From Pseudomonadota bacterium (GTDB lineage Bacteria; Desulfobacterota; Desulfobacteria; Desulfobacterales; RPRI01), in assembly GCA_043825875.1 (NCBI GenBank), contig JBDRRF010000068.1, forward strand, positions 1 to 64,000: a stretch of 64,000 bases of DNA, given 5' to 3'. The notes under the pieces were generated by a model. The model saw only the letters and a program-made list of their open reading frames with translations. It did not search any database and had not been told where the DNA came from. This document shows positions 1 to 64,000 of this stretch, piece by piece. The position numbers were made by a program, and so were the translations under genes. Position 1 is the stretch's first letter. The number at the start of each line of letters is the position of its first letter.

Positions 1-143
1 GAGCCACTTTCAAAACGTTTCAGTTTGGTCAAGCTCAAGGCGGGAGAAAATTTCAACCACAGGAATACATTTAGTATTTCGAGGATTGAAATTTGAGCCC
101 AACGCTTAAGATCGGCCAAAATGGGGCGTTTTGAAACTGGCTC
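1..143 (+). mobile_element. MITE-like ~143-bp element, copy 1
   Basis: Terminal inverted repeats GAGCCACTTTCAAAACG / CGTTTTGAAACTGGCTC; near-identical copies at 22282, 26390, 56409. Confidence 0.85.
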
Positions 144-754
144 TATTGTATTTTAAAAAGGCCTGAGGAAAAGAAAGTCATACAATCCGAAAGATCGGAA
201 TCATCATTTCGAATCTCCTCATTAGTGCCGAGCATCGGCTGTATAATACCGAACAGGGCTCCGAAAATTAATCTGGCGGTTTGCATGGGGTTGACATGCC
301 GAAATTTGCCTTGAGCAATACCTTCTTTGATAACATCGGCAAGTAATTTTTGCCCGATTTCACGTTTTTCATCAACTGCAGCCTTTATGGGTAAAGACAA
401 GCTTTCGGCTGTGGTGACGATAATCATAAGGCTTCGATACTTTTTAATAGAATTTAAAAATATACGCACAAAGTTCCCCAGTTTTTCTTCAGGAGAAATT
501 GCGCTCTTAAGAATTTCAAGAAAATCATGGTTGATAGGCTTAAACCGGGTGTCTATAACATGACGCAACAGTTCGGCTTTGTTCTTAAAGTAATTATATA
601 ATGTCCCGGTGGCCACCTCCGCTTTTTTGGCTACGCGATCCATTCTCAAACCATCAAAACCGTGCTGGTTTAAAACCGCCACGGTTGCCTCATAGATGGC
701 ATTTTTCATCACCAAATCCCATTCCGCCTTCCGTGTTTCAGCTAACTTAGCCAT
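143..754 (-). CDS. TetR/AcrR family transcriptional regulator
   Basis: N-terminal HTH 'IYEATVAVLNQHGFDGLRMDRVAKKAEVATGTLYNYFKNKAEL'; start taken at ATG 754 after GGAAGG. Confidence 0.9.
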   Translation of the reverse strand: MAKLAETRKAEWDLVMKNAIYEATVAVLNQHGFDGLRMDRVAKKAEVATGTLYNYFKNKAELLRHVIDTRFKPINHDFLEILKSAISPEEKLGNFVRIFLNSIKKYRSLMIIVTTAESLSLPIKAAVDEKREIGQKLLADVIKEGIAQGKFRHVNPMQTARLIFGALFGIIQPMLGTNEEIRNDDSDLSDCMTFFSSGLFKIQ

Positions 755-771
755 GTTTTTTTCCTTCCGGT

Positions 772-814
772 ATGAATCTATATTCAAAATATTGAATATA
801 GATTCATTTGTCAA
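772..814 (-). promoter_or_regulatory. Sigma70-like promoter overlapped by a palindromic operator (probable TetR autoregulation)
   Basis: Perfect 16-bp inverted repeat ATGAATCTATATTCAA-aata-TTGAATATAGATTCAT (772-807); minus strand TTGACA-17 nt-TATTTT. Confidence 0.7.
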
Positions 815-1006
815 GGGTTCATTGTTAATTCAATTGTAATCTATTATAAATTATTGTAAATTAAAGAAGATAATGATTTGGGTATAATTTGAGCGAACAA
901 ATTGACCGTAAAAGATTATTTTCAAGCTGGTTATGAGAATGACGGAAGGCTTTGGTTTTTTTTAAAAACCATTCATTTTGCATATAATTTGGAGCTTGTA
1001 ATTTTT

Positions 1007-1279
1007 TCAAACTGACCAAATTTTTCGTTTTATAATTCGCAAATCATATTCAGTCTGTAAATTCAGCCAAAACTGAGCTTCAACATTAAAATAGCGCTCC
1101 AGTCTCAATGCAGTATCGGCAGTAATAGATCTTTTTCCGTTAACAATTTCACTAATGCGATTAGGAGGAACAGAAAGGTCACGTGAAAGCTGATTGATAC
1201 TAATACCCAAAGGTTCCATAAAATCTTCGCGGAGAATTTCACCCGGTGTTATTGGATCAAGAAGTTTATGAGTACTCAT
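1007..1279 (-). CDS. higA: HigA-family addiction module antitoxin (orphan)
   Basis: 'PITPGEILREDFMEPLGIS...ISEIVNGKRSITADTALRLERYF...FWLNLQ' signature. Confidence 0.85.
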   Translation of the reverse strand: MSTHKLLDPITPGEILREDFMEPLGISINQLSRDLSVPPNRISEIVNGKRSITADTALRLERYFNVEAQFWLNLQTEYDLRIIKRKIWSV

Positions 1280-1301
1280 ACAAATACCCCCATCGCTTTT
1301 A

Positions 1302-3002
1302 TCAGGGTACAATCTGTGACAAACCTTTTTCACCGAATTTCATGGGAAGAAAAATGGCACAAATGCTTATAACAACTACTGCTGAAAAAGAAACTGCCGC
1401 CCATGTAAATTCGTAAAAGCGAAGAGATCTGTTATGCATTGAAGCCATGAATATATGATATACCGGGCCTGCTTCAAGAACTATTACTGCTGCAATAAAT
1501 CCTGCACAAATCATCATAAACAGCAGGCCGCCAAAACTCGTTACCGACTGTTCGGGGTTTTCACACTTAAAGTCGGGATATGCTGCTCCGAAACCTATTC
1601 CTATGGCCACGATTCCGGGAACCATAAGAAATACGGTTATAACAGATAGAAGCATTATAAAAGTGTCCGCTTTTAATATTAAGTTGGTTGCCACTATAAG
1701 AATTTCGGAAAGAATGAGCAAAGGGAAAAAATATATGAAAAATTTTATCCAAAGTACTGTTCTGATTTTAACAGGAGAAGCTTTTACAAGCCAGAAGGCT
1801 TCTTTTTCTGAGCTTACAGCAGGATATGCAAAGCGGCCAGTTATGGCAGTTAGCACAAACATGCAAAGACCCATGTTAAGAAAAGATAAAAGATTTTGAA
1901 GATATACTGTTTTGATGGGCGCTTTTTCCAGAGGAAGCACATTAAAATTATAAATATATATTATAATAAGGGCTCCGATTAAAAGTATTTGTGACCATTG
2001 AGTCTGGTCTCTGAAAAAGGTTTTTATCTCTTTTACAAGAAATGCTCTGGTCGGGCCTGAAAGAAATTTTGAAAAAGGAAAATGCACAAATTTATATTTA
2101 TACAACTTGAAAGAAACAGTTTGAGTTTTGGAAAATCCGATAAAATAAATAAGATCGGCGATAATTATATTTATAAAAAATATAATAGCAGAAAAGCTCC
2201 ATGCAAGTCCGGAGTGAAACAGGCTTGCTTTTACAGACCCGAATAGGGCTTCATTTATGCTGTCATAAACCCAGGTGCTTGGAAGAAGAGGCGAAGATGG
2301 AGCTTTTAAAGTATTTAGATATACAACAACGGTTGCAAAGGCTTCCGGATCAACAAGCTGCTCCGGTTTTAAAAGCCTTAAGGCTAAAAACAGGATTAAA
2401 AATAGTGCAAACCCCAAAGCCATAGTAATATTTTTCATACGGTTTGCAGGAACAATAAAAACTAAAGCCATAACAAGCAATGAACTTATGCCAGCCGAAA
2501 TCATGGAAATGGATATCAGATTACCGGCAATGCTCAAATAAAAAAAAGGTCCGGCCTGGTAAACAATTCCGCAAGCAATAAGTACAGGAAGTATATATAA
2601 TATTACCATCCAGGAGCTGTCTATTGTGCTTTCGATCCACCTTGCAATAAAAACTTTATAACTTGAAAGCGGCATGGAATGTATAAGTGGAAGGTCTCTT
2701 GAAAGGTAAAGCTTTGAAAGTGATGTGAGAATACTGCTGAAAATAAGAAAAGAAAAAGAAATGAGGATAAGCATGGATAAGATTTTAAGAATAAGAATAT
2801 CACCAAGACCTTCTATTCTTTTAAAGTATTTAAGGGTTCTTAATGTAATGATAAAAATGCCGCTCCAAAATATTACTCCAGCCGTGGCAAGAAAAAGAGT
2901 GCGATAAATATCTTTTTTAGACTTTTTGGAAAGTAAGGGATTTTTAAAAGATAGTAATTTCGGCCTTAAAAGGATTAAGATTTCTTTAATGGATTCATTC
3001 AT
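1302..3002 (-). CDS. Putative ABC exporter permease, multi-TM
   Basis: Many TM segments, 'KEIKTFFRD' motif, downstream of ABC ATPase; start reassigned to ATG 3002. Confidence 0.75.
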   Translation of the reverse strand: MNESIKEILILLRPKLLSFKNPLLSKKSKKDIYRTLFLATAGVIFWSGIFIITLRTLKYFKRIEGLGDILILKILSMLILISFSFLIFSSILTSLSKLYLSRDLPLIHSMPLSSYKVFIARWIESTIDSSWMVILYILPVLIACGIVYQAGPFFYLSIAGNLISISMISAGISSLLVMALVFIVPANRMKNITMALGFALFLILFLALRLLKPEQLVDPEAFATVVVYLNTLKAPSSPLLPSTWVYDSINEALFGSVKASLFHSGLAWSFSAIIFFINIIIADLIYFIGFSKTQTVSFKLYKYKFVHFPFSKFLSGPTRAFLVKEIKTFFRDQTQWSQILLIGALIIIYIYNFNVLPLEKAPIKTVYLQNLLSFLNMGLCMFVLTAITGRFAYPAVSSEKEAFWLVKASPVKIRTVLWIKFFIYFFPLLILSEILIVATNLILKADTFIMLLSVITVFLMVPGIVAIGIGFGAAYPDFKCENPEQSVTSFGGLLFMMICAGFIAAVIVLEAGPVYHIFMASMHNRSLRFYEFTWAAVSFSAVVVISICAIFLPMKFGEKGLSQIVP

Positions 3003-3008
3003 CTTATT

Positions 3009-3045
3009 CCCCCTCACCCTGACCCTCTCCCGCCAGGGGCGAGGG
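3009..3045 (+). repeat. REP-like palindrome CCCCTCACCCTGACCCTCTCCC..GGGGCGAGGG
   Basis: Recognisable intergenic REP-type hairpin. Confidence 0.65.
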
Positions 3046-3087
3046 TAGTAGTATATATAAAATAGTGTCTGAGCGACGCGAATCCAT

Positions 3088-3175
3088 ACTTCGATATTCC
3101 TTATTCGATATTCGATATTCAATATTCAATATTTCCCGGACAAGCATTTTTTAGTTACGGCTTGTCCGGGTTAGG
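3088..3175. repeat. Heptamer tandem repeat (ATTCGAT/ATTCAAT) plus CCCGGACAAGC/GCTTGTCCGGG inverted repeat
   Basis: Visible between permease and ATPase; the inverted repeat abuts the ATPase stop codon. Confidence 0.6.
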
Positions 3176-3890
3176 ATGTAAGCTTTATAAACGCATCTTC
3201 CAAGTCAGGATCGATAAGCAGAGATTTTTTCTTTAAATCATCGGCAGTGCCTGTTGCAATAACAACTCCGTTTTTAATGATTCCTATACGGTGGCATACA
3301 TCTTCTGCGACTTGCAGGGTATGGGTTGACATGAAAACAGTCAATCCGGTTTCAGCAAGATGTTTCAGCAAATCTTTGACCATTCTTGCTGCAACAGGGT
3401 CAAGACCTACCATAGGTTCATCAATTATTATTACTTCAGGATCATGCAAAAGTGCTGCCGCCATAATAAGTCTTTGCTTCATGCCGTGCGAGTAAGACTC
3501 GATAAGTTCATCCGCCCATTTTATAAGAGAAAACATATCAAGAAGATTATCAGCTTTTGCGGAAAAGTTATTGTCACTTACGCCATAAAGGTTTCCGATA
3601 AATCTTAAAAATTCTTTTCCAGTGAGTTTTTCGTAAAGGTATGGTCTGTCGGGAATAAATCCGATTATTCTTTTTGCTTTTTCAGGTTCATCTTTCATGC
3701 TGATCCCGCCGATTTCAATCAGACCCGAAGTAGGCTCCATTATTCCGCCCATCATTTTTATGGTTGTTGTTTTCCCGGCACCATTAGGTCCCAGAAATCC
3801 GAAGATTTCGCCTTTGGGAATTGAAAGGCTGAGATCATTTACAGCAATAAATTCGCCATATTTTTTTGTTAGATTTTCAAGAAGTATCAT
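3171..3890 (-). CDS. ABC transporter ATP-binding protein
   Basis: Walker A GPNGAGKTT, signature YSHGMKQR, Walker B IIIDEP. Confidence 0.95.
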   Translation of the reverse strand: MILLENLTKKYGEFIAVNDLSLSIPKGEIFGFLGPNGAGKTTTIKMMGGIMEPTSGLIEIGGISMKDEPEKAKRIIGFIPDRPYLYEKLTGKEFLRFIGNLYGVSDNNFSAKADNLLDMFSLIKWADELIESYSHGMKQRLIMAAALLHDPEVIIIDEPMVGLDPVAARMVKDLLKHLAETGLTVFMSTHTLQVAEDVCHRIGIIKNGVVIATGTADDLKKKSLLIDPDLEDAFIKLTS

Positions 3891-5362
3891 TTGAATTCAA
3901 TAACCTTTATTTTTATCTTTCCTAATATGCTTAATATATCAAGCTGCTCCTTAGGTCCTCCTGTTGAAAATCGTATATGGGTAACATCGGCCGGTATCTG
4001 ACCAAAAAGAGGATCGATTGCAACCCATCTTCCAAAATACAAACTGTTCCATGCGTGATAATAAAAACCGCCGTTTAAATATACTATCCCTGCTTCTACT
4101 CTGGCAGGTATTCCTGCCGCGCGTGAAAGAGCGGCCATAAGAACAGCGTGTTCGTTACAGTCGCCCGCTTTGTTTTTTAGGGTTGAAACTGCATCAGGCA
4201 AAGATATTACCGGTCTTTTTTCGATGTTGGAGTTTATCCAGCTTACAAGTTTTTTTGCTTTGATTATCGGCGGATCATCCGGGCTAACGGTTTTTTTGAC
4301 GATGTTTTCTATCTCTCTGTTATCAGATTGTATGAAGGGCGTGGGCTTCATATAATAATATGAGGCTATATCCGGCATATAAGCTTTATGTTGCTTGAAA
4401 AGATCATCTATGTTTTCTTTGTTTATTTGCAAAATACCGCTTTTGAATTTCTGCCTGTCGTCGTTTATTTTAAGCGTATCGAGTTTAACGCCTTTGATTT
4501 GTATTTTAAGAAAAGTTAGTTTCTCAGGATTATTTAATATAATATTTGAAGGTATGGAAACAAGTTTTGTTAGATCATCACTTGCCTGAACGGGCATACC
4601 GTTTAATGCATCATCTTTTGTGGTTTTTTCAAGGCTTATACCAAGAAATCCTTTTTCCTTTAAGATTTCTCCTTTATCGCTTACCCACAGTATCTGAGTA
4701 GTACCTTTAAATGACAGAAAAGTCTTGAATGCCTTATGATTTATCTTTCCAATTTGAATATCTTCTTTTTTATCTATCTTTAAAAGTACCGGTACCTGGC
4801 TCATTGAGGCAGGATCGAAAATATTAAAAGTAAATACTTCTCCTTCTTTTAAGCCCGATGCAAATGCGGCATTTACTAAACCTGCCATAAGATATGGTTT
4901 GGTCTTAAAAGGAATATCTGTTTTTCTTTTATCCCCAAAACTTTGAGTCTGAATGGACAATATATCTTTTTTGGTCTCACCTTTTGCCGCAAAAGCAAAT
5001 CTGCCGGAACTTATTTCAAAATCAAATGTCCGCAAAGTAAAGTCGGGGTTTAAATTCCCAAGAGTTTTAACATATATATCATGAAGCAATCCCATAGTAT
5101 TAATTTTCATGAAGACATTTTCTTTTATTTTATATCCATTGTCATCTTTTAAAATAATTGTGTGGGAAAAGCCGATTTTATTATTATTCTGGAATATATT
5201 CATCCATGTATCTTTTTCAAAAAGTATACTGGCTGAGGCTGATAATGAATACTTATGAACGTTTTTTTCGAAAAGGCCAAGCCGTATGGAAAGCAATAAT
5301 GCAAACACCAGAAAGATTGCCAAACCGGTTGAAACCAAGTATTTATTTCTGTAAAGAGACAT
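3887..5362 (-). CDS. Membrane-anchored transglutaminase-like domain protein
   Basis: GDCNEHA..., YHAWN, WVAIDP catalytic C-H-D motifs; N-terminal TM. Confidence 0.85.
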   Translation of the reverse strand: MSLYRNKYLVSTGLAIFLVFALLLSIRLGLFEKNVHKYSLSASASILFEKDTWMNIFQNNNKIGFSHTIILKDDNGYKIKENVFMKINTMGLLHDIYVKTLGNLNPDFTLRTFDFEISSGRFAFAAKGETKKDILSIQTQSFGDKRKTDIPFKTKPYLMAGLVNAAFASGLKEGEVFTFNIFDPASMSQVPVLLKIDKKEDIQIGKINHKAFKTFLSFKGTTQILWVSDKGEILKEKGFLGISLEKTTKDDALNGMPVQASDDLTKLVSIPSNIILNNPEKLTFLKIQIKGVKLDTLKINDDRQKFKSGILQINKENIDDLFKQHKAYMPDIASYYYMKPTPFIQSDNREIENIVKKTVSPDDPPIIKAKKLVSWINSNIEKRPVISLPDAVSTLKNKAGDCNEHAVLMAALSRAAGIPARVEAGIVYLNGGFYYHAWNSLYFGRWVAIDPLFGQIPADVTHIRFSTGGPKEQLDILSILGKIKIKVIEFK

Positions 5363-5561
5363 TGATAAAATAATAACACAGCTTGTACTATTTGGCCAGT
5401 TTGTTAAGCTATTAAAATCTATATTTTTAAAACCTATAATAAAGCCTAAAACAAATAATATTTAAGTGGAAATTGTAATTTATAAAGAATTTTGTTATCG
5501 GATGATAAATGTTCATGAAATGTATTATTTGAAAACTTAAAACTGATTTAAGAGGATATTA

Positions 5562-6578
5562 ATGTACACAAAAATAATTACTATAATGATTATACTTATT
5601 ATATCGGTATCATGCAATGTGTTTGCCGATGAAATCCGGCTGAAAAACGGTGACCATATTACCGGCACGATTATTAAATTAGACGCGGAAAAGATGGCAT
5701 TAAAAACATCTTATGCCGGCGAAATCAATATTGTTTTTAAGGAAATTGCAGGAATGCGAACAGATTCCCCAATAGATGTAATATTAATTGATGGAACAAA
5801 AGCAAAAGGTATAGTGTCTACTGATTCGGATGGAAATATTAATATAAAAACAGAGTTGATAGAACAACCTTTATCATTTGACCTTGCTCACATTAAACAA
5901 ATTAATCCGCCGCCTCCACCTCCTGCCGTAAAACTAAAAGGCAGGCTTAATATTGGAATTAATATAACGGATGGAAATACTAACACTAAAACATACCATG
6001 GCGACGGCGAATTAATTGCAAGAACCAAAGACAATCGTTTCACACTTGGCGGCAGATATAACAGAGCCGAAGATGATGGCGAAACCACAGTTAACAACCA
6101 GACCGCTTATATGAAATATGACCACTTTCTTTCCGAAAAATGGTATTTTCTTGCAAATGTTACGGGCACAAGAGATAAATTTAAAGATTTGAATTTAAAA
6201 ACTTCTCTTGGTGTAGGTATGGGCTATCAATTTATTGAGACAGAAACGACTAATTTGTCTGTTGAGGCCGGACCGAACTATGTAAACGAAGACTATATCG
6301 ATGGTCAGGATAAAGATTTTATGTCCGCACGCTGGGCAGTAAACTTTGATCATTATCTTTATAAGGATTATACGCAGTTTTTCTGCAATCATGTTGGTTT
6401 AATAAGCCTGGAAAATGCGGCGGATGTAAGTATTCAAAGCCAGACTGGCTTTCGTTTTAAAATATACAATGGATTTAATGCAACAACTCAGGTAAACTAT
6501 GACTGGGACAACAATCCTTCACTTGGGACTGAAGGGTCCGATACCACTTATATTTTAAGCCTTGGGTATCAATTTTAG
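5562..6578 (+). CDS. DUF481/YdiY-like outer-membrane beta-barrel protein
   Basis: Signal peptide, 'DEIRLKNGDHITG' N-domain, C-terminal 'LSLGYQF'. Confidence 0.8.
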   Translation: MYTKIITIMIILIISVSCNVFADEIRLKNGDHITGTIIKLDAEKMALKTSYAGEINIVFKEIAGMRTDSPIDVILIDGTKAKGIVSTDSDGNINIKTELIEQPLSFDLAHIKQINPPPPPPAVKLKGRLNIGINITDGNTNTKTYHGDGELIARTKDNRFTLGGRYNRAEDDGETTVNNQTAYMKYDHFLSEKWYFLANVTGTRDKFKDLNLKTSLGVGMGYQFIETETTNLSVEAGPNYVNEDYIDGQDKDFMSARWAVNFDHYLYKDYTQFFCNHVGLISLENAADVSIQSQTGFRFKIYNGFNATTQVNYDWDNNPSLGTEGSDTTYILSLGYQF

Positions 6579-6699
6579 GAAATACCGATACGGAAAATAA
6601 AATATAAGGTTTGAGAAAATTATGGCATAAAATTTCAACAATATGTGCTATATTTAAACTAGCTAAGAGACTTAGACCGGATATATGATGGAGGGTAAT

Positions 6700-7194
6700 A
6701 TGAAAAAAACAATTATTTTGGTTTTTATTATAATTTTTTGTGCGTGTACCGGTTTTGCAGATGAAAAAATATATAAATGGACAGGTGATGATGGGGTCTT
6801 GCATTTCAGTGATCAAGCCCCGGAGGATGAAGTGGAACAATACGATACAATTAAAGTTCCCAAAGATAAATCATTGCCTGATACGGCAATAAATAATGAC
6901 TCTGAAGAAACCCTTCGTCCCGGATATAATCAAATGGTTGAAACCGCCAAACAAGAAATGATGCAATTTGAGCAGGAAGAAAGACAAAATAAAATAGCTA
7001 AGGCACAAGAGGAAAAAGAAAAAGCCGAAGAAGAAAGATTAGCAAAAATTGAGGAAAAACAAAAAAAACTCAGGGATAAAATTGATAATATACAAAAAAG
7101 GCCTTTCGATAATAAACAATGGACCCCGGGTTTTAAAAATGCACAGATAAATTTAATACAAAAGCAAATTGATGAACTTGAAAAGTTAAAATAA
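6700..7194 (+). CDS. DUF4124 domain protein with coiled coil
   Basis: Signal peptide followed by 'IYKWTGDDGVLHFSDQAP'. Confidence 0.8.
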   Translation: MKKTIILVFIIIFCACTGFADEKIYKWTGDDGVLHFSDQAPEDEVEQYDTIKVPKDKSLPDTAINNDSEETLRPGYNQMVETAKQEMMQFEQEERQNKIAKAQEEKEKAEEERLAKIEEKQKKLRDKIDNIQKRPFDNKQWTPGFKNAQINLIQKQIDELEKLK

Positions 7195-7218
7195 ATACTA
7201 TCTGATTTATTAATGAAC

Positions 7219-7250
7219 AAAGGCGGGGCAAATTAATGCACCGCCTTTGT
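7219..7250 (+). terminator. Putative intrinsic terminator hairpin
   Basis: AAAGGCGGGGCA-loop-TGCACCGCCTTT just after the stop. Confidence 0.55.
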
Positions 7251-7276
7251 ATAAGTTGCTGTAAAAAAAGGTTATC

Positions 7277-7475
7277 TTTTATATTATTTAAATTTTATTA
7301 CATCACCATGAACAGATGTAGCAACTCTGACAAGCACTACCCACCATTGCTTATATGATTCTACAGTAACATTGATCATTGGCATACCCGCCACGAGATC
7401 TTACTGCACTCTCAAGCGCTTCAGGAGTTGTATTCGAATTGGAAAGTGGTATAAAGCCGAATAAATAAATAAGGG
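7277..7475 (-). pseudogene. Frameshifted, 5'-truncated remnant of a small lipoprotein-like gene
   Basis: 'LFGFIPLSNSNTTPEALESAVRSRGG' continues in another frame as 'MINVTVESYKQWWVVLVRVATSVHGDVIKFK*'. Confidence 0.4.
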
Positions 7476-7535
7476 TTGGTAGTCTTTTATATATCTAAAC
7501 AGTTTGAGAAAGTACGTGGCATTAATATTTATAAC

Positions 7536-7610
7536 TGGTGGTCCCAGCGGGGTTCGAACCCGCGTTACCGGCGTGAGAGGCCAGCGTCCTAACCACTAGA
7601 CGATAGGACC
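7536..7610 (-). tRNA. tRNA-Glu (CTC)
   Basis: GGTCCTATCGTCTAGTGGTTAGGAC...CTCTCAC...GGTTCGAACCCC...ACCA; encoded CCA. Confidence 0.95.
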
Positions 7611-7676
7611 ATTATTTTAGAATATTGGGATAATTATAGAAAAGGTATTAGCTTGTCAAATGTTATTTTTTAATTA

Positions 7677-7910
7677 TCAGTTACCGGTTTCATTTGAAGT
7701 GGAATTTTCCGGAGTTTCTAACTGAATCTTTTTCCCCTTTCTGTATCCAATGGCAAAATATATAACCGGCCCCAAAAAAGGTACGAGAGCTGTGACGCCC
7801 CAGATAGCCTTTGCGGCGGTACTACCAAAATTCTTTTTTGAAATATCTATTACAGCCCACCAGGTCAGAAGAAGAAAAACAAGCCCGGTACCAATAATTA
7901 TTTTCGCCAT
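7677..7910 (-). CDS. Small membrane protein, PLDc N-terminal-like domain
   Basis: 'WAVIDI...KAIW...PFLGPVIYFAIG' pattern. Confidence 0.7.
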   Translation of the reverse strand: MAKIIIGTGLVFLLLTWWAVIDISKKNFGSTAAKAIWGVTALVPFLGPVIYFAIGYRKGKKIQLETPENSTSNETGN

Positions 7911-7916
7911 TTTAAG

Positions 7917-8801
7917 TTATCCTTTCAGCATTGCTGTTAGATTAAGTATTGTATTTACATAATAGCTGCTAGGGTTATACTGACGAATTACCCATCGGGC
8001 TTTTTTATCTTCTATTCCCTGCCGCCATCCGCTCTTACTAAGAAAGTTTGCGACACTGGCTATTGCATCGGCGTGATTGGTAAGATCCACACTTCCATCC
8101 ATATTTCCATCTGTTGCGTATCTGATAATGTTACTTGGAACAAATTGCGGAATCCCAACGGCTCCTGCATAAGAGCCGTTTATTGTAAGAGGATTGATTT
8201 TTTCTTTTTCCGCATAAATAAGAAAAGATTTAAGTTCATTGTATGCCCAATTCGATTTTTTTAGCGCTTTGTTTTCAAATTTTTCAAAAGTAAGGCTCGT
8301 TGAGCCGGAGATATATTCCCAAAATCTTTTTCTTATATTTACATCGAAAAGAGAGGCCATTGTCGAAAGTGTATTTAATACAGGCCGCTTTCCAATAGAT
8401 TTTCCCAGCTTTGATTCTACAAGAATTATTGCGGTAATAAGTTCCTCTTCAACCCCATATTTTTCTTTAGCATTAAAAAGCTCCGATTCATATATTTTCA
8501 TATACAGCTTTGCTCCGGCTATTGATAGAGCTTTGGGGTACTGATTATAATTTACATTGGATTCCTTGTGAACAAAAAAAAGTGACACTCCTTTTGCATC
8601 AAAATTTACCCGGCCATCATTGTAAATCTGCGCAAGCTTTTTCCTGCCGAATCCATCTGAAACAAGTTTATCCTGAAGCAACTTAAAATTGTAGTTGAAA
8701 TCTTTGGTTGCCGTTTCCTCGTTTTGTGCGGATAAGGTTATAATGAATAACAAGCACAAAACAAATATAAATCTTTTAATATATAAGGAAACAATGCCCA
8801 T
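7917..8801 (-). CDS. Lytic murein transglycosylase (MltB family)
   Basis: 'AIILVES', 'GSYAGAVGIPQFVPS', 'DGNMDG', 'DAIASVANFL'. Confidence 0.9.
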   Translation of the reverse strand: MGIVSLYIKRFIFVLCLLFIITLSAQNEETATKDFNYNFKLLQDKLVSDGFGRKKLAQIYNDGRVNFDAKGVSLFFVHKESNVNYNQYPKALSIAGAKLYMKIYESELFNAKEKYGVEEELITAIILVESKLGKSIGKRPVLNTLSTMASLFDVNIRKRFWEYISGSTSLTFEKFENKALKKSNWAYNELKSFLIYAEKEKINPLTINGSYAGAVGIPQFVPSNIIRYATDGNMDGSVDLTNHADAIASVANFLSKSGWRQGIEDKKARWVIRQYNPSSYYVNTILNLTAMLKG

Positions 8802-8817
8802 TATGAAGTATCCCAGG

Positions 8818-9645
8818 TTATTTGGCTGAAATTTCAATAAAAGAACGTTTTCTTTCAGTAAATACACAAACTTGTTTATATCCTGCTGAACAAATCAAAG
8901 GTAAAACTTTTTCATAATGACGGCCAATATTATCAGGTTCATGCGCATCCGAACCTATTGTTATTCCAACACCATATTTACAGCATTTTTTTAAAATATC
9001 AATAGAAGGGTAAGCGTTTTGCGCATTGTGGTCGTATCCGCTTGTGTTAACCTCAACAGCAATATTATTTTTTGCTATTTTTTTAATTATTTCATCAAGC
9101 TCTTTCTCAAAACAATCAGGAAGATTCCTGCCGAATTTTTTCATAAGATCGATATGGCATATAAAATCAAAATAATTATTATCTAACATTTTATCAAGAT
9201 ATTCGAAATATAGCCGGTAAATTTCATTTGTTTCGAGTCCTCCTTTGCTCCAGTCCGATTCGTGGCTTACCACATCCACCCCTTTCGGGAAATGAAGAGA
9301 ACTTCCTATAACATCAAATGAAAAAGTATCTATAATATTATTAATATCATCAATATGATCAGGGTGGTAGTCAATTTCAAGGCCGGCTTTTATATTTATA
9401 ACTTTTCTGTAGCGGATTTTTAGATTTTGGACAGCTTGAAAATAAAACGGTACCTCAGAAGGTGCCATGGAATGTCTATTCCCAGGCTTGCTTATAGTTA
9501 GATGATCAAGAAAACATATTTCATCAAAACCTGACAAAACAGCTTTTTTAATATAAGCCTCCATACCATATTTGGCATGATTGCAAAGCATGGTATGAAT
9601 ATGATAATCAATCTTGCAAGATATGTTTGAATTTTCTTGATTCAT
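8818..9645 (-). CDS. Histidinol-phosphatase, PHP (HisJ/HisK) family
   Basis: DYHIHT, 'DVIGSSLH', 'GSDAHEP' motifs. Confidence 0.85.
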   Translation of the reverse strand: MNQENSNISCKIDYHIHTMLCNHAKYGMEAYIKKAVLSGFDEICFLDHLTISKPGNRHSMAPSEVPFYFQAVQNLKIRYRKVINIKAGLEIDYHPDHIDDINNIIDTFSFDVIGSSLHFPKGVDVVSHESDWSKGGLETNEIYRLYFEYLDKMLDNNYFDFICHIDLMKKFGRNLPDCFEKELDEIIKKIAKNNIAVEVNTSGYDHNAQNAYPSIDILKKCCKYGVGITIGSDAHEPDNIGRHYEKVLPLICSAGYKQVCVFTERKRSFIEISAK

Positions 9646-9855
9646 CAGAAAGCGCCAATATTTTTAATGCAATAGGAAGGCGTTATGTTATATTGTTTTT
9701 TAAATGCCGATATACCATCTAAATTATCACACGAAAAAGGAAATAATTACAATTTTATTTTTCTAAATTCTTAAAATTTGGTGGAATTTGTCGTCCATCA
9801 AAAAAGAAATAACCTAAGACGTCAAAAGATAACGCCCATAAGGATAAAGCCTAAG

Positions 9856-11223
9856 TTGAAAAAAAACACCAAAACAGTATATACATGCCAGTCCTGTGGA
9901 TATCAGGCCCCCAAATGGCTGGGTAAATGCCCGGACTGTGGCCAGTGGCAAAGCTTTGTTGAAGAATATCAAAATACAAGACCTGCCGGAGTTCCAATAG
10001 ACGGCCTGCTGTCAGTTATGAGAGAGCCGGTTTCTATTGATGATATAGAATTTGAGGGCGAAGAGCGTATTCTAACCGGAATAAGCGAGTTTGACCGGGT
10101 TCTTGGAGGCGGTATTGTTCCAGGAACAATGATTCTTATTGGCGGAGATCCGGGAATAGGCAAATCAACATTGATGTTGCAGGCTTTTTGCAGCCTTGCC
10201 GAAAAAGGCCTTAAAGTCTTATATGTTTCTGGTGAAGAATCGATAAGGCAAATAAGTTTAAGGAGTAAGAGGCTTTCTGCCAAAGCACCCGGACTTCTGG
10301 TTGCATCGGAGATTGATATTGAAGCGATTTTATCTATGGTTGACTCCGCAAAACCCGATGTTCTTGTTATAGATTCGATACAGACTATGTTTTGCCCTGA
10401 TCTTTCTTCTGCTCCGGGAAGTGTAAGCCAGGTAAGAGAATCTGCAATGAAACTCATGCTTTTGGCCAAAAAAACAAACCTGCCCACATTTCTTGTCGGG
10501 CATGTTACAAAAGACGGAGCCATTGCAGGGCCTAAACTTCTCGAGCATATGGTAGATACGGTTTTATATTTTGAGGGTGACCGGAATCATATTTTCAGAA
10601 TTCTAAGATCAGTAAAAAACAGATTCGGTTCAACAAATGAAATAGGTGTGTTTGAGATGAAGGGAAACGGGCTTGATGAAGTTTTAAATCCTTCTGCCGC
10701 TTTTCTATCCGAAAAACCCCTAAGTTCTCCAGGGTCTGTGGTTACAGCCAGCATGGAAGGCACAAGGCCGATTCTCATTGAGCTACAGGCCCTTGCGAGC
10801 AGCACAAATTTTGGTACTCCCAGAAGGACAATTCTGGGTCTTGATAATAACAGAGTGGCATTACTTGCCGCTGTTATGGAAAAAAAACTGGGGATGCACC
10901 TTATGGGCTATGATATTTTTATGAATGTGGCAGGAGGAGTTAAGGTAGATGAACCTGCCGTTGATATGGGAATTATTGCAGCCATTGCCTCAAGCTTTCT
11001 GGATCGCCCTGTATCGGACGGGACGGTAGTTTTGGGTGAGGTAGGTTTGACCGGTGAGGTAAGAGCAATAGGTCATGCCGAAACAAGAGTTGCAGAAATT
11101 CAGAAAATGGGTTTTAAAAGATGTATTTTACCACATAGCAACCTAAAGCGCATAACCGGAATCGGCACAATAGAACTTTCCGGCATTAATAACATCGCAG
11201 AAGCTATGGAGGTTTTGTTTTGA
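9856..11223 (+). CDS. radA: DNA repair protein RadA/Sms
   Basis: C4 zinc finger, GDPGIGKST, KNRFG; start likely TTG 9856. Confidence 0.95.
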   Translation: MKKNTKTVYTCQSCGYQAPKWLGKCPDCGQWQSFVEEYQNTRPAGVPIDGLLSVMREPVSIDDIEFEGEERILTGISEFDRVLGGGIVPGTMILIGGDPGIGKSTLMLQAFCSLAEKGLKVLYVSGEESIRQISLRSKRLSAKAPGLLVASEIDIEAILSMVDSAKPDVLVIDSIQTMFCPDLSSAPGSVSQVRESAMKLMLLAKKTNLPTFLVGHVTKDGAIAGPKLLEHMVDTVLYFEGDRNHIFRILRSVKNRFGSTNEIGVFEMKGNGLDEVLNPSAAFLSEKPLSSPGSVVTASMEGTRPILIELQALASSTNFGTPRRTILGLDNNRVALLAAVMEKKLGMHLMGYDIFMNVAGGVKVDEPAVDMGIIAAIASSFLDRPVSDGTVVLGEVGLTGEVRAIGHAETRVAEIQKMGFKRCILPHSNLKRITGIGTIELSGINNIAEAMEVLF

Positions 11224-11237
11224 ACACAAAAGAAACT

Positions 11238-11297
11238 GTAGAGACGCAATATTTTAGAGACGCAAGATTTTGGAGACGCAAGATTTTGCGTCTCTAC
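11238..11297. repeat. GTAG-type REP palindrome with internal ~16-bp tandem expansion
   Basis: GTAGAGACGCAA...TTGCGTCTCTAC containing three GAGACGCAA(T/G)ATTTT units. Confidence 0.7.
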
Positions 11298-11356
11298 AGA
11301 TATTACCTCTTTGTAAATATTCGTCTTTTCTTGACTTGGAAAGTACATAAGAGTAT

Positions 11357-11959
11357 ATGAAGCGTTTATCCCCTAAGGCAAACAAATGGGAAGATCATTA
11401 TTCCCGCCTGGCTAAAAAGGAAAATTATCCTGCAAGATCGGTTTATAAACTACAGGAAATTCAAAGCAGGTATAAGCTAATAAAAAAAGGGGGCAGGGTT
11501 CTTGATCTGGGCTGTTATCCCGGTTCCTGGACTGTTTATGCTTCTTCTCTTGTAGGCGAAAAGGGAATTATAGTAGGAGTCGACTTAAAAAAGCTTGAAA
11601 CAAATAATTTATCTAATGTCATAGCTTATCAAGCAGATATCCTTGACATAGATGACAAAACTCTTTTAGCAATAGGAAAAGATTTTGATGTTATAATAAG
11701 CGATATGGCACCTGCTACTACTGGAAACAAAAGTGTGGATGCTGTAAGGTCTTATGATTTATGTGTAGCGGCATTAGAAATAGCAACAAAAGTTCTTTTG
11801 TATAATGGTGCATTTTTATGTAAAATATTTCAGGGGGAAGATTTTAATAATTTTTTGGAAATGGTAAAAGCTGTATTTAAGTCTTATAAAATTTTTAAAC
11901 CGCAGAGCAGTCGTAAATCCAGCAAGGAAATTTATATAATCGGTTTGGGCAAAAAATAG
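11357..11959 (+). CDS. rlmE: 23S rRNA U2552 2'-O-methyltransferase RlmE
   Basis: 'YPARSVYKL', 'DLGCYPGSW', 'SDMAP', 'SRKSSKEIY'. Confidence 0.92.
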   Translation: MKRLSPKANKWEDHYSRLAKKENYPARSVYKLQEIQSRYKLIKKGGRVLDLGCYPGSWTVYASSLVGEKGIIVGVDLKKLETNNLSNVIAYQADILDIDDKTLLAIGKDFDVIISDMAPATTGNKSVDAVRSYDLCVAALEIATKVLLYNGAFLCKIFQGEDFNNFLEMVKAVFKSYKIFKPQSSRKSSKEIYIIGLGKK

Positions 11960-11968
11960 GAGGTTTGT

Positions 11969-12706
11969 ATGTCAGGTCACAGCAAGTGGTCTTCCATAAA
12001 GCACAAAAAAGGCGCGGCAGATGCAAAGCGTGGGAAAACATTTACTAAGATTATAAAAGAAATTACGGTTGCAGCACGAATGGGGGGAGGAGGCGATCCT
12101 AATTCAAACCCGAGACTAAGAACGGCAATGCTTGCTGCAAAGGCAGAAAACATGCCCAAGGAAAACATCGAAAGAGCCATTAAAAAAGGCACGGGCGAAC
12201 TTGAAGGCGTAAGTTATGAAGAAATCACTTACGAAGGATATGGCCCATCCGGAGCAGCGGTTTTGGTTGAATCTTTGACGGACAATAAAAACAGGACGGT
12301 TGCAGATATACGCCATATTTTCAGCAAAAGCGGCGGAAATCTTGGTGAGAACGGTTGCGTGGGCTGGATGTTTGAAAAAAAGGGGTATATTACTGTATCA
12401 AAAGAAAAAGTGAGCGAAGAAACTATTATGGAAATCGCACTTGAAGCAGGTGCGGAAGATATAAGAGAAGATGTTGAAGTATTCGAAATTATCACTGGCA
12501 CGGATGATTTTGAATCGGTAAAATCTGCCTTAGATAATGCTTCTATCATTTGTGAGGAGTCGGAAATAACCATGCTTCCCAAAACCACAACAAATCTTGA
12601 AGGTAAAGATGCGGAAAAAATGATAAGACTTATGGAAACTTTGGAAGACTCTGACGATGTCCAAAAAGTATACACAAATGCGGATATCCCGGAAGACATG
12701 ACATGA
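11969..12706 (+). CDS. yebC: YebC/PmpR family protein
   Basis: '[14 protein letters not shown]', 'YEGYGP'. Confidence 0.95.
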
Positions 12707-12755
12707 GACCTCGGTGTAATAGCTAATTGACTATTATTTCTTAAGGACATTTCCC

Positions 12756-13811
12756 ATGCTTAAAACAGGAATAATCAAAGATTCTCTTTATCTTGAACAT
12801 ATCGCAGATGATTATCATCCCGAAAGTCATCACCGGCTTGAAACAATTTATGAAATGCTTAACGAAAAAGATATGGCGGGAAAGTTTGTCGATATAAAAC
12901 CGCGCGATGCCACAAGAGAAGAGCTGGGATATATACACACGCCCGAATACATTTCAAGAGTGGCTTCTACTAAAACAAGGTCAAGAGTAATGCTTGATCC
13001 AGATACTTATACTTCTCCAAGATCATGGGAGGCGGCTTCCCGTGCTGCCGGCGGTTTTCTGGAGCTGATAGATAAATTGATGCAAAATAAGATTGACAAC
13101 GGATTTGCTTTGGTAAGACCTCCGGGTCACCATGCAGAGTACGATCGGGCTATGGGTTTTTGTCTGTTTAATAATGTTGCCATCGGAGCAAAATACGCTA
13201 TCGAAAAATATCATCTGGAGCGTATTCTTATAATAGACTGGGATATTCATCACGGCAATGGAACCCAGCGATCTTTTTATGATGACCCAAAGGTACTCTA
13301 TTTTTCTACTCACCAATACCCCTACTATCCGGGAACAGGCGATTTGAATGAGTTCGGAGATGGTAAAGGAGAAGGGTTTAATATAAATGTACCCCTTTCA
13401 CCAGGTGCTGGTGATGATGAATATGCCGAAATTTTTTTAGATATTTTAAAGCCGATTACCCTGGAATACAAGCCTCAGTTAATACTGGTTTCTGCGGGAT
13501 TTGACACTTACTTTGATGACCCGCTTGGAGGAATGAGAGTTACCCCCCAAGGTTTTGCCCGCCTTGCAAAAATTATATTAGAGCTTGCAGAAAGAACGTG
13601 TGAAGGAAAAGCGCTTTTCATACTGGAGGGCGGTTACAACCTTAATGGCCTTCGTGACTCGGTAAAGGCTGTATTGATAGAGCTTCTGGGCGAAAATAGT
13701 CTTTTTAAAGGAAGATCTTTGCTTGATGAAAAAATCGATAGTAATGCAATATCCTCAAGGATCAAACAGGTCAAAACTGCTATTAAGCCTTTTTGGTCCG
13801 ATATTATTTAA
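12756..13811 (+). CDS. Histone deacetylase family protein (class II-like)
   Basis: HPE, RPPGHHA, GFCLFNN, DWDIHHGNGTQ, LEGGY. Confidence 0.92.
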   Translation: MLKTGIIKDSLYLEHIADDYHPESHHRLETIYEMLNEKDMAGKFVDIKPRDATREELGYIHTPEYISRVASTKTRSRVMLDPDTYTSPRSWEAASRAAGGFLELIDKLMQNKIDNGFALVRPPGHHAEYDRAMGFCLFNNVAIGAKYAIEKYHLERILIIDWDIHHGNGTQRSFYDDPKVLYFSTHQYPYYPGTGDLNEFGDGKGEGFNINVPLSPGAGDDEYAEIFLDILKPITLEYKPQLILVSAGFDTYFDDPLGGMRVTPQGFARLAKIILELAERTCEGKALFILEGGYNLNGLRDSVKAVLIELLGENSLFKGRSLLDEKIDSNAISSRIKQVKTAIKPFWSDII

Positions 13812-14146
13812 AGATTTTGTAAAAAGCTCCTAAACCGTTATGCAGTATAACCACATTTGGAATTTACCTGAAACCAAAAAGCGTAAACCATGTACCCGGT
13901 CTAAAATGCAATCGATGTTATAGTTGCACACTACTCTCAAATTCTCCCTTAGAAATAATGCCAAATGGCAATACAATAAATAAATGTGGGGATAGGGATT
14001 AATTTGTTTCATGTTTGATATTCTCCGGATATTGTTTTACAAGATGTTTCGTAAGTCCTGTAACAGTATGAATATAATTGATATCAGGGTTATACTCATA
14101 AATAGCATCATTACCAAAGTTGGAGTAAGCACAAAAGGAAGCAGTA

Positions 14147-15187
14147 ATGGCTAATGTTTCAAGGAAATGGGAAACCGTTTATAAAGATATTCGTTCTATA
14201 CTTGATAAGGCACGCTCGGAATCAATACGTGCTGTCAATTTTGCAATGGTTCAGGCTTATTGGAATATCGGGAGAGTAATTGTTGAAGAAGAACAGAGAG
14301 GTAAAAAGAGAGCGGATTACGGCAAGGCCCTTTTACAGGAAATATCAAACAGATTAACTGCGGATTACGGAAAAGGATTTACAGTAACAAATCTTAAATA
14401 TATGCGGCAGTTTTATACCTCCTTTCCAATAGGTCACGCGCTGCGTGGCGAATTGTCCTGAACTCATTATCGGTTACTTTTGAAATTGGAAAAGCCTGAG
14501 GCCCGCGAATTTTACATGCAAGAAGCAATTAACAGCAACTGGAGCACGAGAGAAATGGAAAGACAAATTAACTCGATGCTTTATGAACGTATAGCCATGA
14601 GCAAAGATAAGCAAGGTTTGCTACAATTATCAAAAAAAGGTCAAGTAATTCAAAAGCCTGATGATCTTGTAAAAGATCCTTACGTCCTTGAATTTTTAGG
14701 ATTGGAGAAACACGAAAGAGTTTTGGAAAAGGAGCTGGAGCAAGCCCTTATCAATCATTTGCAATCTTTTCTCCTGGAACTTGGCAGAGGTTTTTCTTTT
14801 GTAGCACGCCAGCAGCGAATTACTTTGAAAGGCGACCATTTCTATATTGATCTGGTGTTCTATAAACGCTTGACTAAGAGCTTTGTTCTTATCGACCTGA
14901 AAATCGGCAAACTAACTCATCAGGATATCGGACAGATGCAAATGTATGTGAATTATTATCACAGAACGCAGATGATCGAAGGGGAAAATTCTCCTATAGG
15001 TATTATCCTTTGCGCCGAAAAAAATAACGCTGTCGTCCGCTTCACACTTCCGGAAAATCAGCAACAGATTTTTGTTTCTAGATATATCAATTACATTCCT
15101 ACGGAAGAAGAATTGCGAAATGAAATTATGCGTGAGAAAAAAATGATAGAGATGGAACTGAAACTTGAGAAGGATGATCATGAATAA
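14147..15187 (+). pseudogene. YhcG/DUF1016 PD-(D/E)XK nuclease family gene with in-frame TGA at 14459-14461
   Basis: Two in-frame ORFs join as 'ELS*THYRLL' (family LSWSHY-type motif); C-part has KDPY, LELGRGF, GQMQMY. Confidence 0.85.
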
Positions 15188-15201
15188 GGCGATAATTTTT
15201 T

Positions 15202-16782
15202 ATGAATACTGACAACTCAATATACAGCCCAAAACCATCTTCAGGTTTAATTTCAGCTTTGATGAATCCGGGTATATACGATCATGCTGTAAATGACTGT
15301 CATCTGATCGAAACGCATGCCTCCTGGATTATCCTCACAGGAGATTTTGCTTATAAAATCAAAAAGCCTGTTAACCTGGGTTTTCTTGATTTTTCTACCC
15401 TTGAAAAAAGGCATTTGCTTTGTAAAGAAGAATTGCGCTTAAACCAAAGACTTGCGCCGCAAATGTATCTGGAGCTTATTACTATTACAGGTACAGCGGA
15501 AAAACCTGTTTTAAACGGAACCGGAAAGCCGATTGAGTTTGCTGTAAAAATGCTTCAGTTTCCGCAGGAAGTACAACTTGATCGCATGCTGGCAAGAGGT
15601 GAAATCGGAACTTCTCATATTGATGCCATTGCCCGATTAGTTGCTGATTTTCACAAAACGACAATGGTTGCCTCAAAAGACAGTACCTACGGTGACCTGG
15701 AACACATCAGAAAACCTGTTGAAAATAATTTTATTCAAATTAATAAAAATACAAAAAAGGCTGAACATCCTCTGATCCATGAATTAGAAGTCTGGTGTAA
15801 ATCCTTTTTTGATAAGCTTAAGCCTGTTTTTATAAAGCGCAAAGCCGAAGGATTTATCCGGGAATGCCACGGAGATATGCATTTAAGAAATATTGCCTGG
15901 TTAAATAATACTCCTGTAGTATTTGATTGCATAGAATTTGATCCGGACCTTAGGTGGATTGATGTGATAAGTGAGATTGCATTTCTTGTCATGGATTTTG
16001 AGGCACGTAAGCATCCTCAACTATCAAGGCGCTTTTTGAACGCTTACCTGGAAGAAAGCGGAGATTATGCAGGTGTTAGGGTTTTGCCATTTTATCTGGT
16101 TTACAGAGCGCTTGTGCGTGCCAAAATAGCATCGATACGGGCCGGGCAACAGGATATCAGCGAAGAAGAAAAAGCAGAAGCCGAAAAAGAGTTTTTCAAT
16201 TATATGCAACTTGCAAAGAGTTGTTCCAAAATAGCTTCTCCTAAACTTATAATCACCCGCGGACTGTCGGCATCCGGCAAAAGCACGATAACTTTGCAGC
16301 TGCTTGAGCAAATGGATGCAATACGCATACGTTCCGATGTTGAACGCAAAAGAATTTTTGGAATAAGCCGGAAAGAAAGCAGCAAGACAACTTACTGTGA
16401 AAATATATATAGTCCTGAGGCGATAAAAAAGACTTATGATAAACTTGCAGGACTTGCAGAAAAGATATTGGATGCCGGTTATCCGGTGATTATTGATGCG
16501 GCATTTCTAAAATTTGAAGAACGCGGGAAATTTAGAAAATTGGCGGAAGCAAAGAAAGTGCCATTTATCATTCTCGAATTCTTAACCACACACGATACTT
16601 TACGTTGGCGTATCACAAAGCGTGAAAAAAATGTATCTGATGCCGACCTTTCAGTATTGGAACACCAGATTGCGAAATGGCAGCCGCTTGGCGAAAGAGA
16701 AAAAGATCGAGCAATTACTATAGATACCGAAACTCCTGTTGATATCATGCTGCTTGAAGAAAAGGTAAGGGACTTTTATTAA
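15202..16782 (+). CDS. Aminoglycoside-phosphotransferase-like domain fused to P-loop (AAA_33/gluconokinase-like) domain
   Basis: 'IETHASW', 'ECHGDMHLRNI', 'FDCIEF', C-terminal GLSASGKST. Confidence 0.88.
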   Translation: MNTDNSIYSPKPSSGLISALMNPGIYDHAVNDCHLIETHASWIILTGDFAYKIKKPVNLGFLDFSTLEKRHLLCKEELRLNQRLAPQMYLELITITGTAEKPVLNGTGKPIEFAVKMLQFPQEVQLDRMLARGEIGTSHIDAIARLVADFHKTTMVASKDSTYGDLEHIRKPVENNFIQINKNTKKAEHPLIHELEVWCKSFFDKLKPVFIKRKAEGFIRECHGDMHLRNIAWLNNTPVVFDCIEFDPDLRWIDVISEIAFLVMDFEARKHPQLSRRFLNAYLEESGDYAGVRVLPFYLVYRALVRAKIASIRAGQQDISEEEKAEAEKEFFNYMQLAKSCSKIASPKLIITRGLSASGKSTITLQLLEQMDAIRIRSDVERKRIFGISRKESSKTTYCENIYSPEAIKKTYDKLAGLAEKILDAGYPVIIDAAFLKFEERGKFRKLAEAKKVPFIILEFLTTHDTLRWRITKREKNVSDADLSVLEHQIAKWQPLGEREKDRAITIDTETPVDIMLLEEKVRDFY

Positions 16783-16868
16783 AGCTTGTATTTTTTGAAT
16801 GGATTTCGAACAGCTCCCAGAGTAATAAAGTATTCTAAACGCTGTAATTCTCCAGAGGTAAATTTCAA

Positions 16869-18635
16869 CTATTCCATCGCTCCAGCTTTAATAAGCAATT
16901 CTTCAATCTCTTTCTGATCATCAAAAGAAGTATGCATTAAGGCAGTCCGGCCATCTTTATCCTTTGCATTGATATCAGCACCCTTTGCCAGCAGCTCCTG
17001 CACAATCTCACGGTGGCCCTTCTCGGCAGCGTACATTAATGCAGTCTTGCCGTCTTTATTATAAGCATTGACATTGACACCTTTTGTTAGCAATTCTTGC
17101 ACTACCCTACTGTAACCACGAAAAGAGGCGGCCATCAATGCTGTGATTCCATTTTTGTCATTGGTATTATTTACATCAGCACCCTTTTCAAGCAACTCCT
17201 TTACAATTTCAGAATGACCATACTGGGAAGCAGCCATCAACGCGGTCCAGCCATTTTCTTCGTGCTTTGCGTTGACATCAGCACCGTTTGCTGTCAGCTC
17301 TTGCATAATTACAAAGTTACCTTTAGAACAAGCATGCATCAATGCTGTCTCACCGAATTCATTCTTTGTATTGGGCTCGGCACCCTTCGATAGTAAAGCA
17401 CGTACAATCTCAATGTGCCCATCTGAAGAAGCTGCCATCAATGCTGTCCAGCCATGTTCATACTTAGCATTGGTATCAGCACCGTTTTCCAGTAGCTCCT
17501 TCACAACCTCTAAATAGCCATTAGATGAAGCTGCCGTTAATGAGGTTGAACCATCTTTATATTTTGAGTCGATATCGGCACCTTGTGACAGCAGTTTCTT
17601 CACAATCTCAAGATGACCCTTCTTGGAAGCATGCATCAATGCAGTTGAGCCGTTTGTATTCTTGCAATTGATATCAGCGCCATTTGCCAACAGTTTCTGT
17701 ACAATCTCATAATGGCCAATCAAAGAAGCAGCCATTAATGCAGTATTGCCATCTTTGTCTTTGGCATTTATATCAGCACCCTTTAAAAGCAGGTCCTGAA
17801 CAATCTCAAGGTAACCATTTAGAGAGGCAACCATTAATGCTGTCCAACCATCTTTGTACTTTGCATTGACATCAGCTCCATTTGCAAGCAACTCTTGTAC
17901 AATCTCACGTTTACCCTTCAAAGAAGCCTCCAACAGAACAGCCGCAGGGTCTTTGCCCTTGACATTCACATCCGCTTTTGCCTTTATTAGTAAATCTTTA
18001 ATCTCAGGGTCCTTTACAACTCTCAAAGCGGTCATTCCGTTATTATCTTTTGCATTGACATCAGCACCATTAGCCAGCAGTATTTGAACAATATTAATGT
18101 GCCCACATGAAGAGGCAATCATTAATGCGGTTATGCCATCTTTACTCTTGCTATTGGCAGTAACGCCCTTCGATAGCAATGTCTGCACAATATCAAAGTG
18201 CCCTTTATAAGAAGCATCCATTAATGCGTTCATACAATTTTTGCTCTCGTTATTGATCTCAGCACCCCTTGCTATCAACTCCTGCAGAATATCAAGGTGA
18301 CCTCCAAAAGATGCTGCTCTCAATACAGTCCAACCATGCTCGCTCTCGGCATTCACATCAGCGCCTTTTGCAAGCAGCTCCAGCACAATCTCACGGTGGC
18401 CCTTCTCGGCAGCATACATTAATGCAGTCTTGCCGTCCTTATCCTTGATGTTGACATCGGCTCCCTCTGAGATAAGCCGTGTAACTTCAGTCAGGTCAAC
18501 ATTTCCTGCTGCTTTGACCAGATCTTCGTTCACTCCGGCAAGAGCAATCGCTGACCCCCAAATTGTAATAACTATTATCAATACTGTTGTTTTGATTTTA
18601 GTATCCATCAACCAATTTCTATTAATTGAATCCAT
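16869..18635 (-). CDS. Secreted ankyrin-repeat protein (~17 repeats)
   Basis: Signal-like hydrophobic stretch, then repeated G.TALM.A...GH.EIV..LL..GADVN. Confidence 0.95.
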   Translation of the reverse strand: MDSINRNWLMDTKIKTTVLIIVITIWGSAIALAGVNEDLVKAAGNVDLTEVTRLISEGADVNIKDKDGKTALMYAAEKGHREIVLELLAKGADVNAESEHGWTVLRAASFGGHLDILQELIARGAEINNESKNCMNALMDASYKGHFDIVQTLLSKGVTANSKSKDGITALMIASSCGHINIVQILLANGADVNAKDNNGMTALRVVKDPEIKDLLIKAKADVNVKGKDPAAVLLEASLKGKREIVQELLANGADVNAKYKDGWTALMVASLNGYLEIVQDLLLKGADINAKDKDGNTALMAASLIGHYEIVQKLLANGADINCKNTNGSTALMHASKKGHLEIVKKLLSQGADIDSKYKDGSTSLTAASSNGYLEVVKELLENGADTNAKYEHGWTALMAASSDGHIEIVRALLSKGAEPNTKNEFGETALMHACSKGNFVIMQELTANGADVNAKHEENGWTALMAASQYGHSEIVKELLEKGADVNNTNDKNGITALMAASFRGYSRVVQELLTKGVNVNAYNKDGKTALMYAAEKGHREIVQELLAKGADINAKDKDGRTALMHTSFDDQKEIEELLIKAGAME

Positions 18636-18669
18636 TGTTATCCTTCTTTATAGTTATTGAAAGTCAGAT

Positions 18670-18708
18670 ATCCAGCCACTTCTATCAATCTGAAGTGGCT
18701 GGTTGGAT
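18670..18708. terminator. Hairpin between flotillin and ankyrin genes
   Basis: CCAGCCACTTC-9 nt-GAAGTGGCTGG. Confidence 0.45.
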
Positions 18709-18743
18709 AGTTTTCTATAAACAAAAAAGGTAATAGCAGATAC

Positions 18744-20333
18744 TTATTCGTTTACGGTTTCGCCGGAATCAGTTCCTTCCTGAGATACTTTCGGTGCAAC
18801 AGATACTGTTGACGCAACTTTGTCCTGAGCAATTTCGCCAAGATATTTTGGTAGTTCAATTCCGGCCATACCGGCTACTTCGTGCAATGGCGGCAGACTT
18901 TTAATCAGTCCTGAAAGAAAGTTTGCGGTTGCAGTGCCGTCTTTTCCACCTCCGGCAGAATCCCATACAGTAACCTTGTCGATTTTTATATTGCGTATAG
19001 CTTCTACCTGCAATTGTACAATCTGTTCTATTTTTTCTGTCATTAGAAGAGTGGCTGCCGCTTTGGCATCACCATTACAGCCTTTAACCAGGTTAAAATA
19101 ACCTACTGCCTTACTTTCAAGAACCTTACGTATACCTTCAGACTCCGCCTGATATTTAAGGAGGATTGCATCTGCCTGACCTTTTGCCTCACGACGGGTT
19201 TTTTCGGCTTCTGCTTCAGCGGCAATCTCAACTTTTTTCTTATTAATTTCCTGGCGCACAACCTCTTCAGCATTGAGCCTTTCCTGTTCAGCCTTATATT
19301 GGGCTTTTTGAATCTCAACTTGAGCCTCTCGACGCGCAACTTCGCCAAGTTTTAAGGCAGCTGCCTGTTTTACAGCCAGCTCTGCGTTGGTGTCTGCAAT
19401 ATCGGCTTTGGCGCGGTTTTCACCATCTACTGCAAGTGCTTCCTGTTCCTGAACGAAAATCCGCCTATCAGCCTCGGCCTTTTTTTGGCCTTTCGCCGAT
19501 TCAGCCACATTTTCAGCAACTTTGATATCCTGGTCCCGGTTGGCTGCCGCTTCACCGATTGTGGCGCCTGCTTCCTGTTGTTGCACAAAAACACGCTGGT
19601 CAGCCTCAGCCTTTTTCTTTCCTTTCTCCGACTCGGCCACGTTCTCCGCCACCCGGATTTCCTTCACTTTAGTCGCTTCGGCCTCACCAATAGCGCCCAG
19701 CTTTTCCTGTTCGGCAACATCAACCTTGGCCTGGTTAATCGCCTCGGAGGCTGCTTTTTTTCCAATAGAATCGATATACCCCGACTCATCGGTAATATCG
19801 GTGATGTTAACATTAATCAGAAACAGGCCGATTTTATTCAGCTCAGGAGTAACATTTTTTCGAATCGATTCCAAAAAACTTTCACGATCCTGATTGATCT
19901 GCTCGATTGTTAAAGAAGCTACGGTAAGACGTAACTGGCCAAAGATGATCTCTTTTGCCATCTCTTCGATTTCTCCTTGAGAGAGATGCAACAAACGTTC
20001 AGCAGCAGAAGTCATGACTTCCGGTTCGGTACTGATACCAACCGTAAAAGTGGATGGAACGTTTATGCGGATATTCTGTAATGAAAGGGCCTTTTGCAAA
20101 GGAATGCTGATAGTCATCGGCGTCAAACTAATGTAAGCATAATCCTGAATTAACGGCCAGATGAGCGAGCCGCCACCGTGAATACAATTAGCCGATTGCC
20201 CTACACCAACCTTGCCATAGACTACAAGAATCTTGTCCGATGGACAACGTTTATACCGGGAAGAAAGAAAGACGATAGTAGTTACAACCAGAATAAGGAA
20301 CGCAACAATGGGAAGAATCCAAAAATCGAACAT
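18744..20333 (-). CDS. Flotillin/SPFH family protein
   Basis: N-terminal TM, SPFH domain, long AEA-rich coiled coil, 'IKIDKVTVWD'. Confidence 0.92.
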   Translation of the reverse strand: MFDFWILPIVAFLILVVTTIVFLSSRYKRCPSDKILVVYGKVGVGQSANCIHGGGSLIWPLIQDYAYISLTPMTISIPLQKALSLQNIRINVPSTFTVGISTEPEVMTSAAERLLHLSQGEIEEMAKEIIFGQLRLTVASLTIEQINQDRESFLESIRKNVTPELNKIGLFLINVNITDITDESGYIDSIGKKAASEAINQAKVDVAEQEKLGAIGEAEATKVKEIRVAENVAESEKGKKKAEADQRVFVQQQEAGATIGEAAANRDQDIKVAENVAESAKGQKKAEADRRIFVQEQEALAVDGENRAKADIADTNAELAVKQAAALKLGEVARREAQVEIQKAQYKAEQERLNAEEVVRQEINKKKVEIAAEAEAEKTRREAKGQADAILLKYQAESEGIRKVLESKAVGYFNLVKGCNGDAKAAATLLMTEKIEQIVQLQVEAIRNIKIDKVTVWDSAGGGKDGTATANFLSGLIKSLPPLHEVAGMAGIELPKYLGEIAQDKVASTVSVAPKVSQEGTDSGETVNE

Positions 20334-20346
20334 AATGACTCCTTTC

Positions 20347-20928
20347 TTAGTTAATTGTTTCCACAACCATGATATTAGCATTCACCTGAACCACTCGCAC
20401 TGGGGTACCAGTCGGCAACTCAGCCCCGTTTTTTTCAATAGCATCGAATTCACGAAGGCGGTTTTTGAAATTAATGCTAACCCGCCCGACACCTCCTTTG
20501 GGAATATTGGTGTACACGGTTCCCATGCTGTCTACTGCATCAGAAGTTTTTAAAGTACCGCTTGATTGCAAATTTGCAGCGCCCTTGAAGAGTTTGCCGA
20601 TAACCCACACTGAACCCATACCGGCTGCAACAGCTCCTAAAATGGATATGATAACTCCCACCTGACTCTGCCGATAGAGGGCAAGACCGACCAGACCAAA
20701 CATCATAAAAAAAGCAGATAATCCCTGCAAGGAAATCATCCGAAAACCGATATCGGAATCCGGGTGCTCTGAATCAATACTAAAATCATGATCCCCTCCG
20801 ACATCTGCATCAGTATCTCCGCCAACAAATTGCATAATTAGTTTCATAAAAACGAAAAAACCGCCAATAATGGCACAAATCAGGAAAAATATCTCAAGAC
20901 CGTTAAAATCCGAAAAAGCATTTGCCAT
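20347..20928 (-). CDS. NfeD-like (YqiJ-type) membrane partner of flotillin
   Basis: TM helices plus C-terminal OB-fold 'GTVYTNIP..G.G.V...'; start ATG 20928 after AGGAG. Confidence 0.85.
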   Translation of the reverse strand: MANAFSDFNGLEIFFLICAIIGGFFVFMKLIMQFVGGDTDADVGGDHDFSIDSEHPDSDIGFRMISLQGLSAFFMMFGLVGLALYRQSQVGVIISILGAVAAGMGSVWVIGKLFKGAANLQSSGTLKTSDAVDSMGTVYTNIPKGGVGRVSINFKNRLREFDAIEKNGAELPTGTPVRVVQVNANIMVVETIN

Positions 20929-20960
20929 GCCAAGACTCCTTCGCTTTAGATAACCGGTAT

Positions 20961-21164
20961 TTATTCTCGAACAGGAACACCTTCTTGGGAATTGCCTATG
21001 AGCCAAATTATCCCACCAATTACTGTTAAAGCCCCTCGTATAACCCAGCCTATAGTTGGCCCCCAAATATCTATCCAAGCCAAAACAATAAATTCCATAT
21101 TAAGAAAATATAGAACTATTGAACCGATACCGAAAAAGAACATTGTTCCACCAATACTTTTCAT
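20961..21164 (-). CDS. Small two-TM membrane protein
   Basis: AAGGAGG RBS; hydrophobic 67 aa. Confidence 0.7.
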   Translation of the reverse strand: MKSIGGTMFFFGIGSIVLYFLNMEFIVLAWIDIWGPTIGWVIRGALTVIGGIIWLIGNSQEGVPVRE

Positions 21165-21271
21165 TTTGCCTCCTTAGTTATAGTTAATAATACTTCAGCC
21201 AATATTAGTACTACCTCATAGATCGACAAACCTGCTTCTGCTAAATAATGCTGTCAAAAAACAAAAGTTAT

Positions 21272-22072
21272 TTATTTCAACCATGGATCAAGTTTTGCGG
21301 TGATGATTTTTAAACCTGTTTTCTTCACAAGAAACTCAATTACCTTCGCATCTCTTTCGGGAACCGGATCACGAAGCCCTTCACATGTACTCCAATATTT
21401 TAAATCTGAAAACTTAAGAACATAATGCGGACTTTTACGTATATTTCCAGCGGGAGAAATTGTGTGAGAAACATGGTAAATACTATCTACATCTGCATAG
21501 GCATATGTTTTTTCATCAAAAGCCCAGAAAGAATCAACGATTATTTTATTTTCCGTAAAGCAAGTATATGTGTCCCCGGCAAGGGAAATAGCCACACTCG
21601 CAATAATAACAATGGGCAGGGCAAGAATTTTATATATCTTCACATCATTGAAACCCATGTTCATATTTGAATACGTAAAGTATTCTTTATATCTTTTTTC
21701 ACCCAAAAAAGTATTCTTAATAAAATAATGTGTGGGAGCACCAAAAGTAGCGAAGGCCACAACTAATGCAATAAGCATCCAGAAGTATTTTGATGGCAAT
21801 ATGGCAAATAATAATCCCGGAACTTCAGATAATGAAAATTGTTCTAAGGCAATAAAGAGTCTATACCATAAGTAACTCAAAACTGAAAAAAAAATAATAA
21901 AAAGAGCACCGAAGAACAAATGCCATTTATAATACTCTTTTTTTAAATCTTCAAAAGAGCGCTTTGTATCTTCGGGGCTGTATGGAAAAAGGACTTTAAT
22001 AATAAAAAGCATAACCGCTATAGAAGTAGAAACAGCAGCCACACTAATTATAGTACTTAAACCTTTTATCAT
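21272..22072 (-). CDS. Hypothetical membrane protein
   Basis: 266 aa, about 4 TM segments, RBS. Confidence 0.65.
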   Translation of the reverse strand: MIKGLSTIISVAAVSTSIAVMLFIIKVLFPYSPEDTKRSFEDLKKEYYKWHLFFGALFIIFFSVLSYLWYRLFIALEQFSLSEVPGLLFAILPSKYFWMLIALVVAFATFGAPTHYFIKNTFLGEKRYKEYFTYSNMNMGFNDVKIYKILALPIVIIASVAISLAGDTYTCFTENKIIVDSFWAFDEKTYAYADVDSIYHVSHTISPAGNIRKSPHYVLKFSDLKYWSTCEGLRDPVPERDAKVIEFLVKKTGLKIITAKLDPWLK

Positions 22073-22281
22073 AAATAATTTTCCTTATCATTCATCTTTT
22101 TGCTTGGATAAAAATAAAACAGTATTTCTGTACTACTGCAAGATCATAATCCTGCAAATTAATAGATAAACAAGCAACGTATATTTTACGTCTGTGTCCA
22201 TTTTTATTCTTATCTGCTTTCAGCAGCAAATTATTTATATAGTTTGAATGTAGCTTCTACGGAACGAATTGCAAATCAAAT

Positions 22282-22446
22282 GAGCCAGTTTGAAAACGCC
22301 CCATTTTGGCCGATCTTAAGCGTTGGGCTCAAATTTTGCACGAAGTGAAGCATTAGCGCTATCCTCGAAATACTTAATGTATTCCTGTGGTTGAAATTTT
22401 CTCCCGCCATGAGCTTGACCAAACTGAAACGTTTTGAAAGGGGCTC
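22282..22446 (-). mobile_element. MITE-like element, copy 2 (reverse orientation, ~22-bp internal insertion)
   Basis: Reverse complement of 1-143 with extra TGCACGAAGTGAAGCATTAGCGCT segment. Confidence 0.85.
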
Positions 22447-22448
22447 AT

Positions 22449-23195
22449 TTATCTTATGCCAATTTTTTCCATGGCACTTTGAAGTTTTTGCAGTTCTTTT
22501 TTACTTTGCGCATTATCAGGATCAATTTCAAGCGCTTTTAAAAAATCTGTTTCGGCTTCTTCTAACAAATCAGAATCCTTATTTTCATAGCCATCTGCAT
22601 AGTGGACCATTCCTTTCCCATAATATGCATAAGCGCTTTCAGGATCAAAGCTTATTGATATTTCAAAATACTTTATAGCATCTTCATACTGTTTATTTTG
22701 ATAACAAGAAAGGCCTTTATTATTATACACATATATTATTCTTTTTCTGATGGCATCAATAAAATCGTAAGTTGTCATATCACCATTATTTTTGAATGGG
22801 TGTATCTTTGTGTTTTCGGAATCTTCAGTAGGGATAGATATAAAAAACGATGGATATCCGTTAACATTATACTTTTCGGCAAGGGCTTTTTCAGAGGCTC
22901 CTTTATCCGGTTCAATTTCCACCTTTGGAATGTTATTTAAAAAATTATATACTTCATATGAATCAAGATATTCTTTATTCATTTTCTTACACCATTTACA
23001 TGATTCCAAACGGAAATATACTATCAAGGGTTTTTCTTCATCTTCCGCTTCTTGAACTGCATCATCATAGCCTGATGCTCCATGATACCAATTGGAAAAG
23101 TCATCAGCTAATAAACTGTTTGGAAAAAGAAGTATAAAAGACAAGAATAACCCGAAAGCTACACAGTAATTTAATAAAACAGCGTCTTTTTTCAT
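22449..23195 (-). CDS. Exported thioredoxin-fold (CKWC) plus TPR protein
   Basis: Signal peptide, 'KPLIVYF...CKWCKKM', 'VNGYPSF', C-terminal TPRs. Confidence 0.8.
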   Translation of the reverse strand: MKKDAVLLNYCVAFGLFLSFILLFPNSLLADDFSNWYHGASGYDDAVQEAEDEEKPLIVYFRLESCKWCKKMNKEYLDSYEVYNFLNNIPKVEIEPDKGASEKALAEKYNVNGYPSFFISIPTEDSENTKIHPFKNNGDMTTYDFIDAIRKRIIYVYNNKGLSCYQNKQYEDAIKYFEISISFDPESAYAYYGKGMVHYADGYENKDSDLLEEAETDFLKALEIDPDNAQSKKELQKLQSAMEKIGIR

Positions 23196-23291
23196 TTCTC
23201 AATTTATCCTTTATTTCCAAGTTTATGTTTCAATACTTTTATACATACTCAAGTTATGATAACAGTGGCACAAAAAGATTTATTCCCTTTT

Positions 23292-23831
23292 TTACCATAT
23301 CTCAAAAGAATCTATATAGTGTTGAACAACATCCTGAGGAAATATAGCGTTTAGACCGACAGCACCTACCTGATATAACCTTCGACCTGAAAGTAAGATT
23401 ACTATATGCCCTTTTCCAAGTTTTCCTTTTACCGTATATTGAATTTCTCTTGCTGGATCTTCTCCATAGCTTATCTCTTCCTCGTTAATTAATTTGACAT
23501 CTGCTTTATTCAACATACCATCTCTTGCACCATCTAAAATTGCCTCTGGATCAGAGTTATCTATCACCTCATCTGGATAATCAACATAAGCCATAATATA
23601 CGCAATATTAGGTTTGTCTATAACAAAGGTTTTCATTTCAAGAATACCAATAGGAGTGTTTAATGTTTGATTTTGTTGTTCAGGCTTAGAAGGAACCATT
23701 ATTGAAAATCTTCCCTCGTCTGATTTGAATTTTTGCATTGAACCTATATTGTCACAACCAGAAATTATGAAACATAATACGAGAACCAGAAATGTAATTG
23801 ATGATCTAAGGGCAGCATTAGCTAATTTCAT
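23292..23831 (-). CDS. Hypothetical lipoprotein
   Basis: Lipobox ISGC, GGAGG RBS. Confidence 0.7.
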   Translation of the reverse strand: MKLANAALRSSITFLVLVLCFIISGCDNIGSMQKFKSDEGRFSIMVPSKPEQQNQTLNTPIGILEMKTFVIDKPNIAYIMAYVDYPDEVIDNSDPEAILDGARDGMLNKADVKLINEEEISYGEDPAREIQYTVKGKLGKGHIVILLSGRRLYQVGAVGLNAIFPQDVVQHYIDSFEIW

Positions 23832-23918
23832 TTATCCTCCTCTTGATAAGTATTATTTGATAAGTATTGTTGTGAACCTGATAAAATGCCTTATTATGCT
23901 TATTTTACAAGTAACTAC

Positions 23919-24125
23919 TTATTTCATTACTCCGGATATATTTGCAATTATTTCAGATGCAGCGCCGCTTCTCCAAAAATATAAACCTGCCCCAAGTACT
24001 ATTAACGCTATAATGTAAAATAAACGATTCTCACCAATACTTGCGGTAAACACTTTTTTTAAATAATAGATCATTAGCAATACTACTATTGCAGTAATTA
24101 TATTAACAGTATTAATATATTCCAT
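23919..24125 (-). CDS. Small membrane protein
   Basis: Two TM segments, AAGGAG RBS. Confidence 0.55.
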   Translation of the reverse strand: MEYINTVNIITAIVVLLMIYYLKKVFTASIGENRLFYIIALIVLGAGLYFWRSGAASEIIANISGVMK

Positions 24126-24240
24126 ACATAGCTCCTTGTTATGAAAAACTGCTTTTATTTAGAAATTGAGCATTCATGCTATTACTGATATTTAATCAAG
24201 ATTCATTGACTTTTTCGACAGCTCCGTTATCGGATTTACC

Positions 24241-24675
24241 TTATGGCTTTTGGAGATGAATAATCTCTCTTGCTATGCCTAACTCTGACAATCGAATTTT
24301 ATTTCTGGTCTCACCAAGATCTGCGGGCATAATTCTAATTAACTTGCCATTTTTAAATTGTACATAATAACACGAATAATCCCTTTGTTCAGCTTTTGGA
24401 ATAGGCAGCTCAGGAAAAATATCGGAAATAATAGATTGTGACTTCGACATATTTGAGTACGCAGATTTATTCAGTTGTAATTTTGATGAGAAAGATTCGA
24501 ATGAGGTGCCAACTGGAAATATCTTATAAAGGTTTGCCCACAATTCATATTCAGACATTCGTGAGCGGTGATACATATTTCGGCTTTTGAAACGAATATA
24601 TTGCATTCCGAAATATCCGGTTGAGATTGCAAAAATAAGAGTTAATGAAATAAGAATTATAAATTTTTTATTCAT
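24241..24675 (-). CDS. Hypothetical protein with N-terminal TM/signal
   Basis: 144-aa ORF. Confidence 0.6.
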   Translation of the reverse strand: MNKKFIILISLTLIFAISTGYFGMQYIRFKSRNMYHRSRMSEYELWANLYKIFPVGTSFESFSSKLQLNKSAYSNMSKSQSIISDIFPELPIPKAEQRDYSCYYVQFKNGKLIRIMPADLGETRNKIRLSELGIAREIIHLQKP

Positions 24676-24943
24676 TATTCTCAGTTCTCATATAAAAAGT
24701 TATTGAGCAGTACTGTATATCTTTCCCACCAAAGGGTGATGGTCAAAAAGAATAGTTAATCTAAGAATTCCTTCTAATATCATAATAAATATTAAAATTC
24801 AATATATATAGAAAGATGCTGGTTTGTTATAATTTGGGATTCATATAAAGATAGGCAACAGGGCAAGTGCGGACATGCCCCGGCCAAATGGGAGTAGAAG
24901 AATTATTTTATGGTAATAAGCAAGAAGTTTTTTGGAGCCAAAG

Positions 24944-26269
24944 TCAAAAAAGTTTATTCAAAACCTGGCCTGTTATAACCTTTGGATAGAAATATGTTGA
25001 TTTTCTCGGCATAATCAGGCCTTCCCCGGCAATTCTTTGTACCTGTTCTATCTTTGTGGGATTTAATATAAAAGCAATATCGTATTTGCCGGAAATTGTT
25101 TTTTCCATTGCTTCTTTATCGGAGCTTGAATAAGAAATAAGATTTTCATTATCTAAACCTGCTTGATCAAATCCGAGTACTTCGGTAAGAATAAGCCTTG
25201 TAAGTACTGTTACATCAAGATCCATAAGAGATTCGGATAATTCATCTCCAAACAATTTCTTCATAATGCCCGTTTTAGTAGAGAGAATGTAAAAATCATT
25301 ACTGCTTTTCAGAAGTACTCCGATTTTATTTTTTGACTCTTCCGATCTTAGTGATGAGATAAATTGATCTTTTGCTTTTTTAATATCATTGGTGTCGGCT
25401 GCAATTGTTGTAATATCAAAATACTCCGAGGCCTTTTGCACAAAGCCGGAAAGGGTTTTAGCATCTACGCCGCTTAACAAACGATGAGCCGGCAGTATAA
25501 TCATTCCGGGATCTTCCATACTACAGATAAACATCATTATAAAATTGGCAGGATGTGTTGGTGAGAACTCAGGATTGTTTTTTGATACCCACTCTCTGTA
25601 GTTTAAAGCAGTTTCATACCTGTGGTGTCCATCGGCAATATAAAGAATTTTATCTTTAAATGCAGATGCAATGCTTTCTTGTATATTTGCATCCTCTATC
25701 TTCCAAAGCCTTTGACGGTGACCTTTGCCATCTGTGAAATCAAAATCAGCAGAGCTTTCGGAAGCTTTCTTTTCTATAATATTAAGGGCGTCAATTTTAC
25801 CTGAATACAGGGAAAAAATCGGGCTGAAATTGGCATGGCAGGCTTTCATAAGTTTTAGTCGTTCCGACTTGGTCTTTGAATAAGTTTTCTCGTGAGGAAG
25901 GATAATTCCCTTTTCGAAAGGCTCAAGACCTACTATGGCTGTAAGACCAAAACGCCTGAAAATTTTGCCTTCAACCGTAAAATCAACAGCCGTCAGATAA
26001 TAAGCAGGACTTTTATCTGTAATAAGAATTTCTTCTAAAAGCCAATTGTTAAAAAAAGCCGCTGCCCTTGTATAGCGGCTATTTTCTTCATTATCTTCCT
26101 TTGTTTCAGTGCCCAGAATAAGGCGTATTATGTTTTGAGGATGTTTGTTATAAAAATTTATCTGTTCTTCTTTAGAAATAACATCATACGGAGGTGTTGT
26201 AACATCTGCCAAATCGCCGATCTTTTCCGGGTTATAAAGAATCCCATTGAAAGGGATTACATTTGCCAT
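24944..26269 (-). CDS. DUF1015 family protein
   Basis: 'PPYDVIS', 'LPHEKT', 'YIADGHHRYET', 'MPRKSTYFYPK'. Confidence 0.9.
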   Translation of the reverse strand: MANVIPFNGILYNPEKIGDLADVTTPPYDVISKEEQINFYNKHPQNIIRLILGTETKEDNEENSRYTRAAAFFNNWLLEEILITDKSPAYYLTAVDFTVEGKIFRRFGLTAIVGLEPFEKGIILPHEKTYSKTKSERLKLMKACHANFSPIFSLYSGKIDALNIIEKKASESSADFDFTDGKGHRQRLWKIEDANIQESIASAFKDKILYIADGHHRYETALNYREWVSKNNPEFSPTHPANFIMMFICSMEDPGMIILPAHRLLSGVDAKTLSGFVQKASEYFDITTIAADTNDIKKAKDQFISSLRSEESKNKIGVLLKSSNDFYILSTKTGIMKKLFGDELSESLMDLDVTVLTRLILTEVLGFDQAGLDNENLISYSSSDKEAMEKTISGKYDIAFILNPTKIEQVQRIAGEGLIMPRKSTYFYPKVITGQVLNKLF

Positions 26270-26389
26270 TTTTATTTTTCCTTCCCTGTTGATTGATAAA
26301 AGAATTTACGAAACTGATACTAGAAAGAATCTGACTGTTCAAGCAAAAGATTCTCAAAATATGCCGTTAAGATAAAAAAGAGGGTTATT

Positions 26390-26531
26390 GAGCCACTTTC
26401 AAAGCGTTTCAGTTTGGTCAAGCTCAAGGCGGGAGAAAATTTCAACCACAGGAATACATTGAGTATTTCGAGGATTGAAATTTGAGCCCAACGCAGAGAT
26501 CGGCCAAACTGGGGCGTTTTGAAACTGGCTC
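26390..26531 (+). mobile_element. MITE-like element, copy 3, with 4-bp TATT target duplication
   Basis: Same TIRs; TATT at 26386-26389 and 26532-26535. Confidence 0.88.
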
Positions 26532-27130
26532 TATTTTCTGATAATTAACCATATGCCCCCTTGTTCTGCAATTTTGCATTTGCTTGTTAATCCCGAGTCT
26601 TTTACAATCTTTTCAAGTTCTTTTATACTGATCCTTCGTCTTCCCAAATTATCATTTAATCTGCGGGATTCATCAGCAATTTCGTCTATGAGTTTTTGCG
26701 GGGTGTCTTTGCCGAATCCACCGCCCACAAAGGCCATACCTCCGGGTTTTAAAATGCGAAATATTTCACCAAGAAAGTTATTCTTTTCATTTAAGAAAAA
26801 AAAGGCTCCTCTTAATATTACCAAATCAAATTGAGCATCATCAAAATCAAGGTGATTAAACTCCGTTTGCTTAAAGTTTATTTTATGGCAGCTGCCGGAA
26901 TTTGAAATCTCCTGTTCTAAATATTCCAGCACTTCCTTTGAATTATCTGAAAATGTTATATTAAATTCAGGGTATAATTTTAATAGCTCAACCGAAATAC
27001 CACCTGAAAAAGGGCCGAGTTCCAAAACTTTTCCACTGTTTTTCAGGTAGCTTTCCATTAGTTGTGATACAAGGTATGGATATATATTAATCCAAAGGTC
27101 ATTTACCTGCTTAAGTTCATTAATATCCAT
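26531..27130 (-). CDS. Class I SAM-dependent methyltransferase
   Basis: 'VLELGPFSG', 'FDLVILRGA', 'RILKPGG'. Confidence 0.85.
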   Translation of the reverse strand: MDINELKQVNDLWINIYPYLVSQLMESYLKNSGKVLELGPFSGGISVELLKLYPEFNITFSDNSKEVLEYLEQEISNSGSCHKINFKQTEFNHLDFDDAQFDLVILRGAFFFLNEKNNFLGEIFRILKPGGMAFVGGGFGKDTPQKLIDEIADESRRLNDNLGRRRISIKELEKIVKDSGLTSKCKIAEQGGIWLIIRK

Positions 27131-27301
27131 ATGAAATATATATGTAAATTAGTATATTATGTCAATAAGAAACCGGTTCCGGAGTCCGAGGATACGATTC
27201 CCATATATAATTATAAAATTACTGCAATTTTATAATTTCTTGTTGATAAATCTAACTAACTGCTATAATTTAATTTTGAGTACATGCCCAGTTAGAGAGC
27301 G

Positions 27302-27397
27302 ATGAGAATTGAACATTTCGAAGGCATTAAGGCCTGGCAACCGGCTTATGAATTTACTCAAAACGTTTACCCATATGACTCCGGTATTTGTATATGA
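27302..27397 (+). pseudogene. Truncated four-helix-bundle (23S IVP-like) gene remnant
   Basis: 'MRIEHFEGIKAWQPAYEFTQNVY' resembles the family N-terminus (F.D...WQ.A..L...VY). Confidence 0.55.
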
Positions 27398-27403
27398 AGC
27401 AAT

Positions 27404-27455
27404 CAACTGTGAACCGTGAACCTTGAACTGTGAACCTTGAACCCAATAACCTGAA
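27404..27455 (+). repeat. Heptamer tandem repeat (TGAACCG/TGAACCT/TGAACTG)
   Basis: About 6 degenerate 7-bp units. Confidence 0.75.
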
Positions 27456-27463
27456 TCATAACT

Positions 27464-28894
27464 ATGTATAATTATTTTTCATTTTTTTCAACAATCGGGT
27501 GGCAGGATGTAGTTGATATTATATTAAACAGCTACATCCTGTTCAGATTCTATATCCTTTTTCGAGGAACAAATGTTTTTCGGGTTCTTATAGTAATAGC
27601 CTTTCTCTGGTTTTTCCAGAGGATAGCTTTTTCTTTAGAGCTTATAATAACAAGTTGGGCTCTGCAGGGCATTACAGCTGTTGCGGCACTTATTATTATA
27701 GTTGTTTTTAGAAATGAAATCAGAACTGTATTGCAGGCAAAAAATTTAAAGTCATTTTTATGGGGTTTTCCACAAAAAACATCTATAACACCTGTTGAAA
27801 TAATTTCAGAAAGCGTTTTTGAACTGGCTAATAAACGTATAGGAGCACTTCTGGTATTTCCTGCAAAAGACGATCTGGAAGAATATGTAAAAGGCGGTTT
27901 ACCATGGCGCGGGGTTATTTCTAAAGAAATGATAATGAGCATTTTCTGGCCCAGCAACCCTGTGCATGATGGTGCTGCAATACTCAGAAAAGATAGAGTT
28001 GTAGAAGTATCCTGTATTCTCCCTCTTTCACACAAAAATAATCTTCCTTCACATTATGGAACAAGGCACAGAGCAGCGCTTGGACTGGCTGAAGCTACCG
28101 ACGCAATGGTTATAGCCGTTTCCGAAGAAAGGGGCACGGTTTCCGTAGCTAAAGATTCCGGAATACATCGCGTTAATCGAAAAAAGGATCTTGAACGTAT
28201 GCTTATGGAGCATATGGGCAACGCTCCAAAACCTGATAATGATAAGCGCAAGGAAAAACTTGAAATATTCTTTGCCGCTCTTGTTTCATTTCTTTTTATT
28301 GTGGGAGTGTGGTTTAGTTTCTCAAGAGGTTTGGAAGCCCTTATTAATGTTGAAGTGCCTGTTGAATATATGAATCGCGATTCAGAATTGGAAATTATGG
28401 ATACATCGTCAAATTCTGTTATTCTCAACATGGGGGGGTCGGATTCTCTGATTAAATCAATCCGGCCTGAACAATTAAAAGTCAGAATAGATCTGGCAAA
28501 AGCAGCTGCCGGAAAAAGCTCTTACCTGTTAACAGATAAAAACGTAACTCTTCCGCCTGGAATAGTACTGAAAAAAATTAATCCATCAGCCATTAAAGTT
28601 ACACTCGGAGCTTCTGAAATAAAAGAATTACCGGTAAAGGTTGTCTGGGCAGGAAAACTCCCGAGTAACTTAATGCTTGATAATGTCAAAATTATTCCGG
28701 ACAAAGTCAAGGTGGTAGGTGTGAAGCGTATTCTGGATGGGATTAAAACTGCAAATACTTATAAGGTTTATCTTAACAATATTAATGAATCAGGAGCAAC
28801 TACCGTTAAACTTGCTCTTAGTCCACCCTCTCTAAAAATTGCGCCAGGCTCAAATGATATGGTTACCGTGGAATATACAGTCAAAACAAAATAA
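27464..28894 (+). CDS. Diadenylate cyclase (CdaA/DacA-type) fused to YbbR/CdaR-like domains
   Basis: 3 N-terminal TMs, HDGA and GTRHRAA motifs, extra TM, YbbR-like beta repeats. Confidence 0.88.
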   Translation: MYNYFSFFSTIGWQDVVDIILNSYILFRFYILFRGTNVFRVLIVIAFLWFFQRIAFSLELIITSWALQGITAVAALIIIVVFRNEIRTVLQAKNLKSFLWGFPQKTSITPVEIISESVFELANKRIGALLVFPAKDDLEEYVKGGLPWRGVISKEMIMSIFWPSNPVHDGAAILRKDRVVEVSCILPLSHKNNLPSHYGTRHRAALGLAEATDAMVIAVSEERGTVSVAKDSGIHRVNRKKDLERMLMEHMGNAPKPDNDKRKEKLEIFFAALVSFLFIVGVWFSFSRGLEALINVEVPVEYMNRDSELEIMDTSSNSVILNMGGSDSLIKSIRPEQLKVRIDLAKAAAGKSSYLLTDKNVTLPPGIVLKKINPSAIKVTLGASEIKELPVKVVWAGKLPSNLMLDNVKIIPDKVKVVGVKRILDGIKTANTYKVYLNNINESGATTVKLALSPPSLKIAPGSNDMVTVEYTVKTK

Positions 28895-28900
28895 AATATA

Positions 28901-30289
28901 TCAAAATGTTATATTGTTATCAATAACCGAATTTCTTTCCACTACTACAGGTGTATTACTTGTATTGTTTATTGATACATTACCAGTAATTTTTACATCT
29001 TTTTCAAAAAACACATCCCCAGCTATTGACAAAGATTCACATTCTACCAAAGAAGGTATTCCTTCTTTAAACCTTTCATCAAATTGATCTATTTTGCCAT
29101 AATACCTGGAATCAAGGTTTATTCGAATTTCAGGAAGTTTTCTTTCAGGGTTATAAACCAGTTTTTCATCTCTGATAATATAGCAATCAGATCGTACAGC
29201 AAGAAGATCGTTGCATTTTTTAACAGGAAAGAATCTCGTTCTTGGAACCCTTACAGCAGTTGCTCCGTCAAAAAGAGAAATTGCAGAACCCATGGCAGTT
29301 TCTATCTGATATACTTCAGGACTAGTCTCGTCTCTTGGATCTAAATATTTCGGGTTCAAGATTAGCGGAAGATAAACAAATCCTTTTTCTTTAATAAGTT
29401 CTTTCAAATAGACTATGTTTATCCAGATATTGTTTGTATTAAAAAAGCTGTAACAACTTATGTCTTTAAAAGCATCCAGCTCACTATCAGTACATTGTGC
29501 CGCCTCGCGTAAAATAATATGACCGTTTGTATGTCTTGCGATGTGCCCGCCTTTTAAATCAGATTGTGTTCTGTCTGAAACTTCCATTAAAAAAGGAAAA
29601 TTGTTTTGAGCAAAATACCCTAAAAGCGCCTCATCTACTGTAGCTCCCAGATTGTCCGAATTTGAGATAAAAGCATATTTTATTCCTTCGGAGATAAGCT
29701 TATCAAGCACTCCTGAAGTATGAAGAGCGGCATAAATATCACCATGACCGGGCGGGTTCCATTCCATGTTGGCGTTTTCCGGCCAAACCGCAGGGCCAAA
29801 GCTATTGCGAAGTATTTTTGGGTACTTATGCTGAAGGAACATAATGGGGAAGGCAGGCAGATCCATTTTCTGTAAAGCATCAGATGTATCTTTGTCGGTT
29901 CCGAAACTGTTCATGAAAACAAGTTTTATATTACTTATTTCAGATTGTTGTACTATTATGTCAAGGAATGTTTTTCCTTCTCTTACTTTAATAAGTGATT
30001 TAGCCTTGCTTAAACCCATACTCGTTCCAAGACCGCCGTTTAATACTATCCTGACAGTATTCTTTATCGCTTTTTCCCCTGAAACCGAATATCCGGACAA
30101 ATCATCTGAATAAACGATTTCATTTTCCCTCATACATTCGATATCTTTGTCATATATTATACCTGTTTCACCATTTATAACTTTATGGTAATAATACAAA
30201 AAGCTATCAATAACCATCTGGGGTTGTTTTTCATTTTTTAATTTTTCGATAAAAGATGCGATATGGTTTTGTGTATCAGGAATTTTCAC
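28901..30289 (-). CDS. UTP--glucose-1-phosphate uridylyltransferase, eukaryotic-type UDPGP family
   Basis: LNGGLGTSMG, WNPPGHGD, SNSDNLGA, FNTNNIW, RFFPVK. Confidence 0.9.
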   Translation of the reverse strand: MKIPDTQNHIASFIEKLKNEKQPQMVIDSFLYYYHKVINGETGIIYDKDIECMRENEIVYSDDLSGYSVSGEKAIKNTVRIVLNGGLGTSMGLSKAKSLIKVREGKTFLDIIVQQSEISNIKLVFMNSFGTDKDTSDALQKMDLPAFPIMFLQHKYPKILRNSFGPAVWPENANMEWNPPGHGDIYAALHTSGVLDKLISEGIKYAFISNSDNLGATVDEALLGYFAQNNFPFLMEVSDRTQSDLKGGHIARHTNGHIILREAAQCTDSELDAFKDISCYSFFNTNNIWINIVYLKELIKEKGFVYLPLILNPKYLDPRDETSPEVYQIETAMGSAISLFDGATAVRVPRTRFFPVKKCNDLLAVRSDCYIIRDEKLVYNPERKLPEIRINLDSRYYGKIDQFDERFKEGIPSLVECESLSIAGDVFFEKDVKITGNVSINNTSNTPVVVERNSVIDNNITF

Positions 30290-30333
30290 CTATATTCTCC
30301 GTAAGTTTCTATAGGTTATACTTGTTAGGAACT

Positions 30334-31404
30334 TTAAGAGGCAATTGCTTGCTCAATCCATTCCATAGTATCTTTTTCTTTTCCATACTGAATATCTGTT
30401 AAAGCTTTAAACAACTTATTTGCGATAGGGCCGACTTTCGCATCCGAAACCGTGATAATTTTATCTCCATATTTTAGCTCTCCGACAGGAGAAATTACTG
30501 CTGCTGTTCCGGAACCGAAAACTTCTTTAAGTTTTCCTGCTGCATGCGCTTGCATTACTTCATCAATAGTTATCCTGCGTTCGGTTGTTTTAAGTCCCCA
30601 TGATCTGGAAAGCGCAATAACCGAATCCCTGGTGATTCCTGAAAGAATGCTGCCGTTTAAAGCAGGTGTTATTATTTCATCATCAATCACAAAAAAGATA
30701 TTCATAGAACCAACTTCTTCAATATATTTCTGCTCAATGCCGTCCAGCCATAAAACCTGGGTATAGCCTTCTTTATGGGCTGCTTCGCCTGCATAAAGAC
30801 TTGCCGCATAGTTTGCGGAAGCTTTTGCTTCGCCCAGACCACCGCGAACAGCTCTGACATGATCTTTGCTGACAAGAATTTTAACCGGATTAAATCCTGC
30901 CGAATAATAAGCCCCTACAGGTGAAAGAATAATAAACAAGCGATAGGTATAAGATGCCCGCACTCCCAGGAAAGGATCCATAGCAATAATTGTAGGTCTT
31001 ATATATAAAGAAGTGCCGGGAGCATCCGGAACCCAATGCTTTTCAATGTTTAATAATTGCTTAAGTGAATCCAAAAGAAATTCTTCATCAACTTCAGGTA
31101 TGCAAAGAAGTCTGCAGGATTTATTGAAACGTTTAAAATTATCTTTAGGCCTGAAAAGCAAAATTGAACCGCTATCGGTACGATAAGCTTTTAAGCCCTC
31201 AAATATGGATTGGCCGTAATGAAGTACCATTGTTGATGGGTCCATATTAATCGGCGCATAGGGTTCTATCCTTGGGTTATGCCATCCTTTTTCAGGACTA
31301 TAATCCATGTTAAACATATGATCTGTAAATATTGTTCCAAAACTAAGAGCAGAACTGTCCGGAATCGGCTTTAATTTATCTGCCTTTTTTATAGATAGTT
31401 GCAT
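30334..31404 (-). CDS. ilvE: Branched-chain amino acid aminotransferase
   Basis: LHYGQSIFEGLKAY, LYIRP, EVGSMN, ILSGITRDS. Confidence 0.95.
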   Translation of the reverse strand: MQLSIKKADKLKPIPDSSALSFGTIFTDHMFNMDYSPEKGWHNPRIEPYAPINMDPSTMVLHYGQSIFEGLKAYRTDSGSILLFRPKDNFKRFNKSCRLLCIPEVDEEFLLDSLKQLLNIEKHWVPDAPGTSLYIRPTIIAMDPFLGVRASYTYRLFIILSPVGAYYSAGFNPVKILVSKDHVRAVRGGLGEAKASANYAASLYAGEAAHKEGYTQVLWLDGIEQKYIEEVGSMNIFFVIDDEIITPALNGSILSGITRDSVIALSRSWGLKTTERRITIDEVMQAHAAGKLKEVFGSGTAAVISPVGELKYGDKIITVSDAKVGPIANKLFKALTDIQYGKEKDTMEWIEQAIAS

Positions 31405-31916
31405 TTAAACCTCCAATAATACAATATATTAAATCAAATACAAAGGCTAAAAGCCTGTCTGTATTTAGTTTGCGCTTTATCAGATATCTGGTTTGCCCAA
31501 TTTTCAACCATAAAGGCAGGTACTTTTTAATCCAAATATCTTAACTCGTTGATACAGCAAGATTATGCTTTAAATCAAGAACTAAGTTTATCCGATAAGC
31601 ATATTTGCCTGTAACTTCATGAATATTGTACCATTATAGCTTGATGGTCTTGTAAAATATATGCATAAATCCAATATGGAAAGATAGACGATTTTTGTTT
31701 TGCTTAAGGTATACAACCCGCCTCTTTCTTCAAGAGAGCTTTGAAAAACTGATTATTGGTTTTGCACTTTCTCAAGGTGGGCGGGGTAGTTTGATTTTGA
31801 AAATATCAAACGCCTTGACAGGTTAGCCTTATAAGGTTAGTTAAACAAAAAAAACTAAGCATAAATCTGTTTTTACAAAATAAATATTGATTTCGTATTA
31901 TTAAGGATACAACTCG

Positions 31917-32714
31917 ATGGATACAGAAAATAACATGGAAAATATAGATCCTGTCAAGTACAGCCTTGACAGCAAATTTCAATTCAGATGCCACAGCAAA
32001 CTTGAATGTTTTACCAAATGCTGTAGAGGCATAACCATTATTTTAACACCTTATGATATAATAAAACTTAAAGATATTCTTTCTCTTTCTTCAGAGGAAT
32101 TTTTGGCAATATATACAGAACCAAAGCTTCTTGAAAAAACTGATTTGCCTATTGTAACTCTAAAGCTTCTTGATGATGAACAGAAATCCTGCCCATTTGT
32201 AAGAGATGACGGGTGCCTTGTATATACGCACAGGCCCACTGCATGCCGGTATTATCCTGTAGGAGTGGCCTCTCTTAATTTTAAAGAAGATTCTGATGAA
32301 GACGGATTCTATTTTTTTGTAAAGGAACCGCACTGTTTGGGGTTTAAGGAAGAGAAGGAATGGACAATTGCAGATTGGCGTATTGATCAGGGAGTTGATA
32401 TACATGATAAAATCAATGCCGGATGGGCTGATTTAATAGTAAAGAAAAGATCCTTTCCGAAAAATATCATGCTTACGGAAAAAACCAAAAGCATGTTTTT
32501 TACCGCATGCTATGATGTTGATAAATTCAGGAGGTTTATTTTCGAAAGCTCCTTTTTGACACTTTACAAAATTGATGATGTAACTGCTGAAAAAATCAAA
32601 AAAGATGATGTCGCTCTTATTGAGTTTGCATACGGCTGGCTTGATTCACTCTTGTTTAAAGGTGAAAAATTCAAGATAAATGAAGAAGAAGCGGCACGAA
32701 GAGCAAAAAAATAA
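31917..32714 (+). CDS. YkgJ-family (CxxCxxCC) cysteine-cluster protein
   Basis: 'CFTKCC', 'CPF...GCLVY..RP.ACRYYP'. Confidence 0.85.
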   Translation: MDTENNMENIDPVKYSLDSKFQFRCHSKLECFTKCCRGITIILTPYDIIKLKDILSLSSEEFLAIYTEPKLLEKTDLPIVTLKLLDDEQKSCPFVRDDGCLVYTHRPTACRYYPVGVASLNFKEDSDEDGFYFFVKEPHCLGFKEEKEWTIADWRIDQGVDIHDKINAGWADLIVKKRSFPKNIMLTEKTKSMFFTACYDVDKFRRFIFESSFLTLYKIDDVTAEKIKKDDVALIEFAYGWLDSLLFKGEKFKINEEEAARRAKK

Positions 32715-32786
32715 AGCTCAGATCTTCTATCATGGTATTTTGGCATAAAACCCGAATCCACGGTATGTATACAATTTTGAAAGTTC

Positions 32787-32888
32787 CCGTAGGGCGGTAT
32801 TTCATATGCCGCCACGTATGGGCAATGAATGATGTTTAACCGCTACTACGCGCAATGTTTCGGCGGGGTGTAAAACCCCGCCCTACGG
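32787..32888. repeat. REPIN-like pair of GTAG REP palindromes
   Basis: CCGTAGGGCGG...GCCGCC and GGCGGGG...CCCCGCCCTACGG in inverted arrangement between convergent genes. Confidence 0.7.
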
Positions 32889-32955
32889 TATGATACGCAG
32901 TTAAATGGTTTTCATAGTTCGGTATATAAAATATCGTAACCTATAGGATTTTCCC

Positions 32956-33990
32956 CTAGTAGTTTTGATAACAAAGGTCTTTAGCGACCGCATTATCTTT
33001 TAGTCTTTTCTCTATATTGATATCAAAAAACTCTTCTAATGGCTTAAATATTTCCGGATTATTTGTTTGTACATCCCGTAATGTCCCAATAACCTTCTCA
33101 AACCCCTTTAAGGTCAATTTCCCCAAAGGCCTCCTGCAACCTCCGGAAGGCATTCCGAGGATTGTCATTGCAGCCTTGATGGCAAGGGGGTTTCTTGCTC
33201 TGCAGACTACATCTCCATAGGGTGTGTTTTCCGTTGTTTTTACTGTAACAAGTTCAAATAAAGGATCAATAGCAGCCTTTAATTTCTTTGCTTCGGACTT
33301 ATTGCCCTGAATCAAAGCTTTTACCATTAAAACAACAGCTTTTGGTGCAATATTGGATATAACGGAAATAACCCCGGCCGCATTTATTTCCGGATCAGTC
33401 ATCATATCATAAGTTAAACCGTCATCGCCGGAAAGTATTTTATAATCAGCTCCGCAGCACTTTCTTGTTTTTTTCATATTATCCAAATTGCCTGTTGCTT
33501 CTTTTACTGTGTTGACATTACTGTGTTCCTTGAAAAGAATTGCTAAATCTTCGGGCAGCAACTGGGCCCCGGTTCTTCCGGGAATCACATATGGTATAAT
33601 ATCTATATCAGGAAAAGCGGAAGCAACAGGTTCTATATATTCTTTGCGTATTTCAAGAGAGCTGGGCCCATTGTAATAAGGGTCAACAAGTAATACGGCA
33701 TCAACTCCGACATTTGCTGCATGCTTTGTTGCAGCAAGGGCCTCTTTTGTATTATTGCTGCCGGTCCCGGCAATGCACATACATTTGCCCTTGGATTTTT
33801 TTGTAACTTTTTCTATAATTCCGTTGTGCTCATCCCATGTCAGAGTTGGGCTTTCGCCTGTTGTCCCAACGGCTAAAATTCCTGTTATTCCATTTGTAAT
33901 CTGGAAATCAATAAGTGTTGAAAGACCCTCATAATCTACAGAATCATTTGTAAATGGTGTCACAAGGGCGGTAAAGCATCCGGTAATCAT
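32956..33990 (-). CDS. dapA: 4-hydroxy-tetrahydrodipicolinate synthase
   Basis: TALVTPF, GTTGESPTL, KEATG, LSGDD. Confidence 0.93.
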   Translation of the reverse strand: MITGCFTALVTPFTNDSVDYEGLSTLIDFQITNGITGILAVGTTGESPTLTWDEHNGIIEKVTKKSKGKCMCIAGTGSNNTKEALAATKHAANVGVDAVLLVDPYYNGPSSLEIRKEYIEPVASAFPDIDIIPYVIPGRTGAQLLPEDLAILFKEHSNVNTVKEATGNLDNMKKTRKCCGADYKILSGDDGLTYDMMTDPEINAAGVISVISNIAPKAVVLMVKALIQGNKSEAKKLKAAIDPLFELVTVKTTENTPYGDVVCRARNPLAIKAAMTILGMPSGGCRRPLGKLTLKGFEKVIGTLRDVQTNNPEIFKPLEEFFDINIEKRLKDNAVAKDLCYQNY

Positions 33991-34107
33991 AAAATCCCCT
34001 TCATTTCTGTTATTCATAATGTCTGTTTGCCTTTTTACTTGACAATCTTCTTGACAATCTTACTGTTGCATAATAACCCCTAATAAAAAAATCTCAAGGA
34101 TATAATT

Positions 34108-34728
34108 ATGGTACAAGCAAAAAATGTAGAAGAATATATTGCTATGCAGAGAGCGGCTATCGCATCAAACCCTGAATGCGGTACGTCTCATTACAATCTT
34201 GCTGTAGCTTTGATCGGGCAAAAAAAATATGACGAGGCTGAGCAAGAGTTACAAGATGCTATTGGTTGCAGCCCCAGTCTGGCTGAAGCCTATGTGCAGC
34301 TTGGAGGTATTTGCTTGCAGCGTGGCGATCTTGACGGTTGCCTGCATTATAACACTCAGTCAATAAATTCACGGGCCGGCTTTTCCGAAGGTTATGGAAA
34401 TATAGGTTTTATTCATCTCCAGAAAGGTGACCTGGATAAAGCTATCGCAGCTTTAAAAAAGGCTATTATATATAACTCGAATTTTTTGCAGGCATATACA
34501 ACACTTGCTAATGCCTACCTTATGAAAGGCCTTGTTATAGAAAGCATAGAAGCAAGTCTGAAAGCTCTTGAAATTGAGCCGAATTTCGCGATCGCCCATA
34601 ATAACCTCGCAATATCTTATATGCAAAATGATCAATTTGATAAAGCTATTGAACATATTGATATAGCAATAAATCTTGGATATACTGTGGCACCGGAAAT
34701 TTTAAAGGAACTTGAACAATACAGGTAG
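34108..34728 (+). CDS. Tetratricopeptide repeat protein
   Basis: About 5 TPR motifs. Confidence 0.88.
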   Translation: MVQAKNVEEYIAMQRAAIASNPECGTSHYNLAVALIGQKKYDEAEQELQDAIGCSPSLAEAYVQLGGICLQRGDLDGCLHYNTQSINSRAGFSEGYGNIGFIHLQKGDLDKAIAALKKAIIYNSNFLQAYTTLANAYLMKGLVIESIEASLKALEIEPNFAIAHNNLAISYMQNDQFDKAIEHIDIAINLGYTVAPEILKELEQYR

Positions 34729-35941
34729 CCACCCATTGTCGAAAAGTTTAAATCCACCAGTTAAGTTTTTCCTGACCGGTCAGGAAAAACTTATCAATCC
34801 TAGCAGCGAGCTCTGGAATACGCCGCTGCCTTCAAACAGAAATAATACACAAGTAAAATCGAGTAAAAATAATCCCGATACTATTACTTATGGAGATTAT
34901 TTTGAAGCTGCTGCTGCTTTTATTAAAAAAAATAATTATGAACCTATATTAGATGCATTGTCCTATTCAAAGCAGGAGATATGTCTTGAACAAATAGATG
35001 AAATACAGATTTTACTTGTAAAGCATGGTCAGTTTTATCATCCTGCAAAGGTTGTAGCCGTTACACTCAATCCCAACCCCCCCTTTGTTTTAAATGTTGC
35101 TGTATCACAAGACGGTATCAAATGTGCCGAAAATGAGTATTTGACTTTACAAAGGCTTCATAAAAAAATACCCAACGATTTTATTCCATTTGTGTATGGG
35201 TATGGCAGTATTATATCAAAAATAAACAATCTTCCTATCAGTATGTTTCTTGCACGGTGGTTTGAAGGATATAATGAATTTCATATTTCAAAGGACCCTG
35301 CAGACGGTAGAAATAAAATAATTGTGTGGGATCACATAAATGGCAATGTGTTTATATCAGATGATCATGCCACAGAGATATACAGGCAGGCTGCCATGAT
35401 AATGACCTATTTTTATAACATTTTTACATTTGAGCAGATATTTCCCTGGCATCATGCGGCAGGTGATTTTGTTGTAAAGAATACAGATAACAAACCGGAT
35501 GTGAAACTCATAACTGTTAGACAATATACTTCTTTATACGCAATAGAGAATATGGCCGATTGTTTGGTTGCAGATTCTAAAGAGGTCTTTGAAGGATTAC
35601 TGATGTTTCTTGCAGTACTTTCAATAAGGATGCGTCTTGATAGGTTAGATGGAACAGGTGATATAGTCTGGGCTGATAACAGAGCGGTCGAAGGAACAAT
35701 AAAAGGCTTTATGGATGGGATGCTTATGAAAGTTGAATCAAATATGATTCCAGGTGATTTTAATCATAAACTTATAGATTATCTCTTATCCTATTCTAAA
35801 GATCAATTGATGGAGCTATTAACTATTGTTGTAAATTCATTTAACCAATCAGCACCGGATATCATGGTTATAAACAAAAACTTGCCCAGACATTCCGGGG
35901 AATTATATGAGGCAATAAGAAATTTTTTAGCTGTATCCTGA
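34712..35941 (+). CDS. Hypothetical protein upstream of dsrA
   Basis: 409-aa ORF overlapping the TPR gene. Confidence 0.75.
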   Translation: MNNTGSHPLSKSLNPPVKFFLTGQEKLINPSSELWNTPLPSNRNNTQVKSSKNNPDTITYGDYFEAAAAFIKKNNYEPILDALSYSKQEICLEQIDEIQILLVKHGQFYHPAKVVAVTLNPNPPFVLNVAVSQDGIKCAENEYLTLQRLHKKIPNDFIPFVYGYGSIISKINNLPISMFLARWFEGYNEFHISKDPADGRNKIIVWDHINGNVFISDDHATEIYRQAAMIMTYFYNIFTFEQIFPWHHAAGDFVVKNTDNKPDVKLITVRQYTSLYAIENMADCLVADSKEVFEGLLMFLAVLSIRMRLDRLDGTGDIVWADNRAVEGTIKGFMDGMLMKVESNMIPGDFNHKLIDYLLSYSKDQLMELLTIVVNSFNQSAPDIMVINKNLPRHSGELYEAIRNFLAVS

Positions 35942-35954
35942 CATTCCTTTTTTA

Positions 35955-35985
35955 TTGACAAGGAAAAATAATAATTTTATACGAT
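35955..35985 (+). promoter_or_regulatory. Candidate sigma70 promoter for dsrAB
   Basis: TTGACA at 35955, imperfect -10 (TATACG/TACGAT) 17-19 nt downstream. Confidence 0.4.
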
Positions 35986-36138
35986 AAACTCCTTCGAAAT
36001 AATGATTTTAAAAAGAATATTATAAAAAATAATATAAATGTGTTAGAGCGAGGGGAGGTGAACGCGGAAGCTTTGGTTATATAATTTGTTGTTCTTTGTT
36101 TGTATACTTAGTCATAATAATAACATGGAGGTAAAACA

Positions 36139-37449
36139 ATGAAACATAAGACCCCTTTGTTGGATCAGCTTGAAAGCGGGCCATGGCCTAGCTTTGTATC
36201 TGATTTAAAGCAAGAGGCAGATGTAAGAGCTAAAAATGCAAAAGGTATAGAATACCAGATCCCAACAGATGTATGTGAAGATCTCCTGGGAATATTGGAA
36301 CTTTCTTTTAAACATGGAAGAACTCACTGGAAACATGGTGGAATCGTTGGTGTTTTTGGTTACGGTGGTGGTGTTATCGGAAGATATTGTGACCAACCCG
36401 AAAAATTTCCGGGTGTAGCACATTTTCACACTGTTCGTGTAAGCCAGCCAGCCGGTAAGTTCTATTCAACAAAATATTTAAAGCAACTTTGCGATCTGTG
36501 GGAAATGCGTGGAAGTGGTATTACTAATATGCACGGATCAACAGGTGATATAGTCTGGATCGGCACAACAACTCCACAGCTTGAAGAAATATTTTTTGAA
36601 TTGACACATAACCTTAATCAGGATCTGGGCGGTTCCGGTTCAAACTTAAGAACTCCTTCAGATTGTATAGGTACTGCACGATGCGAGTATGCATGTTATG
36701 ATACCCAGCACTTATGTCATACTTTTACAAATGAATATCAGGACGAACTTCATCGCCCTGCTTTTCCATATAAATTCAAATTTAAATTTGACGGCTGTCC
36801 AAACTGCTGCGTTGCTTCAATAGCACGTTCTGACATGTCTTTTATTGGTACATGGCGTGATGAAATCAGGATTGATCAGAAGGAAGTTAAAGGCTATGTC
36901 GGTGGCGAATATCCACCTAATGGTGGCGCTCATGCCAGTCGCGACTGGGGCAAATTTGATATCCAGAAGGAAGTTATTGGTCTTTGCCCAACAGGTTGCA
37001 TGCGTTATGAAGGCGATAAGCTTGAAATCAACGACAAAGAATGCACAAGATGTATGCATTGCATCAACGTTATGCCTCGTGCTTTAAGAATCGGTAACGA
37101 CAGAGGTCTTTCAATACTTGTTGGAGCTAAGGCCCCGATTCTTGATGGTGCTCAGATGGGTTCTTTGCTTGTTCCATTTATTAAAGCTGAAGATCCTTAT
37201 GATGAAATCAAAGAAGTTGTCGAAGCTGTTTGGGATTGGTGGATGGAAGAAGGGAAAAACCGTGAAAGACTCGGCGAGCTGATTAAACGCCAGGGTTTCC
37301 AGAAACTTCTTGAAATGACAAATATAACACCGATGCCACAACATGTTCAAGAGCCCAGATCCAATCCTTACATCTTCTGGAAAGAAGACGAAGTTGAAGG
37401 CGGCTTTTCACGTGACATTAACGAATTCAGAAAACATCATCAGAGATAG
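36139..37449 (+). CDS. dsrA: Dissimilatory sulfite reductase alpha subunit
   Basis: TPLLDQLESGPWPSFV, THWKHGGIVGVFGYGGG, FPYKFKFKFDGCPNCC. Confidence 0.99.
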   Translation: MKHKTPLLDQLESGPWPSFVSDLKQEADVRAKNAKGIEYQIPTDVCEDLLGILELSFKHGRTHWKHGGIVGVFGYGGGVIGRYCDQPEKFPGVAHFHTVRVSQPAGKFYSTKYLKQLCDLWEMRGSGITNMHGSTGDIVWIGTTTPQLEEIFFELTHNLNQDLGGSGSNLRTPSDCIGTARCEYACYDTQHLCHTFTNEYQDELHRPAFPYKFKFKFDGCPNCCVASIARSDMSFIGTWRDEIRIDQKEVKGYVGGEYPPNGGAHASRDWGKFDIQKEVIGLCPTGCMRYEGDKLEINDKECTRCMHCINVMPRALRIGNDRGLSILVGAKAPILDGAQMGSLLVPFIKAEDPYDEIKEVVEAVWDWWMEEGKNRERLGELIKRQGFQKLLEMTNITPMPQHVQEPRSNPYIFWKEDEVEGGFSRDINEFRKHHQR

Positions 37450-37461
37450 GGGGTAAAGACA

Positions 37462-38607
37462 ATGGCATTTATATCCTCGGGATACAATCCAGCAAAACCG
37501 ATGGAAAACAGAATAACTGACATCGGTCCGAGACAATATGATGAGTTCTATCATCCGATCATTGCTAAAAACAAAGGCCAATGGCTGTATCATGAAATTC
37601 TTGAGCCGGGTGTTTTAGTTCACGTTTCAGAAACGGGTGATAAATTATTTACAGTAAGAGTAGGTGGTTGCCGTCTTATGAGTTGTACTCATATTCGTGA
37701 AATCTGTGAAATTGCGGATAAACATTGCGGTGGATTTTTAAGATTTACCACCAGAAACAATATAGAATTTTTTGCCGAAACTCTGGACCAAGTTGCTGCT
37801 TTAAAAAAAGATCTTGAAAGCAGGAAGTTTGACGGCGGAAGTTTTAAATTTCCTATCGGTGGAACAGGCGCCGGAATAACCAATATAGTTCATACACAGG
37901 GATGGATTCATTGCCATACCCCTGCAACCGATGCTTCAGGGCCGGTAAAAGCAACTATGGATGTTCTTTTCGACGATTTCAAAAGCATGAGAATGCCTGC
38001 ACATCTGCGTGTTTCTCTCGCCTGCTGTCTTAACATGTGCGGCGCAGTACATTGCTCTGATATCGCTATTCTCGGATATCACCGCAAACCCCCGCTTCTT
38101 GACCATGAATATCTGGACAAGATGTGTGAAATTCCTCTTGCGATTGCATCATGTCCCACAGCAGCTATCAAACCTGCTAAAGTTGAAATTAATGGAGCAA
38201 AACTTAACAGTGTTGCAGTAAACAATGAAAGATGTATGTTCTGCGGTAACTGCTATACAATGTGCCCCTCCATGCCTCTTGCTGATGATGTCGGCGACGG
38301 TATAGTAATCATGGCCGGTGGTAAGGTTTCCAACAGGATAAGCACTCCTAAGTTTTCTAAAGTTGTTGTTGCTTTTCTTCCCAATGAGGCTCCGCGTTGG
38401 CCCCAGACAACAGCTGTAATTAAGAAGATAGTAGAAACTTATGCCAATAGTGCAAATAAATATGAGCGTCTTGGAGAATGGGCAGAAAGAATCGGATGGG
38501 AAAGATTTTTTGATAAATGTGAAATTCCGTTTACTCATCATCTCATCGATGATTTCCGTGATCCGGCTTATTTTACATGGCGTCAGACAACACAATTTAA
38601 GTTCTAG
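37462..38607 (+). CDS. dsrB: Dissimilatory sulfite reductase beta subunit
   Basis: [44 protein letters not shown]. Confidence 0.99.
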
Positions 38608-38620
38608 TAGGTTTTAACAT

Positions 38621-38650
38621 AAAACCGGGGCATTTTAATTGCCCCGGTTT
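38621..38650 (+). terminator. Hairpin between dsrB and dsrD
   Basis: AAACCGGGGCA-loop-TGCCCCGGTTT. Confidence 0.6.
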
Positions 38651-38672
38651 ATACTATTTATGAGGCCATAAA

Positions 38673-38912
38673 ATGGATGAAGAAGCTTTAAAAAAGAAAA
38701 TAGTGGAAACTCTTGAAGGTAAAAAAGGAAAATCCAAATTTTATCTTAAGGATTTCTACGCAATGGCTCCTGAAGAAAAACCAAGAGCTGTAAAAAATCT
38801 GGTAAATAAAATGGTTGGCGAAGGGACACTTGAATACTGGTCAAGCGGAAGTACTACTTTGATTGGTCTCAAAGGTGTAGGCAAACAAGCTCACGCTGAA
38901 GACGAAGATTAA
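38673..38912 (+). CDS. dsrD: DsrD
   Basis: 'KSKFYLKDF', 'LEYWSSGSTT'; position after dsrB. Confidence 0.95.
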   Translation: MDEEALKKKIVETLEGKKGKSKFYLKDFYAMAPEEKPRAVKNLVNKMVGEGTLEYWSSGSTTLIGLKGVGKQAHAEDED

Positions 38913-38924
38913 TTTTATTAATTA

Positions 38925-40370
38925 ATGCCGGATAATATGGTTTTTCCAAGAGTAGTTATTTCAGCAATAAGAGGCGGCTCCGGAAAAACTATAATATCCA
39001 CCGGCATAATTTCCGCTTTAAAACTTGCCGGAAAACAAATATATCCTTTCAAAAAAGGTCCTGATTATATTGATTCGGGCTGGCTTGCACTAGCTGCAGG
39101 CCGGCCCTGTTATAATCTGGATACTTTTCTTGCACCTGTAGAGCAAGTTCTTAATTCATTTTTTTCCCACTCTTTAAATTCAGGCTTATCAGTTATTGAA
39201 GGAAACCGCGGATTATATGATGGTATAGATGTTGAAGGAAGTACTAGTACAGCAGCGCTTGCAAAGCTTTTAAAAGCACCTGTTATTTTATGCATGGATT
39301 GCACAAAAAGCACAAGAACAATGGCTGCGGTTGTATTAGGATGCCTGCATTTTGATCACGATATTGATATCAAAGGTGTAATACTAAACAGAGTAGCCGG
39401 ATCAAGGCATGAGAATATATTAAGGAAAACAATCGAGCATCACACCGGAATATCCGTGCTTGGTTCCATTCCAAAGCTTGGGAAGCAAAATTTCCCAGAA
39501 AGGCATATGGGGCTTGTTCCGACACCGGAACATGAATGGGCGGGGAATTCAATTTCTGCCGCAGCTGACATGGCAAAGAAATATATAAATCTTGATATGC
39601 TTTTTCAGATCGGTGTCAATGCCCCGGATCTTTCGCAAATAAGTATTAAGGACAAAATACCTGAAAAAAAAGATAGTACTTTGACAATATCTTCTGAACA
39701 TAATCCCAGGATAGGTGTTATCAAAGATTCCGCCTTTCAGTTTTATTACCATGAGAACATTGAGGCCCTTATTTCAGCCGGAGCCAAACTGGTGTACATA
39801 AGCCCTCTATCTGATAAAAGCATTCCCGATATTGATGCCTTATATATCGGAGGTGGCTTTCCTGAAACTCATGCCAAAGAGCTTGCCGAAAATACTTCTT
39901 TCAAAGAAAATTTAAAGTTACTGGCAACTAAAGGCCTTCCGATTTACGCCGAATGCGGCGGTTTAATGTATCTGGGCAAAGAGCTTGTCTTTAATGGGCA
40001 AACCTATGCCATGGCTGGAGTTTTACCGGTTGTTTTCGGATTTTCAAAAAAACCCCAGGCTCACGGATATACTATTTGTAAAGTTAAAGAAAAAAATCCG
40101 TATTACGAAGTTGGAAGCAAAATCTATGGTCATGAATTCCACTATTCCAACGTTCTTAAATGGGATGGGAATGAAAAAGATCTTGTTTTCAGTTTAGAAA
40201 GAGGAACAGGATTTATAAAAAAACAAGATGGAATTATTTTTAAAAACGTTTTTGCCACATATACCCATATTCATGCATTCGGCACACCTGACTGGGCAAA
40301 AGCCATGATAAATAATGCTATCAATTACAGTAGTAAAAAACAAAATCCCAATAATCAGGCCTCAAATTGA
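38925..40370 (+). CDS. dsrN: Cobyrinate a,c-diamide synthase-like siroheme amidase DsrN
   Basis: GGSGKT, KKGPDYID, ERHMGL, AECGGLMY, GHEFHYS; dsr context. Confidence 0.88.
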   Translation: MPDNMVFPRVVISAIRGGSGKTIISTGIISALKLAGKQIYPFKKGPDYIDSGWLALAAGRPCYNLDTFLAPVEQVLNSFFSHSLNSGLSVIEGNRGLYDGIDVEGSTSTAALAKLLKAPVILCMDCTKSTRTMAAVVLGCLHFDHDIDIKGVILNRVAGSRHENILRKTIEHHTGISVLGSIPKLGKQNFPERHMGLVPTPEHEWAGNSISAAADMAKKYINLDMLFQIGVNAPDLSQISIKDKIPEKKDSTLTISSEHNPRIGVIKDSAFQFYYHENIEALISAGAKLVYISPLSDKSIPDIDALYIGGGFPETHAKELAENTSFKENLKLLATKGLPIYAECGGLMYLGKELVFNGQTYAMAGVLPVVFGFSKKPQAHGYTICKVKEKNPYYEVGSKIYGHEFHYSNVLKWDGNEKDLVFSLERGTGFIKKQDGIIFKNVFATYTHIHAFGTPDWAKAMINNAINYSSKKQNPNNQASN

Positions 40371-40479
40371 AGTAACTATTCAGTAAAAAGAAATAAAATT
40401 GGAAAAACTTTAAGGGCACAATCTGCAAAATCAAAGAAAAAAAGGGATTAGCTAATACCAGCTAAACCCCTGATTTCTT

Positions 40480-40567
40480 TGGTGCCTAGGACGAGACTTG
40501 AACTCGTACAGGGATAAACCCCGAGGGATTTTAAGTCCCTTGCGTCTACCAATTCCGCCACCCAGGC
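40480..40567 (-). tRNA. tRNA-Leu (TAA)
   Basis: GCCTGGGTGGCGGAATTGGTAGACGC...ACTTAAAAT, long variable arm, GTTCAAGTC, CCA. Confidence 0.95.
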
Positions 40568-40659
40568 ATCTTTTTCAAATACATGCTATAAAAACTATTG
40601 TCAAGAATTCATGTCCGTATTTATTGTAAATAATTTTTTCTTCTGCTAACAGTGATTAT

Positions 40660-41289
40660 ATGGATATAAATTATAAAAAAAACAATGCTCCCTTTTTGAT
40701 TCTGGCCTCAAAATCCGCCCGCAGAAGGTATCTGTTAAAACAGGCCGGTATTAATTTTTCCGTAATTCCAAGCGATTTTGATGAAAATACTGTTCCGGTT
40801 TCTTCTCCCGAAATATATGTAAAAATCCTTGCCGAATCAAAAGCAAAATATATATCGGATAAATATCCTGATAGCTGGGTAATAGGGGCTGATACGATTG
40901 TTGTAATAAACGGAAAGATTCTTGGAAAACCTTCTGATCGTGATGATGCCAGAATAATGTTGAAAGACCTAAGCGGTCAAACCCATGAGGTAGTTACCGG
41001 CTATTGCATATGCTGCAAAGCAAAAGAAAGATCTTTTTCCGAATCGATTATTACAAAAGTATTGTTCAAGGATTTATCTGAAAATGAAATTGAGTGGTAT
41101 ATTCACACAAAGGAGCCTTTCGATAAAGCCGGAGGATATGCTATTCAGGGCTTAGGCACTTTTCTTGTAAAAAGCATAAACGGCTCTTATACAAACGTTG
41201 TTGGTTTGCCGGTTTGTGAAGTTATTGAATTTTTGATAAAAGAAGGCATTATAGGTTTTGATTCGATAAAGAGGGTCAATAATTATTAA
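40660..41289 (+). CDS. maf: Maf family nucleoside triphosphate pyrophosphatase
   Basis: LILASKSARR, GADTIV, DKAGGYAIQG, NVVGLP. Confidence 0.93.
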   Translation: MDINYKKNNAPFLILASKSARRRYLLKQAGINFSVIPSDFDENTVPVSSPEIYVKILAESKAKYISDKYPDSWVIGADTIVVINGKILGKPSDRDDARIMLKDLSGQTHEVVTGYCICCKAKERSFSESIITKVLFKDLSENEIEWYIHTKEPFDKAGGYAIQGLGTFLVKSINGSYTNVVGLPVCEVIEFLIKEGIIGFDSIKRVNNY

Positions 41290-41298
41290 GGAAAAATA

Positions 41299-41994
41299 TT
41301 GAAAGAAATAATTACCAAAATCAAAAATCGAATTTCCAAAGCTGCAACTTCATGTGGCCGTAACCCCAAAGATATTAAAATTGTTACAGTAACAAAAACA
41401 GTACCTGCGGATAGAATTCTAGAAGCAATAGAATCCGGCATGCAAATTATTGGCGAAAGCTACATTCAGGATGCCAGAGATAAATATCTTCTTTTGTCAT
41501 CAACCGATGTTTCATGGCATTTTATCGGGCATCTTCAGACAAACAAGGCAAAATATGCTGTTAAAATGTTTGATCTGATACATACTGTTGATTCATACAA
41601 ACTGGCAGTAGAGCTTGATTCGCAAGCTAAAAAAATAAACAAGATACAGCAGATACTTATTCAGGTGAATATTGGAAAAGAAGAATCAAAATCAGGAGCT
41701 ACAGAGGAAAATACTTTTGATCTGATAAAAAAAATAAGCGGGTTAAACAATCTGTTTATTAAAGGGCTGATGGTAATTCCGCCCTTTTTCGATGATCCTA
41801 AAAAGGCAAAGCCGTATTTTGCTGCTACAAGAATATTAAGAGATAACATAAGAAAAATGCTTGATTTAAAATGCATTCAAAATGTCGGAATGGATGAACT
41901 TTCTATGGGAATGACCGGAGATTTTGAGACGGCTATAGAAGAAGGAGCAACTCTTGTAAGAATAGGAACCGCTATTTTCGGTGAAAGAAAATGA
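41299..41994 (+). CDS. yggS: PLP homeostasis protein YggS
   Basis: [32 protein letters not shown]. Confidence 0.95.
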
Positions 41995-42518
41995 AAATTC
42001 TTCTTCACATATGTTGTGCGCCATGCTCTATCTATCCGGTAACAATACTGCGTAGTGAAAAAATGAATGTGTCCGGATATTTTTACAATAACAATATTCA
42101 TCCATACACCGAGTATAAAAAAAGGCGGGATACTCTGGCTCAATTTTCAAAACAAATTGATCTTGAAGTAATCTATCGCGATGATTACGATTTGGAAGGC
42201 TTTTTGCAAAAAATTGTGTTCAGGGAGAAAAACAGGTGTATGGTCTGTTATTACGAACGATTAAAAGCGACTGCCGTTTATGCAAAAGATAATAAATTTG
42301 ATTTTTTTACTACAACACTTTTATATAGCGTTTACCAGAAACATGATGTTATCAAAGCAATAGGTGAATCTTTGGGAAAATCCATCGGAATTGAATTTTA
42401 CTACAACGATTTTCGCACAGGTTGGAAAGAAGGGGTAGATGAATCAAGAAGGCTGGATCTTTACAGGCAGAAATATTGCGGTTGCATCTACAGTGAAAAA
42501 GAAAGATATCTGAAATAA
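41991..42518 (+). CDS. queH: Epoxyqueuosine reductase QueH (DUF208)
   Basis: [27 protein letters not shown]. Confidence 0.92.
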
Positions 42519-42533
42519 TCTTAATATTCTCAT

Positions 42534-44417
42534 ATGTTTAAAAACTTTATATATTTTATTTATTTTGTTCTGATATATTCTACAAATACTTATTCTGAAG
42601 CCAAAGGAAATAGTATTTCACTTGAAATTGTTTTCCTTTTTTTTGGTTTTGCAATAATTTTTTCATACATTTCCTATCTGAAATTTAAAAAGCTTGAAAA
42701 AAGTATTTTGTATGAAAGCATCCGTTTAGCTGAACACAAATTTGAATCTTTATCAACGCAACTCTTAATACTTGCCATTTTTCTTTTTGCCATAAACATT
42801 TACTGGTTTGCACTTCCTTCTTATACTCAAAAGATTAGTCTTTTCAAATCAGCCCCTACTTTTGAGGCACTTCTTTTTATATGTCTTTTTGTATTTTATC
42901 TATCTGTTGTATGGGCATGCTCATATGGGGCTTACAAAAAACTTTATCCTTCCGATGAAATGTCAAGACGCTCTTACATAACATCAAATATTTCTTTTGG
43001 TGTTCCTGTTATCCTGCCCTGGCTGATGCTTTCAGTTGTTATCGATATAATTAATCACCTGCCATTTGACGGTCCTAAAAACTTTCTTTCAACTACTGCA
43101 GGCGAATTTGCTTTTATAATACTTTTTCTTTTCATAATTGCCATTACAGGTCCTGCCATAATTCTTAAAATCTGGAGATGCAAACCTATTGAACAGGGAG
43201 AACATCGCTTTTTAATAGAAGCAATGTGCAATAGGGCCGGCGTTAAGTTTTCAGAGATTTTATACTGGCCGCTGTTCGGAAACAGAATGATTACAGCAGG
43301 AGTCATGGGACTTGCAAAAAGATTCCGCTATATTTTAGTTACAAAACCGCTTTTACGAGTACTTGATCCTGATGAAGTAAAAGCCGTAATAGCACATGAG
43401 ATAGGACATGTTAAACGGCATCATCTTGCATTTTATCTTTTGTTTTTTTTAGGCTACATAATAGTATCGTTTTCCGTTTTCGATTTAATCTTATATGCCG
43501 GAATTTATGCCAAGCCGTTATTTCTTTTTTTAAGCAGTTCGGGGGTAGAATATTCAACTGTTATATCAATTTCGTCAGGTATCTTAATAATTGCAACATT
43601 TCTTGTTTATTTCCGATTTATTTTTGCGTACTTTATGCGAAATTTCGAACGCCAGGCAGATGCTTATGTTTATTCATTATTTTCCAGCGCAAAACCTCTC
43701 ATATCCGCATTTCAAAAAATCTCATACATTAGCGGACAACCTTCTGACAAACCAAACTGGCATCATTTCAGCATAAAAGAACGGATTGAATATCTTTATA
43801 AATGTGAGGATGACAAAAGTTTTATAAAGCGCCAGGACAGAAAAATACAAAAAAGCATAGCTGTTTATCTTGTGTGTTTGATCATTACAGGAGTTATCGG
43901 ATATAATTTGAATTTCGGGGAAAGCAGTAAAAGAATAAACGGCCATTTCGCAGAAAAAATATTCCTTGATTTAATCGAAAACAACCCTCATGAAGCAGAA
44001 AAAATAATCCTGAATTTAATCAAAGATAACCCTGAAAATCCGGATTTCCCTGCTATGCTCGGAAATCTTTATTACGGAATTGAAAACTATAAAAAAGCAA
44101 AAAAAGCTTATGAACAATCACTTGCTATTGATTCCAAAAATCCCGCAGTTCTCAACAATCTTGCCTGGCTTTATGCAACATGTAAAGATACCAATATCAG
44201 GAACCCTGATTTAGCCGTCAATCTTGCCGAATCTGCTGTAAGAATAGAAGAAAATCATCAATCACTCGATACTCTGGCCCAAAGTTATTTTGTAGCTGGC
44301 CGGTATAAAGACGCTGTAGAAGCTGGAAGGAAAGCTCTTTCGATGGCCGGAAAAGACAAGCAGTATTATGAAAAACAACTTGCTAAATTTGCAGATCATC
44401 TCCAAATGGGCCGGTAA
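42534..44417 (+). CDS. M48 family membrane metalloprotease with C-terminal TPRs
   Basis: AHEIGH, FERQAD, TPR 'LNNLAWL'. Confidence 0.88.
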   Translation: MFKNFIYFIYFVLIYSTNTYSEAKGNSISLEIVFLFFGFAIIFSYISYLKFKKLEKSILYESIRLAEHKFESLSTQLLILAIFLFAINIYWFALPSYTQKISLFKSAPTFEALLFICLFVFYLSVVWACSYGAYKKLYPSDEMSRRSYITSNISFGVPVILPWLMLSVVIDIINHLPFDGPKNFLSTTAGEFAFIILFLFIIAITGPAIILKIWRCKPIEQGEHRFLIEAMCNRAGVKFSEILYWPLFGNRMITAGVMGLAKRFRYILVTKPLLRVLDPDEVKAVIAHEIGHVKRHHLAFYLLFFLGYIIVSFSVFDLILYAGIYAKPLFLFLSSSGVEYSTVISISSGILIIATFLVYFRFIFAYFMRNFERQADAYVYSLFSSAKPLISAFQKISYISGQPSDKPNWHHFSIKERIEYLYKCEDDKSFIKRQDRKIQKSIAVYLVCLIITGVIGYNLNFGESSKRINGHFAEKIFLDLIENNPHEAEKIILNLIKDNPENPDFPAMLGNLYYGIENYKKAKKAYEQSLAIDSKNPAVLNNLAWLYATCKDTNIRNPDLAVNLAESAVRIEENHQSLDTLAQSYFVAGRYKDAVEAGRKALSMAGKDKQYYEKQLAKFADHLQMGR

Positions 44418-44423
44418 GAGAAA

Positions 44424-46727
44424 CTATTTAATACAGACCTTTCTTACCTGTAGCAAATCGGTATGCCCTTCAAAAATCTTATCTATTCCATCCTGTTTAA
44501 GCGTAGTCATGCCATCCTTTATCGCCTGTTTTCGTATATCCTCAATTTTGGCCAGATTCTGAATCAGACTTTTCATCTCATCGGTGCCCATCAGCAGCTC
44601 ATGGATGCCCATACGACCCTGATAACCCGTATTATTACACTCATCACATCCATTGTTTTTGTATAAAACAAGATCGTCCGTGTAAGGAATATTAAGATTT
44701 TTTTCAAAAGCTTCCTGGCCATATTCTCTTAAAAGTTCATCATATTCAGCTTGTGATGGATGATAGGTCTGCTTGCACCTGCTACAAAGCGTTCTTACAA
44801 GCCGCTGGGCAAGAATACATAAGATAGCATCGGCAAAATTAAAGGGGTCCATACCCATATCAAGAAGCCTTGTTATGCTTTCAGGCGCGCTGTTTGTATG
44901 CAGTGTCGAAAATACAAGATGGCCTGTCAGAGAAGCTTCTATACCTATATGAGTGGTTTCTTTATCACGCATTTCACCTACCATTATAACATCAGGGTCG
45001 GCTCGCAAAAATGATCTCATGGCGGCAGCAAAGTCAAAGCCTATCTTGGGCTTAACCTGAACCTGTCTTAAGCCTCTTTGTGTGATTTCAACAGGGTCTT
45101 CCGCTGTCCATATTTTTGTTTCGGGCTTGTTGATATAGCTAAGCGCTGAATGAAGCGTTGTTGTTTTTCCCGAACCGGTAGGACCGCACACAAAAGCTAT
45201 GCCGTAAGGCTTGGTTATGGCACCTATAAAATTATCATAATTTCTTTCAGAAAAACCCATTTTACTAAGAGGTAAAGGTTCTCCCGCCGCCAGTATACGC
45301 ATAACCACATCTTCAAGCCCGCCCTGGGTCGGAACAGTTGCAACACGAAGCTCTATATCTTTTCCACCATATTTTTTAAACTTTATCTTTCCATCCTGCG
45401 GTTTGCGACGTTCGGCGATATCAAGATCGGACATTATTTTTATACGGGATACAAGCGCATTTTTATAGCTGTACGGAACTGTCTGGTAAAGTGTGCAGGC
45501 ACCATCAATTCTTATTCTTACCTGCGTATTTTGTTTTCCGGGATAAGGTTCTATATGTATATCAGAAGCCCTTCTTGCATATGCATCAAGAATTATTTTA
45601 TTTACAAGCATAACAACGGCACTGTCTTCTTCCCCTACACCGGCCTCGGCTTCTTCAATCTCTTCCGATTCTTCTGCAAGTTTGGAAAGTATGTCATCTA
45701 TACCTGCAAGCTCTTTTTCATCATGCGTAAACAGCTTGATAAGATCCAGTATATCCTGTTTTAAAGCCACTGAAAACATCAGGGTTTTACCGGGAAATAA
45801 AGCCTTAATTTCATCTATTTTCTGAATATCCTGAGGATTGTCTATAGCTACTATGATTTTATTTTCTTCTCTTCGCAAAGGAACCCAAAGGTTGTTACGC
45901 ATGAAAGGAACTTTTAATCCTGTTAAAAGATCACCGGGAATCGGAAAGGTAGGAGTATATTCGGCAAACGGAACCTTGTAATATTCTGCAAGGGATTTTA
46001 ATATTTCCTTTTTTGCGATCTTTAATTCTGATATTAGAATATTTTCAACATTTTCTCTTCGCTGCCTTGCATCAGATATCGCTTTTTCAAGTTCTTTCTG
46101 TGTAAGAATATGATTTTCCAAAAGGTAGTCGAACTTTGTAGATCTGGACTTTGCTATCCGTTTTTGATTATAAAGGGCAATACCAAGAATTTTCGCAAGC
46201 TCCTCAACGGCATGTTCATCTATTTCTTTAAAAGAGGAACCGTCTTTCCGGTTAATAAGCTGAATTACTCCCAGCAAATACTTTTTAAATATGATCGGAT
46301 AAGCAAGAACTTGTTTTGTAACAAATCCGGTTTTCTTATCCCATCTTTTATCAAATTTTAATACAGCATCAATTGAGGCAAGTTCTTTCTCATCGTACAC
46401 ATTTTGAATATTAATCAGCTTCTGTTTCGTGGCCGAATATCCGGCAAGACTGTTTATAGAAACGGGAATACGAATTTCAGATACCTCGGAACCGGATTTA
46501 AATCTTGAGACAAGTTCCCTTGTTTTCCCGTCAACAACGAAAACAGTTATTCTTTCTGCTTCAAAAAGCGATGTTATTTCATTTTTAAGGGTAAGCAGAA
46601 TTTCGTCCAGATTTGAAGCGGCATATATTCTATTGCATATATCCTGTAGCTTTGTCCTGGATTCAACCTCTGATTTAAGGTTTTGCACACTATCTTTGGC
46701 ATTAAAATTTTCAGTATTTCTCAGCAT
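44424..46727 (-). CDS. GspE/PilB family ATPase with N-terminal GAF domain
   Basis: GAF ('GVIQLINR'), ASDIHIEP, GPTGSGKTTT, RADPDVIMVGEMRD, C4 motif. Confidence 0.92.
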   Translation of the reverse strand: MLRNTENFNAKDSVQNLKSEVESRTKLQDICNRIYAASNLDEILLTLKNEITSLFEAERITVFVVDGKTRELVSRFKSGSEVSEIRIPVSINSLAGYSATKQKLINIQNVYDEKELASIDAVLKFDKRWDKKTGFVTKQVLAYPIIFKKYLLGVIQLINRKDGSSFKEIDEHAVEELAKILGIALYNQKRIAKSRSTKFDYLLENHILTQKELEKAISDARQRRENVENILISELKIAKKEILKSLAEYYKVPFAEYTPTFPIPGDLLTGLKVPFMRNNLWVPLRREENKIIVAIDNPQDIQKIDEIKALFPGKTLMFSVALKQDILDLIKLFTHDEKELAGIDDILSKLAEESEEIEEAEAGVGEEDSAVVMLVNKIILDAYARRASDIHIEPYPGKQNTQVRIRIDGACTLYQTVPYSYKNALVSRIKIMSDLDIAERRKPQDGKIKFKKYGGKDIELRVATVPTQGGLEDVVMRILAAGEPLPLSKMGFSERNYDNFIGAITKPYGIAFVCGPTGSGKTTTLHSALSYINKPETKIWTAEDPVEITQRGLRQVQVKPKIGFDFAAAMRSFLRADPDVIMVGEMRDKETTHIGIEASLTGHLVFSTLHTNSAPESITRLLDMGMDPFNFADAILCILAQRLVRTLCSRCKQTYHPSQAEYDELLREYGQEAFEKNLNIPYTDDLVLYKNNGCDECNNTGYQGRMGIHELLMGTDEMKSLIQNLAKIEDIRKQAIKDGMTTLKQDGIDKIFEGHTDLLQVRKVCIK

Positions 46728-46809
46728 AAGCCATTATCACCGTATAATTTTATTATCCTGCCGGAAAATTAAAATCTAATCTGCAAAATATAGTTAATAC
46801 ACTTGCCGT

Positions 46810-47067
46810 TTAGTTTTCATTATCCGGCTCTTTACCATTAGATTTGCCACAATATTTATAGATTTTTTTAAGCCCGCCACCAACCAGTAAAACACCCAGA
46901 AGATAAAAACAAAACTTAATAAAGTACTTTTCGGAAGAAAGATGTTTGATCTGTTCCAGCTGTTCCATTTTATATGGAATCTGGTAAAATACGCCAATTC
47001 CTGCAACAATAAGGGCTATCGCCCATATCAGCTGGATAATTATTTTTGGTTTTTCCATACCGGTCAC
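46810..47067 (-). CDS. Small membrane protein
   Basis: Two TM segments. Confidence 0.6.
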   Translation of the reverse strand: MTGMEKPKIIIQLIWAIALIVAGIGVFYQIPYKMEQLEQIKHLSSEKYFIKFCFYLLGVLLVGGGLKKIYKYCGKSNGKEPDNEN

Positions 47068-47209
47068 GTTATATTTAAAACTGATAATATCAACTTTTAT
47101 GTCCCGCTAAATAAAGGCTTATATTATCCAATTTTTACGTCTATGTCAATTATTTACAATCAACAAATTATTATAGTTAGCGGTAAGTCACATAGAGATG
47201 CAAAACCCG

Positions 47210-48001
47210 TTAATCTTTCAGACTGCCTTTAAAAACCGCTTTTCTTTTTTCAAGGAAAGCGGTTGTGCCTTCATTTTTATCCTTGCTTGACATACACAAG
47301 GCAAATGCATCTGCTTCTATACTGCACCCGGTAACAAGATCAGCATTAATACCGTTGTTCACGGCCTGCTTTGCGGCACGTAAAGAGACTTTTCCTTTTG
47401 AAGCAATCAGTTTAGCCGTTTTTAGAGTCTCGTCCATAAGGGCATCAGGAGCAAAAACTCTGTTTACCAGCCCGATTGTCATCGCCTCGGATGCCGAAAT
47501 CATCTTGCCGGTAAAAATCATTTCCTTTGCCATATTAGTACCAATAAGCCTGGGAAGTCTCTGAGTGCCTCCAAATCCGGGGATCAGGCCAAGATTGATT
47601 TCAGGCAGTCCGAACATGGCTTTTTCGGAAGCATATACTATATCACAGGCAAGCACAACTTCACAGCCTCCGCCAAGCGCAAATCCGTTTACGGCAGCTA
47701 TCACCGGTATAGGCAATTCCTGAAGCCTGCCAATGAGAGTTTGACCGTTTTTTGCAAATATCTTACCCTCCAGCGAATTAAACTTGGCAAGTTCGGTAAT
47801 GTCGGCACCGGCAACAAAGGATTTTTCCCCGGCACCGGTAAGAATAAGCACCCGAACATTTTCATCACATGAAATATTATCAAGAGCGTCGGAAAGCTCT
47901 TTAAACAATTTTTCGTTTAATGCATTAAGTGCTTTGGGCCTGTTAAAAGCAATAGTTGCTATTTTATCTTCAACTGTAAAAATAATATTTTCGTAATTCA
48001 T
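47210..48001 (-). CDS. Enoyl-CoA hydratase/crotonase
   Basis: NRPKALNAL, FVAGADI, ALGGGCE, PEINLGLIPGFGGTQRL. Confidence 0.93.
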   Translation of the reverse strand: MNYENIIFTVEDKIATIAFNRPKALNALNEKLFKELSDALDNISCDENVRVLILTGAGEKSFVAGADITELAKFNSLEGKIFAKNGQTLIGRLQELPIPVIAAVNGFALGGGCEVVLACDIVYASEKAMFGLPEINLGLIPGFGGTQRLPRLIGTNMAKEMIFTGKMISASEAMTIGLVNRVFAPDALMDETLKTAKLIASKGKVSLRAAKQAVNNGINADLVTGCSIEADAFALCMSSKDKNEGTTAFLEKRKAVFKGSLKD

Positions 48002-48020
48002 AATTGTACCTCCATAGTAT

Positions 48021-49796
48021 TTAACCGCCTTTTGCAGGAGATTCTCTCAAAAAAGCGGTAGGGTTTATTTCATTTATATAGCTGCGGATGCCTTTGATTA
48101 TGCCCTCGCATAAGTGATCCTGGTATTTGGAACTGCTTAACCGTTGGCATTCTCTCTTATTGCTGATAAAAGATGTCTCTATTAATATAGCCGGCATCTG
48201 CGCTCCCAACAAAACATAGAAAGGCGCCTGCTTAACGCCTTTATTTTTTATCCTGCTGTATTTTCCATTCAAATGCCTGCAAACAGATTCCTGCACATGG
48301 CTAGCAAGGCGGCTTGATTCGTTTATTTTAGCATTTTGCATAAGATCATCTAAAATTGTTTGTAAATCACTAATGTTTTTTGTTGAAGTGGCATTTTCTC
48401 GTGCTGCTACCCGAATGGCGTCATTGTCTGTTGCAAGATTTAAAAAATATGTCTCAATACCATATGCATGTTTATTTCGGGCAGCATTGGTATGCAAAGA
48501 AATAAAAAGATCCGAATTTTTAGTGTTTGCTATAGCTGTACGCTCTTCAAGAGTAAGATATTTATCACTGCTTCTGGTCATTACTACTTCACAATGAAGT
48601 TCTTTCCGGATTTTATCAGCAAGCTTTTTGCCTAATTGAAGAACAATATGCTTTTCGTGTATTCCTTTTACATAACCGGGAGCCCCATAATCCTGTCCTC
48701 CGTGCCCCATATCGATAGTAATTTTTTTAACACCCAGAGCAAACTGTTTGGCCAGCTCTCCTGTTTCATTTTCTTTGTTTTTTGCTGCTGCATAAACTTG
48801 TTTATCTACTTCATCACGGGTTCCCCATACATCTATTACAACCCGAAACGGATTTTTAAGGGAAAATATTTTATAGGTTTTAAAAGATTTAATATCAATA
48901 ACAACTCTTACTGTTTCAGGCTTATACTGCCCTGCTCTTGCATCAATCAGTAAATCATCATTGATCGGAATTACCTTTTTTATGTTGTTGCCAAGTCTGC
49001 TGTTTTTTAAATCTATGAACAAACGTTGAGGTTTATTAATGGATGGGTCCTGTTTTAACAATTTGTATGTGTATGCTGTTTCATCATCCGCATCGATAAC
49101 AATTCTGGTGTAATTAGGATTCGACCAGTGTCTCAAATCCTTTATTGTTGCAATACCTGTGCATTTCGGCTCTGTACTTTTCTTATCAAATTCGTTCTGA
49201 GTGTTTATCTGCTCAATAATATCTTTGATCGAATCCGAAATTTCTGACGGCAAATCAACATCGGTTCCAAATTGTTTCTCACTATCTTCTTTTAAACCTG
49301 TTTCCGGTCCATCAAAACTTACGCCCTTTCTATCAGCTAATCTATTTCCCGAAATGTTTCCAATTTCTTTTTTGGCTCTAACAAAATACCTGCTGTCCGG
49401 AAAACGCTTTATTATCCGTTCATACGCATCAAGAGACTCATTTCTATCCGATTTTAAATAAGAATGTTTATAAAGTTCATAATAAAGCTTACCGGACATA
49501 TAAAGACTTGCGGCAGCCCAGGGTCCTCCCGGATCTTCACGATATGCGTTTTCAAAATTTTTAATGCATTCCAGCCAGAACTGCCTGTATTTTTGCCTGG
49601 CAGTATTATTTCTTAATGATTTATAGGCAACTTCGGCTTCAAAGTATTTACTTTTCGCATTACCGGCAAATGATACGCAAGACTGACACAGGATAATAGC
49701 AAGATAGAAGACAGCCAGATAAAACATGTGTCTTCTTAATTTTAAAATTATATTACACAAGATTCCGCTTTCATCTTTGCAGATTTGTTGTTTCAT
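48021..49796 (-). CDS. N-acetylmuramoyl-L-alanine amidase (TPR-like + AMIN + Amidase_3)
   Basis: IDMGHGG, E-K, ISLHTNA, LIETSF; AMIN 'RIVID' repeats. Confidence 0.92.
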   Translation of the reverse strand: MKQQICKDESGILCNIILKLRRHMFYLAVFYLAIILCQSCVSFAGNAKSKYFEAEVAYKSLRNNTARQKYRQFWLECIKNFENAYREDPGGPWAAASLYMSGKLYYELYKHSYLKSDRNESLDAYERIIKRFPDSRYFVRAKKEIGNISGNRLADRKGVSFDGPETGLKEDSEKQFGTDVDLPSEISDSIKDIIEQINTQNEFDKKSTEPKCTGIATIKDLRHWSNPNYTRIVIDADDETAYTYKLLKQDPSINKPQRLFIDLKNSRLGNNIKKVIPINDDLLIDARAGQYKPETVRVVIDIKSFKTYKIFSLKNPFRVVIDVWGTRDEVDKQVYAAAKNKENETGELAKQFALGVKKITIDMGHGGQDYGAPGYVKGIHEKHIVLQLGKKLADKIRKELHCEVVMTRSSDKYLTLEERTAIANTKNSDLFISLHTNAARNKHAYGIETYFLNLATDNDAIRVAARENATSTKNISDLQTILDDLMQNAKINESSRLASHVQESVCRHLNGKYSRIKNKGVKQAPFYVLLGAQMPAILIETSFISNKRECQRLSSSKYQDHLCEGIIKGIRSYINEINPTAFLRESPAKGG

Positions 49797-49821
49797 TACT
49801 TAACCACCCCGGTTTGTTTCA

Positions 49822-52452
49822 TTATGCGTTATTCGCCTTTTCCTGTAGTTCGTTAATGAAATTTAATGCGTCAAGAGGAGTCATTTTTGTTATATCAACA
49901 TTTTTGAGCCTTTCAACAATAAAGTTTTCAGGTTTCGGAAACATATCAAGCTGAATTTGGCCATGTTTTATTCTGGACTCGCTTTGGGCAAACAAAGGCG
50001 CCCCGCTTATTGCATGTTCATCTTCTATCTTATAAAGAATTTTTTTTGCTCTTGCTATAATTTTTTCCGGAATACCTGCAAGTCTTGCAACCTGAATTCC
50101 ATAGCTCCTGTTTGTTCCGCCATCAACCAGTTTTCTTAAAAATACTATTTCATCATTCCATTCTTTTACTAAAATATTAAAATTTTTCACACGCTCTTTT
50201 GTTAAAGCCAGATCAATCAGTTCATGATAATGTGTTGCAAACAGTGTTTTAACCCCTTTTTCATTAAGATCATGCAGATATTCGGCAACCGCCCATGCTA
50301 TACTGATACCATCAAAGGTACTGGTTCCCCTTCCTATTTCATCCATTATAATAAGACTTCTTGCACTGGAATTATTTAAAATATTAGCTGTTTCCTGCAT
50401 CTCAACCATAAAGGTACTTTGGCCTGACGAAAGGTTATCCAAAGCCCCTACTCTTGTAAAAATTTTGTCGGTAATATTTATTGAAGCTTTTTGAGCAGGC
50501 ACAAAAGACCCGATATGCGCCAAAAGAACGATCAGTGCAACCTGGCGCAAAATTGTTGATTTTCCAGCCATATTAGGACCGGTTATTATCAGAATCTGAT
50601 TGTTTTCGTCATCCATAGTTATTGAATTAGGCACAAATCTTTCGCCTGTTATCATTTTTTCAACTACGGGATGGCGGCCTTCTTCTATTGATATGATACC
50701 TTCATTGTTCAAATCGGGTTTTGAATAATTATTTTCATGGGCAACCTCAGAAAGTGCACCAGCACAATCAAGCCTTGCTATAAAATGTGCAATCTGTTGA
50801 ATAGCCGGATTAAGTTTTGCAACTTTTTCTCTTATTTGAGAAAATAATTCATGTTCTAAGATGTTTCTTCTGTCCTGTGAATTTAAAATATCCTTTTCAT
50901 ATTTTTTCAGTTCATCAGTAATATATCTTTCAGCATTAACAAGCGTTTGTTTTCTTATATAATGAGCGGGCACAAATTTTGACTGGGATTTCGATACTTC
51001 TATATAATATCCGAAAACCTTATTAAACCTGACTTTAAGAGAATTTATTTTTGTTTCTTCTTTCTCCTTTGCTTCAAGCTTTGCAAGCCAGCCTTTGCCC
51101 TGGCTTGACGCTTTTATAAGAGTATCAAGTTCTTCATTAAATCCTTCTTTTATCAATCCCCCCTCATTTAATACAGGAGGGGCATCTTCTCTGATTGCTT
51201 TTTCAATTATTTCTGCAAGGAAATATAGTTCATCGATTTCTTGATCCCATTTAAAAAAAGACGAGCTGAAATCTTTGACACAAGCTTTTATCGAGGGAAT
51301 AGCAAAAAGAGAATTTTTAAGCGCTACAAGATCTCTGGCATTACAATGGCCCATTACAATTTTACTTCCCAGGCGCTCTATATCATAAACGGTTTTTAAA
51401 AGTTCCCTTATATTTTTTCTATCCGCAACGTCATTTACTAATTCTTCTACCGCATCTGTCCGGTATAGTATTTCTTCTTTGCTTTGCAGCGGGTATCTTA
51501 ACCATCGTCGCAAAAGCCTTCCGCCCATAGGTGTTTTGGTACAATCCAAAACGCCAAGAAGTGTTCCATGCTTTGTACCGGTTCGTATGTTTTTAAATAT
51601 TTCAAGATTCTGACAGCTTGTTTCATCAATAAGAAGATATTTCTCAAGATTATAGGTTTCAATTGTAGAAAGATGCCCTGCGCTTTGCTTCTGGGTTTCG
51701 CGTATGTAATATATCAGCGCCCCTGCGGCACAGATGCCTGCTTTTTTATCCTCACATCCGAATCCCTCAAGCGACAAGGTTTTAAAAAGCTCGACAAGTC
51801 TTTCGCGGGACTTGTCGAAATCAAATTTATTGTCATCAAGATAGGTAACGGAAATTCCGTTTAATCCATTTATCACACCGGATAAAGATTGATCGCTTTT
51901 TGATATTTGTGGCAAAAGTATCTCACTTGGAGCAACTCGTTGTATCTCTTCGGCAAGAAGTAAAAGATCGCCGGTTTCTGTCAATCTGAACAGCCCGGTT
52001 GAAATATCAATACAGGAAAGTCCAAAGGTATTTAAATGACGGGAAACGGCAAGAATATAATTATTGGCTTTTTCATCTAAGAATTCATCTTCGACGATCA
52101 TGCCAGGAGTAATAACTCTTACAACGTCTCTTTTAACAAGGCCTTTTGCTTCGGCAGGATTTTCCTTTTGATCGCATATAGCAACCTTAAAGCCATTAGC
52201 AATTAATTTTGCAATATAACTCTTCACAGCCTTGTGAGGAACTCCGCACATTGGTACAGGATTTTCTTCTTTTTTATTTCGTGATGTTAAGGTGATTTCA
52301 AGAACTTTGGATGCTGTTTTGGCATCCTCAAAAAACATCTCATAGAAATCTCCCATTCTATACAAAAGTATTGCATCAGGATAGTTTTGCTTAATGGAAA
52401 GATACTGTTTTATCATTGGTGTTGCGTTAGATGGATACATACAGCAAGGCAC
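49822..52452 (-). CDS. mutS: DNA mismatch repair protein MutS
   Basis: TPMIKQY, GDFYEMF, TGPNMAGKST, DEIGRGT, ATHYHEL; exact start uncertain. Confidence 0.97.
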   Translation of the reverse strand: MPCCMYPSNATPMIKQYLSIKQNYPDAILLYRMGDFYEMFFEDAKTASKVLEITLTSRNKKEENPVPMCGVPHKAVKSYIAKLIANGFKVAICDQKENPAEAKGLVKRDVVRVITPGMIVEDEFLDEKANNYILAVSRHLNTFGLSCIDISTGLFRLTETGDLLLLAEEIQRVAPSEILLPQISKSDQSLSGVINGLNGISVTYLDDNKFDFDKSRERLVELFKTLSLEGFGCEDKKAGICAAGALIYYIRETQKQSAGHLSTIETYNLEKYLLIDETSCQNLEIFKNIRTGTKHGTLLGVLDCTKTPMGGRLLRRWLRYPLQSKEEILYRTDAVEELVNDVADRKNIRELLKTVYDIERLGSKIVMGHCNARDLVALKNSLFAIPSIKACVKDFSSSFFKWDQEIDELYFLAEIIEKAIREDAPPVLNEGGLIKEGFNEELDTLIKASSQGKGWLAKLEAKEKEETKINSLKVRFNKVFGYYIEVSKSQSKFVPAHYIRKQTLVNAERYITDELKKYEKDILNSQDRRNILEHELFSQIREKVAKLNPAIQQIAHFIARLDCAGALSEVAHENNYSKPDLNNEGIISIEEGRHPVVEKMITGERFVPNSITMDDENNQILIITGPNMAGKSTILRQVALIVLLAHIGSFVPAQKASINITDKIFTRVGALDNLSSGQSTFMVEMQETANILNNSSARSLIIMDEIGRGTSTFDGISIAWAVAEYLHDLNEKGVKTLFATHYHELIDLALTKERVKNFNILVKEWNDEIVFLRKLVDGGTNRSYGIQVARLAGIPEKIIARAKKILYKIEDEHAISGAPLFAQSESRIKHGQIQLDMFPKPENFIVERLKNVDITKMTPLDALNFINELQEKANNA

Positions 52453-52485
52453 TCTTGAAATAATTTTAAAACTAAAAATGAAGTA

Positions 52486-52866
52486 TTAAATTTGTTCTAT
52501 CTGTTTTTGTTCTATCTGGTTTTGTGTGTCCTGAAATGTAGATACTTCTTTTTTAATAGAAGCAACCTCATTTTTAAGATCAGCAATCTTTTCAATATTA
52601 GACTCTATAGTATAATTTAAACCTTTAATTATATTGTTTAATGTAAAACGTTCAAATAGCGCTACTATATATTCGACAAGATATCCTGCTACAAAACATA
52701 TAAGCATAATTATCCCTACATGTAATGCCGGGGTATTGTATTCTTTAAGAACATAAAAGTTTATGACAAAACTTTTCTTCTCAAGAAGAAAAGCAATATT
52801 TTGCACAACAAACAAACCTAAGACTCCCAAAATGACTGATAAAAGTCCTATTTTGAATTTTTTCAT
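52486..52866 (-). CDS. LapA-like membrane protein
   Basis: 'LFVVQN', second TM, coiled-coil tail. Confidence 0.65.
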   Translation of the reverse strand: MKKFKIGLLSVILGVLGLFVVQNIAFLLEKKSFVINFYVLKEYNTPALHVGIIMLICFVAGYLVEYIVALFERFTLNNIIKGLNYTIESNIEKIADLKNEVASIKKEVSTFQDTQNQIEQKQIEQI

Positions 52867-52908
52867 TTGAATCTCCTGTTTTTTTGCGAGTCCATATTTG
52901 ATTTTGTC

Positions 52909-53394
52909 TTACAACCCAGCCAAAGTATCAAAGTGTGGTTTTAAATTATTATAAGTAGCCATTATATGCTCAGGTATAACTCTTACATCGGCAAATACTG
53001 TAAGCGCATTTGTATCGCCGAACCATCTCGGCACTATATGAAAATGCAGATGCTCTTCAATGCCTGCTCCGGCAACCTTTCCAAGGTTTAAGCCTACATT
53101 GAATCCATCCGGTTTCATGACAAGCTTTAATATTGCTATTGATCTATCCACAAGTTCAAGCAAATCCGCTTTTTCTTTTCTGTCAAGCTCATCCAAACCG
53201 GCAATGTGCTTAACCGGTGCAACAAGAAGATGGCCGTTGATATAAGGAAATTTATTCATTACTACCATGGATAATTTCCCTTTAAACAGAGTCAGGTCGT
53301 CATCTTTGCCTAAAGCATTACAAAAAACACAACCTGAACTTTTATTATTATTAAGAATATATTCGATGCGCCAGGGCGCCCATACAGTTTTCAT
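52909..53394 (-). CDS. HIT family hydrolase
   Basis: WAPWR, CVFC, NKFPY..GH, HLHFHIVPR. Confidence 0.92.
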   Translation of the reverse strand: MKTVWAPWRIEYILNNNKSSGCVFCNALGKDDDLTLFKGKLSMVVMNKFPYINGHLLVAPVKHIAGLDELDRKEKADLLELVDRSIAILKLVMKPDGFNVGLNLGKVAGAGIEEHLHFHIVPRWFGDTNALTVFADVRVIPEHIMATYNNLKPHFDTLAGL

Positions 53395-53435
53395 TACAAC
53401 CTCTATTTTATTATAACGGCTGCGCGCCGTTTATT

Positions 53436-53530
53436 AAGGGTTCAAGGATTCGAGGGGGCAAGGGTTCAAGTGAAACATTATATACATCCAACGCTCGAAC
53501 CCTGGACCTCTCGATCCCTTGAATCCTTCT
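53436..53530. repeat. Inverted arrays of ~8-bp units (AGGGTTCA/AGGATTCG vs TCGAACCC/TTGAATCC)
   Basis: Two short tandem arrays in opposite orientation around a ~20-nt spacer. Confidence 0.6.
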
Positions 53531-53558
53531 CTTTTAATTTCCAAATAACAAGCTGCAT

Positions 53559-54293
53559 CTAAAGAGACACCACCTCTACATCTCCCCAAAAACCGGCAGC
53601 ATCACCAATTATAATAACAATCCCTTTCACACCTTCAATTGTATTGCCGAATTTTATAGCATCATTAATATCTTTTTTTTTCTTAACACGGTTTCCTAAA
53701 GAAGTTGCCACAGCATCCGCAAGAGAACATGAATCAGATACTATACAAACTGCATCGGCTTTCCCGAAGCTAAGCGAGTGGCCCACAGTCCCTGATGAGG
53801 TACATACTGCAACAGGTTGACCGCAAGAGTCAATACGCAATCCGATTTTAAGACTCAATGGAGAATCCGCAGCATAAATGCCGACCGTAAGCGCATTATT
53901 TGTTTTAAAAAATACATCCCCGCCGTTTTCAACTATCACTTCATCTGAATATGATAAAAGACCATTTCCCACATTTTCTGCAACAGCACCTGCTACAGCA
54001 GCCATCGGGCCAACCCCGGCTTTTTTACCGGCATATATCATATCTCTTATAATTTTTGGTGCAAAGCCTTCGATATTCCATGGAACAAGCGTTTTTGAAA
54101 ATTCAGGATTTTCTCTGATATACTTTTCAATAAAACCTCTGTGTTTTAAAACCATTTCCAGAGTTAATTTATTTAACGGCTTTTTGGCATGTACCAGCAA
54201 ATCCGTTTCCTGGGAAATAACATTAAACGAAACAAGACTATCCGATTTTATTAAATTACGGTAAGTTCTTTGCTGATATCCGGTACTTATCAT
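53559..54293 (-). CDS. UPF0280 / ApbE-like protein
   Basis: GVGPMAAVAGA, VENGGD, CTSSGTVGHSLSFG.AD. Confidence 0.9.
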   Translation of the reverse strand: MISTGYQQRTYRNLIKSDSLVSFNVISQETDLLVHAKKPLNKLTLEMVLKHRGFIEKYIRENPEFSKTLVPWNIEGFAPKIIRDMIYAGKKAGVGPMAAVAGAVAENVGNGLLSYSDEVIVENGGDVFFKTNNALTVGIYAADSPLSLKIGLRIDSCGQPVAVCTSSGTVGHSLSFGKADAVCIVSDSCSLADAVATSLGNRVKKKKDINDAIKFGNTIEGVKGIVIIIGDAAGFWGDVEVVSL

Positions 54294-54355
54294 ATATTTT
54301 CGTTATTTTACAATTGCCGGTTAAAATAATGCACAAGGCTTATAATTTTTTCCCT

Positions 54356-54387
54356 ATATATCAACTAAGCATTATTAAAGCAAAAAT
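54356..54387 (+). repeat. 32-bp direct repeat, left copy
   Basis: ATATATCAACTAAGCATTATTAAAGCAAAAAT, identical at 56553-56584. Confidence 0.9.
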
Positions 54388-54751
54388 TTTTTTAGAATGG
54401 AATATTTAATAATCAGAAATCAAGCGGACTTTTGGCCTCCTTTAAGGTTTGGCTCTTTACCGCATGGGCATATAATCTCCTTCTTCCGGATAGTTTGAGG
54501 GTTATGTTACATTAACAAGGACCGGTATATTTCATAGTTGACGTGACACTACTGCTGAAGCTTCACCACCATACTACACAATCTTTCTTAAGGTGTATAT
54601 TTTTAACCCTTAACCCATAATATTGTATATAATATGTAAATATTTGCTCTTTATAAAAATAATTTGCATTATTTGGTGTTGTGGTTTATAATATGCCTAT
54701 AATTAAACTTTAATGGAATATAATACTTTAATATGCACTATTGGTGACATT

Positions 54752-55090
54752 ATGGCATTCAATAAAATATCCCCGGCTGCTATAGCGGAACAATTAGGAG
54801 ACAGACTAAAACAAGCGAGGTTGAATACCGATTTAACCCAGGCCCAATTGGCATCAAAAACCGGTTTAAGCAGGAGGACGATTCTGAATGCAGAAAAAGG
54901 TAACGTCCAGCTAAAAAATCTGGTCGCAATTATGGCTGGATTGGACTTGGTAGACCACCTTAATTTTTTCTTACCCGTACAAGAAATATCTCCTTTACAA
55001 TTGGCTAAACTAAAGGGGAAAAAACGGCAACGCGCTTCAAGATCTCAAAAGAGAGAATTACCGATCAGAGAGGATAAGCCTTTATGGTAA
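54752..55090 (+). CDS. hipB: HipB-like XRE antitoxin
   Basis: HTH 'RLKQARLNTDLTQAQLASKTGLSRRTILNAEKG'; overlaps hipA start. Confidence 0.8.
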   Translation: MAFNKISPAAIAEQLGDRLKQARLNTDLTQAQLASKTGLSRRTILNAEKGNVQLKNLVAIMAGLDLVDHLNFFLPVQEISPLQLAKLKGKKRQRASRSQKRELPIREDKPLW

Positions 55091-56406
55091 TAGAAGTCGT
55101 TAGAGTAAAATACAATGGGCAAGATGTTGGTGCTGTCAGTTTTAATACTGAAACAAGCGTAGGTGCATTTGAGTTTGAATCTAGCTTTATTAAAACTGGC
55201 ATAGAGCTTTCGCCTATAAAAATGCCTTTATCCAAAAGGATTTACTCGTTTCCGGAAAATAATAATGAAACTTTCAAAGGGTTACCTGGCTTAATTGCAG
55301 ATTCTTTGCCGGATGATTTTGGTAATGCGGTGATGAATGCCTGGATAGCTGCTCAAGGAAAGTCAGTAAAAGATATCACCCCATTGCAACGCCTTCAATA
55401 TACTGGCAACCGTGGCATGGGGGCATTAACCTATTCTCCGGCAATCCAACGAAAAAACTTGAATAAGTCTCAACATATTGAAATCCAATCTTTGATTTCT
55501 ATAGCCCAGGAAATTATAAATAAACGGGAACAATTCAAAGCAACACTTGGGTCACAAGGACAAGAAAATAAAGAAGCAATGATGGCGCTATTGTCTGTTG
55601 GTATGAGTGCAGGTGGTGCCAGACCTAAAGCAGTACTTGCATTTAACAAAGACTTCACTCAGGTGAGATCTGGGCAGACAGACGCACCTGAGGGGTTCAC
55701 TCATTTCGTAATGAAATTTGATGGAGTCAGTGAAACGAACAAGAATAAGGAAACATTTGGAGATCCAATGGGGTATGGCACAATGGAGTATGTTTATCAC
55801 CTCATGGCAAAAGCATGCGGGATAGATATGATGCCCTGTCACTTGCTGAATGAAGGAAACAGACGCCATTTCATTACTAAACGGTTCGACCGGGACGGCA
55901 ATCATAAGATACACATACAAACATTAAATGGTATAGCACATGTCGATTATAAAAAAGTCGGTTCTTATTCATATGAGGAAGTATTCTCACTTGCAAGAGA
56001 GCTTGGATTAAGCCCGAATGATGCATTGCAAATATTTAAACGCATGGTTTTTAATATCATTGCACGTAATCACGACGATCATTCTAAAAATATTGGATTC
56101 ATGCTGGACAGTCAACATCAGTGGCAATTGGCTCCAGCCTATGATTTAGCTTACAGTTACAAACCAGGAAGTCCTTGGGTAAGCAGTCATTGGATGAGGC
56201 TCAATGGGAAGAGAGACAATTTTATACGTGAAGATTTCTATGGCCTTGGAAAATTAAGCCCGATATTTGCCAAACGGAAAATTGATCATATCATTGACGA
56301 AACCACAGAGCACATTTCAGCATGGAACGAATTGGCAATTGAACATGGCGTTCCAAAATCATTGGTAGAAATGATAAATAACAATTTACGATTAAAAATC
56401 AAATAA
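55084..56406 (+). CDS. hipA: HipA family toxin kinase
   Basis: DSLPD.FG, SAGGARPKA, KRFDR, NHDDHSKN, LAPAYDL. Confidence 0.93.
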   Translation: MVIEVVRVKYNGQDVGAVSFNTETSVGAFEFESSFIKTGIELSPIKMPLSKRIYSFPENNNETFKGLPGLIADSLPDDFGNAVMNAWIAAQGKSVKDITPLQRLQYTGNRGMGALTYSPAIQRKNLNKSQHIEIQSLISIAQEIINKREQFKATLGSQGQENKEAMMALLSVGMSAGGARPKAVLAFNKDFTQVRSGQTDAPEGFTHFVMKFDGVSETNKNKETFGDPMGYGTMEYVYHLMAKACGIDMMPCHLLNEGNRRHFITKRFDRDGNHKIHIQTLNGIAHVDYKKVGSYSYEEVFSLARELGLSPNDALQIFKRMVFNIIARNHDDHSKNIGFMLDSQHQWQLAPAYDLAYSYKPGSPWVSSHWMRLNGKRDNFIREDFYGLGKLSPIFAKRKIDHIIDETTEHISAWNELAIEHGVPKSLVEMINNNLRLKIK

Positions 56407-56408
56407 TC

Positions 56409-56550
56409 GAGCCACTTTCAAAACGTTTCAGTTTGGTCAAGTTCAAGGCGGGAGAAAATTTCAACCACAGGAATACATTTAGTATTTTAAGAATTGAAAT
56501 TTGAGCCCAACGCTTAAGATCGGCCAAAATGGGACATTTAAAACTGGCTC
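56409..56550 (+). mobile_element. MITE-like element, copy 4
   Basis: Same sequence as 1-143 with a slightly decayed right TIR. Confidence 0.85.
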
Positions 56551-56552
56551 TC

Positions 56553-56584
56553 ATATATCAACTAAGCATTATTAAAGCAAAAAT
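56553..56584 (+). repeat. 32-bp direct repeat, right copy
   Basis: Identical to 54356-54387. Confidence 0.9.
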
Positions 56585-56598
56585 ATTTTTGGAGAACT

Positions 56599-57582
56599 CT
56601 ATAAATCATCCAAAGGGCTTATCACGCCATGCCCGCCTTGCTGAAGAACATGGGTATAAATCAGGGTGGTGGAAATATCGTTGTGTCCCAAAAGTGCTTG
56701 TATAGTTCGTATATCAGTACCCCTTTGTAACAAATGTGTTGCAAAGCTGTGTCGGAATGTATGTGCACTAATGCGTTTGTTTATATGTGCCTTTCGAACA
56801 GCCGATTTAATAGCTTTGTTAATTACGCTCGGATCAATATGGTGACGTCGTGTAACACCGCCGCGAGGATCAGTTGATAAGGAACTTGCAGGAAATACAT
56901 ACTGCCACCCCCATTCCTTCGCCGCATTTCGATATTTGATTGACAGAGCATTTGGCAAATAAACTTCACCATACCCATTTGACAAATCGTTTTCATGCAA
57001 AGCTTTTACTTTATTCAGATGATTTTGCAGAAAAGGAATGACCGATTCAGGAAATGTAGTTACACGGTCTTTATTCCCCTTCCCGGATCGAACTGTAACA
57101 GTTTTCATTTTTTGGTCTATATCCTGAACACGCAACCGGATTGCTTCTGAAATCCTTAACCCGCATCCATATATCAGTTTTACTACCAATTGGGGTATAC
57201 CTTCTATAAAAGATATGACTTTAGAAGTTTCTTCCTTAGTCATTACCACTGGAACATTTAATTTTTTAGATGCCCGGATTGAATTAATCTGCTTTTCCAA
57301 AGGTTCTTTTAAAACCTTTTTATAGAAAAATACCAGGGCATTAAATGCCTGATTCTGAGTTGCAGGAGATACGTTTCTATTCACTGCAAGATCTGTTAAA
57401 AATATTTCAATCTTATGTTCCCCGTCAGATAGATCTTCGCGTGACTTCATTTTATGAAATAACACATATCTTTTTATCCAGTCGCAATAGGTTCTTTCTG
57501 TGTTGATTGAATAGTGATGGAGTCGCATAACATCCCGAACTTCATCCATTAGCTTACTTTCTTTTTGTGTTGACATGCTCAT
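56599..57582 (-). CDS. intI: Integron integrase
   Basis: GLRISE, GKGNKDR, HTFRHSFATH, LLGH, IYTH, plus integron-specific insert 'VYLPNAL..KY..A..EWGWQYVFP'. Confidence 0.97.
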   Translation of the reverse strand: MSMSTQKESKLMDEVRDVMRLHHYSINTERTYCDWIKRYVLFHKMKSREDLSDGEHKIEIFLTDLAVNRNVSPATQNQAFNALVFFYKKVLKEPLEKQINSIRASKKLNVPVVMTKEETSKVISFIEGIPQLVVKLIYGCGLRISEAIRLRVQDIDQKMKTVTVRSGKGNKDRVTTFPESVIPFLQNHLNKVKALHENDLSNGYGEVYLPNALSIKYRNAAKEWGWQYVFPASSLSTDPRGGVTRRHHIDPSVINKAIKSAVRKAHINKRISAHTFRHSFATHLLQRGTDIRTIQALLGHNDISTTLIYTHVLQQGGHGVISPLDDL

Positions 57583-57699
57583 AATAAAATGTTTTTATCT
57601 CACATCCGATTTATAAATTTTTTCCTGACCGATACCTATTTCTCGTTATTTTAAGTAATTTTATACCAACTTTATTTTAAATCAAGACTGATATTAACA

Positions 57700-57775
57700 A
57701 AGGGCAAATTTGCCCGAATACTCCCTAAAAACCATGTTATCAGGGCAAATTGACCTGATAATAATATTATCGGCA
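57700..57775 (+). other. attI region
   Basis: Between intI start and first cassette; GGGCAAATT repeats, CCCTAAAA-accat-GTTATCA, TTATCAGG/CCTGATAA palindrome. Confidence 0.6.
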
Positions 57776-57784
57776 GGAGATGTA

Positions 57785-58561
57785 ATGGCACACGAGTTTG
57801 ATGGTAAAAAATATGAAAAGGCCTCAGCTCATCAAAAAGAGTGGGGAGCTAAATTAATTTCTGAATTGGAGTTGAAGGGCAACGAATGCGTTCTTGATTT
57901 GGGATGTGGGGATGGCGTTAATACGGCATTAATTGCTGATGTCCTTCCCAATGGTGAAGTGGTCGGTATAGATGCCTCAAAGGGCATGATCAATACTGCA
58001 AAACCAAAGGAAAAAGCTAATCTGCGCTTTATCCTCATGGATATTGATGAAATGCCGTTCGAAGACGAATTCGATGTCATTTATTCGAATGCAACTCTTC
58101 ATTGGGTTAAAGATCATCATCGTCTTTTAAGAAACGTATTTAAAGCTCTTAGGGAAGGCGGTCTTCTAAGATTCAATTTTGCAGCTGACGGTAATTGTGC
58201 TCACTTTTTCAAGGTTATTCGCAAGGCAATGGGAAAAGAGGACTTTTACCGTTACTTTTCAGATTTTTCATGGCCTTGGTATATGCCCACAATTGATGAA
58301 TATACTCAATTGGTTAATCAAAGTGAACTTAAAACGGCCAAGGTATGGGGTGAAAATGCAGATCGTTATTTCCCGAATACTGAAACCATGATCGGTTGGG
58401 TTGACCAACCGAGCCTTGTGCCATTCCTGGTCTGTGTACCAGACCCTCACAAGGCCGATTTCCGAGAATATGTTATTGGCGAAATGATACAGGAAACAAA
58501 GCAATCCGATGGACAATGCTTTGAAACTTTTCGTCGGATTAACCTTCTTGCAAGGAAATGA
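57785..58561 (+). CDS. Cassette 1: class I SAM methyltransferase (trans-aconitate MTase-like)
   Basis: VLDLGCGDG, FDVIYSNATLHWV; AGGAG RBS. Confidence 0.88.
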   Translation: MAHEFDGKKYEKASAHQKEWGAKLISELELKGNECVLDLGCGDGVNTALIADVLPNGEVVGIDASKGMINTAKPKEKANLRFILMDIDEMPFEDEFDVIYSNATLHWVKDHHRLLRNVFKALREGGLLRFNFAADGNCAHFFKVIRKAMGKEDFYRYFSDFSWPWYMPTIDEYTQLVNQSELKTAKVWGENADRYFPNTETMIGWVDQPSLVPFLVCVPDPHKADFREYVIGEMIQETKQSDGQCFETFRRINLLARK

Positions 58562-58566
58562 AACAT

Positions 58567-58653
58567 GCCGAACAAAGTCAATTAACCTGACGCCGATAAC
58601 TTACGGACTTTATGCCCAAACGGCGGCGGCGCAGGTTATTTCCGGCGTTAGCA
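58567..58653 (+). other. attC1
   Basis: GCCGAAC...TAACCTGACGCCG/CGGCGCAGGTTA...GTTAGCA with an extra-helical base. Confidence 0.88.
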
Positions 58654-58674
58654 CTATATCCAGAGAAGTACATA

Positions 58675-59061
58675 ATGGCTAAAAAGCGTACAAACAGAAA
58701 AAGATGGATCATATATTTATCGTTAGTTGTTTTTGCGTGCCTATCAGTCATGGCCATTTTTAATGGAAACTATATCCTGAATAAGATATGCGTATATACC
58801 TATAATGGTTATTTTATTCCTAAAGAATCGAATGCAGCTGATTTCCGTCCAATAGTATGGAATGACGGCAATGGTGAGTACTGGATCTATGGAGAAGATA
58901 AATTGTTCTATTATCATGCTGGAGACGGTGCGATTTCAAATGATTACATATTGATCGAGAAGAGCATCGCAAGGAAGTGTGAGGAATTTGATCCAAAAGA
59001 CTATAACACTTGGTGCCAAATATATCCCCCAAAAGAGCAAAAGACGGGTAAACAGATATGA
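58675..59061 (+). CDS. Cassette 2: hypothetical protein with N-terminal TM
   Basis: Lies between GTTAGCA and complementary TGCTAAC. Confidence 0.75.
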   Translation: MAKKRTNRKRWIIYLSLVVFACLSVMAIFNGNYILNKICVYTYNGYFIPKESNAADFRPIVWNDGNGEYWIYGEDKLFYYHAGDGAISNDYILIEKSIARKCEEFDPKDYNTWCQIYPPKEQKTGKQI

Positions 59062-59069
59062 TTAAGGAG

Positions 59070-59129
59070 TGCTAACATCCGCTTTCAGAGCGGACTCGGA
59101 CCCCTCGCGGCTAAATCCTGGTGTTATGG
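59070..59129 (+). other. attC2
   Basis: TGCTAAC...GTTATGG, 60 bp, imperfect stem. Confidence 0.75.
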
Positions 59130-59131
59130 TA

Positions 59132-59530
59132 ATGAAAAATAGGATAGCAAAATTTATTTATGAATTACTTTTTATAGAAATATTTGCGTTAGTTATAGGT
59201 GCTGGTGCAGGCTTTATGCAAGGCATCGTTGCTTTTTCAGGTCAAAAGACAGAGTTGGTCTTGCAGTTTGGCGCATGGGCTGCCTTTACTGGTATGGGAT
59301 TAGCTATCGTAATTATACCTCTGTTATATTTTGGGTTGATTCGTAATTCTTTGACATTATCAACAGCTATTGAACTGATCTCTTTAATTATAATTATTGG
59401 GTTATTTTCTGCTTTTGTTCTGAAAACATATTTTGATGCTGGATGGTTGTCGTGGATTGTTACAACGATATCATCTTTAATTATGACACTTATATATTGT
59501 AAGACGGGTTTCCGAATAATTAAAAATTAA
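59132..59530 (+). CDS. Cassette 3: four-TM membrane protein
   Basis: Lies between GTTATGG and CCATAAC. Confidence 0.75.
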   Translation: MKNRIAKFIYELLFIEIFALVIGAGAGFMQGIVAFSGQKTELVLQFGAWAAFTGMGLAIVIIPLLYFGLIRNSLTLSTAIELISLIIIIGLFSAFVLKTYFDAGWLSWIVTTISSLIMTLIYCKTGFRIIKN

Positions 59531-59573
59531 AACCCGACAGCACATTGTTTGTTTAGACTTATAAAAGTGCAAA

Positions 59574-59660
59574 CCATAACAAATCAATTAACCCAACACC
59601 GAGTAAGTAACGTTTTTTTGCCTTGGCCAGTGGCGGTGTGGGTTATTTCCACCGTTAACC
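59574..59660 (+). other. attC3
   Basis: CCATAAC...TAACCCAACACCG/CGGTGTGGGTTA...GTTAACC. Confidence 0.88.
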
Positions 59661-59671
59661 ATCAAGAGAAT

Positions 59672-60112
59672 ATGATCCCAACTATCTCAGAAAACCATAC
59701 TGAAACATCTGTAAATGTAAGAGGCATAGTTGAACGAGTTTTACGGTATCAAAAGCCCGAAACACTGAACGATTTAAACGAAATATTGATTCTTGATAAA
59801 TCGGAACCTGATATTGGATTCGGATGCTATCGAAAAGCAGAGGGGAAAATAGAAATATATTTGGATAATCTTTTAAAATGGCAGCCTTGGATTCTTAAAA
59901 AGTCATATTTATTTCCGTATATGACGATAGCGATGGCTTTATGTCATGAACTTGATAACCATGTCACAAGAGATAACTCCAGAATTGATCGAGAAAAGTC
60001 AGCAGAAAATAGTGTGATAAAATATCTCTATCCATCATTAGGCGTTTTTAAACCAGCAGTCGGGATTTTACGACTATTTGGCAAAAAAAAAGATGGAATG
60101 GTTAACCAATAG
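59672..60112 (+). CDS. Cassette 4: hypothetical protein with zincin-like HELDNH motif
   Basis: Lies between GTTAACC and GGTTAAC; ORF reads into attC4. Confidence 0.7.
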   Translation: MIPTISENHTETSVNVRGIVERVLRYQKPETLNDLNEILILDKSEPDIGFGCYRKAEGKIEIYLDNLLKWQPWILKKSYLFPYMTIAMALCHELDNHVTRDNSRIDREKSAENSVIKYLYPSLGVFKPAVGILRLFGKKKDGMVNQ

Positions 60113-60169
60113 CTCCACCTGACCCCAAGGGCCTCGCGGCCCTGGGGCCAGGTGAGCATGGCGTTAGTT
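60100..60169 (+). other. attC4
   Basis: GGTTAAC...GCTCCACCTGACCCCA/TGGGGCCAGGTGAGC...GTTAGTT. Confidence 0.9.
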
Positions 60170-60181
60170 TTAATAAATGAA

Positions 60182-60547
60182 ATGAAGAAATTAATATTAT
60201 TTATTATAATCATTGTTCCAATATACTCGTTTTTAGGGTGCTCTAAAGAAACCAAAAGCAGAAATCTAGATGAATTAGTACTCTATATTGTTCAGAAAGC
60301 TAATGAAAACGATACTAAGTATTTTGAAAAATATCTTGACGAATCATATAAGGGGCAATCATCAAAATTAATCGGAATGATTAAAAAAAGTGAAATGCTA
60401 TCAAACTATAAAAAGCATTTTAGTGAAACATTACAAAATACAGCTAATTTAAATTATCACTATTTGAAAAAGGGTTGTCATTTTCAAATAGATTTAATTA
60501 AAAATAATGACGGTTGGAAGATAAATAGGATTTGGTTTTGTAGATAA
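60182..60547 (+). CDS. Cassette 5: lipoprotein
   Basis: MKK plus hydrophobic stretch and FLGC lipobox. Confidence 0.75.
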   Translation: MKKLILFIIIIVPIYSFLGCSKETKSRNLDELVLYIVQKANENDTKYFEKYLDESYKGQSSKLIGMIKKSEMLSNYKKHFSETLQNTANLNYHYLKKGCHFQIDLIKNNDGWKINRIWFCR

Positions 60548-60548
60548 A

Positions 60549-60625
60549 AACTAACAACTCCTTCCAGCTGACCGTCACTTCGCCGCTTTGCGGCTTCGTT
60601 CCGGCCGGTGAACTTGTCGTTGAGC
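60549..60625 (+). other. attC5 (IS inserted at its GTT core)
   Basis: AACTAAC...TTCCAGCTGACCG/CGGCCGGTGAA...GTT|GAGC. Confidence 0.85.
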
Positions 60626-62464
60626 CTGTCGAAAAAGTAAATATTTCTTTTTAAAGTAGTAAAATATACGTGAAAAATATGCTGATCTGTGGTATAGAGT
60701 AGTAAATCAATTAACGAGTTACCCTCCGGAGAATCACAGATGGCGCGATATAAATACTATGACTACAATCAGCTGATGATGGTGCCGGTATCACTGGAAG
60801 AACAATTGATACCAGGCACATTGGAATACGCAATAAACCATGTGGTGGAAGAACGTCTTGACTTAAGGGTTTTTGACGAGCGGTATCGCAACGACGAAAC
60901 AGGTCGCAAAGCAATAGATCCAAAGATTTTGATAAAGATCGTGCTTTTCGGTTATTCAAGAGGAATGTTATCATCACGGTCTTTGGAGCGGGCATGCAAT
61001 GAAAATATAATATTCATGGCTTTGGCATGCGGGCAAAAGCCGGATCACAGTACCATAGCAGCTTTTGTCTCTTCAATAGATAAAGAGATCGATTTGTTAT
61101 TTACGAAGGTGCTTTTGGTCTGTGAAGAAGAAGAATTACTTGGCGGAACACATTTCAGCCTGGACGGTTTGAAGCTTTCTTCGAATGCGGCAAAGGAATG
61201 GAGCGGCACATTTTCCGATTTGAAAAAGAAACAGGAAGCATTGAATCGGAAAGTAAAAGAGGCAATTTCAGAACACCGGGAGGCCGATAAAAGAGAAGGT
61301 AGGAAGTCTGATACTGATCAGCAGCGTTTTGAAAAACGTATCAAGAGACTGAAGCAGAAAGCCGAAAATATTGAAAAGTTTCTTTCGGAGAACGAACCTA
61401 AAATCGGATCCGGTGGCAAAGAGATACAGAGTAACGTCACAGATAATGAATCAGCCAAGATGGCAACTTCGCACGGGGTATTGCAAGGATATAATGCAAA
61501 TGCGATAGTAGATGAGAAACATCAGGTAGTAATGCATGCCGAGGCTTTTGGAAAAGGCGATGACAGCTCCATTATGGAACCAATGCTTAAGGGAGCGAAA
61601 GAAAAACTGGAAGCTGCTGGATGGGAAGACCCTCTAAGGGACAGGACAATCAGCGCTGACACCGGATACTACAGTGTAAAGAACCTTGAAGCCTGTAAGG
61701 AATCAGAAGTTGATGCCTATGTACCTGATCCGCAGTTTAGAAAGAGAGATATCCGGTTTGCAGATGCAGGTCGGCACCGCCGTTCGGTTGATAAGCGCAA
61801 GGAAAGATACAAATCAAAAAAGTACTTCAGTGTTGAAGACTTCAAGTTGGATGATCACACGGGCAAATTAATTTGTCCTGCAGGCCATGGGCTATATGTC
61901 AAGAATCGTAATTTTGTGACAGGGAACGGATATAAAGGAATTGCCTACCAAGCGCCGAAGACAGCGTGCCGTGATTGTCAATTGCGATCCAAATGCTTGC
62001 GCAATCCCAATACGGTATCGCGTCAGGTCCATGTGTTCGAAGGGAATCGGCCTGGGAGCCTTACTGATGAAATGAAGCAAAAGATCGACACTGCTGAGGG
62101 TCGCCGCACTTACAGCAAACGTCTTGGTATTGTGGAACCGGTTTTCGGCAACATTCGAGCATGTAAGAAAATGGACAGGTTCACGTTGCGTGGGAAGATA
62201 AAGGTAAACATCCAATGGATGCTTTACTGCCTTGTGCATAATATTGAAAAGATCATTAATTACGGAAAAAGTTATGCGGTGGCACCAGCATAATAGGAGA
62301 TCAGGGCAGAGATCTATAAGCCAAAGCAAAATCAGCGATATTACGTGCTCCTATTTTTAATATTAAGATGCAAAGTACAAGTTCTTCATAAAAATTAATA
62401 TTTTCTGAAAAAATTGCTTTGCTGATAAAATATCCGAACTGTAAAGTAGTTTTTCGACAATCTC
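60622..62464 (+). mobile_element. IS1182-family insertion sequence
   Basis: TIRs GAGCCTGTCGAAAAAGTA / TAGTTTTTCGACAATCTC (15/18 match), flanked by GTT on both sides. Confidence 0.9.
60740..62293 (+). CDS. IS1182-family DDE transposase
   Basis: 'SSRSLE', 'PDHSTIA', 'LDGLKL', 'GYNAN', 'ADTGY', 'CPAG', 'VEPVFGNI'. Confidence 0.92.
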   Translation: MARYKYYDYNQLMMVPVSLEEQLIPGTLEYAINHVVEERLDLRVFDERYRNDETGRKAIDPKILIKIVLFGYSRGMLSSRSLERACNENIIFMALACGQKPDHSTIAAFVSSIDKEIDLLFTKVLLVCEEEELLGGTHFSLDGLKLSSNAAKEWSGTFSDLKKKQEALNRKVKEAISEHREADKREGRKSDTDQQRFEKRIKRLKQKAENIEKFLSENEPKIGSGGKEIQSNVTDNESAKMATSHGVLQGYNANAIVDEKHQVVMHAEAFGKGDDSSIMEPMLKGAKEKLEAAGWEDPLRDRTISADTGYYSVKNLEACKESEVDAYVPDPQFRKRDIRFADAGRHRRSVDKRKERYKSKKYFSVEDFKLDDHTGKLICPAGHGLYVKNRNFVTGNGYKGIAYQAPKTACRDCQLRSKCLRNPNTVSRQVHVFEGNRPGSLTDEMKQKIDTAEGRRTYSKRLGIVEPVFGNIRACKKMDRFTLRGKIKVNIQWMLYCLVHNIEKIINYGKSYAVAPA

Positions 62465-62478
62465 GTTAGGATAAAACA

Positions 62479-62715
62479 ATGAGTAAAAGAGAATATTTTG
62501 TAATACAAATTGGAAATACGCAACTCGATAACCCAATTAATATGACTATGAGTACTAAACGCAAAAATAAAACTTTTTGTGAAGAATGTGGTAATGCCAT
62601 AGAGGTTGGAGAAACATATTACTACGAGCCTCTTGGTCAATATTATTATTGTGTCGGATGTATTGGAGTCGATGGGGATCCATATAATTATGTGGCTACA
62701 CCTGATCTATATTAG
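62479..62715 (+). CDS. Cassette 6: small CxxC...CxxC zinc-ribbon-like protein
   Basis: CEEC and CVGC; lies between GTTAGGA and TCCTAAC. Confidence 0.7.
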   Translation: MSKREYFVIQIGNTQLDNPINMTMSTKRKNKTFCEECGNAIEVGETYYYEPLGQYYYCVGCIGVDGDPYNYVATPDLY

Positions 62716-62795
62716 TCTTACAAAAAATATTTTTGCGAGAGTTTTAATTAAATAATTTGTAATTATAATATTTTTATAAAATACAAGTTCTTATC

Positions 62796-62857
62796 TCCTA
62801 ACCATGGCTTTCACTGCGACGGCAAAAAGCCACCGCGCGTGAAGCCAAGCGTTCGCG
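62796..62857 (+). other. attC6
   Basis: TCCTAAC..GGCTTTCAC/GTGAAGCC..GTTCGCG. Confidence 0.88.
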
Positions 62858-62903
62858 CTTTATTTAGTTTTTTTATGTAAATTACAAATTTTTGGAGGCT
62901 TTA

Positions 62904-63443
62904 ATGAAATTGAATTCTTATTGTTACCTATTGATCTTTGTTTTGATTTTCCTACTTATCCCTTCGATATCTCTTGCTGAAATTGAGCCAGAAGTTGACT
63001 GTAGTGATGCTAAAGCTGCAAATAACCTTATGATCAATTTTGAGACTGTTATCGATAAAATATTAAAAGAGGGGCAAACTAATGAAGACAAGCATAAGAA
63101 AATAGTGTCCGCAATTTCCCAAAAAATGGATGCAAAAAAAGTTTGGTCTGAAAAAGAAAAAAGCGATTTTCTTTCTAATATAGTTGCATCTTCCGAATAC
63201 ATAGAATTAGAGAAAAAAAAGCAGGAGGCGCTAAAATCATTCAACTTATCTCTTGAGAGTTTGTCTCAACTCCAAAACAAGAATCAAGCAGGCCATACAA
63301 GTGAGGGGGGGCTTTTTTGTGAAAGTGCTAATAAATGTATCAAAGACTTGAAAAAAGTAATTTCATTTACTGACTCACAATGGGTATTAATGGAATCAAA
63401 AACACTTCAAGAGGCTATTCGTCTTATGGAAAAAATTAAATAG
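62904..63443 (+). CDS. Cassette 7: secreted helical hypothetical protein
   Basis: GGAGG RBS, signal peptide ending SLA-E. Confidence 0.78.
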   Translation: MKLNSYCYLLIFVLIFLLIPSISLAEIEPEVDCSDAKAANNLMINFETVIDKILKEGQTNEDKHKKIVSAISQKMDAKKVWSEKEKSDFLSNIVASSEYIELEKKKQEALKSFNLSLESLSQLQNKNQAGHTSEGGLFCESANKCIKDLKKVISFTDSQWVLMESKTLQEAIRLMEKIK

Positions 63444-63468
63444 TTGAGGGAAAAAAATGATTACGCTA

Positions 63469-63501
63469 ATCGGGTAGCCGGGGGGGGGAAGCCCCACACC
63501 A
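63469..63501 (-). mobile_element. Group IIC intron 3'-end remnant
   Basis: Minus strand TGGTGTGGGGCT..CCCCCGGCTACCCGAT resembles the DV-end/DVI terminus. Confidence 0.6.
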
Positions 63502-63509
63502 GCCGCTCG

Positions 63510-63535
63510 CGCGAACAACTGCATGCACCAGACCG
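63510..63535 (+). other. attC7, left half only
   Basis: CGCGAAC (complement of cassette-7 GTTCGCG) plus ATGCACCAGACCG; no right arm. Confidence 0.7.
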
Positions 63536-63829
63536 GAATATATAAAAAGATTTTTCAAAGGAATCGCATTTGCATTAGATGCTCTTGATTTTATAGCTTT
63601 ATTTTTTCTTACATCAATTATATTTTTTTCGGTCCCGGTTTATATAGTCACACGATCATATCAAAATGGTCATGTGCTGCTTTCGATAGCAATAGTGGTT
63701 GTATTTGTTTCCCTTTTTTGTATTTGTGTTCGGGATTATAAAAGAAAGAAATGGAGTGCTCTTAGTATTGGTAGCGTTTCTTTTTGGGCAGTATGTGCCT
63801 TTATAGGTGCCTTAATAATAATGTCTTGA
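63536..63829 (+). pseudogene. Cassette 8: 5'-truncated membrane protein gene
   Basis: Open hydrophobic frame 'EYIKRFFKGIAFALDALDFIALFF...GALIIMS*' with no start codon. Confidence 0.65.
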
Positions 63830-63836
63830 AATTGGA

Positions 63837-63963
63837 GTATAACCAGCGCATAAACATTGAAACCCAAAGCGGGGAGGCTTCAGTAATTTACCATTTTTTT
63901 ATTGAACGTGGCTTTCTCGATTGCCTTATAAGCTTTGGGTTCAAGTTATGCGCAACGTTGATT
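63837..63963 (+). other. attC8
   Basis: GTATAAC..GCGCATAAACATTGAAACCCAAAGC/GCTTTGGGTTCAAGTTATGCGC..GTTGATT. Confidence 0.88.
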
Positions 63964-64000
63964 GTTAAAATTATCCCTTGACATAGTACCAACATGTGAT

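Follow-up and report, generated by a model that had tools for sequence, protein, structure and literature searches.

Bacteria capture genes chiefly by means of integrons. To our knowledge two kinds of mobile element are known so far to home into attC, and both do so with unusual nucleic-acid-guided machinery. The IS1111-attC group (ISPa21, ISPst6 and ISKpn4, of the IS1111/IS110 type) is described, in the sections of PMC3001079 and PMC11187229 drawn on here, as a clade defined by its target that homes to attC in a fixed orientation. Its transposase is of the DEDD type and guided by a seekRNA (section of PMC11187229), and its insertions lie close to the attC 5' end in antisense orientation relative to the cassettes (section of PMC3001079). 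The group IIC-attC introns, such as S.ma.I2, appear in the same part of PMC3001079 as a monophyletic subset of a larger class of mobile elements; they are found specifically in attC, inserted in the bottom strand near the attC 5' end and opposite to cassette transcription. IS1272 / TnSha1 of staphylococci belongs to the IS1182 family and targets inverted-repeat (stem-loop) structures, and some IS1182 members target palindromes according to a review cited in the same paper (excerpt of PMC5678879). As that excerpt tells it, IS1272 inserts without a target duplication and replaces the stem-loop, and its circles were not detected (PMC5678879).

The window, by which we mean the whole stretch of 64,000 nucleotides analysed here, carries an IS1182-family element within a cassette array. 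We are confident, short of certainty, that this insertion sequence (IS) is a member of a widespread lineage with a transposase that inserts at the R' GTT of the attC 3' end, duplicating 3 bp in a fixed orientation. Its anatomy and the 3-bp GTT duplication are plain in the window, and many genomes show the same site and orientation again, at numerous independent attC-like sites. The initial annotation remarked that attC targeting is not known to be established for IS1182 DDE elements, and our literature search found no paper on IS1182-family elements homing to attC.

The integron of the window

The integron is chromosomal. Its integrase gene, intI (56599..57582, minus strand), is divergent from the cassette array and scores 437.2 bits against TIGR02249 (cut-off 265), with residues 12-327 aligned to profile positions 2-315. 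A naive first attC scan of the window contig (C68) was noisy, with many matches within genes. The complementarity of start and end cores, followed by eye, chains all of the cassettes: GTTAGCA/TGCTAAC, GTTATGG/CCATAAC, GTTAACC/GGTTAAC, GTTAGTT/AACTAAC, GTTAGGA/TCCTAAC and GTTCGCG/CGCGAAC. Five attC sites defined by this chain have arm-pairing scores of -7.5 to -17.2.

Two of these sites frame the region of interest. The first, attC4 (60100..60169, plus strand; R'' GGTTAAC 60100-60106, R' GTTAGTT 60163-60169), has a bottom strand of -21.3 kcal/mol (z -4.76) and an arm score of -17.2, a value equally low in 0 of 400 controls. The other, attC6 (62796..62857, plus strand; R'' TCCTAAC, R' GTTCGCG 62851-62857), has a bottom strand of -14.2 kcal/mol (z -1.64) and an arm score of -12.8 (empirical p 0.003), and its core at 62799-62846 is found again in other contigs with differing flanks. 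The cassette 5 ORF (60152..60547, plus strand, 131 aa) and the cassette 6 ORF (62479..62715, plus strand, 78 aa) are both taken from the ORF list, and neither matches an NCBIfam family.

Cassette 5 is followed by attC5 (60549..60621, plus strand), which consists of R'' AACTAAC (60549-60555), an imperfect hairpin and the R' triplet GTT (60619-60621). This hairpin is weak: the bottom strand gives -11.5 kcal/mol (z -0.53 against shuffles) and the arm score is -6.8 (empirical p 0.09). What identifies attC5 as an attC is the cassette chain together with its position in the array, and not its folding energy. Its R'' complements the attC4 R' (GTTAGTT), its original R' was GTTAGGA, its hairpin is imperfect as well as weak, it follows a cassette ORF, and intI is nearby.

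The insertion sequence and its point of insertion

The IS occupies 60622..62464 (plus strand; 1,843 bp), starting GAGCCTGTCG... and ending ...CGACAATCTC. Its terminal inverted repeats, GAGCCTGTCGAAAAAGTA on the left (60622..60639, plus strand) and TAGTTTTTCGACAATCTC on the right (62447..62464, plus strand), pair over 18 nt with 83% complementarity, and the left-end motif is also present at the ends of relatives. Between them an uninterrupted ORF of 517 aa (60740..62293, plus strand) runs in the direction of the cassette genes. It encodes a predicted DDE transposase that scores 300.8 bits against NF033551 (IS1182 family, cut-off 270; residues 7-506 on profile positions 2-486 of 488) and matches PF13751 (5e-26), PF05598 (1.3e-15) and PF01609 (2.1e-10). 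IS1182 family elements are about 1.3-2 kb long (ISfinder), and a single 517-aa ORF between 18-nt inverted repeats within 1,843 bp fits their layout. Judged by its sequence, then, the element is an intact IS1182-family insertion sequence with a DDE transposase. A DNA search of its own genome found one full copy, that of the window, and 2 fragments; another genome, G011, has a 93%-identical copy across bases 1-1843.

The 3' end of attC5 reads ...cttgtcGTT (60619-60621) and the IS begins directly after it, at 60622. A second GTT (62465-62467) follows the right end of the IS, so the two copies bracket it, and together with the next letters, AGGA, it makes up GTTAGGA (62465..62471, plus strand), the original R' core. 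The exact complement of this core, TCCTAAC, is the R'' of the next attC at 62796-62802. These junctions bear out the initial annotation, which had put the IS exactly at the attC recombination core, had read GTTAGGA as the original start of cassette 6, and had noted that the new junction GTT+GAGC, as read from the letters, matches GTTRRRY. It had named GTT as the duplicated target, with CGTT as an alternative. The first stands and the second falls, because members with other duplicated triplets also carry the ...CTC end, of which this C is the final base.

An empty site would show the duplication directly. Among the contigs listed for runs X1-X4 none skips 60622-62464, with cassettes 5 and 6 partly without cover in X2-X4. 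Cassette 5, sought as one half of a before/after pair, is unmatched in 16 genomes of the genus, and cassette 6 matches elsewhere in the genus search solely through its attC. Since no empty site was found, we infer the GTT duplication from the repeat and not from a before/after pair.

The attC scan found no AAC...GTT hairpin ending at 62465-62467, so the IS is without a 3' attC of its own, and the complement of GTTGAGC is absent from its last 150 nt. In a promoter/terminator scan of the IS its right end had no outward promoter-like site, and promoter-like sites were fewer than in shuffles. The GAG that recreates the RRR of the new junction is family-wide, being shared by clades with targets other than GTT, and is hence no adaptation to attC.

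Relatives of the insertion sequence

We define close relatives as those at least 70% identical: L017-L031 from genome contigs, L077, L104 and L138 from the metagenome scan, and L164. L033 was excluded from the end counts, as its left end is a 3-mismatch motif match and only transposase residues 401-489 are at the locus. In this set GTT abuts all 12 of the left ends that could be read and 17 of the 18 such right ends, at different sites and in one orientation throughout; in these counts kin share ancestry and some loci possibly come from related samples. The flanks of the close relatives all differ, which makes these separate insertions. The right end of L138 reads GTA, and one element, L177, reads GTT/ATT. 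More distant lineages (40-50% identity, including Pseudoalteromonas) also abut GTT at attC 3' ends. An unbiased end-motif scan of metagenomes yielded 82 matches; GTT stands upstream of 13 of them and AAC, which marks the other end, of 14, against an expectation of about 1.3 for each. Host records among the matches are Desulfobacterales-type, Spirochaetota, Planctomycetota and Pseudoalteromonas. The plasmid collection held only 3 distant matches (about 40% identity), 0 of them on mobile resistance integrons.

Whether these flanks are attC sites was judged by a home-made, crude, alignment-free arm-pairing fold score, with 600 random GTT sites as controls. Left flanks of the close clade lie at or below the 5th percentile of those sites in 8 of 11 scorable cases (binomial 5.6e-9); the other three are L022 (0.06), L026 (0.15) and L104 (0.55). 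Among all GTT-flanked left ends (n=44), 21 reach p<=0.05 and 13 reach p<=0.01 (Mann-Whitney 2.6e-9). The true share of attCs is greater than the scored share because the score misses true attCs, such as attC2 (p 0.07) and attC5 (p 0.09) of the window. Pooled flanks (47 left and 55 right distinct 18-mers) have C at -4 in 72% and a GGTGA-like block at -16 to -12, and the GTT is followed by A/G, G, G and C/T, which is the attC 3' consensus. The initial annotation had named flanks of other copies without attC or GTT enrichment as the finding that would tell against it, and the flanks are enriched in both respects.

Extra attC-like sites show only a modest excess in the 1.5-kb flanks, a weak effect of 0.22 per kb where controls have 0.07 (Poisson p 0.006) and other clades 0.11. 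When exact R'/R'' chaining was tested, the expected 7-mer turned up in no more than 4 of 23 rows (the window, L012 twice and L058; 3 distinct sites) against 1.2 expected, and it is a weak test with flanks too short and cores too imperfect. The IS-adjacent hairpins proved unsuitable for an attC covariance model: MAFFT put the arms out of register because bulged bases lie at differing offsets, and RNAalifold kept only 6 pairs, of which 5 show compensatory changes. In the window the IS is 3 kb away from intI; a 47%-identical copy (G209:C2) lies 8 kb from an intI behind five attC-like sites with chaining R'/R'' cores, and for a truncated copy (G457:C4) the distance is 5 kb. Of the host genomes tested, 7 of 10 carry an integron integrase above the cut-off, as do 0 of 14 control genomes; the 3 remaining hosts are incomplete assemblies.

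Both ends could be read in 33 elements, of which 31 carry identical triplets at their two ends: GTT in 21, GCT in 6, TGC in 2, CCA in 1 and AAC in 1. A quick tree search placed only GTT elements in the window clade (14 rows, support 94) and likewise in a second one (6 rows, support 100), and a nested clade of 9 rows (support 99) holds the GCT, TGC, CCA and TCC elements. Since triplets match across clades, including this nested one, the 3-bp duplication is a family trait. Gene-less miniature copies with matching ends are found at GTT as well. One of them, L012, has an attC-like hairpin followed by ...agaCGTT|217 bp|GTTAGGC, with GCCTAAC 895 nt downstream. Head-to-tail junctions of the form end-GTT-end were seen at G011:C199 and in one 925-nt contig of run X2, where 62462 is joined back to 60617.

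Alternative explanations

A single full copy in the genome means that the window alone cannot reveal a preference, and an unspecific IS could have fallen on the crossover triplet of attC5 by chance. The GTT counts at the ends of close relatives refute this idea, since at 1/64 per end they have probabilities of about 2e-22 (left) and 3e-30 (right), and we give it practically no credence. Another argument is that the transposase reads a short duplex, roughly C-GTT-R-G, and strikes attCs simply for carrying that core, with hairpin and integron context irrelevant. L104, 70% identical, lies at ggcGTT|GGGG with no hairpin, 21 codons inside an SDR-like ORF, and 23 of the 44 GTT-flanked left ends miss p<=0.05. 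These include the miniature copies L039, L041, L047, L139 and L140, several miniatures being at GTT without an attC-like hairpin, as well as the L043/L072 sub-lineage, which has ...CAAACCGTT common to its left flanks but no hairpin there. Sister clades strike short, fixed stretches with no hairpin around them (CTGCT|AT, 6 copies in G346 and G429; TTGC|C), miniatures that duplicate GGA do so within GATTACAGGAAGGAG, and outside the GTT the pooled flanks hold only 0.7-1.1 bits per position. However, C-GTT-[ACG] is present thousands of times per genome, yet the close clade has inserted at the feet of attC-like hairpins in the proportion given above against 5% of random GTT sites. The GGTGA-like block upstream at a fixed distance also speaks against a core-only reading, and the failures of a score that misses attC2 and attC5 count for less than they seem to. 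We therefore consider this explanation unlikely.

It could also be argued that IntI itself put the IS in place, integrating excised circles (end-GTT-end) at attC with a G|TT crossover as if they were attC-less cassettes. The insertion is exactly at the IntI crossover triplet in a fixed orientation, end-GTT-end junctions do exist, and one crossover would likewise leave GTT on both sides. The difficulty is that sister clades and miniatures have exact 3-bp repeats of GCT, TGC, CCA, GGA, TGA and GAA with no link to integrons, so the repeat is the usual mark of DDE transposition. A hairpin formed by two joined ends would put GTT in the loop and not in a paired R box, the L104 insertion is not at an attC, and the three hosts with incomplete assemblies lack an integron integrase above the cut-off. 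In our opinion placement by IntI is very improbable.

How the lineage may work and why it matters

Our preferred explanation remains transposase homing to the attC 3' end. The left end of the IS always faces the attC, and therefore the transposase gene is co-directional with the cassette genes. Relatives in many bacteria insert likewise, and the lineage is therefore one specialised in invading cassette arrays. The target would be cut as an ordinary duplex with a 3-bp stagger, as in the sister clades, given that the left hairpin is intact and only GTT is repeated. The transposase may read the C-GTT-RRRY core, the L' box some 9 nt upstream or the hairpin, singly or in combination. The initial annotation suggested that the IS may target attC hairpins. 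Homing to GTT at the attC 3' end in one orientation is upheld, but the hairpin itself as the recognised feature is not, given L104 and the several miniature copies without one.

The recreated GTTGAGC core may keep attC5 usable by IntI, and the IS would then count as the 5' part of cassette 6 and travel with it. It would be logical for the attC to stay recombinogenic so that IntI carries the IS. One can go further and imagine a true integron parasite: GTT+GAG would rebuild the R' core, the IS and its miniatures would join the next cassette, IntI would excise, shuffle and export them between arrays and hosts, and the rebuilt site would be targeted again. On this reading the rebuilt site would still be a target for the IS, hence the head-to-tail end-GTT-end arrays. 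We regard this scenario as possible but rather doubtful. In a bolder form of it, circles of the IS may be integrated at attC by IntI itself.

A classical DDE transposon lineage that homes to attC would be a third, independent invention. The lineage of the window acts at the IntI crossover triplet in the sense orientation and is widespread in environmental bacteria. It bears on how a DDE transposase reads a degenerate, structure-defined site, on the disruption, silencing and rearrangement of cassette arrays, and on whether transposons and their miniature derivatives spread as cassette passengers. It also matters for annotation, as such insertions divide arrays, and attC finders and cassette callers may miss boundaries.

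Comparison with known systems

The IS resembles an integron cassette in lying between two cassette boundaries, with TT + RRRY after the G of the preceding attC, and in being co-oriented. It differs from a cassette in its terminal inverted repeats and transposase and in having no 3' attC of its own.

The known attC-targeters, the IS1111-attC group and the group IIC-attC introns, are unrelated to the window IS and insert at the other end of attC, antisense. Like the IS1111-attC group, as portrayed in the cited sections, the window lineage homes to attC in a fixed orientation. Unlike that group, its transposase is a DDE enzyme of the IS1182/IS5 type, with no other family among its matches, and the IS sits at the 3' GTT in the sense orientation with a 3-bp duplication and classical terminal inverted repeats, again by comparison with those sections. 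The window lineage is an attC-bound subset of a larger element class, as the group IIC-attC introns are in the part of PMC3001079 cited above, but the introns work with a ribozyme and a reverse transcriptase whereas the ORF of the IS is a DDE transposase. The comparison with IS1272, taken from the excerpt of PMC5678879, is one within the IS1182 family. Unlike IS1272, the window IS keeps the attC hairpin at its left and has GTT repeated on both sides; its lineage targets one class of site, attC, at one triplet, and head-to-tail junctions occur.

The integron and its IS1182 element

A chromosomal integron occupies the right end of the window. Its integrase gene lies on the minus strand at 56599-57582 (437 bits on TIGR02249, cut-off 265), and from about 57740 the ORF list and profile search give short, rightward cassette ORFs, mostly without annotation. 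A HipB-like/HipA-like pair (54713-56406; weak NCBIfam matches, 1.7e-10 and 4.4e-9) sits beside intI, outside the array. Behind every cassette ORF stands an imperfect inverted repeat, opening ...AAC and closing GTT..., and by eye the 7 bases past each junction are the complement of the 7 bases opening the attC of the same cassette. The core pairs (cassette start/attC R'') are GTTAGCA/TGCTAAC, GTTATGG/CCATAAC, GTTAACC/GGTTAAC, GTTAGTT/AACTAAC, GTTAGGA/TCCTAAC and GTTCGCG/CGCGAAC. This complementarity is the signature of cassettes that were circularised and then inserted at G-TT.

Between cassettes 5 and 6 lies an element of 60622-62464 on the plus strand, with 18-nt terminal inverted repeats and a single uninterrupted ORF of 517 aa. 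Its transposase scores 300.8 bits on NF033551, the curated model of the IS1182 family, where the cut-off is 270, and also matches PF13751, PF05598 and PF01609; the element belongs to that family. No other full copy occurs in the genome; two short fragments of relatives are present on other contigs. A very distant IS1182-family transposase, 26-29% identical, is found at G000:C79:142819-144198 (L005) of the same genome.

The anatomy described in the initial annotation is confirmed in the sequence. On the plus strand attC5 runs from AACTAAC (60549-60555) to GTT (60619-60621), the IS follows directly, and cassette 6 then starts with GTTAGGA (62465-62471), whose complement TCCTAAC closes that cassette at 62796-62802. 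The annotation gave the duplicated target as GTT or CGTT; only GTT stands, because the C before the right GTT belongs to the ...CTC terminus of the IS. The junction GTT+GAGC does fit GTTRRRY as claimed, so the R' core of attC5 is now GTTGAGC.

Other copies and their flanks

Relatives came from four sources: a scan, seeded with peptides, that took one genome per species (18 loci); searches at DNA and protein level, with matches in 7 of 61 and 20 of 401 related genomes; metagenome contigs scanned for exact occurrences of the end motif GAGNCTGTCGAAAAAGT, which carries no flank information (at least 80 loci); and a plasmid collection. Element ends were placed by motif and orientation was set by the transposase frame; L033 was left out of the end counts, its "end" being a spurious 3-mismatch match. 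Among relatives of at least 70% protein identity (the close clade), GTT precedes all 12 readable left ends and follows 17 of 18 readable right ends, the exception being GTA at the metagenome locus L138. The flanks differ between loci, so these are separate insertion events. Orientation is constant in the close clade, with the left end at ...C-GTT and the right end at GTT-A/G/C.... Among the 82 motif matches listed, which include one contig entered twice (2 rows), GTT stands upstream in 13 and AAC, the same junction read from the other end, in 14, where about 1.3 each are expected. The placement at GTT is genuine, and chance falls far short of explaining it.

Do the targets look like attC sites?

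For each GTT, on either strand, we paired the preceding 26 nt with the 26 nt that follow any AAC located 36-140 nt upstream, and compared the best value with those of 600 random GTT sites of the window genome (400 CGTT sites in an earlier version). In the window, five attCs defined by the core chain score between -7.5 and -17.2 (empirical p 0.07 to <0.003), so the measure is specific but of limited sensitivity. The attC5 hairpin is a poor one (-11.5 kcal/mol, z -0.53; arm-pairing p 0.09). In the close clade 8 of 11 scorable left flanks reach p<=0.05 (binomial 5.6e-9), 6 of them p<=0.002. The others are L022 (0.06) and L026 (0.15), which by eye resemble short or bulged attCs, and the metagenome locus L104 (0.55), which does not; this copy is inserted after 21 codons of an SDR-like frame, which has no continuation beyond the IS. 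Across the wider family, 21 of 44 GTT-flanked left ends reach p<=0.05 and 13 reach p<=0.01 (Mann-Whitney 2.6e-9). The passing flanks, with GCCTAAC..., CGCTAAC... or ACATAAC..., bulged stems and ...C-GTT, read as textbook attCs. Pooled, the flanks show C at -4 in 72% and, between -16 and -12, a GGTGA-like block, with GTT-A/G-G-G-C/T to the right of the IS; these are the L' box, the spacer and the R' core of an attC.

We believe these results bear out the proposal of the initial annotation that this IS may target attC: the flanks of related copies are enriched in GTT and, by this home-made score, in attC-like hairpins. In the short flanks the enrichment of additional attC-like sites is only some 3-fold, and an exact R'/R'' chain test is positive at only 3 distinct sites. 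Several miniature copies (gene-less elements with family ends) and the L041/L043/L072 sub-lineage have GTT flanks at which the arm-pairing score detects no hairpin. The left flanks of that sub-lineage (L041, L043, L072, L078 and L140, 47-58% identical) share ...TAAYGCAAACCGTT, and their right flanks GTT[AG]GGC[AG]GCC. No uninterrupted site was found in the contigs of runs X1-X4, compared with the window, or in the genus genomes.

On the longer contigs integrons are found with other copies as well. Contig G209:C2 carries an integron integrase and, after it, five attC-like sites with chained cores (GTTGGGC/GCCCAAC, GTTAGGT/ACCTAAC, GTTAGCC/GGCTAAC, GTTAGAG/CTCTAAC), then a 47% identical IS flanked GTT/GTT, and then another attC. 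On G457:C4 a truncated copy (L184:6842-8451) lies 5 kb from an integron integrase; it lacks its first 298 bp and breaks 3 nt past the GTT of an attC-like site (...GAGCGTT-CGC-CCAAGG...). This single anecdote points to a later history of the IS inside arrays. An integron integrase scores above cut-off in 7 of 10 host genomes against 0 of 14 control genomes, and was shown close to the IS in only three host genomes, the window included.

The attC6 core recurs elsewhere in the window genome (G000:C109:61794-61842 and 66577-66615; G000:C91:47745-47781), which suggests further attC clusters outside this integron. It also occurs with differing flanks in contigs of runs X1-X4.

Target choice across the family

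The same triplet stands on both sides of 31 of the 33 family elements with both ends read (GTT 21, GCT 6, TGC 2, CCA 1, AAC 1), so a 3-bp staggered cut with a 3-bp duplication is the habit of the family. Each clade has a strict target of its own. Six copies, three per genome (L157, L174 and L181 in G346; L159, L175 and L182 in G429), are all CTGCT-IS-GCTAT/G with GCT duplicated, and another sister clade (L158, L165, L168) has the target TTGC-C with TGC duplicated. These two clades are 51-56% identical, and their targets are as strict as GTT but different. The miniature copies have GGA, GCT, TGA and GAA. Those of 158 bp (L074, L083, L088, L135, L048, on metagenome contigs) lie in a shared sequence, GATTACAGGA-AGGAG, with GGA duplicated, and seem to target another repeated element.

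A quick maximum-likelihood tree of 34 rows, from which duplicate contigs and proteins shorter than 440 aa were excluded, places the window's element in a clade of 14 rows (support 94), all GTT. A second clade of 6 rows with TGTAGAAAAA-type ends (support 100) is all GTT, as are L043/L072 and L092; the remaining triplets are confined to one nested clade of 9 rows (support 99). On this tree GTT targeting looks old and broad; it extends to copies of 40% identity in Pseudoalteromonas piscicida and Pseudoalteromonas sp. NC201.

Right-end stumps of related IS, 42-70 nt long, are followed by ATT and not GTT (ATTATCG, ATTAGCT) at L003:1501-1548 (G000:C57), L011:1500-1570 (G008:C9) and L016:1500-1545 (G011:C186). 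Those of G008 and G011 have the same downstream cassette and different left break points.

Proposed mechanism and the fate of attC5

The DDE transposase would insert the IS into ordinary duplex DNA with a 3-bp stagger; we infer a duplex target because the hairpin next to the IS survives whole and the repeat is confined to GTT. The enzyme may read the core, the L' box, the stem or some protein bound there. Head-to-tail junctions (right end-GTT-left end) occur on G011:C199 and on a single contig of run X2 (925 nt), where 62462 is joined back to 60617; the two may come from related samples. As read from the contigs they would fit either a second insertion, into the recreated attC-GTT-GAG site, or transposition intermediates of circular or tandem form.

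In every clade the ends begin with GAG, even where the clade is never at attC, and the fourth base can be C, A, G or T. The fit to GTTRRRY is therefore a by-product and not an adaptation. R'' (AACTAAC) pairs with the new R' at 3 bases, against 5 before the insertion. Under the cassette rule the 5' end of cassette 6 would now include the IS, and IntI might carry the IS along with that cassette, a reasonable idea raised in the initial annotation.

Comparison with known systems

Beyond the window the same array holds a group II intron (L186:1200-2975, G000:C68 about 64700-66475; Rfam RF02001, 129 bits at L186:1291-1465; reverse-transcriptase ORF 1870-2889). It lies sense-oriented directly after a GC-rich hairpin, whereas attC-type introns are antisense in the accounts consulted. 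Directly at its 3' end is a gene-less element of 108 bp (L186:2973-3080, G000:C68:66472-66579) with family-type ends GAGCCTGTAGAAAAAC ... GACAAACTC, with ATT as its left flank and GTTCGGC as its right; it is a second lineage member in the array, different from the first.

The portions of open-licence papers and preprints covered by our search hold no account of IS1182 or another DDE element targeting attC. The known attC-targeters, as described in PMC3001079, are the IS1111-attC group and the group IIC-attC introns, both near the 5' end of attC and antisense. According to PMC11187229, the IS1111-attC group uses a DEDD enzyme guided by a seekRNA. IS1272, itself of the IS1182 family, targets stem-loops and removes them with no duplication, as PMC5678879 has it. 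For plant-associated cassettes, 49% of the recovered cassette-associated transposases are IS5-like, with no remark on targeting in the extract of PMC11089894; these may hide members of the present lineage. The element of the window belongs to a widespread and apparently undescribed sub-lineage of the IS1182 family, which homes to the triplet of crossover at the 3' end of attC sites.
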